Positions 1 to 64,000 of a stretch of DNA of 64,000 nucleotides are shown here, piece after piece. The first letter of the stretch is position 1. The number at the start of each line of letters is the position of its first letter. Both the position numbers and the translations under genes were made by a program. This stretch comes from Yuukianura sp. NJ FZ-2021 (lineage: Eukaryota). The notes beneath the pieces are model-generated. The model was not told the origin of the DNA, searched no databases, and saw only the letters and a list, made by a program, of their open reading frames with translations. The stretch lies in contig CM102284.1 in the NCBI GenBank assembly GCA_046563655.1, forward strand, positions 8,432,001-8,496,000. Direction: 5' to 3'.

Positions 1-177
1 GACATTACAATGCTTTTCAAGGCAACTGAACTAATCGATTTTGCGACGATTAGTAATCGTCGATTACAAAAGAGCTGGAAAATATTTTATTTGAGCTTAA
101 TCGCTTAGCCTTGTCAATCAATTACTCAACAACTTTTTGTTTACGCACTCCTTCATGTTTATCTTTTGATTTTTCAG

Positions 178-3100
178 ATTTTTGCACAACCTTCTTTTGC
201 AACTTTTGATTGTTGGCTGGAAGAATCGTAAGTTCAACGTAGTTACGTTTTTTCTGTTTTAACTTAACTTTTAACGTTTAGGTTAAAAGCATTAAAAAGC
301 ATTGAAACCGGTACTCAAGACCTCTTGATGTTCAGTGATGTTTAGTGACAGTTTGATGCTTCGCATTAGAAATGCGTAGCAGTTGCATTCATTGATCCTA
401 ATTAATCCACAAAGTGGTTTCGCGGTTAAGCTTTTTTGACGCGGAAAAAGTCAACTGCGAGTGAAAACAGCGTGTTAATTTTGGGTTTTTGCGTTTAACA
501 GGTTACTGGATCACTCCTTTCATGTTTTACTGACGCAGAAGTTTACAATTAAGAGACTCCGACGGTGCTACTACGAATGGGCGTTTCTACGTAGTGAAAA
601 CTTGGTTCAATTACTAATCGACTGTCTAAGGTCCCTCGCAACCAGAGATTTTATCCTCCTGAGCAAAATCCCATCTTACGTTGTAAGTCAATCACTCAAG
701 TAATTACAAATTAATTAACTAATCAACTTTCCTCTTTGTTTTAAACTTTAAATTGAGTTGAAGCACCTCCACGCGTAAACAATTAAACTTTTCCTATTGT
801 TTTTCTTTGCAGAGTGGCGTGTATCGCTTACCCACCGACTTCCCAATGCCTACGACTGGAGTAGCAGTCATCCCTGCTACAATTTCACTCGAGTCTTCAG
901 CAGAGTCCTTTAAAAGTGCTAAAATGACTGAGCCTATTCCAATTCTCGTGACTCCTCTGCCAACAGACTCCGGAGATGATTTATCAACAAGTTCAAAACA
1001 AAGTAAATCCAATTTAGAATCAATTCTGGAAGCCAATCAAGTAGCAGAGGAGGAAGAAGAAGAAGTTTCTACTGCTGGAGATTCACTCGGAATTCCTAAA
1101 TTCTCGTATTCTTATGGATCTCCAATCGTGTCCGTCCCGAACTTCTCCGAAATTGAAGATCGACCAAGGTTGGATCCAATGATTTCAACTTTCAAATCTG
1201 AAAAGAAACAAGCAATTTCAGAAGAATTCAAGTCACCGACGAATCAAAACTACTCGAATGCTGGAACGAAGTCGTTTCTGGAGTCGGGTGGATTTTTACC
1301 ACCGGAAACTCTCGGGAACTTTCCACTGCCGCAGAAAGGGCAAAGTCTAAAAGACTTTTTGTCGTCGTTGTCTGATGCTAGTCAACCTGATCTGGACAGA
1401 GAAAATTCACATTTCAACATTTCAGAGGCTCTCATCTCTGCTTTTGAGAGCATGAAGGTCAAACAGAAGTTGGAAGCACTGCAGGAACAAAGACATTTGG
1501 AAAGAATGGAAGCCATGTTTGGAGGAGAGCCAATCAGAGATCAGTATCATCGCTGGGGAGGCTTGAAAATTAAAAAGAAGTTTCCGCTCAGACAACGTCC
1601 TGAACTACCATACACTGAAACGGAAGAATCAGAGTGAGTTTTTAAAAAGTTTTCATAATTTTGAAAAATTTGAAGATTTTCAAAAAAATTAAGATTTTGA
1701 TTTTCTTGTTCCACAGATTCGAATTTTGGAGGCAAAGCAGACACCCGCCGGCTGAAATCAAGAAGAAACCAAGAATTTCTCTCCAAATTGGATCCGAAGG
1801 GCAAAGTGAAAGTTTGATGTCAACAACCGGTGAGTTTTCAAAAATGAATAAATTGTGGAATTTTTGCTAATTTTTATGAAAATGTTTTTTTTAGAAGCGA
1901 CTACAAGCGGAAGTCCGTCGCTTTCGTCTTCTTCAGAGGATCTCAACTCGTGTTCCTTCTCTGCAGAGAATGTGGCTCTGAATTTGCTGCGTAACGTGAG
2001 ACTTGAAGAAGCGAAGTTACCGGAAGCTAGCACTTTGCAGTGGCTGGTCACAGAACGAGATTGTCCACAAGCACTTCTGCCGCTCCCTAAAAACTGGACG
2101 AGCAACAGCGAAAGTGAGACGGACAGCTTGGATAAAAGTATTCGACTCCGCGGAACCGTAGAGTGGGCACCTCCAAGACCGCAGGTTAGACAGAAAACAT
2201 TCATTTTTCAAAAATTTTGGGTTTTTTAAAATTTTGGTTTTTGTCACTTCTAGATTATTTTCACAATTCATCCTACTGCGACGTAAGTCTTGACTTTTTT
2301 TTTAGATTAATTCATAATTTAGTTGATTAATCAGCGATTTTTGATGTTTTTAGGCTACAAATATTGACTGAGACGCAGAAGTATCGATGTGCTGGATGTG
2401 GTATGATGTTATACTTGTTTACTCGAACGGTCGTATAATCTAACTCCAGGTGTACTGGCAGCATCCAGTATAATTTGAAATATTTTTTTGTAAAAGGTGT
2501 GAGGGTTCAAGCGAAGTATGCCAGCACATATCGCTTCTGTCACTACCTTGGAAGATACTTTTGTTCTGGCTGTCACTCCAAGAAAACTGCCCGTCTTCCG
2601 CAGATGATCATTCACCGTTGGGATTTCAGCTAGTAAGACACACAAAACTCAATTTTCACACATTTGAATGTGAATTTCAAAATTTTGACAAATATTTTTC
2701 GTTTTTTCAGTTACCAAGTATCAAATTTCAGTGCAACTCTGCTGGAAAGTCTTCGGTTTGATCCAGTTTACAATCTGATGGGAATCAATCCTGCTTTGGC
2801 TCGCAGGGGGCGTGTAGGCACTTTCAGAACTTATCGACTCCAACTCAAATTTCTTGGACAGTATTTGCAAAACTGCAAAGCAGCTACTGAGTAAGTTACA
2901 AAATTTTCGAAATTTCAAAATTTCAAGTTGCAAAAACTTTTTTGTTTTTTGGTGTAGATTATATGAGGAAGCGAATTCTGTGCCGTCGTACTACACTGCT
3001 GATCCGGATTTGTACTCAATTGAAGATTTGATTCAACTGAGATTCGGAACTGGCCTTCCGCTCAAAGTGAAAGAAATTGTGGCCAAGGGGATCCAGCATG

Positions 3101-3425
3101 TGCTTGGGTGTCCAGTAAGTGAAATACTGCTTCCTCATTGGTCGAAATGACTCAAAAAGTTAACTTTTGTTATGTTAAGTTAACTTGTTATGTTCGTTTG
3201 TAGCTCTGTCGTCAGTTGGGATTTCACTGTGAGATTTGCAAAGGAGCTGAAGTGATATTTCCGTTTGAACTGAGTCGTGTGAGTCGCTGTGCCCACTGCT
3301 CAGCCTGCTTTCACCTTCGCTGTTTCACTCCTGGACTCAACCAGTGTCCCAAGTGCCTTCGTCTCAATTTCCGCAAGCAATCTCTCTCATCCTCTCAAGA
3401 TTACGCAATCGAACTTCCAGTTTAA
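178..3425 (+). CDS. RUBCN: Rubicon (RUN and cysteine-rich domain Beclin-1 interactor), multi-exon, 5' end outside window
   Basis: Exons 178-227 and 502-682 give a RUN-domain C-terminus (WLEES-LLDHS...CYYEWAFLRS). Later exons carry Rubicon motifs LDRENSHFNISEALISAFESMK, SAENVALNLL, LQWLVTERDCPQALLPLP, RGTVEWAPPRPQ-IIFTIHP, CAGCG...FCHYLGRYFCSGCH and GFHCEICK...CAHCSACFHLRC...CPKC. GT-AG introns. Confidence 0.93.
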
Positions 3426-3954
3426 AACGAAGACTAAAAAAGCCGTTTTTTTGCAAGATTCGGATTTTTAGCAATTTTGCTCTCCAACAGTTTGAAAAAA
3501 AGATCCAAACCCGGTGTAACTTTCTCCGAAATTTTGTAATTTCAATCAACTTTTTCACTTTTTACTTAAATTCTGGACCCAAAATGCAAACAAGTTTGAG
3601 AAATTGCAGCAATTTCATTTTTGTAATTTTATTTTTAGGTTTTGAGGAAAAGGTAGCAAATTGCTACATTTCGACTTTGCTACTAACTAAAATTAGTTTA
3701 ATTTTTGATGTGTTAAGTGCTCGCGATGTTACTTTTTAAGTTTGAGGTTTAAGATGACCTTTGACCTTATTTTACAATTTCTTTTGATAACTCGTTTGTT
3801 TCTGTCGCGTTTTAAGAAAATACTGATGATGATGATTTCCAAAGCTGATTTCTCACCAAGTCTCAATTAAAAGCGTAACTTTTAAAAGTCTTTTGGTTTT
3901 GAGAAAAACGTTCAATTTTTTCTTCAATTTTTTTTGTGAAGGTATTGATTTTTT

Positions 3955-6900
3955 TTACGTTTCGTGTTTGTGTTGTTGTTCAACTAATTTTTGCCATTGA
4001 GCTAAATTTAATTTGCAGCCTTCTAGGAGCGGATGTGTTTCCGGAATGAGTTTGCTCAGCAACCCGTAGCACGGAATGCAAATTCCTTGCAAAAATCCAA
4101 CCTGTGCAAAAAGTTTGTGCAAAAATTCAGATTTGTGAAGGGGCAACTCATAAGTTTATGATCTTCCAAATTGCAAAAGAAAAATTCGCAAGTTCCAAAT
4201 TTTTTTCATACTTGGCTTCCAGGTTGCTCGTCAGCACAGTCTCTGTCCATCATAGGAATTGGTTGTCTCCCTGCTTGTTTCTCCAGGTCACCTTCAAGAG
4301 TAAGTTTCGAAATTTCGAAATTTTACAGTTTTTTTTTTCAAAATTTTGAATTTTGTACCTTGTTCATAGAATTCGAGGAAGATGACATTGACTGTCTCCA
4401 GTTGGATTTCCCATGGCTTGGCACTTGCGCAGAGGTCAGCAGCGGTCATGGCAATTGCTTGGACCAACTCCCGAGGTTCAGTGGAGTTCCAGCTGAAGTC
4501 GCCCGAGGCGACAACGTCGTCCAGCCGTTTCTTGTTGCCGAAAAATGTCGCCAAATCGGTCGCCAGGATGCAGTGCTTGATGTTGCCCAAAATGGCTTTG
4601 TAGTCTTCGGAACTCAGCTTTCCAAAAATATTGTGTCCATCCTTGAGAGAAAGAAAGTGAAAAGTATGAATTCTTTCAAACTTCAAGTTTCAAATTCTAT
4701 TTTCAAAAAGTTGGAAAAATTGTACTTTTTGAAAAAAAAGTTGTAGAATTTAAAATTTTACTCTCTGTAGAATGGTGACAGTTTGATTGAAGTGGTGATG
4801 TTCCATTGTGCTTGTTGAGTACATGGCTGCAATGGGCGAGGCCGATTCGAGCATGAACTTGTTGTTTTTCCCACGGTGGTCCACATCATGACACAAGCAA
4901 CCAATGTACAGAGCAAGACGCTAAAAGTTCAAGTTTTTAAAAATTAAAAACAAAAAGAGAAAGTTCAAAGTGAAATAACTATTTCTTTGAATTTTAAATT
5001 TTGAATATTTTACTTCGAGTGGGCGAAAGGAGTCCGTCCGCGTCCGTTTCAAAATGGCGTACATGCAGTTAGCTACAGTGAATCCATCTAACAATGAACA
5101 TCAAAACAATTCTAGTTATGCTTTTAACTAACTTAAGTGCTTAATTAACTTAAGTTTTTAATTAACTTACGTGTCCAGTTGTGGTAAGGTACTTTTCTGT
5201 AGTTCTTTTTCACAGTCAAGAAGAATCGGTAGATCGAATCAAGGTCAAAATGGTTCAACCTAAAAAAAAGTAATTCAAAATTCAAAAATGTCAAGCGAAA
5301 ATGACAATTTCAACAATACATTCTAATTGCTAATTGCTAAAAAAAACTGTTAAAAACCTTGTCAATTTAAAATTTATGACTTTTTCTCCTCTTCACACAA
5401 ATTCCATTGTTTCGCTTTTTTCTTTCTTTTTCCACTTGTTTTTTCAATTGTCGTTTTTTTAAAAGGAAGAAGCTGTTTATGACGCAGTTATTTTGAGGGT
5501 GTGGTGCATTTTGAAAGTAATAATAATTACTTAATTACTTAACAAGCGTTATTGTTGTTAGTAAAATTTGGAAAATGAGTTAGTTCCGCTTACCCGAAGA
5601 GATCTACGAACATGTAGACAGAGTGATGGACTTTTTTCATGTCATCAGTGGCCATGGGGTTAAAGTGGAAACTGCAAATTAAATCACACACTCAACACTT
5701 TGAAATTTAAATTTCAAATTTTGCAGAACTTGAAAGCCGAAGTTTATTTAAATCCACAATTTGAAACTTTCTTTTCTGGAGAAAGTTCTTACTTGTCAAT
5801 TCCAATGGCTTCCTGTGGAGGCAGAATTCCTGTTGCCCTTGCTTCTCTGAACTCCTCCTCTGAACAAGTATTGTAGTATGACAGAACCTTTCAAATTCAA
5901 AATTTATCAAATTTTAAAATTTTAAGATATTTTTTTTTGAAATACCTCTAGAGCCACATTGTACTTTTGTTCTGATCTTCTGATTTGGTCGTAGAGATTT
6001 GCATGGTGCAGAGCCAGTCCGCAGTAAGTTGCGTAAGTGGCAAATGCCTTTTCATCTTCCTCTGAGAAAACTCCATTTCTCTTGTTGAGCATCTGAACTA
6101 CTCCGATCACACTCCCTCGGTTAAAGATCGGCATGCACAAAATCGTCTGGTTCAAAAATTCACAATTTCAAATTTCAAAATTTCAATTTTCAAATTTTGG
6201 ATTTTGAACTTGAACTTAAAAACGGCTGACCTTGGTGACATAGCCAGTGACCTTGTCTACTTCCCGGTTGAATCGAATGTCATTGTAAGCATCTCGGATG
6301 TTCAGAATCTCTCCCGTTGCTGCAACTTGACCAGCCACACCAACACCCAAAGGAATTCTAAAACAAACTCCAAATTATACTTTTCTCAAAAGTCAGTTTT
6401 GGAAACAAAAACTGAAATTTAGAAAGGTCAAAGGTCAAACCGGATTTCGTGGTCGGGAGAGTCTAAACTGCAATGCCCTCCCTCTGCATCTGTGCCAGTG
6501 TCGAAGAGCCGAGCGTGCAACTCCCGGGTTTTTGTGTCCACTAGAAACAAAGATGCTCGGTCAGCCTCCACGAGTTGCTTCGCAAACTCCATCACTTTGT
6601 TGATTAAAACATCCTAAAAATAAGTTAATCCAAAATTATTACATTTTATCTAAAAAAAAGAGTAAAATTTTGGAGAAAATTGCTGCTTTTGAATAGTAAA
6701 AATTTGCTTTCCCTACCATTGAGATCATGTCCTGAAAAATGGACCTGAAAAGCAGGAAAAATATATTAGAAAATGACTGGGACTTGGAGGGTTAATGGAT
6801 AGACTAGAGAGGTGAAGGGTCAAGGGACCCTTAAGGGCCCAGGGTCACCTGACTACGTCCAGGAGGAAGTCGTTTTGCTTTTTGTGTCTGTTCATGACTG

Positions 6901-8134
6901 CGTTGAGGTCTGCGTAGTGCAGGGCCACTCCGCCCCACACTAAATAGCTGTTCACAATCTCTTGATCTTCGACGCAGAAGGGCTCTGTGATGTCTTGACG
7001 ATGGAGCTCAAGTACCCCCGACACTTCACCATCCGCACGCACGATCGGGTGACACAAAACGTACTTAGACTTGTCTATGTTTTCATCCCTACGACCCAAT
7101 CCACAAGGGAATCTAAAAAAAATCAAAATTTTGAATTTCGGATTTTCAAATTTCACATTTCAAATTTTCAGATTTTGAAATTTTGAGTAGTGACCTAGCG
7201 AGAGCCTCCAGTCTGGACATGATACAAGGCTCTCTGAGTTTGCAAACTGAAACGGCCAAGGTCATTTGCTTTTCATCTTCAAGTTGATAGTCCGTCAGAT
7301 CTTGTGACCCCCTGAAAAGTCAAAGGTCAATTTTTAAAATTTCAAAATTTTGAACTTTTTTAGAATTTTTGTACTTTTTGAGTTGAGAAAATCGTCTGAG
7401 TCCTTTGGTTTGTGGATCGATGAGATAAAGAACAAAGAAGTTGGCAGAAACAGCGGAGGAGATGCAAATTCCCAATTCCCACAGGAGATTGGGGATGTGC
7501 GGATTTTTCTGGAGCGTGAGAGCCAAGTTCTTGAGCATTCCGGGATTAGGGGCCCCACCAACGGCCCCACCTCCGCCCCGCCCATTAGTTGAAGTGGTGG
7601 CTCCTCCGGCCCCACCGAACGTAAATTTCCACTGGGATAAACTCCTTCTTCGATTGAAATTGAGGTGGGTTCGATCTGTGAGCCACGACTGAACTGTGTC
7701 TGTCGAAACGTACTTTTGCACAAAAGACGCCAGGAAAGAGGGATTCACTTTCAAAAATTTCTCAACTTCATCTGAAAACGAAAAAAAAAAGTGAAAATGA
7801 ATTTTTTTCACGTTTCGCTGATTTTTCATTATGCTTTCACTTTAATGAAATTCTTCCAAAAATTCTTTTGTTTCATTTTCTTTTGTTTCAACTTTCTCCT
7901 TTTTTCTTGTTCTGGCTTTCACTTGTTACATTTTTAAAAGTCAGTTTTCAAGTTTTTAAAAGAAAACATTTTTTTTTTCAAAAAGTTTTGTTTAAAAAAA
8001 GTGTTTTTTCGAAGTTTACTTTTTGTTAGAGAAAGTTGAGCTTATGAAAGCAACTTGTTGAACCAACCTTGAGTCAAATCAGGTCCACCGCTACTGGTAG
8101 TTCTCCCGCTGAAAGTTCTACTCGATCCGGCCAT
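3955..8134 (-). CDS. Dual-GAF cyclic nucleotide phosphodiesterase, PDE10A/nematode pde-5-like (paralog A)
   Basis: Hand-spliced from ATG 8134 (MAGSSRTF). GAF motifs ([37 protein letters not shown]); catalytic motifs [51 protein letters not shown]. Confidence 0.92.
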
Positions 8135-8710
8135 TTTCTATTCAAAATTTTGAAATTCAATTTAGAAAATCAATTTTGAAGACGAATTTCTAGAAACCGA
8201 CTTTTGGCAGAGTTCGAGTCACTTCCGTTTTTCACCGCTGGGCTCCTTGTAATCTTCTTTTGCGGAGATTGCAAATCTGTGGACAGATCCCGCACAAATC
8301 CAAACATTCAATTTGCAACTTCCAACTTTTTGGAAAAAAAAATGGACCGAAGATTTTTTTTTGCTTTTTTCGTCTTGACGAGAAGGGAGAAAGTTCCGTT
8401 TGACTTCACTTCGGCAATGGATCTGTTTTCAAGAAAAGAACTTTTTACACAAAAGACTTTGACTGGAAGCGTCCAGACGACTAAAAAGACTAAAAGTCGT
8501 GGCTCCTGGACCAAAACGAAGACTAAAAAGACTAAAAGTTGTGGAAGACTAAAAAGACTAAAAGTAGATGTTGGCTGGAGGAGTTGCTGGATAGACCTCT
8601 CCAGCGTCTGTGGAGCAACTAGTTGGTCGCTTCTTGTAGCAGGAGCTACTTGTAGTATTGAGACTTATTCTTATCCAGGGACCACCTGCCTCTTTCCTCT
8701 CCCCAAACGG

Positions 8711-8782
8711 GAGGGGACTTAAAAGGGGGACTTGAAGGGGGGACTTAAAAGGAGGGACTTGAAGGGGGGACTTGAAGGGGGA
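8711..8782. repeat. Five ~13-bp GGGGGACTT(G/A)AA direct repeats upstream of PDE paralog A
   Basis: Read directly: gaggggacttaaaagggggacttgaaggggggacttaaaaggagggacttgaaggggggacttgaagggg. Confidence 0.8.
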
Positions 8783-10069
8783 GCGGATTAATTGAATGAG
8801 CGAGTAGAAAGGAACTGCGGCACAATTGAAACTTTTTGACAGAGCGGAAACCCCTTTTCTCCTCCGTCATCCGACTGTAATAGTAAAGTTAGGTTTTGGT
8901 TAGGCTACGGTTAGGTTAGCCTAACTTTTTAGCCTAATTTTAATTGAGTTAGGCTAAATGCGTAGCCTATTGTGGTTGGAACTCAGTTTCTGTAAACTAA
9001 TTAGTTGGAACCACGAAGTGAAAGCAAGCACGGAGAAACCAAAACGCCATCCATCACTTGCGCCGCCCTTTAAGCAAAGGGGACTCGAATTTCAGGAATT
9101 TGCAAACTTTCACTTTTTTGCGTAACACGACACTATTTCCAAAACTTTCAGTCTGCTTTTTTTAGAAAAGTAATTTTTTAGATTCTTTTGAAAAGTTACA
9201 CAAACTAAGTTCTTTTTGTTAACTAAGAAACAACCTTTTCATTGAACCTTTTCAAAAAAGTGAAAGTATACAATACAAAAAGTTTCACAAAAACGTGCAA
9301 AAAAGTGTTTTCCAAAATTGAATTCTTGCGGTTATGTAAGCAAACAAAACTTAAAATTGAAAAAACTGTTTTCTTTTATGAAAGTAACTTTCTCCAACTC
9401 ACCTTTTCACCAAAAGTTGAAGCTCCTGGTTTTGAAAACTGAAAAACTGAAATTCTGGAAACTTATTTGAAATAATTAAAGCACCTTGATGGCTAAAGTG
9501 ATTAAACTAATTTGAAATTCTGGAAAGAAGACGTGGCTACAGTTGGCACAAAGTTTGAACTCCGAGTTACCATCATCTTAACTTTCACTTTGTCGTTTTC
9601 ACTTTCCAACAGAAACTTTAACTTTTGATGGAAGTTTTTAGTTTAGGCAAAAGTTAAAGTTAAGGCAGGGATTAGCAACAAATTACACTCAAAAGGGAAC
9701 TGTCACCAACTAATCCACTCTCGTCTGAATTCGCAGAACTCGTTTTTTCAAAATTTGAAAACAATTGAAAAAAGCAGATAAGATTGGCTTCCAACTCAGA
9801 GCCAATGTGCTTCTGGTCCACAGAAATTCGCAACTTGCAAAAATTGTGAATCGCAATTTCCAATCTTGTCGACACATTTTTTTAGCTCTTCAAACAGGTG
9901 TCAAGTGCTCTCCAATATGTTAAACACTCAAAAATGAAAAAATTGAATTCTGAAATTGAAGTTGAATTTTTTTCCAAACTAAATAGGTCAAATGACCTGT
10001 CATCACGAAAAAAGTAGGTAGAGTTAACAGCTCCTATTTTTTTTTGAAATTGAAATAGACAGAAATTTA

Positions 10070-10452
10070 TTGACTTTAGTGAATTTAGTGAATTTAGTGA
10101 CCTTGACCATCGATTTATTGTTTCCATCATTGCAGTCGAGACTACTGGAGTCTACGGGGAAGAAGGCCGACGTCTACTCAATTCCATTGGACATCGCCTC
10201 TCAGAAGCCACCGGTGACAATCGAGCAACAGCCTTCCTCTTTCAACGAATTAGCCTTGCCATCCAAAGAGGAAATGCCACATCTATATTGGGAACCTTAC
10301 CGTCAGGAAAAGAACTCTACGAAATCTATATGATTTAAACATTTTTTCAATAACCTCTTTAAATACCTCAACCTGCCTCTGGCAGGTGTAAGTTTTCTCA
10401 GTTCTGTTGTTAAATAAAGAAAATATTCGAAAAAAAAAAAAAAAAAAAAAAA
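10070..10452 (+). mobile_element. 5'-truncated non-LTR retrotransposon, CRE-clade-like restriction-like endonuclease C-terminus
   Basis: A frame not listed in the ORF track reads IAVETTGVYGEEGRRLLNSIGHRLSEATGDNRATAFLFQRISLAIQRGNATSILGTLP, stop at 10338. AATAAA at 10413, poly(A) 10430-10452, 13-bp target-site duplication AGACAGAAATTTA at 10057-10069 and 10453-10465. Confidence 0.9.
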
Positions 10453-10750
10453 AGACAGAAATTTACTTTTTTCGAATTAAAAGTTTCACTCTTTCCAATT
10501 TAAAAGAGTGTCGAATTCATGCTTGAGTGTTTTGAATTTAAAATTTTCACTTTTTTTTTCACTTTGAGGCGGCACAGTTTCAGTTTATTTTGTTGATTTT
10601 AAACTATTCTAGAGTGACTTTGGGAGATTCTGTTTTAGAATTGATGAATTGTGGCTAAAAGAGGTGGAAGGTGAGGCACTGTGTGTTTGGAGAGCGTGTG
10701 AAGTGTGCAGAAATGGATCTCACTTGGGAGATGACTTGAATGTTGTGAAT

Positions 10751-13700
10751 TTAGGTGGAGGGATGGAGGGGCGGAGGTCGGTGTTCCTTTTGTTCCTCGT
10801 CCATTTCTCTCCAGCGATTCATGTTCACTTGGCACCCTTTGAGGAGAGGCGCTGTTTGCGGAATGATCTTCCGCAGAATCTCGTAGCACGGAATACAAAT
10901 TCCAGCGATGAACCCAACCTAAGGTGGAACCAGATGGAATTCGGATCAAAGGATTCCAAATTTATCAAAAGAGAAAGTTTTTTTGAGAGAAAAATTGTTT
11001 GTGAATTACCTGTGTCGCTGGCAATTCATCTGAACAGTCACGATCCATCATCGGAATGGGTTTTCGACCGCACTTTTTCTCCAGGTCACCTGACAACAAA
11101 GGTCAAACTGTCACTTTGAGGTCAAGTACTGGAAGTATTTGTAAAGTATTGGCAGTATTGGAAGTATCTGACAAGTATTGGGCAAGTATTGGCAAGTACT
11201 GACCTTGGTTGTAGAATTCTTCAAAGATGACCTTGACCGTTTCCACTTGGATGTCCCAGGGCTTGGCACTTGCGCACAAATCAGAAGCTGTCATCGTCAC
11301 TGCTTGGGCGACTAGTCTAAAATTCCAAATAACAGTTTTTCAAAATTTTGAAATTTTTGAAAAGTGAAATTTTTTTGATTTTTTGAAAATTCTTACCTGT
11401 GCTCTAGCACTCCCCAACTGAACGAGTCTTTCTCCACGAGACGGTCGAGTCTTGCTTTGTTCGTGAAGAAAAGGGCCAAATCCGTTGCCAAAATGCAGTG
11501 CTTGATGTTTCCCAGAACTTGCTTATATTCTTCTGAACTCAGCTTTGCAAAAATGTTGTGCCCTTCCTGAAATTTCAAAATTTTGAAAAAAAAAATTTCA
11601 AAAAGTAGATTTTTGAGAGTAGAGCCCACTTGTTGCAGAATGGTGACAGTCTGGTTGAAGTGGTGATGCTCCATGGTGCTTGTGGAGTAGATGGAAGCCA
11701 GTGGAGATGCTGATTCAAGCATAAACTTATTGTTCATCCCGCGGTGGTCAAGGTCATGACACAGCGAACCAACATACAAGGCCAGACACTGAAAAGGTCA
11801 AAGGTCAAAGGTCAAACACACTAAAAAGTCAACGATCAAAGGTCAAAGGTCAATAACCTGCAACTTCTAAATCTACTTCTTACTTCAAGTGGGCGGAAGA
11901 TCGACGTCTTTTGGAGGATGCAGAACATGCAATTGGCAACTGTGAAACCATGGGCCCAGTTGTGGTACGGCTAAATTTTTATCCAAAATGAGAAATTTCC
12001 AAAATTTTGATAAAATTTTCTTTCAAATTTTTAGTTTTTGATGTTACCACAGCGCGGTAGTTTTTTCGGACAGTCAAAATGAATCTGTAGATCGAATCCA
12101 AATTGAACCTTGTCAGTCCAAAAAGTTCTACGAATTGGTACACCGAGTAGTGCACTTTCTGCAGACTGTCGATCGAGTTCGGTTTAAAGTAGAAACTGAA
12201 AAACACAAAACTCAAAATTTTCAAATTTCTTCAAAATTTTGAAAAGCTTACTCATCTAATCCAGGTACAGCTTTAGGTACTCCCATGGCCCTTGCTTTCT
12301 CAAACTCCTCTTCTGAGCAACTGTTGTGGTACGAAAGTACATCCAAAGCCACTCTGTACTTTTGCTCAGATCGACGAATTTTGTCGTACAATTTGGCATG
12401 ATGCAAAGCAAGTCCGCAGTATACTGCGAACATCTCAAAAGCATCTTCGTCTTCTCTACTAAACAAACCACGGTGCTTGTTCACCATCTGAACTACTCCG
12501 ATGATCGTACTCCGGATGAAAATCGGCATGCACAGGATCGACTAAAATTTCAAAATTTCAAAATTCCAATTTTCAAAATGTCAATTTTCAAAATTTGAAC
12601 TGCTGACCTTGGTGACATAGCCCGTGACCTGATCCACACCACGGTTAAACCGTTCGTCCTTGTAAGCATCAGGAATGTTCAGAATTTGTCCGCTCGTGGC
12701 CACGAGTCCAGCTATTCCTGTGCCGATCGGAAATCTAAGAAAAGTTGAAATCAAAATTTAAACGCCACGACGTTTTTTATAAATTCTGAATTTCGAAATT
12801 TCAATTTTTGGAGAAAGTTGTGTGAAATTTTGTCTACCGAATTTCCTTGACTGATCCATCCAGTGCAAGGTCGCTTCCGGTTGGTTCCTTGTCATTGCCC
12901 ATGTCGAATATCCTGGCGTACAATTCTTTCGTTCGGCTGTCCACGAGGAATAGTGACGCCCTATCAGCGTCTACCAATCGCTGCGCAAAGTTCATCACTT
13001 TCTTGATCACAGCGTCCTGAAAAAAAAGTCACAAAAAATGAAAACTTTTACTAAAAAGAGTCAAGTTTCATAAATTTTCATGATTTTTTGTCATTACCAT
13101 TGAAATCATGTCCTGGAAGATGGATCTAAGCATAAAATGGAGAATAAATGTATAAATCAATGTAAAATGTGATATAAATATGTAAATTAAAATGTAACCT
13201 GACTACTCCTAGGAGAAATTCGTTAAGTTTTTTCTGTTTGTTCATGACTGAGTTGAGATCAGCGTAGTGCAAAGCGATTCCGCCCCAAACGAGATAACTG
13301 TGCACAATTTCTTCATCTTCTTTGTAAAACTGCATCTCTGGTCCATCTCTGTACAGTTCAAGCACTCCGATCATCTCTCCGTCTGACTTCACAATGGGAT
13401 GGCACAAGATGAACGATGGTTTGGAACTGGACTCTGATCCATCCCCAAGTCCTTGTGGAAATCTAAACCAATCAGAGAACAGGAAATCAGGTGAAAGCCA
13501 ATCAGGAAAGAGCACAAAAAGTTGGAATTTTTGCAAAATTTGATTGGAATTTTAGGAATTTTAACGATTTTTTGAATTCACTAACCGTGTCAGTGCTTCA
13601 TCTCGACTGATTCTGACGGGCTCTCGGCCATGACAGACGTAGCTGGCCAAAGTGGTTCCATCCAGTGGCAGAGGCTCCGTCACTTGCTTTCTAGTTTTCA

Positions 13701-16700
13701 AAATTTTAAATTTTCAAAATTTTCAAATTTTCAGAATTTTGAGTTTTCTACTTTCACTTTTGTAAAAAAGTCCTTTCTCTTGCTTTCACTTACTCTTTCT
13801 GCGGAGAGAATCGACGGAGTTTATTTATTTCGGCATCCAGGAGGTACAGAACAAAAGCTGAAAAAGTATGAAACTCCAAATTAAAAATTCAGAACATGTA
13901 AGAACTTTTTTAAAAGGAGTTTTTGAAATTTTAAATTGTGGATTTACAGTTGGCTGAAACTGCTGAACTGATGCAAACTGACAGTTCCCAGAGAACGCCA
14001 CTTTCAGAGTGTGATCTGCGTACTTGTGCTGCCAGTGTTTTGAACAAATTGAATTTTTCAGATTCAATTCCAAACTTCCATCGAGACAGACTTTGCCGAC
14101 GTGTGACTGCTCCTCGATTTCTTTCCAAAATCCACTGGGAAAGTGTATCTGCATCTACGTGCTGTTTCACATAATTGGCCAAAAACTTTGGATTTTCCAC
14201 AAGATACTGCTCAACCTTGTCTAAAACAATGAAAAACACAAATTTAGACACAACAGTTTTCAAAAACAAAAAAATTAGTACAATTGCTGCGTTGTTTTTG
14301 ATTTTTCCAGTACCTGGATCCAACGGTTTCATTTTTGTTACTGCAGTAGATGAGCCGGAACCTGTTATAAAAAATTTCGAAATTTCAGAATGCAATTCCT
14401 TCAAAATCAATTCGACTCAAAATTTCAGTTTTTTTGAAGTACAGGTAGGAAAAAGATTGCTTCTGAACAAAATGAGAGCAAATTGGAAATAATGAATGCA
14501 TTGTCACGTAGTGACTTCTCGACTCGAACTTTTATGTTGCTATTTAGGTCATTGCGATTGTGCAAATTTTGCAAAAATGTAGTAAAGTTTTGCAAAAAAT
14601 TTTTGCACCTGAACAATCCACACAAGATCCGCTCACAGCACTTCCCATTTCATCTAAGAACGGAGACCAGCGTAAAAAAGGCAGCACATTTTCACATTCG
14701 ATGCAGAAAACGTTCTTCAACAAATTCACAAAATGTCTTTTGTTTTTTATATGTTTTTGAAATTTTGAAAACTACTGTTGCTATGGAAACCAGTACGTGA
14801 TAACTTTTGATTAGAAGTGTGGCTGACTTCAAAAGGAAATGAAATTGGAAATGAGATTTCCCTGGATTCTCTCTCTTTTGTCACGCTTTCTCTTTTTTTT
14901 CAAAATTCGAAAAACACTTTTTTTTTTGTTCCAGCCTTCGAAACTTTTTGACTTTGCGACTCCTGACGGTGGAAATGGTTCGCTAGAGCGGAAAAAATCA
15001 ATTGAGATGACGAAGAAGAGAGGCTGATGAAATGATCTTTTCTGTTCTAAAACAGACAACGTTAGAGAGGATCCTTGCAAATTTTTTGCAAAGATTTTTT
15101 GCAGAATCGTCTACTTTTTGCAACATCCGGAATCCCTTTCCTCACTTTGGCTTCATTCGTAAACTGTCTAGGCAGATCCTAAATCTTCTGGCAAACTCTG
15201 AAATAGAAGGAGAAAGTTGAACCTTTTTAGTCTAAAAGAGAAGCTGCAAAAACTTTCACTTTTGTAAAAATATCACGACCCGCTTCGGATTATATGCAAA
15301 CAGTGTTTACCTAATCCTAGCCTAATCTTGTAGTCTAAAAAACTGGAAAGTTAAACTTTTGTTCTATTGTTATAAAAAAGGAAGTTTTTGTTGAAAGTGA
15401 AGTGGAAACTGACTCTTGTGAAACTTTAGACGCAGAGTGAGTCACGCTAACTTTCTGCGGTGGAGAAAGTTGGAAGAATGGGAACAACTTTTTCTTTTTG
15501 CCAAACTGGATTTGCAACAGGTACTTTCACTACTTTCACCAAGTCAACCCAGACACAAAACATGTTTGTCCACACTGCAACGCATGTTAGTGGCAAAGTG
15601 ACCTTTGACCTTTACAACGAGGTCAACAGACACCAAATTGCATCAACACAAATGACAAATTTTCAACCAAAAAAACCAAAAACTCAAAAAACAAAAAAAA
15701 ATCCACCAAAAAAGTAAAATTTCAACAGGAAAGAGAAACACAAGAGAAAACTTCAACAAAAACAGAAAATGAAAGAATTCAACAGGAAAGAGAAAACTGG
15801 ATATTTTCTTCATTTTTGTTTTTAAATTTTTGTGACTGACCTGTAAGGCTCATGGGCCCTTTGAGAAGTTTCTCAAAGGGAGAAGTGAGTTGGCTGTTTG
15901 ATGACGAAGTGAGTGACAGTCGTGGTCCACTGCTGGACACGCTGGAACTGCTCCCATGGTGTCCAGGACTGGCCAAAAACAGGGGCCCTTCTGAAGGGAC
16001 ACATCCTTGGTGGTACTTGGAGGTCGAAGGGCTCCCTCCGCAGTGCCCCCCACTGGGGGACGAGGGCAGGGACAAAGTTGGCAACTGACAAGGACGTTTG
16101 CAAGTACTCAAGAAATTCTCAGATCCTGTTTGGATTCTAGAAGGCGAAGGAGTTCGCGGACGAAAAGTCGTTGGTCTGCCAGGCGACAACAGGCGACCGC
16201 GTTTCTGCCGATCTCCTGGACCATCTCCTGACAAAATTTTCAAAATTTCATTTCAAAATTTTGAAAACATGAAATTTTTGAAATTTGTTGCTTGCCTGGA
16301 AGAATGAGTGGTGGGAGTTTGTTGCGATTTGGCCTGGAAGACTTGGAAACCTTCATGGCCTGAAAAGTAACAGTGGCTTTCGTAGAACAAGGTAATTGCA
16401 AAGACTGGTAACGCCCAGAGCCACCGCTGCCCCGCCGCTTGACTCCACCAAGATGGTGGCTCCTGCCCTCCGTCGTTCCAACTCGACTCACCACAATTTG
16501 AATCTAAATGCCAAAAATAAAAGTGGGATCCTTTTTGTGTCTTAATTTCCCTACGCACTTCGTGATTCGCGATTCAAAATAACATTTTAATTGACCTCTA
16601 CGCTCGATTTACCCACGTCAACAACTCCTCCAGATTTTTTCAACAAAAATAGAAAGTCACAGAGTCCTTCTTTTCTTACATCACAATTAGCCTCCGCCAT

Positions 16701-17024
16701 TTCAATCAATTTTCTAAGATTGGAATCATCGACTTTTCGATCTCCATCAAACAAGTTCCCCAACATTTTTTTTGTAAACTTTCTCTGTCCAATGATTTTC
16801 AATCAGGTCATTCACCACTTTTACATAAAAAAAATACATCTAACTTTCTTCTTAAACAAAAAAGGAAAACCTAGCTTAGCTTTTTGACTAGAGAAAGTCT
16901 AGCGGCAGTTGTGATACTAGATTAGATCCAAGATCTTCAAAAAAGTGTTAATTTTTTTTACCTGTTCTGCTCCTTGTTGAGGAGGAAGTCGAAAATGAAG
17001 ATTGAGTGACACGCAGTTGGACAT
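10751..17024 (-). CDS. Dual-GAF cyclic nucleotide phosphodiesterase, PDE10A/pde-5-like (paralog B), with alternative first exons
   Basis: Long form: exon 17024-16962 ([21 protein letters not shown]), exon 16359-16296, GC-AG intron, Ser/Pro-rich exon 16227-15841, exon 14361-14313, then GAF domains and catalytic motifs [42 protein letters not shown]; stop at 10751. Catalytic core is secure; 5' exon chain is inferred from frame compatibility. Confidence 0.9.
14609..14648 (-). CDS. Alternative first coding exon of PDE paralog B ([13 protein letters not shown])
   Basis: ATG at 14648, 40 nt, phase-1 donor CAG|GTGCA compatible with the phase-1 acceptor of exon 14361; MGxxxS myristoylation pattern plus two Cys. 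Confidence 0.7.
14777..14790. promoter_or_regulatory. RFX X-box GTTGCTATGGAAAC (internal promoter of PDE paralog B)
   Basis: Matches X-box consensus; minus-strand TATAAAA near 14750 lies between it and ATG 14648. Confidence 0.7.
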
Positions 17025-18188
17025 CGACTTAAGCGAAACTGTTTTTCTCGCTTTTCAACAACTTTTCAATTTTCTCAGAAGTGAAAGTTTTCTCCTGAAT
17101 TCAATGTGACTAACACGCTAAACTGAAGTGCTGTCAACCTTAAAACTTAGCTTTTTGTGAAAACCTGACTTAATTGTTTGGACTAACTTTATGTAAATTA
17201 CCTTTGGAGAAAGAGGCGGGAGAGTGAAAGCAGGAGAGCAGCAACTCATGACGCAAATAAAAATGTGTGCGTCTCTTTTCGGACGGAATAAAAGTCTCCA
17301 GGAGGCTATTTCTGTCAAGAGTCAACTGAATTATTTTTAGGATTTGGGTAAAAGTGAAAGTGAAGTTGTGGAAGAGGCAATTAAGTGCGGATCAAATGCT
17401 TCCTTTACTTTATTTGTCCATTTTCCTCCTGAAGAGGCTTCTTTCGTCCAATTTGAGTGGAATGATCATTAATTTCCAGGAGAAAGTTGTGTGTTTTCTC
17501 TGGGGAAAGCATTAGGCTAAGGTCATTAACAAAGACCTTCAGGTAGGAAATGGGTGAAGCTTAAGACCCAATTTCCTCTAGCAACCTACAAATTCACCAT
17601 TTAACTTCCAATTAAGCACAGGAAATTCAACTTCACAAACAGCAAATGTCAAATTCATCAAAAAAAAAATTGGAATTTTTTCTTTTGTTTTAGCTTCTTG
17701 CCATTTAAAATATTCTATTGTGCACCACAGTTTTTTTTCCAATCTAAACACCATGCTAGAAAAAAATTAATTTCAAGTGGCGTTGAAACTTGACATTCTT
17801 TTTTTCAAAAATTAACAACTTAATTTCACAATTTCAAAAAAAAATGTGTTAATTTTCTAAAATCTAATCCAGATTTTGAAAGATAAGTTTAGTAAATCAC
17901 TAACGTTTGAACAATAAATCTCTGTGCTCTATCGTGTCTTTTTTCTCCTTTGAAGCTTCTCCCGGTGTTGGTGGCGCGCTACAAAATATCAAACACCTTT
18001 CAAACTAAATAAGTTTCGCCAACTTTGGATTTTCATTTGAATAAGTTCTAAACACAACAATTAATTGTGATTTCGACCAGATTGACTTAAGTTTTAAGTT
18101 GAATTGTAAATTTTGCAAATATTTTACAACTAACAGCCATCCAGCAACTGGTTTTAAAAGTCATTTTTTGTGTGTTATTTCTTGAAAA

Positions 18189-18906
18189 ATGAATTCAGCG
18201 GTTTCTAACTGGGAAACTCGGTCGGTTGCAGCCAAACTGATTTACTGTGCAGACTTTGCAGCAAGAAAACACAAAGATCAAAGACGAAAAGATCCTGAAC
18301 AAACGCCTTACGTCAACCACCCGCTCGGTAATTCCAAAAAATTATTTAAAAAATATATTTTTCAAAATTTTAAACAAAATATAAAATTTTATATTTTAGG
18401 AGTAGCCAAAGTCCTAATGGAAAATGGAATTGAAGACATCGATATCCTCCAAGCAGCCATTCTGCACGACACTCTTGAAGATACGGAGACTACTTATGCT
18501 GAACTGGAACAAGAATTTGGTCCAACGGTAGCCTTGCAATAGTATTTCAAAATTTTGAATTTTTTTGAAATTTTGAGTTTTAAATTGTGAAATTTGGACT
18601 TAGGTAGCCGGAATTGTTTTGGAGGTGAGCGATGACAAAGATTTGGCCAAAGAAGAGCGAAAACGACTACAAATTTTAACGGCGCCGCAGAAATCGCCGT
18701 CGGCGAAGATCGTGCGAATGGCGGACAAGATTTATAACTTGCGTGATTTGACGCGTGTTCGTCCTGCGTCATGGACGGAAGAACAGGCAGAAGCGTATTT
18801 TGAATGGGCTGAAAGTGTCGCAGAAGGAGTTTACGACGCAAATGAAACGCTGGCCAACATCCTCAAAGACATTTTTGCAAACCACAAGAAGCAACGACAG
18901 TCTTAG
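18189..18906 (+). CDS. HDDC3: MESH1 / HD-domain (p)ppGpp 3'-pyrophosphohydrolase
   Basis: Three exons; ADFAARKHKDQRRKDPEQTPYVNHP, AAILHDTLEDT, EVSDDK, ADKIYNLRDL, YFEWA. Confidence 0.95.
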
Positions 18907-19013
18907 TTAAGTCTTTTAACTAACACTTTACTAACCAAGAAGTGGTAACAATTTTGACTAAACTTTTTAAACTAAAACTATTCTTGAAAACACTTTTTTG
19001 ATGAAATTTCAAG

Positions 19014-19958
19014 TCACCAAGGACAGTTGTGTCCGAGTAGGTTAGAGGAAGGAGTTAAGGCAGAAGATTGAAGGCCCAAACTGTCAATAATTCGGTGAAC
19101 TTTGGCCCTGGTTTTTCTGTAAACATTTTTTCTTCCTTGGGATAAGATCCACATCCCCTCTGAAAAATTTCGAAATTTTGAAACTTCAAAATTTCGAAAC
19201 TTCAAAATTGAGTTAAATTCTGTCTTGAATTACCAAATCTCAATGAGCCAACTTGGATACACGAATATTTGATGGTGTAGGTTGAATAGTCGGTCATCAG
19301 AACACGATAGGGAAAGTGTACTGAAACTAAAACAACAAAAATTTTGTAAAATTTTGAAATCAAAATCATAAAATTTCGAAATTTTGGAATTACCTGGAAC
19401 AGGTCTATGAGTAAGGAAGAGTTCCAGTACCAAGTCTGCCGTTGTGCTGTTTTTGTCCACAAACGTCGTATGACCTGTCAGCCTCACAACAGTTTTTGTT
19501 CTAAAAAATTACAAATTTTTTAAAAGTTCACTTTTTTGAAAATTCCATGAAATTTTTTGAAAACATTGTCACGTACAAAGTTTCAATTTGTCTGATGTCC
19601 ACATCAAAATTTGGTAAGTAGTCGACTGTTGTGCAAGCAGTTGTTGCTTGAACTGCAAACCAATACTTTTCAGTATCATACCACCTTCCAGCATACTCAA
19701 ATTTAAAAAAAAAAAAAGTTTTAAAAAAAATTCAACTTTTTAAAATTTTTGACAAAAAATTTTTTGAACGTGAATTCTAACCTTTGTAACGTTCAAGTTT
19801 GGCATAGGTGGAGGATTTGGACAAATTCCTCTTGAAATGAGTTGAGCGCTGACCGAGGTCAGCGTCAAGGTCAACACCGTCAAAACCGTCATGACGGTCA
19901 ACGTCTTATTGACTGACGTCTTTGTCGTCATGATGGACAGCCCGAAACTGACTGTCAT
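19014..19958 (-). CDS. Apolipoprotein D-like lipocalin
   Basis: Signal peptide, GICPNPPPMPNLNVTK-YAGRWY (lipocalin GxW motif), YRVLMTDYSTY, GMWILS, C-terminal NCPW. Start codon uncertain (19958, 19931 or ~19892). Confidence 0.88.
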
Positions 19959-20570
19959 CGTCACAAAGTGGACAATAGGAAAGCAGTGATGATCGTTGCA
20001 TGATTTGTTTGTCGTGAATTAGCAGAAGTTGTTTGATTACTGTTTCCCAAGGGTGCCCTTGGGAGGGGGACTTTGAGGGGCCCTTGAGGCATCTTGTCTC
20101 TCCTTTTAGTAATTTTCCCTACTTGTTCTCATGTTGTGATATGTTTGGGGTTCAATTGAAATGTTGATTTCAATTAGCCAACTGATGCTAACTTCACGAA
20201 ATCGTAACAATCCCACGTAAACTTGTTCTTGCTTGGTCACTGCGCTTGCGCAACAAGCAACAATTAAATCCGCCATTTTTGTCTCCACATCTTGCTTCAT
20301 CATGTTTCTACTTTTGGAAATTCAGGTTTTCGAGAGTTCAAAGTTTTTGGCTATCTGATTTTCTGGTTCAAAATTTCGAAATATTGGAACCAGAATGGAA
20401 GTTACCGATTTACACAACCTAAATTCAACTTTTGCTCAAATACCCTCCATTTTGTGTGATGTTTAAAAGACGTTTATTTCTGCAATATGTAATAATATTA
20501 AAAAGTACTAAAATGTACTAAAAACTTTAAAAAAAAGGTAAAAAATGTTAACAAAAGCGTTTTTTTTTGT

Positions 20571-23500
20571 CTAAAAGTAGAGTGTGAGTGACGAAGTGGA
20601 CTGAAGCGTGTCTGTTTTGTGTGCAGTGCTTGTGCTGGGTGACAAACTATAAGTTTCCAGTGGGGTGACACTCGTGTCAGGGTCAATTTCAAACCCATTG
20701 CTATTGGCACTGCTGGCTGGTCCACTTGACCCCCCGGGGGTCATTGACCTCACTCTCATCGTACCCCCCAAACCCCCCGCCCCCGCTCGGATAATAGGCG
20801 TCACTTTCTGTTTCTGGATGACCTTGGGGGACCAAGTGACGCTTTTTGGTCTCGTGCCCCCCTCGGGGGTATTTCCGAAGCCGTTGGGGGGTTCGAGGGG
20901 GGTCAAGCCATTCGTGAACCCCGGGGGTGCGTTCACTAAAATCGGAGAAGTGATGTTCATCGATCTGATTTTGTTGGAACGTCGCAAACTGCTGGGTTGT
21001 TGACCCAATTTGTGTAGAGCCAATGGGTTGCTGATGTTTCTTTCAAAAATCCGTTTTTGAAAATCTTGCGACTGAATTTTCCGTCGTTTTCTAAAAATTT
21101 TGAAAAAGACAGTGTAAAATAGACTCTTGTTTTAGTTCGCACATTTACTCCTTCCGGCGTACCTGCAGTATCCAAAGTACAAGACGATTCCAATTGAAAT
21201 TGAAAAAACTACTAAGACTAATGCCGAAATTGCAGCGATTTTGAACGAATCCAAATCAGCTTCTACTAGACGCTCTTCTGCTTGAAAGTTGTTCAAACGA
21301 ACAACTACTGGCACAAAAGCTTCCCGTGGTGGCTCGCCAGTATCTTTAGCCACCACTAAAAACATCATTTCACGTTTCACTATAGTCTTGTTCTTCAAAT
21401 ACAGTCGCCTATAAAACAACAGTTTTTCAAAATTTGAGAAAATTCCAAGTTTTCTCATCTTTTTCTTTTCTCAAAATTGAAGTTTTTGCTTGAGTTACCC
21501 GTTGGAGTCGACGCGAATGAGATTCGTATTTTTGATTTCGAGTGAAATGCGGTCGTCCAAGTCTCCGTCTGCGACTTCAATTTGACCCAGCATTTGACCT
21601 CTACTTACTCCCTCCATTGAGACGTTGAACTCGTAAAAGGCTTGTCTAAACCTCGGACTCCAGTCATTCACGTTCAGAACTTGGATAAAAACTGCAGTAC
21701 TTGCATTCTAAAACATTTAACGAACAAAACTGAGTTGGAGAATTTCATCTTTTAGTACAAAGTTAAACTACTAATTTTGAAGCGCAGAATCTTTCCAAAG
21801 GCGGTTAGGAGTAAAAATTTGGTTTCAGATTTTGGAAAATCTTAGTGATGAAATCAAAATTTTGGAAATTTTAAATTTCGAAATTTGGAGATTGCACCTG
21901 AAATCCATCAGTGACAGAGATGCGTAGACTATGTTTCTGGTGAGCTTCATAGTCTAGACTGTTTTTTAGAAAAAGTTGTCCCATTGGCCCAAGTTGGAAT
22001 AGATTGAGTGGTTGTTCCCCCTGGGGGTGGAGGTTAAATTTTAAATTTCTGTCTGCTGGGCGAGAAGTTAGAGCTGTAAAAAGAATTGTTCCAACTGGAG
22101 CATTCTCTGGCACACTGATGTGGAATTCTGTTTGAACAAAGTGCAAAGGAGCAGTATGGCTCCCCTTCTTCCCAATATTCAAAGTGGAAATTGCGTAGCG
22201 GTCGGCATTGTCAATTTGCTCAGCCTGAAATTTCAAAATTTCACAAAATTTTGAGAAATTTTCAAAAAACAAAGTTGATTTTCTCACTTTGAGAACCAAG
22301 GTCAGCGGTTGGTTGAGCTGATCATCAGGAATGTCGCGCGTCAAAGAAATCCGGCCAGTTTTGGGATCCAGGCGAAAGTAAGACGCTTCAGGACGACCTA
22401 AGGAACAAAACAGTTTTAAAAAATGTCAAAATTTTGAGTTTTTTTTTCTCAAAATTTTGAAATTTTACCTTCCGGAAAAGTGAGGCGTAGTGGTGCATTG
22501 ATTCCAGTGTCTTGGTCAACGGCTCTGATTGGTCCAGGCTCAATGTCCAGCACAAGTCCAGCTTTTGCTTGACGCGGGAGCAGTGCTGAGTAGGAGACGT
22601 ACTCAAATCTGTTCAAAAGCAAATTGTTCAAAACCAAAAGTTCAAATTTTCAAAACTTAAAAATTGTAATTAGTACCTTGGATTGAGGTCATCTGAGTCG
22701 ATGACATTGACCTGCAATGTCGTGTCACTAAAAAGCGGTGGAACCCCGTGGTCACTGACCCTTAAGGTCACGTTGAACTTTGACATTGACTCGAAGTCCA
22801 GCGGGCGACTCAAGGTCAACCGCCCTTCAAATCCCCCTCCAGCAAACGCCACCAGATTCTACATTTCGAAATTTCAACATTTAGCTTTCCAATTTTAAAA
22901 ATCTTGACAATGAAATTTTAATAAAATTTTGAAGAGTAATTTCCTAGAAAGGAATAATTGTTTGAATTTAACTGCGGATGAAGTTGAGTGATTTCTTTTC
23001 TTACTGATGGTTTCCCATGCGCATCTAATGCTGAAAACGTGAGAGTCGAATATGGCCCATGTTGATCCATGTCAATTGCCTACCAAAACACCAAGTTCAA
23101 TCATTGTCACATTTATTTTGACACCCTTAAGGGCCCTCTGTCACAACCGGAGGCCCTTAAGGGTCCCCTTACCTTGAGTCCAGTCAATACCGTTGACCCC
23201 GGTAGAGTTTGTTCCGACACGTTCACGGTAAAGGGGCCTTCGAGCCACGTCGGTTTGTTGTCGTTGACATCCGACACTCGGATGGTCACCGGTATCGAAA
23301 TGCTCTGCAAAAAGATCAACATGTTTTACATTTTATGTTGATCGTTTTGTTGTTGAACATTTTGCAAGTCCGGAGGGAGTCCTCAAGTGTCCGCCGTATT
23401 CTGAGTCCAAAAGTCTGAATAGACAGACACTTCTGCTCTACTAATTTCATAAGACTCAAAACGCATCGAACCAATTACTCTTTGAATTAACAAAGTGAAA

Positions 23501-26209
23501 GACCTCTTACTACTCAAAAGTAACAATTGCGTGTGCCATTTTCAACAAACCAAAATTTCAAGAATGGCGGACGAAACCAGTTTGCAAAAATTTCGCAACG
23601 TTTTATCCCTCTGTAGTCAACTTATTTTGCCGAAAAGGAACTCGGAAGGGGGGATTTTGCAAAAGTGAAAACATTTTTTTTTTGCAATTTTTTGTTAAAA
23701 CTTACGGGTTCGTTGTTGAGTCTTGTGTCGCAGAGGACTGTGAAGGACACTGTGGAGGGCCCTTCGACTCCTTCCTTGTCCAGCTTCTTCGTCAACGTTA
23801 AATTTTTGGAGTTCGGTTCGATTCGAACCGGGGCCGTCGGTTCACGCAGGCGCAGAACAATGTCTCTCCGCGGGTCACCTTGCACCTCCAGAACACCTAT
23901 CAAAATTTAAGCAAAATTATTCCACCAAAATTCGCAAATTCAGGGGCAGATGAATCATCACAGGGGAAACGTTGAACATAAACGAGAAATTGGCAAAATT
24001 TTTTGCAATTTTGCGGATTCAAGTTTCTTGAAAAAAAATGTGCTTTCGCTCTGAGTAAACATCGTGAAATTTCGGACTGTCGCTCGCTTGTTAGAAAGCA
24101 ATTTGGGAGGCAGCAATTTCTTAAATTTTTGCACGCTTTGATTAATTTCTTACACTTTGACTAATTTCTTCCACGTGATTAATGAACATGGCCACTGTCA
24201 TCATGATCATGCTGTGATTTGGCAATGTGTGTTAAATGGAAAAAGTGGATCTTCTAATGGTATGAACATGACAGATACACTTTTGTGCACAACACAAAAC
24301 ATTTCCTGACTCAAGAGGATCCTCATTTGAAATGGATGTCACACTTAAAAGCGCCGTAAATCAAAAAACCTTGCCACATTTCAATTAAAAGTGAAATCAA
24401 ATTCATACAAAAAAAAGTTTTGAGAAAAATTTAATTGCTTACCAAGATTGAATCCAATGGGAGCATCTTCACTCACAAAAAACGAAACAGAAGAACTTCC
24501 ACTTGTCAAAAAACAACGCGAGTCACTTCCACCTGAAATCACACAAAAACACAAAAATTGCCAATTTTGAAAACACGGTTTCTAAAATTTTTCAGAACTT
24601 TCAATTTCCAAAAAATTTTCACCTTAGTCGAACTATTATTTTGTATCAATTGACTGCTAATCGCTGCATCTTTTTCAGAAACTTTTCGTTTTTTTTTAAA
24701 CTTTTTTTTTGCGAGAAGCAATTTGCAAACTTTTGTGAATGAAATCGCATGAAGTTGCATGCAAAAAACACAAGGAGAGTGTAACGCATCATTTTTCTTT
24801 TTTCAAAGTCATTTATTTCTTGTCGTGATGATCTCTGTCTCATTTGAAATGCTTTGACTATTATTACACACCAATCACAAAGTAATTAGAACTCTCCGCT
24901 CATTTCCCTAAGACCATCACCCACTCATTACTTTTGCACAAATTGCAACAGTACTTTCGTCCAAATTGTTGCAAAAAGCATCAGGGACAAGAAGATGACA
25001 AGAAGACACAAGGTGTGTGCAAAAGATTTGAAAGATTTCTGTGTCTCAAATCACTCACTTTTTAATCACAACAGAATGAATCTCGCTTTTTTAATTTTCT
25101 ACATTTTTGTCTTCCTCTGACTTTCCATTAGGCTTTTCTAAAAACCAGAATGAAAGTAGGTATTCTTTCCAAAATTTTGAAAACCAATTTTACATTTTAA
25201 CCCATTTTGGAAGTAACTCACATTAACTTTTTTTTTTGCTTTGAAGAAAGGTTGAATCGAAGCGGAGTTCCTTTGTGCTAATAAGAGTTTGAGTGGAAGG
25301 CGTGAGGAACCTATTAGGAACAAAGTGTCCACGTTCACTCGTGTTATTTTGCGTACTAAAAAATAACATTAACTTTAATACTTAAGTATTTAGTTTTCAG
25401 AAAGTTTGTACTTAAGTAATTACTGAAGTAATTACATTTCAAATTACTTTACTAAACGGAAAAACATTAATTACTTTACACGATCCATCAATAAAAACAA
25501 AACGCGTTAAGTAGACTGTAGAGATTCGAAATTTGCAAATTCGCACACAAGTGCAAAATGTGAACTATTGTGTGCAAATTTTAACATAGTGTTTTGAATG
25601 ACCCTTGAGGTTCGATACTTGACCTGGAGATAGGTGTGACGACATTGTTTGCTGAAAATAATGGACAATGTAATTAAAACCCTGTTGCGAAATTTTAAAA
25701 ATTGGCACACGAGGTGCTTGACTCTTTGAGAATCGTGATCTTCAAGCATCCAAGGATCTTCTTCATCATTTTTTCAAAAAATGTCACACCTTCCGTACTT
25801 TGTGCAAAAAACTGTCTATTTAAGAGTTTAGCAAGGATGTGCAAAAACATTGAAGTTGCGTTGTTGAACTTCTGAAGGGAGAAGATGCAAGAGCGGAACG
25901 TGCCCGTAAATTGCAAAAATCCAATTTAGAAAAAGGCTTTTTCATAATTAAAAGTTTACGGAAACTTGAGATGGAGGCTGCAATTTTTTGTTTGCCTTGT
26001 AACATTAAACTAAGCTTAGAAAAATTATAGTAATAAAAAGCTAAACTCAAACTCATCCTTTTCAATTATTTCCAAAAACGCGCAAAAATTTGCAAGTTTG
26101 CAAAAAATTTTAACTTACCTTTACACCAGCCGAAAAACGTGCTGAGGAGAAGCAGAAAAGTCGATGCTTTAAAAGTTCTTGTCCATAAACCATCAAATGC
26201 TTTGGCCAT
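20571..26209 (-). CDS. Non-classical cadherin with signal peptide, about 5-6 cadherin repeats, TM helix and cytoplasmic tail (Cad96Cb-like by recall)
   Basis: ATG 26209 signal exon; SFFVSEDAPIG, LDKEG, VSDVNDNKP, LDFE, DSDDLNP, VPENAPVG, LDYE, NVNDWSP motifs; TM IAAISALVLVVFSISIGIVLYFGYC followed by RKRRK; ends TLYF. Confidence 0.87.
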
Positions 26210-29092
26210 TTTAAAAATTCTCGTTTTTAAAAGTCACATTTTTTCAAAACCTCACATTTTCACTAAAATTTCGCCAAAGCGTCCAAACTTTTTCGGTTTT
26301 CTATCGACTTGGGTTCATCGCAGCTCGAAATTAAAACGTTCAAGTTCAAAAAAATTTGACACGAAATTTTCTAAAATGGAAACTAAGTTTTGTTGTGTAA
26401 TTTCACGGTTTCTTGGGCATTTCCAGTGACACTTTGAAAGTGGCTGGGCACGAGTCAGCGGATGTTAAAAAGTGGAGATCCTCGGTTGTTTCAAAGTTGA
26501 AAATGAACAAAAACAGTTGAAATTTAAGTTTAAGGTCGGGTGAGCAGTTGGTGGATGGACTTTTCAGAGGAAGTTTGCGTTGACTACTGACGACGAGGGG
26601 GACTTGGTTGTGTTGGACTTGAAAACTTGCAAGTACTTGTAAGGTGAATTGGTTCCTTGCGACTGCTTCTGACGAACAACGGCTTCAAACCCTCAAGAAA
26701 AAGAAAGGAAGTCAAGCAGCACATGAGGAAAACGCCTTCAACAGTCCAACTGACGCCACTTCAAATTAAACACAGCACAATCCACATTTTAAAATTTAAA
26801 ACAATCCAATTTTTAAAAAGATGAATCTGCAGTCGAACTTCACATTGAATTCTCAACTAAATCTGATGCATTAAAACGGAGATATTCATCACCAATATTT
26901 TTAACCGGCGTTGAAATTGCCAAATAAAAGTCAAAATAGGAAATATTCGGAGGAAATTTTTTTCAACCGGCGTGGAAGTTCTGTCTGTCAAACTCAAGAT
27001 TTTGTTTTTACGTATTTCTCTTGTACTTTTATTTTTCTAAAACTGAATTTTTAGTTTAAAATGTTTCGAAATTTTGAAACTTGATGATGGCAGGTGTAAC
27101 TCTGTGTTAGTTTGAGAATGGAGTGAAAGTGGAGGAAGGGAAGGAAGTTGATTCATTGGGGTGAGCCCTTCGAAATACGCATTTTACAGGTGCGTTTGTT
27201 CAAAAAAAATTGAAACAACGAAAAAAGTCGACCGGAAATCGGATCCGCACGAAAGTCTCCCCTCTTTATATTTCCAGTTCCTGTTACAGTGGTGATGTCT
27301 TCAAAAAATGGAGTCACAGGAGAAAAAAGTGTTAGAGAGTAAAGGTCAACTCAAAAATCCACAAGAGGTCAACTGCAATCGGATCAACATAAACCTCAGA
27401 AACCAATTTTTGCATCAGGCTTCAACTTTTTTACGTAATACAATTTTGTGGTTAAATTCTTTAGTTAAACTTTTTGCAATTGACCCGTTGTGTCATTGAC
27501 CGTTTGCTGACTCTGGACATGTAAAGTTAGACCTGCCACACGCACTGAGCGCATTAAAAGGCTATCAAAGTCTACAAAAGCCTATAAAAATCTATAGCCA
27601 AAAAATGGATTTGGACTAAAAAGTTCTGGAAGGGGGCATAGAACTCTGATGTACTTTTGTACTTATTGACATTTTCAGCAGGTGAAAGTTGTCAATTTCA
27701 CAAAGATTTAAAAGCTCCGGCGCCTGTGCAAAACCACAACAAACTCCAAAATCCACAACAAAATCAACCACAATGGAACGGTTTTGGTTTTTTGGTTGTT
27801 GCAAATTTTTAGAGTGTTGAATTTTTACAAGAGAAACTAATTTGAAGAAGCTAATGAACCAAATGACAACATGAATTCCACGCCATGATGCACAAGAAAG
27901 TTGCAAATTTAAAAAAAAGGTCAAAGGTCACATTGACCCATTTTTTGTCACATTTGAAAGAAATGTGCTCAGTGATCTCAGAAAAGAAAACTTGTAAAAT
28001 TTTCGTGTCAATTTTTGTACTTTTGAGACTAAAAACTGCACTAAAAGAGAAATTTTTTGCAAAAGTTGATGAGTCTGTCAGCATGAGCAGAATTAGTTTT
28101 TGAAGATGCGAAATTGATAATTGGAGGATTGTTAAATCATTTGTCACGATCCACCTGAGTCACTGCGCAGACAAAATTTCAAATTCTCAATTGTCAAAAT
28201 TCTCTGCAAAAGTAAGTCATACTTTTGACATATTTTAAATGTAATGTTTATTATTTTATATTAAAATTTCCATTTTTATGATTTTCACTTTCACGCACAA
28301 ACGCAATCAAGAGCATCTTCGTTTCGCCGCGTTAAAAACTACGTGGAACGTGTGACGGTTTACCGTTATGAAACTTGCAAAAAATTGGCTCGTGCCAAAA
28401 TGAAAAAAAAAAGCTGTTAGTTGATTAATATCTTTGAGCAGATGAATGTGTTGGGATAAGAAAAAGCAACTTTTTTTGCACTTTGGAAGTTGAGCTGTTG
28501 CAAATATTTTTGTTGTTGTTATAACTCAAAATCCGTCTTCCGGTTTCTGCTCCGATGAACTAAACAAAGCTTCCGCTATCAATTCAACTTTCTACATCTT
28601 TACTTTTTCCATGTAAAATCAAATGTTTTTTTAGTTACTTGGAATTTTAAAAAATGTTTAATTTTTGCATACTTAGACGCCGAAAGTATTTTTCTCTCAG
28701 TCTCAAAAGAAATTTTTTACTTTTAGCAAGCTTTGACGCCAGAAGCTTTTTCCCTCAAAGCTGAAACTACTAAAGTAACATGAAAGTTTTGATGAGTTCC
28801 GAATATTGTTAGGGAAAGGAAATTCAAAGTTATTGTTTTTAAAAATAATTTTTTAAATTTTAGCTGTTTTCAGTTGAATTGAACTGACATGCTTTTTCAA
28901 CATTTTTTTGGTTTGGTTTGCCTTACGGGCGTATTTTTCTATAAATAGTAAATACTAATCCTCTGAGCCGGTCAAGAACACATATTTTTTTGAAAGTCCA
29001 TTGAAAAGCTGTAGACGTGTTGAAAATATTTGCTGCTTTTAGAAGCAAGTTGTTCTGAAATTTTGAAAACTTGTCTTAATTTTGAAGGCAGA

Positions 29093-29899
29093 ATGTACAC
29101 GTTTACGTACGAGTGTGAATCGGTGATTGTGGACAACGACAAATTCACGAATGCTCTGCTTATCATTGACAACAATGCAGAGGACAGGACGCGGAGGAAG
29201 CTGTGGATCGGGGTCAGGCGACCAGGTCAAGGTCAAGTTCAGCAAGACAACCAGGATCACCACCTCAAGTGGAACTTCAACTTTGATAACGCAGCCACAT
29301 TGGGTAACATTTCAAATTCCGCATTCAACTATTTACAATTACAATGTTTTAAAATTAGTTCTGTTTTTTGGATTATTTTTAACTACAATATTTTGGAACT
29401 TTGTAGAACGTTTGGCCAAATTCCTTGTGGTTGACATTACTGAAAATTTTCAAAATTTTGAACTGCGACTTTTCGAGAGCGACCTCTTCGTCCAGGGCAA
29501 AATGTCGTTCAACCCGAATCCTCTAGACGAAAACTCAGAATTGACGGAGCAAGAGGAATGCAAACTCATGTTTCCTGTCTACAGTTGGATTGGTAAACCA
29601 TCAATTAGGTTAACCTAATCAGGTTAACATAAAAAGTTAGGCTAAGGATAGCCTAACTTAAAAACTGAAACTTAAGACGACAGATTTAACACAAAATTTG
29701 GCTTTTTTTGCTTTTTAGATTATCAGATTTTGATGGTGAGTTTCCGATTTGGAGACAGAATGACCAATGAGAATCCAGTTGTGAGTTTTTGTCTTATTAT
29801 AATTTAATGTATATTATTTTTTTTTAACAATTAGTTCAAAATTTTGAAACCTAAATTTGAATTTTTTAGATTCACGATTCCCTGTTCAGAGGACTTTAG
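29093..29899 (+). CDS. Hypothetical ~160 aa protein, 4 exons, no recognised family
   Basis: Exons ~29093-29303, 29408-29592, 29719-29781, 29870-29899 join in frame via GT-AG sites; an upstream exon is possible. Confidence 0.65.
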
Positions 29900-30056
29900 A
29901 CAAAGTTTGTCATCAATTTTGAGCGTTACTTGTGGCTTAATTTCGTATTTATCAATGATTGAATTTATAATGAATTTCGTTGTTTTTATTTAATAAATTA
30001 TTGCTTTTTCGCTTAAAATTGTTGATTCGTTTTTTCAAAATTTGCCGTTTTCGGTT

Positions 30057-32009
30057 TCATTTTTGCTCTTCTTCGGCCAAAATGTTTGTTTTGTCTTGTG
30101 TCGCCTGGAGGTTGCTGCCAGTAGTTGTAGGCGATCCAGCACCTTCAGTATCCTCTGCCTCCTCAGCCTCAGTCTCAGCATCTTTAGGCAGATCAGATTT
30201 TGAGAAAATTTTTTAAAAAATTGAGGTTCAAAATTTTGAAAACCATATTTGACCTTTAGCTTCCACTTCATCTTCGTCTGGTTCTGGTTCCATTCCGGGC
30301 TCCATGAATCCACAGTCTTGAATAAAAATGTCACACTTCGGAACTCCGGTTGAGCCCAGGTAGTCTTTCAACTAAAATCCAAAATTTTGAAAATCTAGGA
30401 TTCCAATTTTGAAATCTTTTCAAAAATTTACAGAACTTACTTTCTCCAGGACTTTCATTCCGGAAGTGACCTTGCCGAAGACGACGTTTGTTCCGTCGAG
30501 TGCCGGAGTGGAGCGAGCAGTGATGATGAACTGCGAGCCATTAGAGTCTGGGCCACAGTTGGCCATGGACACAACTCCAGCATCGTCATGTTTCAGCCTA
30601 AATTCACAAAAATTTCAGTTTAAGTGTACTATTTTGAAAATTGTTAATTTCTTTAGTCAAAAAATTAAGAATTTTGAAAAATAGTAGAAAAGAGACTTTT
30701 TACCTGAAGTTTTCATCTGGGAAAGTGTCTCCATAGATACTTTTGTTGCCGAATCCCTCCTGCCCTGTGACATCTCCCCCTTGCCACAGGATGCCAGGCA
30801 CAATGCGATGAATCTGAGAACATTTGTAAGACAGTCCTTGTTCCCCCGTGCACAAACACAAGAAGTTCTCAGAGGTCATCGGGGTCACTTCAAAGTTGAG
30901 CTCAATCACGACTTGACCCAGGCGTTTAGTCTCCGTCGCAAGGATCAGGAACACAGAAGCCTTCGGGCCACGCCCAAGGGCTCTCTCCATGTGATCTTCC
31001 CATCCTAAACACAAAAAAGTCACGTTACAAAAAAAGGTCAAGGTCATTGACCTTTGATATTTGACCTTTGACCTTTGATATTTGACCTTACCTTTCAAGG
31101 GAACTTTCTTCCAGTACAGAGGATAAAGAGAGAGACGTTGGATAAAATCTTCGTTTTTCTTGTACTCCGCCAACAGCTTTTGTGTGTCGTACATTGGTTT
31201 CTGAAATTGTGCAAAACTCGTATAAGTTTCAAAATATTGCAATAACATATTATATTTTATTATATTATAATATATAAAAAAATATAAAAGGTTTACCATG
31301 TCTTGAAGACGCTTGAGCAGCGCTAAATTTGCGAGAGCGATGCAGAGGAGGTTCATTTGTCGTGTTCGGCCACTTTTATTTTCGGTTTTGCCGACAACAG
31401 TAAGTTTGTGGTCTACCATTCCCTGGATTCAAAAAATTAAGAATTAGAAATTTTGAAATTTTAGCATAATTTCAAAAGTTCTTACGGGTCCTTCCAAAAT
31501 TTTCGCAATTCTGCGGACCATCATGGCGTTTTCGCGTTCGATTTTCGTGAAATCGTGGAGACGCCGATTAAAATTGGTGGGTTTGCTGTACTTGTTGCGA
31601 CCTACGTTTGGAGCAGAAGTGTCGACCACCGCTGTGGCCAGTTTGACTCGATAGCGGTGCATATTGTAAGCATGCACGCGCAAACTGAAGAGGGGGTCAT
31701 CCGACCGACGACAGCGCAAACTGTACTTTTCAGCCTCAATTCCAGTCATAAACTACAAAAACAAGGTCAAAGGTCAAGATTTGACTTTTTAAAACTAAGA
31801 ATACCTGAAAAGTAGCTTACCTTTCTCGGTTTCCGAGCCTTTTCGGGTTTTTTCGGAAGTCGCTTTTGGAGTTGGACTGCAAGTTGTTCTCGAAGCTCCG
31901 CTCGACGATTGGCTTCGGCGACACTCGGATCCTCAGCTTCCGCTTCATCTTGTTCCAATTCATCTCCTTCTGGAATCGGCTCCAGAGTTGCTTCAGGTTC
32001 GTCAGACAT
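30057..32009 (-). CDS. CFAP97D/hemingway-like axonemal domain fused to a cyclophilin-type PPIase domain
   Basis: N-terminal [20 protein letters not shown]...[15 protein letters not shown]...MVDH...KPMYD...YPLYW; C-terminal [63 protein letters not shown]. Confidence 0.85.
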
Positions 32010-32157
32010 TCTTCGCTAAGTTCACAAAAGATGACCAACAAGTTGACCTCTGACCTTCCTTTGCAGACCACACAGAAAATTTGAAAAGCGGAAATTTTTA
32101 AGATCCATTTCTCATTTTATAAACAGTTAACGTTAAGCTGCTGTCAGTAAGCTGCAC

Positions 32158-32171
32158 GTTTCCATGGTGAC
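32158..32171. promoter_or_regulatory. RFX X-box GTTTCCATGGTGAC upstream of the CFAP97D-cyclophilin gene
   Basis: Near-palindromic X-box about 150 bp upstream of ATG 32009; consistent with a ciliary gene. Confidence 0.7.
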
Positions 32172-32360
32172 TGTAAGAATTATATTTTGCAAGTTACCAG
32201 TAGTAGCAAGTATAAGTATTTTTCATCTGATTGATAAGATACGGTGGAATTAATCAATTAATGTTAATTGCTTAATTAAATTGAGTTTCAGCCATTAAAT
32301 GAGCAGTAAGTGTTGCAATTAATTAAAATGAGCTTATAAAATGAATATTTTTATTTTGCA

Positions 32361-32630
32361 AAGTTGCAACGCCGTGCAAAAACTAATCTTGGGAGAGATA
32401 GGTGTACAGTGAGTGCCGGTTGCAAAAAATACACAGTGTGATTTGCGTGTATTTTTGCGTGTCGTGCAGACTGTTGTCCTAAAAGTGGACCCTCGATTTT
32501 GGCCGGATCTTATGCGGAGATTATGCGAAACAAAAAGGCTACCCTGTTTTCCCCTCTTCTTTTTTTCTTTGGGTGGGGAGCTAGTGGCGGGAAAAAAAAT
32601 TTGAATTTTTGAATTTGAAATTTAAATTTA
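32361..32630 (+). repeat. ~265 bp dispersed repeat, copy 1 (inverted partner at 45715-45978)
   Basis: aagttgcaacgccgtgcaaaaa...gtgccggttgcaaaaaa...gatcttatgcgga...tggcgggaaaaaaaatttgaa aligns by eye with the reverse complement of 45715-45978. Confidence 0.9.
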
Positions 32631-32948
32631 TTGTTTACATTTCAAAGACCCAACTCATTCACTTGTTTTTAGTTTACTTTTTACACTTTTCAGCTAATTA
32701 ATCGTTACTTAATCCAGTACATTGATTAAGTTTGAGAATTAATTAGTTTACTGTGGTGGAGGCAATCCATATTCGTCACAAAAACAAGGAACGAATCACC
32801 AGGCAAGGTTTATGCACTAGTTTTCCGGCTTTCTATGTATTATTACTGTTGTTTCATTTCATGAAACATATCGTTTATAGTTTAACAAGTAATCACAGTT
32901 AATTAACTAATTACTTAATTCCTTTTGCACAGGACAAATTGAAACAGA

Positions 32949-33546
32949 ATGCCGTTTATGAAAGGATTCGCCCCTGTCCGCCAGACACTGGACTACCTCA
33001 ACAGAACGAACCTCATTCTGAAGCCATACATTCGAATACTGGCAATTCACTACAATCGACAGCAGGAGACTCACAAGGAACTGAAGGACTTTGTGATCTG
33101 GCATCTCCCGCATCTTCAGTACAAGAATCCCAACGTCCAAGTCCTCACAATTAGAGAACTCACGCCCACGCCTTTCATCCGAGTGTGGCTGGACAGTGGA
33201 CGGGACTTGGTGCTGGACGTGGACAGGCAATCCAAGGATGAAATCCACGAACGCATTCTAAGAACTCTCTGCAAAGATGAAGAGGGTAAGGAATTATCAA
33301 CGCAGATTTCCCTTTGCTGTATTGCATTGATTTCATCCCGTTGTTCCTTTAGATCTGAAAGATGAAGAGGACGAAGTGGATGTTGTCAAAGTGAATCCTG
33401 CTAATTTCGGACGTGAATGTGCCAAACACTGTCTGTGTGAAGTGCCTGGTCAAGTCCCATGTCCCAGTGTCGTTCCACTTCCGTATACTTGGCGAGGAAA
33501 ATACAAGTTTGGTCACGCTGAAATCGACGAGTCCAAGTATTTATAG
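32949..33546 (+). CDS. MRPS25: Mitochondrial ribosomal protein S25
   Basis: [31 protein letters not shown], and exon 2 (33353-33546) [24 protein letters not shown]...RGKY. Confidence 0.95.
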
Positions 33547-33698
33547 TCATCTAATTTCCTCCAGTGTTACCAATTAGTATACTTTTACACATAACCGGCT
33601 AATACTTTGGCGTTTACTTCTGATTTTGTTCAATTTAGTAGTAAAAAATCGTGTTAAAAACGATCTGGGGTTAAAAATTTAGTTGGTACATTTCAGAG

Positions 33699-35415
33699 TT
33701 AGGCACTCCGTAGTTGATGCCAGAATCGCATTATTTTGTCTCTTGCTTCTATGACTTGAGTTTCAAAGTAGCAGAGGCCAATTCCGTAAATGGCTCCTGT
33801 CAAGTGAGCAGCGTGGTCCATGATTCTCCAGCCAGCTAGGAGTCCAACAGTGTCCACTGCTAAAATGCACTTGATCGCCTAAAAACAACAGTGAACTGTC
33901 TCATTTCAACTTCGGTTTTCAAAAAATCGGATTTTGTACTCACTGTGTCAGCGCTGAAGGTCAACCCTGGGATGAAGATAATACCGAGTTCAATGTCGGG
34001 CATTTTCCTGCAAACGTAGGCTAGGATACCCATCACAGCTCCAGACTAAACAAAGAATTGTGGATTCAAATTGAATTGAGTTTTGAAATTGATTTCACTT
34101 GTCTCACCGCTCCCAAGGACGGGACGTTGGTGCCCATGAACAGTTTGTAAATGTGTGATCCGAATGACGAAAGGACTCCGGCACTCAAGTACGTTCCCAC
34201 AAATTGTTCAGGTCCCAGTAACGAAGTGGCAGCTAACAAAATGTTGTTAAAAAAAATTAAAATATTTGTTATAAGTTTCAAAACAGTTGAAAACAATTGG
34301 TAGAAGAACTGCAGAGGGAAAGCAGTTAAAGTCGAAGGAAATGGATACAAGTTTTACCAGGCAGGAAGGAGTGGAGCACAAACATGTTTGCTCCAAGGTG
34401 AAACAAGGAGTAGTGACTAAACGTTGACAGCAACATTGGCCAGCATATCGCTCCTACAAACACAAAAACAATTAAACTTTCAAGCGAATTGAGTAGTTTA
34501 GTATTTCATGAACTTTGACCTTACGTGAGATGGGTGTTGACGTGAAGTAAGTGACCATTCGAGGTGCTAGTCCAGGGATGTGCCAAGCAGCGAAGACGAG
34601 GCAGTTGATGGCACAAATTGGCCAGAAGATCTTGTCAGCCGGAGAAGCCTTTTCCCACCACAAACGAACTTTATTACGCAACTCAAATCTTTTCTAAAAA
34701 GTGTTTGTGTGTAGGAGTTTAGTGGAAAGGAAAGTGAGGTCAAAAGGTTACAAATAAAATCAAATGTTAGTTTATACTGTCGGTTTACATTCAAGAACTG
34801 TGTGTATTACTGTCTTTGACTTACGTCTTGCGGGTCTTGAGTACTTGTTCTGCCTCCGCTGCCAACAATGTTACTGAAACTGAAGGATCCATTTCGCGAA
34901 AGCTTACTTCTTTGGTTCTCATACTGCCAAATTGTGCTGCCAATAAAACTACCACCGGTGACCTTTAGATAAAAACACGCTTTAGCGAAAACTCATAATT
35001 TTGAAAACGGTTTTAGATTTTACATTACCAAGGCTGTAAAGACTGCTGGTTTGATGAAAACATCGGTGATTCCTGACATTCTAGCTCCAGGATCTTGGAG
35101 CGAAGTGAGAATGGTCTTGGTGTGACCCTTGACTTCTCCAGTTCTTCCACCTCGAATGGTTCGAATGGACTGATCGCCGAATTTGAAGAGTCTTGAGCCT
35201 TGGCCGTGTAAGCGATGCCCTTGGTTGGCCAAGTATGCCTGCCAGATCAATTGACCCCCGCCTCGCCATCCCCCTCCAAGGAATCCATTCTTGTCACAAT
35301 TTAGCCAGGATTTGGAACTTTCAAATAATTTGGACAGCAATAACCTGGAAGGAAGGAAATCGTATAAATAAAACGAAACTAATCTTTGCCAGGACAACGT
35401 TTGGATTAAGTTCAT
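33699..35415 (-). CDS. PARL: Mitochondrial rhomboid protease (rhomboid-7)
   Basis: [33 protein letters not shown], catalytic [23 protein letters not shown]. Start codon uncertain. Confidence 0.9.
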
Positions 35416-35981
35416 CCGAAACTGATTACTTGCCGATTATTTTCCGGGCGCTGTAGTAATCGTATGACACTTTTTAGCTTCATTTTGATTTTGTATCCTG
35501 CTTCGTTTTCTTTCCTGGAGGAACGATTGACGAAATTGCTTGCTTTATAGCCACCGGCACCAGCAGGATTCAGCTGTTTCTACAAGAGTCTGGAAATATA
35601 AGAAATTGAGAAGTTTCTTGTTTCTTAATCTGATTATTTGGTGTCTGATTTAGTTTGACGAAGCAAAAACTGAACTTACCAGTGACGACAATAAGACCCG
35701 ACAAATCAAAACTAATTCCCGGATTGGGATTCCTAACTTTTTGCAAAGATTCGCTTTCGCATCTCTGCATTTATTTCTTGAAATCAAATCAAATCAAAAC
35801 AGCAGCAAAGAGCAGAAACATTCGTTTCCCGCCTGAAAAATTCAAAACCCGAAGTTTTAAATTTTAAACCTGAGACAAGTGAAAATCCTACGCGGCAAAA
35901 TAAATTTTGAATTTATTGGAATTTAAATTCTTGATTTTTCATTTTTCAACTTTTTTCTTTCATCAATTTATCGAAAAATCG

Positions 35982-36136
35982 TTGGATTTACCCTTATCAT
36001 CGTTTACGTGTCCAGCTGTCCATCGTAAACTTTGTTCTGGAAGTTGCGAGGACTTAAGAATCAGCAGATTTGTCGTCACACTGTTGCTGGACCTTCTGCA
36101 GAAATGATTCGAGCTCTCATCCTACCGTAAACACAA
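35982..36136 (+). repeat. Upstream copy of SdhC promoter and coding exon 1 (ATG 36104, donor after 36126)
   Basis: Near-identical to 36536-36692, including ATGATTCGAGCTCTCATCCTACC|GTAAAC. Confidence 0.9.
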
Positions 36137-36172
36137 ACACAATTAGGGTTATAGTAAAGCGATGTGGTCCGT

Positions 36173-36494
36173 TTTAGAAATTTTTTGAGATTGACATGAC
36201 CTCAGACAACCCAAAAAATGACCTCTACGAAAGTTGTTGGGCTTGATGAGGGGATCATTTTTTGTCGTGTGACTTATGACCCTGTAACCTTCCGTTGAGG
36301 TCATAGGTCAATTTGAAGGTTTAACCTAACCTAACCTAAACTAACTCACTTTCAAATTGACCTGTGACCTCAACGGAAGGTCACAGGGTGATATGTCACA
36401 GGACAAAAAATGATCCCCTCATCAACCCCAACAACTTTTGTAGAGGTCATTTTTTGGGTTGTTATAGGTCATGTCACTCGAAAAAAAGTTCTAA
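36173..36494. mobile_element. Palindromic (foldback/MITE-like) element with central (TAACC)n spacer
   Basis: Arms ~36173-36317 and ~36351-36494 are imperfect reverse complements; loop contains taacctaacctaacctaa. Confidence 0.8.
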
Positions 36495-36659
36495 GTAAAA
36501 CAGACTGCGAAAGTGATCTCCAACCAATCCTTGGATTGGATTTACCCTTATTCATTATCGTTTACGTGTCCAGCCGTCCAGCGTAAACTTTGCCCTGGAA
36601 GTTGCGAGGATTTAAGAAACAGCAGGTTTGTCGTCACTGTTGCTGGGCCTTCTGCAGAT

Positions 36660-37443
36660 ATGATTCGAGCTCTCATCCTACCGTAAACACAATTTATGGT
36701 TTACTACAATTTGAAAATTATGTGACACTGACACTGCTTGTTTCCGGGTTTCTTTACAGGGCACTGAGGCAAAATGGCATTAGCTCCCTACCGAGCCATC
36801 GATGTCTTCAGCTTCAGCGTCCAGTGCTGAGATGGTATGAACTCATTGCTTGACTACGTGACCCTCGGATCGATTATCCTATCCCGTTATTTTTAATGTC
36901 GTTTTATCGAATTCCAGTCTTTCGACAACGTCAAACACTGCTGCTGGAACTGCAGTCAAGGCCGAGGAGGACTTTTTCGAGAAAAATAAGCGCTTGAAAC
37001 GACCGATGTCACCACATCTGACAATTTATCAGCCGCAAATCACTAGCGTTCTCTCCCTAACACACAGAGCAACAGGAATCGCACTTACAGGCATGACTTC
37101 TCTGGTCGCCCTAGGTCAGCTACCTTTACATCCAGATTTATACGTTCCGTTATTCAGTTTTCATGTCAAATTGCTTCTTTGCATTTGGCAAACAGGAGCT
37201 GTCATGAGTTCGACTCCTTTTCCTACGTTTCTCGCAGCAGTGGAAGCTGCACAGTATGGATCCGCTGCAATCTTTGCTGCCAAGTATATCGTGGCCTTCC
37301 CCCTCGTTTATCACATGTTGAACGGAATTCGTCATTTGGCTTGGGATTTGGGGAAAGGATTTGAGTTGAAACAGCTCTATGCTTCTGGATACACCGTACT
37401 GGCGGCATCCATTCTTCTCTCCATCGTTGCTGCGTCAATGTAA
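36660..37443 (+). CDS. SDHC: Succinate dehydrogenase cytochrome b560 subunit
   Basis: MIRALILP-ALRQNG targeting peptide; FFEKNKRLKRPMSPHLTIYQPQITSVLSLTHRATG; YHMLNGIRHLAWDLG. Confidence 0.96.
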
Positions 37444-37934
37444 AATCAATGTCCAGGAAATACCCGTAATAATGCTGAGTGTCGTATTTAAAATCACTGA
37501 AAATTGTGGGCACTTGGCTGGCAGTAGAATAAATCGTTTTCGTCTGGCAACCAAAATTATTATTTTTCTTATTGTCCATAGAATTTCAATTGCGCGTCGG
37601 GTTGAAATTGAGACCAACTTTTTTCAGCGGGAAAAATCAAGATTCTTGGAATTTTATTTTTGTATGTTTTGCTTTTGATGTTTGACTTTGATTTTGATTT
37701 TTAACGGATGTGCAATTTTCATTTCAATTGAAAATTTAGTGAATTGAGTCATAAATTGATTAATTAAAAACGTTTTTGTAAGTTTTCGGAGATCCTGTTA
37801 CATTCTAAAGGCTGTTTGGACCAGAAGAAGCGAAGTTCAGCGATCTACGAGGAGAGAACCTTCGTTCCAGTGTTAAATCCGTTGATTGAATTGAATTGAA
37901 TCAGTTGATTGTTAATTGAATTGGCAAATCCAAG

Positions 37935-39721
37935 ATGCCGAAGGCTGAGAAGGGGTCAATCAAGTACTTGGCGAACAAGATGAAGGCCAAGGGCCTCCAG
38001 AAGCTGCGATGGTACTGTCAGATGTGTCAGAAACAATGTCGGGATGAAAATGGATTCAAATGTCACACTACGTCAGAATCACATCAACGTCAATTGCTCC
38101 TCTTTGCTGAGAATCCTCATCGATACCTCGATGACTTTTCCAAGTAAGTCTACTATCAGTTGCTACTTCTGCTTTGAGGAATTCGTACTAAACTAATACT
38201 AAATCACTCTAATTTCCAGGGAATTTGCCCAAGGATACATTGAACTGCTTCGGAGGAGGTTTGGCACAAAACGTGTCAACGCAAATCAGGTTTGTCTTCA
38301 ATCACACATTCTATCCAGATCAATAGATTCTATTGAATGCTTATTCTTAGTCAAAATTAGTGATTACTTGCTCTGTGTTGTTGAATTCAACAGATATACC
38401 AGGAATACATTTCAGACAAGAACCACTTGCACATGAACGCCACTAAATGGTTGAGTCTAACAGGATTTGTGAAGTGGCTAGGCCGAGAAGGTCACTGCGT
38501 AGTCGATGAAACTGAAAAAGGATGGTTCGTCACATGGATCGACAAGTATGTAACACTACTTTGCTTTAACTTTTCAATAATATCAAATGTTGTGTTAATT
38601 TCATTTGCGTTTGATTTTATTTCAGAGATCCAGAAACCATAGCACGACAACAAGCTATTGCCAAGAAAGCGCGGATGGACAAAGACGATGAGGAACGCCT
38701 GCAAGAATTTTTAGAAAAACAGGTTCGTTAAAACTAAAACTGAACTGTTTTAAGTGTTTGTACTTGAATCAATTTTTTGAATTTGCAGGTTGAACGAGCC
38801 AAACGTGATTCGGAGCAGGAGAGTACTTATAGTGAATTGAAACGAGAAACGGAGGATGAAAAGATCGTTGTCAATCTGAAACTAGCTCCGTCTGATTCCA
38901 AGAAGGAGAAACCATCCACTTCTAAAGCTGCAGATATTTTTAAAAACGCAAAAGATTCCAGTAGTAAGTGGGAAACTTCGAGTTCTCGCAGCACCGCGAC
39001 TACACTCTCCGTAGCAAGAAAACCTAAAACTGCTCTAGAGCAAATTCGTGAAGAGGAGGAACGAAGGAAAGCCAAGAAACTAAACCGTGATCACTGGCTG
39101 CATGAGGTGTGATTTCACTTTTCGTAACTTTTAAGAAAAGTTCGTAATTCAGTTGTAACTGTTGTTATTTTGCAGGGAATCATCGTGAAAGTGATGACGA
39201 AGCGATTAGGTGACAAGTTTTACAAGGAGAAGGGCCTCATTGTCCAAGTTATCGACAAGTATGTGGCAGTAGTGAAGATGCTGACGACAGGAACAAAGGT
39301 CAAGTTGGATCAAGAACATCTTCAAACAGTCATACCTGCTACTGGTAAACTTCACAACAACTAATTTGTTTTATTTACACAAATTATCACTGTTCACGTT
39401 CACTGCTAATTCTTTGGATATTTTACAGGTAGTCCAGTCCGAATTGTCAATGGCGAATTTTGTGGAGAAGAAGGGATGTTGTACTCGATTAACGTTGATA
39501 AATTTTCGGCAACAGTCAAACTCCAATCTGTAAGGCAGAATCGTTTGCTCTTAGAAATGAAATGACTTGTGAATTTTAAAAATTGAAACAAAAGTGTGAA
39601 CAGTTTACCTTCTTGATGATTTAATGTTAGTTTTTGTTGTAATTTACAGGGATCGAAAGCTGGAAAAACAGTGGAATTGCCGTATGAATTCTTTTCCAAG
39701 ATTCCAATCAACACCTCATGA
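37935..39721 (+). CDS. KIN: DNA/RNA-binding protein KIN17
   Basis: KAKGLQKLRWYCQMCQKQCRDENGFKCHTTSESHQRQ, HMNATKWLSL, VDETEKGWF, C-terminal KLDQEHLQTVIP. Confidence 0.97.
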
Positions 39722-40264
39722 GCACCGCTACAACATAACGTTTAGTAATTATTCAATAAGCGGGATTCTAATAATAGTTTACTTAACTAATCGAGCAGTT
39801 TTCCTTCGAACGCTTGTTTCTCGGGACTAGGATTCTGTTTTTCTGAAAGACAGCTGACAGATGAATTTTTACAATTAAAATAAAATAAGAATAAGTTCGC
39901 ACATCGCAATCTTATTGCTAATTAATTTGAAATTAATGTTGATTACATGAAAATTTTAAGTAATGTTGCGTGAATCTAGAACTGAGCCGATTTAATTAAT
40001 TATCCGGAAATCGTAGAGAACTGTAGTTAGCAGTTAATTATCAATTAAAATTAAAAATTACACGTTTCTTATTGTCTCAGCAATTTAAACGAATAAATGT
40101 GACTTGAGACGAGACTGTCGAAAGAGCGCGGGAAAACGAGTGAAATTAGTGTTTGAATAATTTATGTGGTTGGTGTAGCATCTACTCGCACAATCTATGT
40201 CACCCTGTCAATTTGTGTGGTTGGAGTAGGAGTTACTGCACACCACCCTTGTCACCCACTCTGA

Positions 40265-40498
40265 TTTTGAACTGAAGTTTAACATTGGGGGATAGGCAGA
40301 AGAGAGGAAAAGTTGACAGGAGATTATGCGAAGCAGGAAGGCTACACTCCCTTCCCTATCCTTTCCACGGCACTTCCCTTCCCATACAAAAAGCAAAGGA
40401 GAGAAATAGCCCTATCTCGCCTCTTCGCTTCGTACAATCTCCGATCTACTTTTCTGCTCTCTCGCCTATCTCCCCATGCAAAAGTACACTTCAAAACT
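40265..40498. repeat. Imperfect hairpin element related to the 32.4/45.8 kb repeat
   Basis: ggggataggc...gaaaagt...ggagatt...cgaagc pairs with gcttcg...aatctcc...acttttc...gcctatctcccc; shares ggagattatgcgaa..aaggctac with ~32516. Confidence 0.65.
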
Positions 40499-40815
40499 TT
40501 GTAAATTCAGACACATGCTTTCCCCAATGCTTTCTCATTTTAGAAAATTCCTAGAAAATTCTGCTTTTCAGTGATTTTTATTGCAGTACCGCTTCATTTC
40601 AGTTGCAGAAGCATACTATTTCGCACAACTTTAAAACAAAAAATTAATTAAACCAGTGTTAATTAATTAGTGTTGATTGATTCAGAAGTGTGCAATTTTG
40701 TAGCTGTTTGAGTGAATAAGTGAATCACTGATCCGGGATAGGAATCATCACTGTTTCATTTCAATTCCATTCCCAAGCATCAGTAAGAAGTCTCAGCATC
40801 AGTAACGACACAAAA

Positions 40816-41869
40816 ATGGTAAGTTTTGATCCAAATTATGGACTTTGTGATTGGTGATTGTTAAATTTCAAACTTAAGATTAGTAATTGGTGAATGTTTT
40901 TAGCAAAATCCGAATGAAGATACTGAATGGAACGATGCTCTGAGACATCATGGAATCCTGCCTCAGAAGGGAAAGCCAGAGAAGGAAATCACTGAAGACG
41001 AAATCCTGGGAATGATCGATGCCACGGTGCAAGAGAGAAGCGGAAAAGGAGGTTCGTTGGCCAAACTTAAGTTCACAATTGAATTATATCGGTATTCTGT
41101 CCAAGTCCAGTATTTGTGATGTCGCTTATTTGTGTAGGTGTGAACCTGGACAAGTTGTCGCTGGATGAACTGGATGAGTTTGAAGACGAAGAGGATGAAG
41201 CCATAATGCAGCAGTATCGGCAGAAGCGTCTCCAGGAAATCAAGGCTCAGCTGGCGAAGAGTCAATTTGGAGAAGTCATTGAAATCACTGCTCAAAACTA
41301 CGTCCAGGAAGTGAACAAGGCTGGTCAAGGGGTCTGGGTACTTTTGCATTTGTACAAACAAGGGTACGGTACAAGTCAATTACAAACTAGTAGTTGGATC
41401 AAGACGTTGACCAATCGATTATCATAATTCTTTATGCTTTTAGAATCCCGATGTGCAGTTTACTGAACCACTACATGGCTCAACTGGCCAAGAAGTTTCC
41501 TACAACGAAATTCATCAAAAGTATTTCAACTGTTTGTATAGAAAACTACCCTGACAAGAACGTTCCAACGATTTTCGTGTACTTCGAGGGAGAAATGAAG
41601 AAACAGTTCGTTGGAGCTGAGTCTCTACGTGGACCTAACCTTACTCTTGACGGTGCACAGAACATAATTAAACTACTTATTACTAATTACAGTTTACATT
41701 TAACAGCAATAATTTAACAACATTTTGTATTTTCTTTGCAGAGTTTGAGTTCCTATTGGGAAAAGCCGGAGCCGTCCAAACAAGTATTGAGAAAGATCCA
41801 AGGCCAAAGGTCAAGGACGCTCTCTTTTCAAAACTCGGAGGACGAAGGGACGAAGACGACTCAGACTAA
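40816..41869 (+). CDS. PDCL3: Phosducin-like protein 3 / viral IAP-associated factor
   Basis: ATG-only first coding exon then [65 protein letters not shown]. Confidence 0.95.
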
Positions 41870-42138
41870 TCTGAAACTACAACATTTTTAAATCTATAAC
41901 TTCAATAATCCATAATTAATGTTTGTGATTTCTGTTTCGCTTTGACTAATGGATGCTCTGTGGACCATGGCCTTAACTCTTAACGGTGACAAAAATAAAA
42001 AGTAGCGTGCAAATCCTACACTTTTGGAAGAATTCTGCCGAGGACAGGAAGCGAAACAGGATGTTGTCTAAGATAAAGACGCGTGGGATGAAGAGTCTTA
42101 CCAAAATTCAGATCTGTCTTAGTAACCTTCTTAGATTC

Positions 42139-43095
42139 ATGCAACGCAGAGACATTTTTAGCATGTGGACTACGTTGTACTTCATTTTGACCTTTGCCCT
42201 GGTTGTCCCATTGATGTCGGATGACCTCGAATCCCGTCGCGAAGCAACTCCAAACCCAAATCGCAGTCTTTGTCCCGAAGTCAAGCCGATGACCAACTTC
42301 AACATCTTTGCTGTAAGTAATTCTAAAGGATCCATAAATAAGTAAATAAATAATAATAAAATAAGTAATAATAATAATAAAATAAGTTATATATTTATAC
42401 TTACTTAGATGTTGGGAGATTGGTTCGTGGCGTTTTACTACTCCAGTTCCGAGGAGGCCTTGACATATGACTGCATGAGAGTGGAATTCGGGTTGTCTCA
42501 AGGCAACATGGACATGCGGATGAAGATGACCTATCGATATGCCAATGACCCCGAAGATGAAGTCCAAACTGGCAACATGACCTGGCAGATTCCAGATCCC
42601 ATGAGACCAGAACACTGGAGACATGTCGAGGACCACTGTACAAAAAATGAAATTTTGAAATTGAAATGTTGAAATTTTGAAAAGTGGAATTGCGCTGGTG
42701 ATGGTTGTGTCCAATTTATTGCAGATCGTGGGATTTACAACACTGACGTGATCGATACGGACTACTCTTCGTGGCTCCTTCTCCTGCACTGCTCTGATCC
42801 AGAACCAAACAAGAAATTCCTGTCAGCCTTCATCCTCAGTCGGAAGCCCAGTTTGCACAAACAGACGGTGGAGTACTTGAAGGAGAAGATTGGGCAGTAC
42901 TTTATAGATTTGGAATACTTGTTCCCAGTCAATCAGCTCAGATGCTTGGCTCAAGGAGAAGATCTTCCGGAAATGACGCTTGAAAATCCAGTATCCTCAG
43001 ATGCTGTCAATACAGACGATCTACCCCAGTACTCTCGACCTGAACAAAACGAAAATGATTTTGATTTTGTACGTGACGAGGACGAAGGTTTGTGA
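42139..43095 (+). CDS. Lipocalin (ApoD-like), second family member
   Basis: Signal peptide, LCPEVKPMTNFNIFA-MLGDWF (GxW), VIDTDYSSW, AFILSRKP. Start at 42139 or 42163. Confidence 0.85.
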
Positions 43096-43156
43096 AATGC
43101 TTCCAACATTCAGCGATTTTTTGGAAATAAAGTTGTAATTTGTTTACCTTGTAAGC

Positions 43157-45367
43157 TTACGAGTCTCCGCCAGTAGTAGTAGTGGTTGGTGGTTTCGAAT
43201 TTCCGGATTCCTGTTTCGAAGTTCCGGATTCCTGTTTGGAAGTTCCAGATTCCTGTTTCGAAGTTCCGGATTCCTGTTTCGGCGGTTTCTCTTGTCTCGC
43301 TTCTGTTGAACTTCGTCCTGCATTTTGTTTAGTCGTTTGTGCCTGTCCACGATCAGCCCCTGAATTTCTTCTCCAAGCTCCAGGACGGTAAACTTCCCGG
43401 TCCGGACGACTACGTTTTGGTTTCTCCTTTTCATTCGGTTTTGAATTATCGCCAGCACTAGCCGTTGTCACTGCCGATGTACTTGGTTTGTCACCATTTC
43501 GTGAATTTTCACCAGTATTTGCAGATTTTTTAGTTTTAGAACTTGCAGTAGACTCAGCATCGCCTCCTGATTCTGCCACTGGAACTGTTTCCCCGTTTTT
43601 CAGTTTCTTCACTCGAACGATCTTCTTGACAATTTTCTTCTTCGGCTCTTTCTTGGCTTCAGCCGTGCTTGGTGGTGGTTGGGCTGTTGACGTCGAAGGA
43701 ACTTCTGCAATATCTGCCAACTTTTCACATTTTGGCTCAGAATCTGCCTCAACAGTTTGTTTCTGCGGTGCAGTGTCGCTCTTTCCTTCGTGAGAATTTG
43801 ACGAAGCTGCTTGACCTTTGACCTTGTCACTTTTGTTCTTGGAAGATCTCCAGTTACCTTCACGTTCAAATTTCGGTTGTCTGGACTGTCGCTCAGCATT
43901 TTTCTTGAATGGCTTTGACCCATATCGACTATCATTTCGTTTGTCACGATCTTTTTGTTTTGCCGTTCCAGAAGTAGAAGGTTCCTCTTCCTTGGTCTTG
44001 TCATTTCTGGATCCATCTTCCGAGACATGTGATATTGGAGGATTACGAGGCACTGGGGGCCCTTCATCACCGAAAGAAGATTCTACATCTCCCAGTTTGG
44101 AATCTGCTTGGCTTATTCCACTTGACTCTGTTTTGGTAGTAGATGAAGATGCTGGTCGTTTTGTCTCTTGATTGGCCTTTGCTGCTTTCCGAGCTCTGCG
44201 ACTTGCTTCTTTTCGTAATTTATCCTTTGCTAATCGTTCACGCCGTGTATGATCCTTATCCTTGTCGTCCTTCTCAACTTCTGGACGATCACGCTGATGA
44301 AACAAAACAAAAATTTATAGTAAACGGCAACGATTTTGAAATAACTTTAACTTTAGTATCTTAATTTTGCTTACGTGTTTGCGTTTATGGGTTGATTTTG
44401 CTTTCCGAAGGGCAGCAGCAGCTTCTTCTCGTAGCCTCGATTTCTCTCGTTTTTCTTCTTCTTGTTTCTCGATAATGTATTTCGACAGTGGCGTTTCTTG
44501 AAGACTCGCTACAAAAACAATCAATTGATGATAAATAATCCATAATGAATCGATGAGTCATCGATTCTTAATAGATGTTGAAGTTTGTAGATGTTATAGT
44601 TTAGAATGTCCGGATTATTTACCTAGTGCAGCCTTCCTTTCGTCAATTTCACGAATCATGATGTCCTGCAACAGTTCCAAAGGGAGTGGAGGATCTGAGA
44701 AGACACCATCAGTATCTTCGTAGATGTCTTGGAGCTGTTGGAACTCCTCAGTGTCGTAAATAGTCCCCGCGAGTGGGTCATCGGCCACAACCGGTGGCTT
44801 CGGAAGATCTTGGTTGAGCATAATGTCAATCTCAACTTGGAACTCCTCTTCCCGTTGATCCACTATGACTATCCCATGTACTTGCTCTATCCAGTACACT
44901 ACATCTTCCTTGTGTAGAAAGTTTATGACTGCAAATGAATACGGTGGCATATCCCCACACTGGACTCCAGACTTGTACAAAAAGTAATTGTGTGGTGCGA
45001 GCTGGCCAAAGTAGTCGTGAAAATCCTGTTCTGACATTGACCCAGGGAGATTGGACACCGATATCTAGAATAACAAGACACTACATTTGGCAATTACAAG
45101 TTTAAGAAATCAGTGATTAACACTAATTACCTTGAATCCTGTGTTTTTAGGACGAGTCGTCACTGCCACCGCTTCCGGATCCTTGTTCCTCTCCTCCTCC
45201 AGAAATAACACAAGTGAGTCGTCACTTGAACTGGAGTTGGATCTCTCCCGTCTCTGCTTCTGCTTGGCATTGTTGACCTTGACCTTTGGCCCTTCCGGGG
45301 TTAACTGGACATCTTGACTTACTCCACTGAGGCTATCGTTGTCCTCCGTCTGCACAACTGGGTCCAT
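43157..45367 (-). CDS. UPF3: Divergent UPF3 (regulator of nonsense transcripts 3)-like protein
   Basis: K-ISVSNLPGSMSEQDF...AVINF...DPLAGTIYDTEEFQQL...ETPLSKYI resembles the Smg4/UPF3 domain; charged low-complexity middle; C-terminal RPDREVYRPGA resembles the EJC-binding motif. Confidence 0.78.
43193..43281 (-). repeat. Coding 21-bp tandem repeat, (KQESGTS)x4
   Basis: Visible in DNA (gttccggattcctgtttcgaa units) and protein. Confidence 0.9.
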
Positions 45368-45714
45368 TCCATCCAGAGACACAATATTTACACTAATCAG
45401 CAGTTGATTATTCAAAACTGCCTCGAAACTAATTGAAATGAAACAAAAACTGTGAATTGAATTGAATCCAATGAGTCACTGATGATGATGATGAAAGATG
45501 AACGTTTCTGTCAGCTGTTGTCTGTTGTTTATGTGGTAACGTGGAGGTGGAGTACAAATATTCCCGTTATGCTGCTCTGGCTGCACTCAACTCTCCACTC
45601 CAGTTTACATATTGAACACTTCTTGAAGTTACTAATTAGATTAAATGTTAATTGATTAATTAATTAATTGAAAAAGTGATAGGAAAATGTATGCAAAAGC
45701 TGTTTTTATATTTT

Positions 45715-45978
45715 ATTTAAATTTGAATTTAGAAATTTAAATTTTTTCCCGCCATTGACTCCCCACCCAGAGAAAATGGGGTGAGGGGAAAAGAGGGGAG
45801 CCTTTTTGATTCGCATAATATCCGCATAAGATCCGGCCAAAATCGAGCGTCCACTTTTAAGATAACAGTCTGCACGACACGCAAAAATACACGCAAATCA
45901 CACCGTGTCTTTTTTGCAACCGGCACTCACTGTATACCTGTCTCTCCTTTAATTTATTTTTGCATGGCGTTGCAACTT
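45715..45978 (-). repeat. ~265 bp dispersed repeat, copy 2 (inverted)
   Basis: Reverse complement of 32361-32630 with scattered substitutions. Confidence 0.9.
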
Positions 45979-46483
45979 TAACATTTCATTTCAAAAGTTT
46001 CTGTCGTTTTTTGAAAATGGATTTGAATGAATCGAGCATACTTTTTTTTAAAAGTTTTTACTTGTGTTGAAATGTGTTCTAATGCACCATAGGAGGTCAC
46101 ATCATGTGACCTCTGGACCGATGTCAACTTTTTTTAGTTTTGGCGAAGTTTCTTTGGTTTGAGGAGACAGTTGACAAAGGACTCATCCTCGGGAACGTCC
46201 AAATTGTATAGCTTCACATACGGAATTGAATGGAATTGAATTGTGAGAGTCTAAAGATGAATAGAGACTGATATTGAAAAGGATTCAAAATACTTCTGTA
46301 CACAACTGTACACAAAGTGTACAGAAAGAGAAAGTTCTGGACAATGAGACTCCTCTCACAGAATCCACGCCTTTCCAAAAAATATTCCATTCCGCTTTCA
46401 ATTAACTCCCATTTTGAATTACTTTTCAAAAACTTTCTTTTCACGTTTTCTCCCAAAGTTATTTCAAAAGTTCTTTTTAAATT

Positions 46484-48081
46484 TCATTCTTGTTGGAGAG
46501 GCATGTGGAAGTAGCGATCTCGATCTTCAACGAATTGATCCCAGGGTTGGAACTTCAGAATGTCATTGGAGAATCGATCTGCATGACCTTGGTAACCTGC
46601 AAAAGAGAGGTCACGTTTTAACTCAACTTTCACTTAATTTTAACCAAGTTGGTGTTAAATTTTGACCTTCGTTGGGTGGATCGTCGTCTACTTTTCGTTC
46701 GTAGGAGTCGTAGTAGATGGATTTTTCTGTGGTGTAGCCAACATGGGTTTTGTCAAACCACCACCGAATGAAAAACAGAAGCGGATGAACAACTAGACGC
46801 AAAAAAATTAATTTAACACAAACTAACTCAGTTAAATTAAAATTAAAAGTTGAAAATTATTTTAAAAACTGACACATCCCAAGGCCGAGGAGAAAGCGGA
46901 GACGATGTCGCTTATTTGTCAGCACAACGGTCATGTAGCAGTAGGTGTTCATCGCAATTGCAATGAAGTGAATCAGCTAAAACACGACACTTTTTAAGAA
47001 GGTCAAAGGTCAAAATCAAAAGTCAAGGTCAAAGGTCATTCCTTACCGTGATGCATCCCACTCTTCGCATGAATGTAAACTGAGGCACTTCGTAGTCTAT
47101 TATGGCCAGATAGTCCCAGATTATTGTCAGAGGAAGGAAGAACATCAAGAAGATCACAATTGTCGGGATGATCACTCCCTCGTACTTGTAGCCAAACCGA
47201 ATCACCCGGTACTCTATGTCTGCCACCTAGGAAACAGTTGACCTTTGACCTTGACATTTTTTGACCTTTGACCTTTCCATTTTGACCTACCGACATATAA
47301 ACTCGTCCGAACAAGTTCATTCTCCAGAGGAGTTCCTTCCACTCCCAGTCGATTTCCTCTTTGGTCCATTTCTCCCCGCGGCGGTACTTGCCATGTCGCT
47401 GGCGCAGGCGCAGAGCAGCGTGGCTTTTCGTCAGCCTCACCACAGCCTCATCTCCCAGTTGACTCTCATCTTTAATCACTGACGCAAGAGTGTCACTCCT
47501 GTGCCCATGATGTCGCACCTAAATTTCAAAATTTCAGTTTTAAAAGTTTCAAAATTTCCAAATTTCATTTTTCTAACAGATTCCGTTCTGCGTAATGCCG
47601 CTTCGCTTTGGGCTCTGCTGACTGTGCTTCCTTTTCTGGACTTGTGTCGTCGTTTTGGCGGCGGTGGTTGGAGATGGCCTTTGCTGAGACGTCGTAGGCT
47701 GCTGGCGCGTTTCGGCTTGTCGTCAGTCGGTGGCGACTGCTGGTCGCTTCCCGCTGGCGGAGGAGTTACGACAATTTGTGGAGATTGAAGACGGTTGGCG
47801 TGAGCACGTTTTCTTCGTTCCTCTTCGAACGAAAGTCGTGGCGGGAACAGTTTGAGTGGCGGAGGTCCACTTCCTCTTGCCTTTTGTGACTGAATTGACG
47901 CTGCGGAACTGTGACGATGTTGCTTCGAGTCTTTTGACGACGTGCTGCCGCTTCGTTGTCGCCTGGACCGACGACTACCTTTGAGTCTCCGTTCGTACAC
48001 ACGCTGCAGCAACTTGTTCTCATCTTCACTCTTTTCCTGATCATTTTCAGACTCTTTCGACTCTTTTCTCTTGTCTGCCAT
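46484..48081 (-). CDS. Hypothetical multi-pass membrane protein with basic disordered N-terminus
   Basis: Six exons join in frame from MADKRKE; hydrophobic segments GVIIPTIVIFLMFFLPLTIIW, LIHFIAIAMNTYCYMTVVL, FLLGLGM-LVVHPLLFFI; ends HMPLQQE stop. Confidence 0.75.
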
Positions 48082-49675
48082 TCTTGATTTATGCAAATTC
48101 CAAAGTCAAATCACCACAAGTTGCGAATTCTGCTGAAAAAAAAGAGAAAACTTTAAAACTTCAAAATTTCCAATACATTCAAAATATTTCATTTTTTGAT
48201 CAATTGCATAAACGCCGTTGTTTATTTCTATGAAAAACGAGTAGTGCAAAACTTTCTCGGTAGCCATGGTTTACAGAATGTAAAAAGAAAGTAACAAAAA
48301 AGCTAAATTTTTGATTTTCAGAGAAAGTGAAAAATAGTGAACTTTTTAAAAAATGAGATCTTAATGTGGTTGCTTTCATTTTTTATGTTTTTGATTGAAA
48401 CTGAGTAGAATGAGTTTTTAGCTCTGATGAAAGGCGATGATGAGCGTTGGTTTGATTGGATTTTGGAAGTGATTGTGCTGGATTTGGGTGAATGTGAGGA
48501 GAGAATTCATTGTGACTCTTTAGAAATGATTTCCATTGTTCCACTCCCCTATGATTAGCCCCCCACATTCAATTTGAGGCACAAAAGTCTCTCATCTCAG
48601 AATTATTCAGAGATGATCTTGTGGTGATCAGTGGCTATGCTCTCCCCTACTTTCATTTCAGAACAGAATTAACATGATCCACAACATAAAAAATAGTGTC
48701 CCCTCCACTCCCTAACTTATATTCATTTCCACACAAAAAAAAGTTACACAAAAGTCCAAGAGAAAAAATGGTTAAAGTAGCTTGATCATCAAAATCATAA
48801 AAAAAATTTACAGTAAAGTATGACACACTTCAATTTTTGAATATTTTCATTTTTGTGTTGACCTTTGACCTTGTTTTCTTCGTGTGAACTGGTAGATGTG
48901 GAAGTGTGAGTGTCGGAAATGAAAGTCGTTAGAAGAGAGTTTATGGGTTTTTTGGAGTGAGAGAAAGTGAGATGAGGAGATAAAAAAGTGTTTTTGGAAA
49001 AACACTTTCACTTTTAACTGGAACCCTCATGAGGATTTATCTTTAATTTTCACCCTCCCCAGTCATAAGCATAATTAAAAAATCTCTTCCACTCTTTCAC
49101 ATTTCAAAATGAAAAACTTAGATTTTTATCTTTATTGGCTTTTAAAAAAAATTAGAGAAAGCTGAGAGTGAAAGTGACCTCGCCACTTTTCCTTCATTTC
49201 GAAAATTGTGCTTTCACTTTTGTCTTAACTTTTTAAAAATTCAAGTTTCCTTTGAACATTTCTTAGTTTTTGGGTTGCTTTTGAGTTTTTAGTTGGGAGT
49301 TTGAAGGAGTGAAAGTTGGTTCTTTGTTTTGAGAGAAGGAGTTGAGCGTATGTGTGGAGAGAATGCATTGATACGTGGTTAATGCAATAGAGTTCTATTG
49401 AGACTGGGCAATTATGGCTCCATTGTGCAAGTTCCAATTCCATTTACATGTGGGTAGAACTTTTGTAAAAGTGGTGAACAATGGACAACTTAAGTTCCTG
49501 GGAAGAATGAAAGTTATGATGATGATGATGGGAGATGTGATTGAGCTTTTGAGTTGCGTAAATACATTCCTCTGCTCCTTTCTCTTTTTGAACATTTGAA
49601 TGGAGAAACTTTGTGGATGGTGGGGGGAGTGTGGTGGAGCAGAGTGAGAACATTCAGTTGTGGAAGTGAAGTGAG

Positions 49676-49973
49676 CCAGGGCGGAGCTCCTGTCGAGCAG
49701 CCACCAAGCCAAAGCCACACGTGCTTCTCACACGCCCTCAACACAAAAGTTCACAAGAAAACTAAATTTCAAATTGCTCTAAATAGAAAAACGAGTTCTA
49801 CGGAAAACACCAAACCTCAAGAATTCAAAGATTCATTTCAAAGCTAACATCTCCACTTTCTCTTCCTGCTTCAAGTGAGCGGAAATTCTGGAAAGTTCCA
49901 AGATTTAGTGAAGTTTTAAATTTCAACAACGCAACACTTCTCATCAATTTTGGAAACCAGGATGCAGAATCAG
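49676..49973 (+). promoter_or_regulatory. Putative promoter and first exon ending ATGCAGAATCAG|GTAATT (MQNQ) of a gene with a long first intron
   Basis: GC box gggcggag and E-box cacgtg, then an ATG 12 nt before a strong donor; no downstream exon found in the window. Confidence 0.3.
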
Positions 49974-52900
49974 GTAATTTTAAAAACAAACGCAATTTCA
50001 AAAATTCTAAAATTCAAAGATTTCAAAAAATATTTTTAAAGAAATGTATAATTTCAACACCACTTAAAAATCGACTGAAAAACCGCGAGCGATTTTAATC
50101 AAATTTCGACAAGTTCAAATGTAACTTTCTCCTTTTTCACTTTTTAACAACTTTCTCTGTTTGGGTTTTCTCCGAAATTGTTTTACGACATTTTGTGTAT
50201 AGATTTTGAATTTCCCTTTAAAAGTAGAAAATTTGCGTCACCATTTGACTGTAGTTGGAAACTCTTGCTATAGTTGTGAGGCTGTAAAATGGAATAAAAT
50301 GTAAAGGGATGATGGTTTGTGTTTGAGAATTGTGAATTTATTGAATAGACTTTGATTGTAAAAGGAGGAAATTAGAGTGTACCTGTCTTATACTAAATAA
50401 TACATTCTACACTTGCGCCCTACAAAAACACAAGTATTAACGTAGGCTGGAGTCACTGTTGTTCTGTGTGCAGGATGCTACCAACTCCATTGTTCGGCAA
50501 AAGTTGAAAAGAACCCAGAGCACAATGCCCGCTTTTTTCTTATTCTTCAAACCCCTGTCTCTCACAATTTCTAAAGAAGAAAAGATTCTCACTTTTTATC
50601 CTCCAAATTCACTTTTTTAGCATACACATTATTATTTATTATTATTCTAGCAGGATTTGGAATCAATTCAATTCTTCTTCCGCTCCTTTGTCACACCCTC
50701 TTTTCAAATTCTCCACTTGTCTCTCCATTGTTTTCCAAAACAAATCCACTCTTTTTTAGCATTTTCGCATCAAAATTTTAAAAATGCTTTGGATTTTGTG
50801 ATTTGATGGATCAAAATTGAAAAGTAGAACAATACAAGCGTTGTTTAGCACCGTGTTTGTAGTTTGGATTATTTCCTGGTCTCACTATTCATCTGAATCT
50901 GCATACATCCCACATGAATTGTCTCTCTTCTGCACAAAAGAGAGTGGACAATGGAACTTGTCCTTTATCTCTCATATTGAAAACTCTCTTTCAAAAGACA
51001 AATTTCAAAAGAGACGAAAGTGGATTCGAAATTTTAAGAAATGGAAAAGAATGAATAGGAAAGGCATTAAGTCTCTCCTTGTTCTTTTTTAAAAGTCTTT
51101 TCAAACCCCCAATTCTGAGTTTAAAAGGGAACATTCTTTTGGAAATTTGGAGAAAGAAAGTGACAACAATGGGAACAATACTCTCCAATTTGATTTCTTT
51201 ACAAAAAATGAATTTTGACTAAAATTATATAACTTTTTAGCCTTTCCATCCATCACAATTCTTGACAGACACGGAAATGTAACTTTTTACTATTTATTTT
51301 ATTATTTTTAATACTTTAATGTTAAAGCGTGGTTCCTCTTGAGTCGACTGTTAATTGAGGTACGTGGTTGAGCCAGGTGAGTTTCGGAAGTGTTTGAGGA
51401 GGTTAAACTGTGACGAGACCTTATGTTCTCTCTGAGGCACGCCGAACATTAATTTGAAATTCAATTCCAAATTTTGAAAAAATGGAAATTTGGAAAGTTC
51501 CAGTTTTTTGTAGTTTTTGGTGTGTATGTAAATTATTTTTGTGGTTGGTGCTTCCGGTGGAGAGTGTTCCATTGTCGTGTTTTAATTCTTGTTCTTTGTG
51601 TTGAGGAAGAAATGATTCGGAAGACAATGGAGATTTGGCTGTATTGTTTGGGGGAGTTGTGAATGTAGAGGATTAGACAATGGAATGTGGGGAAGTCAGA
51701 GTGAATCCATCCATCCAGTCACCTAATGTCTGAGGGACGGAGACAAAAGGGGGCCAAGGGTCCCCCCAAGTCCCCCCGTCCCTTTGATCATCTTGCTATG
51801 AGAGTAGTTGGGCCTCAGTCCAACAATGACACACCAGTTCCTGCTCGAGCTAAAAAAGCGAGAGAGTTCTTCTTTCTTTTTCATTTGGTCCAATGATTAA
51901 GAATAGGCCTCCAAATAGCATTTATGCTACATAAATTCTATACAATTCAAACTATTCTCTCCGCTTCTAATGGAACTTGCAAAAGAGTTACACTCAAAGA
52001 CACGCAGAGCTTGATATTTGATGCAAAATAGTCAACAGCAACTTCGTCAACAAAAGTGAAAGCAAAACTACCAACACAAATTTAAGAACGGCCAGCAGGT
52101 TCTGTCGAAACTGCGTGAAAGTTTTCTAATTTCAACGAAAATTCAGTATCCGTTTTAAGTAAACGGCATTTTAGCATAGCATCAAAAGTATTGTGATTTA
52201 ATTTTGGAAAAGAGAAAACTTTTTTGATACAGTGGATTTTTGAGAAATTTTAACACAAAATGTCGAAATTTGTTAAACTTCAAAAATTTGTGAAAGTGTT
52301 GACCAAGTTGCTGTTGACTATTTTGCTGAAAGGAGAAAGTTTATGAGGTTTTGGATGGTGATGTTGATGATGATGAGGATGAGAGAAGAGGGAAAGTGGG
52401 GAAGTGCAAGTGCTCATTTTTTCTTACAACTTTTACTTTTTCCCTCTCTTTTTTATTATATAAAAAAATTGCCAAATTTTTTTCACTCTCTTTCTCCACA
52501 GTCAATTTCTGGGACTTGTGTTCTCTTTTGAAGTTTCCGTAGAATTCTATTCTCCTTGCGCCCTTTGTGTTTTCTCAAAAACAGTCCTATCTTTTCATTA
52601 TGGACTCAAAAGAGAGAAAAAGAGAGTATTTTGAAGGCCCTCTTTTGTTATCTTTTGCTTTCTCTCGGAGTAACCATGATTCTATAAAACCAACTGCATT
52701 GCAGTTCCAATTCTAAAACATCTTTCAATCTCACAAAAGTTAAAGGGTCTTGTCAGCCCTTTGATTCTTTGATTTCACTTTTTTAGAATTTCAAAAAAAG
52801 TTGAAGAAAGAGTTTTAGGACGTGAATGAATGTCAACTGAAAAGAGTTCAAAGGAGTGAAAACAAAGAGCCAATTAATTTTGACCGAATAAAAGAACTTT

Positions 52901-54860
52901 CTTTCTTGTCAAATGAGCATATTTTTCATTTTCAAAATTTTGAATTTTCCTTCTTTTGAATTTCTTTTTATGGAATGAGGACAAGAGTTTGTTTGAGATG
53001 GATTGTGGAAGTGGAGGTGGCTTGTGGATTATGGAATGTGGATTGTGGATTATGGAATTGGAGGTGATTGTTGAATTTGAAAGTGGAGATGATTGAATGG
53101 AGGTTTGAGATGAGAGTGAAAGTGGAGAATATGCGAAGTTTCCTTTGTGTTTTGTGTGAATTTGGATATTTGAATGGACGTGGGTTGTGTGGATCTTCAC
53201 CTGTCAGTTCCAAACAACTTTATGCCAAGTCTATTCATACTCCAATCCCACTTTATCATAAACAACCTCACTCAAAATATGGAAATGCTCACATTTTAGT
53301 TGAAAGAGTCCAATAATTTGTGTTTTCAAAGTGTGAATTACATTGGTGAAAGTAAGTTGAGTGTTGATGTTTCTCAGTGGGTGGTGGACATTTGAAATAT
53401 ATTTGGTTGGACATTGTCCGAAGAGAGGATTGCATTTTGAATGAATAGAGAAAGCGCAGAGTAAGGATAACAATGGATGCATTACAGTAATCACACTCCC
53501 CTTCCAAAATCTTGTCTAACATGCACTTCAGTTTCAAAAATTTCAAAAACGAAAACAGGCTATGTTTTCATTTTTGAAAAAATATTTCCCTTTGTCTAAC
53601 TTCAGAGTCGTTGAGTTAAAATTATCCTTCCCAGAAATTCGTGTGAATAAGGGAGAAAGCGTGGGAAAGTGAAAGTAGGTTCGAAACGACGCTTAGAAAG
53701 CGTTTCTGTCGCTCTCTGGCGGAGCTTCTGCAGAAATCTTGTTGTGGTTTGTAGAAAAGTGAGCAGGGGGCATGAGATTCGAGTTGAAATTGAAGCAACT
53801 GCCACTTGAGAGCCACTTGTGAGGGAGAGGGGAGTAACTATGAGTTGAGAGTTTGAGTCAACTGAAACTAGAGGGACGTAGATGGCTCATCTCTTCAAAG
53901 GCGGCTTCTCCTAGTTACTCCCTCCACTACTCCAACTATGGACAAAACAATTCCAAGTCAGAAAAAGAATGACAATATCAAAATCACATCTTAAGTGAAA
54001 GTTGTTTCTTCACCTTCAAAATTATTTAAAACGAACGGGTGGCAACTTTAGCAATGTAAAAACTTTTTTTTTCAAAATATTTTCGCAGAACAAAATTTTG
54101 GAGTTAAATATTTTATGGGTGTCTGATTTGTTGATGAATGGTGGGAACTGCTCTGGTGGATGAACTTGAAAAGTTGAAATGAATAAGTAAAATTTAAAAA
54201 AAAGTGAAAGTTGTGAGGGGTTGTGTGATGATGGAGGATTGTTTCCAAATTAGCACCACCGTCTCTTCCATTTGACTGATGAACTCAAACTTCTGTTTTC
54301 ACTCCCTCTCCATCATTTCATATAAAATAATACATCTGCTCTCTCAAAACATAACATTCAGTTTCAACCTAACAATTTACACTCAATGCCTCTTTTTAGA
54401 TCATTTCAGAAGTTTCATGTTGGAGAAAAGACATTTTGGTAATTTATTTGATCTTCTCATCCTGTTTATTGGCACTTGGGGAAAAGAGTTTCATTTGTAG
54501 CCTCCATCAGATTAGACCAAATTAAACTACCAACTTCCACTATTAATTGACACAGTCCTACAACTTCCAAATCCCTTCACTGCTTTCACTCTTTCTCATT
54601 TCAGTTTTAGTTTTAAGATTTTTAAAACTTGGAAAAAGTAGTTTTGAGAGGAAATTGGAAAGCTGCGTGTGGGGAAAGCGAGTTTGATTGAGATTGGTTG
54701 ATAGAACACGTCTTCCTCCTCCGAATTCCATCTGCTGATCAAGATCTTTTGTCTGCATCTTCTTCTATCGCAGTTTCCTCACGTCCTCTCCCTTCACCAA
54801 AATCATTAAGGAAACGTTTTAAACACACCAGACACGCTCAAACCCCTTTCTACAAAACTT

Positions 54861-54925
54861 GAAAACCTCCAGAAAACGCTGAAAACCTCCAGAAAGCGCT
54901 GAAAAGCTGGAGAAAACGCTGAAAA
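54861..54925. repeat. 20-bp tandem repeat x3 (gaaaacctccagaaaacgct)
   Basis: Read directly. Confidence 0.8.
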
Positions 54926-57169
54926 CGGGTTCGAGAATATTGGAATTCGATATTGTGGAAGGGCGAGAGAAGGTTGGGCGCCGCCCTTAGTCTCAACTCA
55001 GGCGTCTCACAACTTTCTCCTCGAATTTTACACTTTCCTCCAAAATGGAATCTCAAATTTTCAAATTTTGAAATAACCTTTCTTAAAAATGAGGAAAGAC
55101 AAAAGTTCGTTCAAATTCTTCCAATTTAGTGTTTTCTTTTGTAACCAGTATTTTTTTTCGAGGAGAAAGCGCAGGAGTGAAAGTTGTAAATTTTGGGCTC
55201 TGGTTTTGGTGTAGTTTGGCTGAGAAAGGCACGCCTTTCCGATTAGCCGTGGAGCCAATGGGCTCTTGAACCAAAAAACAAAAGACTCCCAGACACAATC
55301 GGACCTTCCCATTGTTCTCACAACTCCACAGACACAAACAACCTGTCACTAACTTAACAAATTTACTTCATTCAGTTAACAAACACTCCACTTCCTCTCA
55401 AAAACACACGTTTTACAACTTAAGATTTCCGCCTTTTTAAGAGCCACAGAAACAGCTCACTGGAAGACTTTCTTCCGAAGAAAGCATGGAAAATTAAAAA
55501 ATTGGAAATGTTTGAATTCTGAAAACTGGACTGTTTGAGTTGGCGCCTGGATTGTTTTGATTTTGGAATTGAATGAATTGAGTATTTTTGAATTTGGAAA
55601 TGGGTGATAAAGTGCGTAAGGCGCTTTGGTTCTTCTGGTTGGCTGAATTCTAGGCGATATGCCTTGGATTGAAAAGAAAGCAAAGAGAAAGTAGAAGTTT
55701 ATCGATCTGCGTTTCCTCTTCATTTTTTATTTCTTTTGTCCAAGGAGAAATCCATTTCTCCCTTCCTCCAAAAAGCCTTTCATTCAGCCTCTCCAGTGCA
55801 ATGGAAAATGGGCAATGGGGGAACAGCACAAATACTTCTTCAAAATGTGCAATGTCCTCAGTGAAACTAAGAATTGGCAAAAGTTTCAAAATTTTGAAAA
55901 TTTCTTCCTTTTTTTTCCAAAATGAAATGTGGTTTGAGGTTGTGGTTGTAGAGTGACTTTGATTTGTTTTAGTGCGGATCGTAGTGCATTGGGCGTAGTG
56001 TTTTAAACTGGAGAAAGTGAATATTGATGTGAGATTGTGAAGGCTGACGTCGTCTGGAGTCACTTTCCATTTGGCTTCCTCTTCTGCCTGGCTGAGCGGA
56101 ATGAAAGATGAAGGGTCCCCCCCAAAGGACCCCCTTCGTTGGGGAAGGGCCCCCCTTGGCCATTCTCACTTTTTGGAAGGGTCCCCCCTTGTCCAAGGGT
56201 CATGTGACTTCCTGCAAGGGTGAAAATCAAATCGTCAGTTCGAGACAGGCATTGACTCTCTAATCCGCTCTCTTGGTTTCATGCTTACAACATAAAAAGC
56301 GTCTGTCTCTCCATCATTGAATTAAGCCTCCAGCCAATTTTCAAAGTTACGCAACTCAAAAAACTTTAAAAGTTAGCACCTAATCCAACTAAAGTAAAAG
56401 TAAACTTAAAATTTCCCAAAATGTTTTGAAATTTTGAACTTTGAAAACAGACTATGAATAAATTGAGAAGATTTTGATCTTGGAGTGCTCACAATTTATG
56501 GGAACGAAGAATTTTAAAGAACCGGGATCCCTTGAGGCCCATTTTCAAAATCTCCAACAATCAAGATTTCATTTTTGAGTCTACCCTTCTACTTTCTCTT
56601 TTTTAAAATACACTTTCTCTCTTTTTGAAAACCGATTTCGGGAGAAGGGGAAGTTTAAAATTGGGCATTGACATTTGAGTTGTACGTGTAAGTGAGTATG
56701 TGATAGGAGGAACTTCCTGTTCCCTGCCACATTGATAATCATACCGAAAGTAGATTCGACTTTAATTGAATTTTCACCCTCGGCTGGGCTCGAACTGGCG
56801 ACTGTGCGGTGATGGCTGGTGACATTGGTGACATTATCGTGTCTCCTCATCGGATCCAGTCGCTGGTTCTGATTAAAAAGGGAGGATTACACTCTGGGTC
56901 TTCAATAAATGATAAATGGAGAGGGAACTTTCTCTCTTTTTACCAAATCCAACAATCTTCCCTCAGAATGACACAAAAGAAGAGATTTAATTCAGACTTT
57001 CACTCTTCTCTGGACAAAATCCACAGATTTAAGCCTCAGCCTTTTCATCAACTCAAATTCAGTCCACAATTGTACAAGTACAAACCTACTTCTAAGGATT
57101 TTCCAAAATTTGAAGCAGAATTATCTATTTCCATCCAATTCTAAACTTATTTTTTGAATTTCGGAGGAA

Positions 57170-57272
57170 TATTTTTTGTGAGTTGAGAGAAAGTAGAGCG
57201 TTTTTGGGAAAATTTTGAGTTATTTTTTGTGAGTTGAGAGAAAGTGGAGAGTTTTGGCGAAAATTTTTAGTT
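57170..57272. repeat. ~51-bp tandem duplication
   Basis: tattttttgtgagttgagagaaagt...aaaatttt twice. Confidence 0.8.
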
Positions 57273-60200
57273 GGTGAAAGTAATTAAATTGTTTGAGTGT
57301 TGATTAGGTTGGTTTGACATATAGATGAAGATGGGTGCGGTGTGTGGAGTGGATTGAAGTGTGGAATGGATTGAAATGTGGAATGATGATGAAGATGGAT
57401 TTGTTGTGTGGATTGTGGATCAGGCGGAGGGCTGGAAGCGGGTAATAACACCCTTCTGGAATTTGATTATGACTTTCACTCTGCCCTCCGCCTCCCTGGA
57501 ATTCTGGAATTCAGAAAGCGAGTGAAAGGCGGAGAAAGTCACTTCCAACTCAAAGGTGTTTCCACGACTACTTTTCAAACTCAAACTCAAAAAAAGAAAG
57601 TTTTTTGAAATTTTGAGACTGGATTTGGAATTTGAAAGTAATTTTGAGAGAGTTGGTGTGTATTAGAGTCTGAGCCTGAGGTTTGAAATTACATTTGAGC
57701 TTAAGATTTTAATAAAAGTGAGTCTGGAGGGGGTCTTCCTGCCTTCCCGCTGCGTCTCCAAGGAACCGAGGCGACATGGGGACATTTTTCACCTTAACTT
57801 TTAAAAACCTTCCGGATTTACTCCACTTCCATTTTGAATTGGACTTTCAAAGGAACTGTCAACTTAGCCCATGATTAATCGATCTCTCACTATGGCCTTG
57901 GGTCCACAACTAAATAATTAAACTCCTCAAATCAAACAGCCACCGAACTATTCATTAATAACAAACTCATTTCTAAACTTCACTTTCCACTTTCAACTAA
58001 AAAGCGACACTTTTTGCAATTCTACTCTCTACTTTCTACTAAAAAGCGACATTTTTTGCAATTCTAGTCTCTGTTGGAGACAATTTCAACCATCCTGAGA
58101 CAAATTTAGAGATTTGAAAGTGGAAAATTTTATATTTTTTTTGAAACCGGGAAGATTTGTACTGGGGAAAGTAAAAACCTGGCCAAGATCCAAGTCCTTT
58201 CTCTCGAATTCCATTAAAAATGTCAAGAGCAGGAAACATTCTGGGAGGAAAAGAGAAAAGTGGTTCTGATTTTCTGTTTCATTTCTTTAAGGAAGGGAGA
58301 AATGGGGCATAAAAGTAGTTTCTTAATAGTTACTCCCTCCACTCCTCAATTATGGATTCTGGTGGAGTGGAGAGTGGCCTCCAGTGTTTCCAAATGACAT
58401 ATTAATATTCTACTTTGTTTGTTCTGATCAAACGGAGGAACTAACTTCCAATCACCCCTCAGCTCACTTTCTTTTCAACTCCGCGCTTTTGAAACAGAAT
58501 TGCTCTGTTTTGAGGCCCAACTTGGGAAAACGTCCCACGTTCTTTCATTTGTGTACTTTGCCTCTCTTGTTTACTTTTTCGCCTCTTGTATCAATTCTAC
58601 TTTCTAAAAATTGTTTATCCTCAGAAATAATTTAGACTTTTTCAAAATTTCATAAAAAGTCATCCCCAACATGCACGAAAACAAATCCAAAGTAAAAGCG
58701 CGTTTTTTTTTTTGGAACTGGAAAATACAAGGATTTTGTGAAACTAAATTTTCGGAGAAAGTGGAATCCGAAGTTGGAACTTTTTTTGTTGTAAACGGCG
58801 TCGAAGTTTTCAATTTTTCTAAATCAAAAAATGTAATAAATTCTTGTGAATTTTTGGTTTTCATGTGTTGTAATTTGAGTGAATTTGAAGTTTTACTTTA
58901 CTTTTTGTGAGCTGATGGTGTTTTGGATTGATTTTTGAGTTAAGGCGGGAGGAGTGACAAATGTGATGTTATTTTTGCGTGTGTTGAATTGATGGTGGTG
59001 GGTTGAAGAGGGCGGTGTGAGATGATTAATCGCAGAGTGACAGTTTCACACCTGGATTCTCCCCTGTCAAATCCAATGGGAATTCACCATCTGAACTTCC
59101 TTTCAAAAAGAAAAAAGAGAATCATGACTCTCCAAACCAATTCTGGATCACCATTTCCTCAAACGCACTAAAAACCGATTTTAAACAGTTCTAAAACTTA
59201 ACAAAAAATTACGACCATCGAAAACTAACTTTGAAGTTAGCAACGAACTTCTTACGCCGCTTAAAATGAAGCAGAACCTTTGCAAAAATTTTCATCCATA
59301 ATCAAAAGTTAATATTGTTGGCATGTCAGGTATAAATAGGTGAAGATTCGTATACGTTTTTAAATTTTTCAAAATATTTCAATTTTTATACATTTTTTTC
59401 TAGTTTTGAAAATGCAATGGTTTGCAAAAAAGATGAAAAAGTTGCAGTTTTTGCGTAACAGTTTTGTGTTTAGTTGCACAAGTGAATGCGGGCGAGATCA
59501 TTGAACTTTGGGAGACTGACAAAAGGAGGAAAAACGCATGTTTTGTTCCGTTTTGAGAATAATGGAAAGGAGAAATAGTTTTTGAGTCTTGACAAAGAAT
59601 TGAATAAGCGATATGGAGACAATGGAACACACAACTTCTTATTCTTCAGGCACTGGGACACTCCTTTCTCCAAAAAACTACTTTCTTTCAAAAACAACAT
59701 TTTTCCTTCTCTAGGTCAAAATTTGAAATAGCGTAAGGTGTGGCAGAACGAAGGAAAAGTCAAAGTGTCAATGAGCAACTGGACTTTGGAGTCTCCTTCA
59801 TTCATTTCTCTTCCATTGATTTTTTGACATTTCCGAACCTTTTGTGTCATTTTTGAAATTTTCGTAAAAGTTTTTCAAAATTTCCGTCCCCTTGGTGTGT
59901 AGGGAAAGTTTAGTGAGTTTTTGACAGGTCTGGTCAATGAATTTGGGCAGTGAGCAGAAGGTTCCATTCGGAATTCCATTGTTAGCCGGTTCACAATGGG
60001 GCCCTTAAGGGCTCTCTGCGGTCCTTCGGCTTCTAACTTGTCCCTCAGATCACTCACGGCTTCCTAGCAACCAGTTTCCAAAATTCAAGATTTTCAAAAT
60101 TTTGATTAAAATTTTCCCTTTGCTTTAGGATGAGAAGCGTTGTGACTAAAAATTAAAATGCAAGATTTTTCTTTTCTTTTTGTGAAATTTTGTCCCTGTG

Positions 60201-61854
60201 AATTTTTGGCTTAGGAGAAACTAATTCTGGTAAGCCGCCATTTGTATCGTTGCGATGAAGATCTCCGTAAGTCCCTCATGTTGAAATAAAGGGGGGGGGG
60301 ACTTGGGAAAGGGGGGGGACTTGAAGATGTGAAACGGAGGGGACTTGGAAGATGGAGGACCAACCCCCGGGTTTTCTCGTTTCAAAGAAACCCGGGTTTT
60401 ATGTCTCCATCTCAACTTGAAAAGAGTTTCTGTCTCCAGTCCCCCTAAAACTCAGAGAATCTCAACAACTTCTCTCCAGAACACGGCCAGATTCTCATCA
60501 CATTCCAAACTTACTTTTAGACTTCCAAATTTCATTTTATGACGGTGCAACTTAAGTGTCAATTTCTCAGAATTATAAAACTCAAACAGGAAGGACTGAA
60601 ATTTCCAAAAGATAGCAACTCTCGCAAGAGAAATTTAAAAAAACAGGAAAGAATTTTTTGAGTTTTTCAAAGATTAGAGAGAAAGCTGATTAGACTTTTG
60701 CTTTGGTGTGACTTTTTCATTGACTCATCCGTGTTAGTTCTAACACCTCCGCTGTCTATTCTCAACTTTTTTTGAAAACTTTTTCAAATTTTTTGTTTGT
60801 TTCGGGACTTTAAAATTTTGACTTTTCTTGACTTGGTCGAAGTTTGGTAATAAAAGAAACAGGAGCATCCATTCATAAACTCCTCAGATCTGTTTGCTCT
60901 CTACAATCTTGAGATTGTGAGAGGGGCCCTTAAGGACCTCCCTTAAGACCATAAAAGTGTCTGACCTGGGATCGTCGTAAAGGTGTTAGGTCATAAATCC
61001 TAACATGGACATGATCATGATGTGAACCCTTGCGGACCCCTTGTGGGGGGCCTTAAGGCCCCCTGCCCTCCAGACTCAAATTGAATTTGATGTGAGTGTA
61101 TTTGGTAAATATTTGAAGGGAGCGTTGATGAGTTTATGAGATTAGCCTCCAGAAGTCCCCTGTGAGATCCGCTTTCGCTTCATCACTTTCTGCGTCTTCT
61201 TTCGGAGAGGAGACTTCAAGGGCCCTCGAGACTTGATTCCAATTTCAAAAATAAACGGCCCTCCAGCACTTCATTTCGTCATTACACTCAAACAACAGAC
61301 AAATTTCATTCCCAAAAATGATTGAATCCAAGTTAAAAGTAGAAAGTGTGTTTGGATTTTTTTAGAATGTTGAAAAACTAAAAAGTGTGTTTGGACTTTT
61401 CAAATGTTGAAAAACTAAAAAGTGTTTGAATTTGTTAAGATGTAAGTTTTTGAAGAGACGGCGGTTGTTTTTTGAAATGCGGAAGTGAAAGGGGAGAGTC
61501 ATTTGAGTTAAGTGTTGTTGCTAGGCAACTGGTTTCAAAAGGCGACTGCTGTGCCTTCCCACTGCTTCTGTGACGGAAGTCGTCATTTGCCGCACATGCA
61601 TTCTCCATTTGGTCCCTTGCTCAAGTCACTCCAAAGTCCCTTGGACCCCTTCGCAACATGTCAAAGGAAAAGCAAAGGTCACTTCCGCAAGGGGCCAACT
61701 TTCACTTTCTCTCAAAAAAACATTTCTCCAGCACCAAAATTTCAAAAATTCGAAACGGCTAAAAAGCAAAGAAACCTTTGAGTTACAACTTTGATGAAAT
61801 CTGCGTGGGACTAAAAGTGTAAGTGATGAGATTTTGGTGGAGATGAGAGACTAA

Positions 61855-62582
61855 AGCCTCTTTCACACTGGATACGCCGCAACAACTGCCGACGGCAGTT
61901 GTGACGGCGTAACAAACTGCCGTAGACAGTTGTTGAAGGGTTTCACACTGCACCACCGGTTCTTTTTACGCCGTAAATTTTTTCTACGGAAAGTTTTACG
62001 ACGGTCTCGGTGTGATACAGGTTCATTTGCTCACAATTCTTGAAAGGCGGCTTACAGTTTCATTTGGAAAAACAATTGAAGTAAATGAGTTCAAAACAAC
62101 CAAATGATTACAATTATTGATTTGTAATTGTTCCATTACCATGCTTTGGGAAGTGTAGCCAAATATTTCCCTATAGGATGATGTATTAAGGCACAATTAA
62201 TAGTTAATTAGCTAATTAACTATTAATTAATACTTTAAACAATGTTATCCCTCTGTTTTTGTACTTTGGTACTGATGATTATGTAGAGAGAAGAGGGGAA
62301 GGATGATCAGCTGAGATGATATAGGAACTGTCCGTCCGGTGTCGGTCCAAAAGTTGAAATTTTTCAACTTTTGGGGGTCCCATCTCCTCCTTTGGGAAGA
62401 GTTGACGGCGTAAAATGTGACGGAGGCAGCCGTGAGGCAATGTGAACACCTCACCCGTCTTCCGCCGTCAACTTTCTCTTCCGTCGTCCAACTCACCGCC
62501 GGTGAGTTGGTTTGATGTGAATGGATACGCCGTCACAACTGCCGTCGGCAGTTGTTGCGGCGTATCCAGTGTGAAAGAGGCT
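61855..62582. mobile_element. PIF/Harbinger (Tourist-like) MITE
   Basis: Perfect 57-bp TIRs AGCCTCTTTCACACTGGATACGCC... (61855-61911 and 62526-62582), TAA target duplication on both sides, no transposase. Confidence 0.92.
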
Positions 62583-64000
62583 TAAAAGAGACGAGATTTG
62601 AGTAGATGTGGGACTAAAGAGACTAAAGTGATGAGATGATTAGTTTGATTTCCATTGTGTTTTTAGTTTTCGGAGGGAATTTCACGCACGTACTTGTTAC
62701 TAAAAAGTCGTTCATCCAGATCACCAATTTAGGTTCCAATCTCTTCATCTTCCCTTGAATTCCTGAGATGCGGAATGCTCTTGTGTGGTTGCTCAAGATC
62801 AAAGACTACAATTGACATCCTCTTGGACAGAGTCGTGCTCTTCCAAATTTAAAACCGTGATTAATGGAAATTGACACTTCCATGACCACAGTGACAACTT
62901 CATTCTACTACAAAAAAATTACATCACAACGGAAATCGATCCACGGTGCGATTTGAAAAAAAAAAAACTCTACATGTCAAAATAGGAACAAGAACATGAA
63001 AATTTTCACAGAAAAATAAAACTTCATTTTTTTACTTTCTCTTTGAGGTTGGATGGGTTGAATTTAGGGATTGTTGTTTTTTTCTGAAATGCGTATCAGA
63101 CGTTGTCTGAGGATTAGTGAGGAGGAAGTGATTGGTAATCTTTGTGAGTGATCTTGTGTTAATGTGATGTTGGGGTAGACAGGGGGTGTCTCTTCCTCTG
63201 ACTTTGACCTGCGTTGACCCGAGAGATGCGGAGACTTGTGTGATGCTGGAAGTCAAGATGTTTGTTTCCCTTCCAGAAGTGGATGTGTGTCCCGCTGTGA
63301 AAAGTCGTTTGGATGCTGGTTGATGACACGATAGCACTCTCTCAGTTTCTCCTTCAATTAGCCTCATTCTTACCAACTTCATTTCAAAACCACCTCAATC
63401 TACCTAATTTTACTTTTAAAAAAAAGCATTTTGAAACTGATACTATGTATGTGAGTGAGTGATGTGTGGGAGTATCGAGTGTGAAGCTTGAGGGTGATTT
63501 GGGAGCTCTGATTCTAATTAAGGACGTGGAAGTAGAGATGACATGCCTAGAAAAATGATCTCTTTGCACAGCAGAATGGACCAAAAGTCATCCATCAGCT
63601 CCTGGCTCATCGTTAGCACAAAACCTCCAAGCACATTTCAACCAAACGTCAATCCAAAAAAAGAGATTAGCAGAGATTCAGACCGGAAAACATTTTCAGA
63701 TGCTTCGATTCTCCGCCATTTCGATGCTTTTTAAAGACTTTCTCCTGAATTCAAAAAAAAGTTGGAGAAAGTTATAAAAGTGTAGATTTCTGGAGAAAGT
63801 TCTAAAAAGTGGGCAGATGTCTAAGGAATTCGGAATTTGGGAAGTGAAGTGAGGGATTGATGAACTTTTTTTTTCACTGAGAGGATGAGAGTGATGTTTG
63901 TTAATTACTTTTGACTTTGGTTGGAGAGATGCTCAAGACAGGTAGCTGATTAGCCTCGAGATGGATCAGAAATGGTCCATTGTTTGTCTGGCCGTGGGAA

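Follow-up and report, generated by a model that had tools for sequence, protein, structure and literature searches.

What is an RFX-type X-box doing inside an intron of a phosphodiesterase (PDE) gene, a short distance ahead of a very small open exon that begins with Met-Gly, and do the two together provide the gene with a second promoter, a second N-terminus and a different place in the cell? The window, by which we mean the whole 64,000-nucleotide stretch of springtail DNA analysed here, presents this arrangement in the second of two tandem PDE genes. The first-pass annotation had proposed that a hidden first exon associated with the X-box makes a lipid-anchored, probably ciliary isoform, and the elements that it named, i.e., the X-box, a TATA-like element and a 40-nt exon with fitting donor phase, are all confirmed at their places on the minus strand (Table 1). 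Taken as a whole, an RFX-associated internal promoter in the intron of gene B that gives rise to a membrane-anchored PDE isoform is the reading that we consider on balance likely, and the strength of its parts differs.

The two PDE genes, A and B, are 60% identical and both lie on the minus strand; the assembly to which the window belongs (98.7 Mb, 22 contigs) is the setting for the genome-wide counts below. With the 40-nt exon as its start, the model of gene B comprises 17 exons in an unbroken frame of 780 amino acids with GT-AG ends at every intron, and both GAF and PDEase_I were matched by Pfam on the window exons, giving the arrangement of tandem GAF domains and a class I PDE catalytic domain. 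Against the PDB, the catalytic fragment of gene B matched PDE10A at E ~1e-27, PDE5 at 1e-20 and PDE2 at 1e-15, a fragment covering just GAF-B gave PDE5 the better score, and the named homologues among the 120 matches listed are pde-5-like or PDE10. By its catalytic fragment gene B is predicted to encode a PDE10/pde-5-like phosphodiesterase, a kind of enzyme characterised by hydrolysis of both cAMP and cGMP and by cyclic-nucleotide binding at a GAF domain. In a quick maximum likelihood tree of 35 sequences, made up of 33 chosen fetched proteins together with A and B and built without other PDE families, A and B are sisters (support 96) and fall into one clade with Folsomia and Orchesella (100). 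A sister pair inside the springtail group most likely reflects a lineage-specific duplication in springtails. Paralog A has one short first exon that contains neither Met-Gly nor Cys, and an X-box was not found at this gene, indicating that the route considered here was kept or gained in B only.

Table 1. Features of the two PDE genes and of the internal start region of gene B (positions within the window)
Feature	Position	Strand	Evidence or remark
Ser/Pro-rich N-terminus of long isoform, two exons	16503-16296 (GC donor), 16227-15841	-	open join, phase-1 end
Second conserved intron island, non-coding (8-nt gap)	15041-14994	-	L037 4839-4894, 75% over 56 columns
Strict X-box (RFX-type site), 0 mismatches	14790-14777	-	129 nt before Met-Gly ATG
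TATA-like hexamer TATAAA	14751-14746	-	weak evidence, ~3% chance per 100 nt
Upstream start-stop ATG	14697	-	sequence
11-codon upstream ORF	14689-14654	-	stop also forms AG of weak acceptor
Out-of-frame 6-codon upstream ORF, weak start context	14653-14633	-	overlaps Met-Gly ATG
Predicted alternative first coding exon, 40 nt, 13-aa head	14648-14609	-	ATG at 14648, phase-1 GT donor
Exon 2 of gene B, short, symmetric phase 1-1, ends MKPLDP	14361-14314	-	gene model
First shared core exon of gene B	14220-13948	-	gene model; L037 identity 82/90 aa
Other 14 exons of gene B (two GAF domains and catalytic domain)	13857-10751	-	gene model, Pfam
Tandem PDE paralog A	8134-3955	-	792 aa

Several properties of the 40-nt exon can be read from the window itself. 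It carries the sole ATGGG of the 1,479-nt intron and its donor has the phase of the next exon; taken alone this donor is ordinary, with a score of 5.0 and rank 10 among the 96 GT sites of the intron. As an empirical null, such a mini-exon was found in 10 of 2,129 overlapping AT-rich stretches, 10 being the number that would contain the candidate itself. The more informative comparison is with relatives, for which a metagenome scan supplied three loci: L037, which is syntenic with the window across neighbouring genes; L038, a more distant springtail contig with 48% core identity; and L039, which has too little DNA upstream to cover the exon region. Of 46 four-fold sites compared between the window and L037, 35 differ, which means that neutral sequence is saturated, and the intron retains just two conserved islands, one of which is the 40-nt exon. 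Among 288 intron 40-mers compared with L037 the exon has the top score, and the 11 that score at least 26 all lie on the exon or on the second island. The L037 intron also contains a single ATGGG; a phase-1 exon of 40 nt, MGNNVGGPCTDCS, begins there and ends at an identical GTGC donor. The two exons are identical at 30 of 40 nucleotides and 8 of 13 residues (M, G, V5, G7, C9, D11, C12, S13) as compared with 11/40 and 16/40 nucleotides in the flanks, and conservation begins at the Met-Gly ATG. In L038 a 34-nt phase-1 exon, MGACVKHGISS, precedes the matching exon 2. The expectation that the exon would be conserved in related genomes is thus borne out, with equal length, phase and donor in L037 and a shorter exon of the same phase in L038. 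These comparisons argue that the 40-nt exon is real, is under selection and behaves like an alternative first exon of the coding sequence; it is very probably translated as an N-terminus.

Gene models from other arthropods present the same choice of ends. Folsomia candida has two models of the gene that diverge just before the core exon, one starting MGASCVK and the other with a long Ser/Pro-rich end, and Folsomia OXA56283.1 has a Met-Gly/Cys start. A model from Orchesella dallaii starts with Met-Gly and lacks the Cys, and the Orchesella model P0126 begins at the Met equivalent to that of exon 2, an exon whose equivalents measure 39 nt (L037) and 36 nt (L038); its Met (MKPLDP) may serve as an internal start too. 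Met-Gly/Cys starts are found in six decapod clusters, there beside other starts, and in one barnacle, all of them automatic annotations (e.g., the decapod RefSeq isoform XP_069948734.1 and Pollicipes XP_037068397.1). Of the 92 near-full-length homologues that start with Met, 9 have Met-Gly and each of these 9 has an early Cys, and a profile search, which returned mostly short fragments, gave zero new Met-Gly/Cys heads. A Trp among the first residues was seen in 27 of the 92, often followed by basic and hydrophobic residues, and insects may use an amphipathic N-terminus instead of acylation. The long Ser/Pro-rich N-terminus has homologous stretches in L037 and in Folsomia XP_035707314.1. Its exon ending at 16296 has a GC donor (16296-16290, minus strand), and GT occupies that place in L037. 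Of the exchange originally proposed, a long N-terminus swapped for a membrane anchor, the replacement of one conserved end by a conserved alternative first coding exon holds up, and the anchor is a prediction from the residues of the head.

The X-box was assessed by its frequency, its conservation and its spacing. In the 98.7-Mb genome, with both strands searched and palindromic sites counted twice, the strict pattern matches 177 times versus 5 for the reversed pattern, 9 after a change of the last base and 7 after a swap of the centre, i.e., it is ~20-fold enriched over near-miss controls. Codon usage was considered as a cause of this enrichment and rejected; the near-miss patterns give 9 and 7. 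A strict X-box is also part of a dispersed repeat (L002, L009, L021, L050), whose copies raise the genome-wide count; compared with two retrotransposon loci that have RFX domains (L060, L061), this repeat proved dissimilar, and no element lies at the PDE X-box. L037 has one X-box of looser consensus in 6,890 nt, located 156 nt before the orthologous ATG, and 4 of 200 shuffles reach one match; the window site is the nearer to consensus. Conservation of the X-box, which the first-pass annotation had also put at stake, is therefore seen in the closer relative in this looser form. The candidate in L038 has 2 mismatches and is matched in 60 of 200 shuffles, i.e., it is explained by chance. In C. 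elegans the preferred zone for X-boxes is -50 to -200 (PMC1794439, excerpt), a range that includes the PDE site. In Drosophila an X-box alone is not predictive; RFX control is better predicted by a conserved X-box, present in 70% of targets vs 23% of controls (PMC2375033, in the part available). Motif enrichment, conservation in L037 and spacing indicate that the PDE X-box is probably functional, yet they are no proof of a ciliary protein, because an X-box is a mark of expression in ciliated cells and not of the location of the protein. RFX control of the short isoform is, on this evidence, distinctly probable.

The neighbours of other X-boxes give these numbers a context. Strict X-boxes lie 81 nt before IFT74 and 159 nt before a B9 gene, and the only other X-box of the window (32158-32171) is 149 nt before a Hemingway/CFAP97-like gene with a Pfam score just below the cut-off. 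The frame of the latter (32009-30700, minus strand) continues into a cyclophilin domain and is possibly one fused ciliary gene or two neighbours. When 43 other strict sites from among the first 100 matches listed were examined, the ciliary neighbour was firm for 1 and probable for 2, 4 were copies of a single dispersed repeat, at least 4 fell within protein-coding exons whose genes are not ciliary, and for most no neighbour could be named. These 43 include the IFT74 site and sites 199 nt before a DUF4470 gene, which we take to be DNAAF3, and 174 nt before a CDK-family kinase whose best PDB matches are CDKL5 and CDK1 and which is presumably CDK20. Among six control loci an X-box was present at two B9 genes and was not found, in the loci fetched, at a third B9 gene, BBS5 or both GMP_PDE_delta genes, one of which is UNC119. 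Short Cys/Pro-rich frames occur at an X-box-typical distance at L052 (170 nt) and L024 (200 nt) and are candidate sperm or ciliary proteins; a likeness of L024 to the long exon was discarded on finding no tblastx support, and L022 gave no PDB match. L006 has at 2387-2662 (minus strand) a type II chorismate mutase domain (E 2e-17), which in an animal genome is a possible case of horizontal transfer. As for RFX itself, the genome has two canonical RFX domains. In addition there are ~40 dispersed frames, many >1,000 aa, with a divergent RFX DNA-binding domain; one of them, L060 (737-3976), also has a reverse transcriptase domain, L061 (820-4737) is similar, and a 3′ fragment of this retrotransposon family lies between the PDE paralogs at 10093-10335 on the plus strand.

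The rule for N-myristoylation is a Gly at position 2 and a small residue at position 6, and dual acylation calls for a Cys nearby as well. The window head has Gly2, Ser6, Cys9 and Cys12; in place of Ser6, L037 has Gly and L038 has Lys. Myristoylation of Gly2 and palmitoylation of Cys9 and Cys12 are predicted from these residues, the myristoylation signal being valid insofar as the Met-Gly ATG is the true start site. The motif for high-affinity UNC119 cargo, the kind released by ARL3, calls for small or medium residues at positions 3-5, and the four springtail heads, with S-A-V in the window, N-N-V in L037, A-C-V in L038 and A-S-C in Folsomia, all fit it; Val5 is linked to weaker UNC119B binding (both points from an excerpt of PMC8246649). 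The decapod heads depart from the motif, their third residue being Leu. An UNC119 gene is present in the genome. Delivery by UNC119/ARL3 into the cilium is the most likely destination, and that the protein is inside the cilium is a proposition we advance tentatively, as a little short of an even call.

The earlier reading of the start region was right in its features but overlooked two things: an AG that precedes the Met-Gly ATG by 5 nt, and three further ATGs, at 14697, 14689 and 14653, on the way from the TATA-like element to that start. One of the three is in good context, and the context of the Met-Gly ATG is better. L038 has an in-frame ATG 18 nt upstream of its Met-Gly ATG. No 5′-UTR donor that would remove the upstream ATGs is convincing (best score 3.2), and a 5′-UTR intron from ~14729 to 14654, which would remove two of them, was rejected because a donor is lacking (score -2.5). 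In L037 and L038, A-rich TATA look-alikes are seen by eye ahead of the exon. The second conserved island sits ~200 nt upstream of the X-box; it may act in regulation together with the X-box, or it may be a promoter from which a third isoform, with its start in exon 2, is made.

Several other accounts of these features have to be weighed. That an intron simply happens to contain an X-box and a Met-Gly mini-frame is barely credible: neither the donor nor the TATA-like element stands out by itself, but codon-wise conservation despite saturated neutral divergence, the same design in a third species and the X-box counts (177 vs 5-9) point the other way, and L037 and L038 have largely refuted coincidence already. 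The same nucleotides could instead belong to a 45-nt symmetric internal cassette (14653-14609) of the long isoform, in which Met-Gly would be internal and unmyristoylated and palmitoylation of the cysteines would still be possible. The AG at 14655-14654 does yield an open phase 1-1 exon, and the presence of an in-frame AG upstream in all three species makes such a cassette possible. However, the position of this acceptor varies by species (5 nt before the ATG in the window, 32 nt in L037, 2 nt in L038) and two of the three are weak, with scores of 1.6, 2.0 and 6.4, respectively, on a scale where 31 true acceptors span -2.5 to 13.2. The residues before the Met are also unconserved, this Met is the first residue of the models from Folsomia and decapods, and no Met-Gly/Cys head was found at an internal position among the fetched proteins, all of which make a cassette quite improbable.

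A further account accepts the promoter and exon as ancestrally real and supposes that upstream ORFs here largely silence the anchored isoform or control its translation. It draws on the three upstream ATGs of the window, against none in 90 nt of L037, and on the placement of one upstream ORF ending 6 nt before the start and another overlapping it. The intact exon, donor and X-box, the last of these nearer to consensus than its L037 counterpart, the stronger context of the Met-Gly ATG, and a transcription start that may be downstream of the upstream ATGs leave this only a slim prospect. The account that bears most directly on cellular location grants a true first exon and a lipid anchor but assigns the anchor to the dendrite, plasma or Golgi membrane in the manner of PDE10A2, the X-box being incidental or broadly neuronal. 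Palmitoylation of PDE10A2 gives membrane anchoring and dendritic transport (PMC3010063, excerpt), few of the sampled X-boxes are tied to ciliary genes, the L038 X-box is not significant, and the decapod Leu3 departs from the UNC119 motif. Against this, the position of the X-box is kept in L037, its spacing resembles that at the IFT74, B9 and CFAP97-like genes, and proteins are known to be targeted to cilia by dual acylation (PMC6678300, excerpt), so that a purely non-ciliary anchor appears unlikely.

In the mechanism we favour, an internal promoter and a membrane anchor, RFX would bind the X-box, for which the motif and its conservation are seen, transcription would start upstream of 14648, and the 40-nt exon would be joined by phase-1 splicing to exon 2 and the exons of the shared core. 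Translation from Met-Gly would be followed by removal of the Met, myristoylation of Gly2 and palmitoylation of Cys9 and Cys12, steps that sequence and conservation suggest. The product would be a 780-aa membrane-anchored GAF-GAF-PDE in ciliated cells, either sensory neurons or spermatids, and the upstream promoter would make the long Ser/Pro-rich form. UNC119/ARL3 would then carry the anchored PDE into the cilium. In its broadest form the proposal is that in springtails, and perhaps in pancrustaceans widely, RFX picks the first exon of PDE10 and so gives an acylated, UNC119-delivered PDE10 that ends cAMP/cGMP signals in sensory cilia or sperm tails, a possibility that we hold more loosely still than the ciliary location in the springtail.

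Alternative N-terminal exons that place phosphodiesterases are already known in mammals. What would be new, for an arthropod PDE10, is the coupling of an intronic X-box to an acylation exon that is conserved; no paper on this was found in the open-access literature. If true, the enzyme would shape cyclic-nucleotide signals in arthropod ciliated cells and would be a candidate ciliary phosphodiesterase for arthropods, a signalling enzyme of general use that the ciliogenic programme has supplied with an address in the cilium, and the 13-residue head would offer a tag for testing. A practical consequence would be that targets specific to one isoform escape X-box screens anchored on annotated start codons. 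The 120 homologue matches listed include no Drosophila protein, and to our knowledge the fly lacks PDE10; the main model insect would therefore not reveal such an isoform.

The closest known relative of this design is mammalian PDE10A2, which is of the same family by the catalytic fragment and has an isoform-specific N-terminus with a palmitoylated Cys that anchors it to the membrane; in PDE10A2, however, the palmitoylation is on Cys11, is PKA-controlled and serves dendritic transport (PMC3010063, excerpt). Unlike PDE10A2, gene B has a Met-Gly head with two Cys residues and has it behind an X-box. PDE2A3 is another GAF-GAF PDE, with an alternative first exon for myristoylation and palmitoylation, and we know of no link between PDE2A3 and RFX. 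It belongs to a different family, the scores of PDE2 against gene B being well below those of PDE10, and its acylation is not mentioned in the available part of PMC8073060. Gly2 with a nearby Cys is shared with the dually acylated ciliary proteins CePPEF, calflagin/FCaBP, RP2 and the Lck/Fyn nlCTS (PMC6678300, excerpt), and small or medium residues at positions 3-5 are shared with the UNC119 cargoes NPHP3, GNAT1 and LCK (PMC8246649, excerpt). The Cys in the known dually acylated ciliary proteins is mostly beside Gly2, as Cys3 in RP2 and calflagin, whereas the predicted sites in gene B are at 9 and 12. Unlike those proteins, gene B carries the acylation signal on an optional exon, and its ciliary location is a prediction.

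Within the Pancrustacea, the pde-5-like models of Folsomia, decapods and Pollicipes share an alternative Met-Gly/Cys N-terminus in annotations without a stated function, and the decapod heads run into a long extension; homology of the exon in these models to the springtail exon is putative. On the side of transcription, gene B resembles the RFX/DAF-19 X-box promoters of C. elegans and Drosophila in its motif, in its 129-nt spacing to the ATG and in conservation in a second species. It differs in the position of the X-box, which is intronic and would select one isoform, whereas in RFX/DAF-19 targets the whole gene is switched on.
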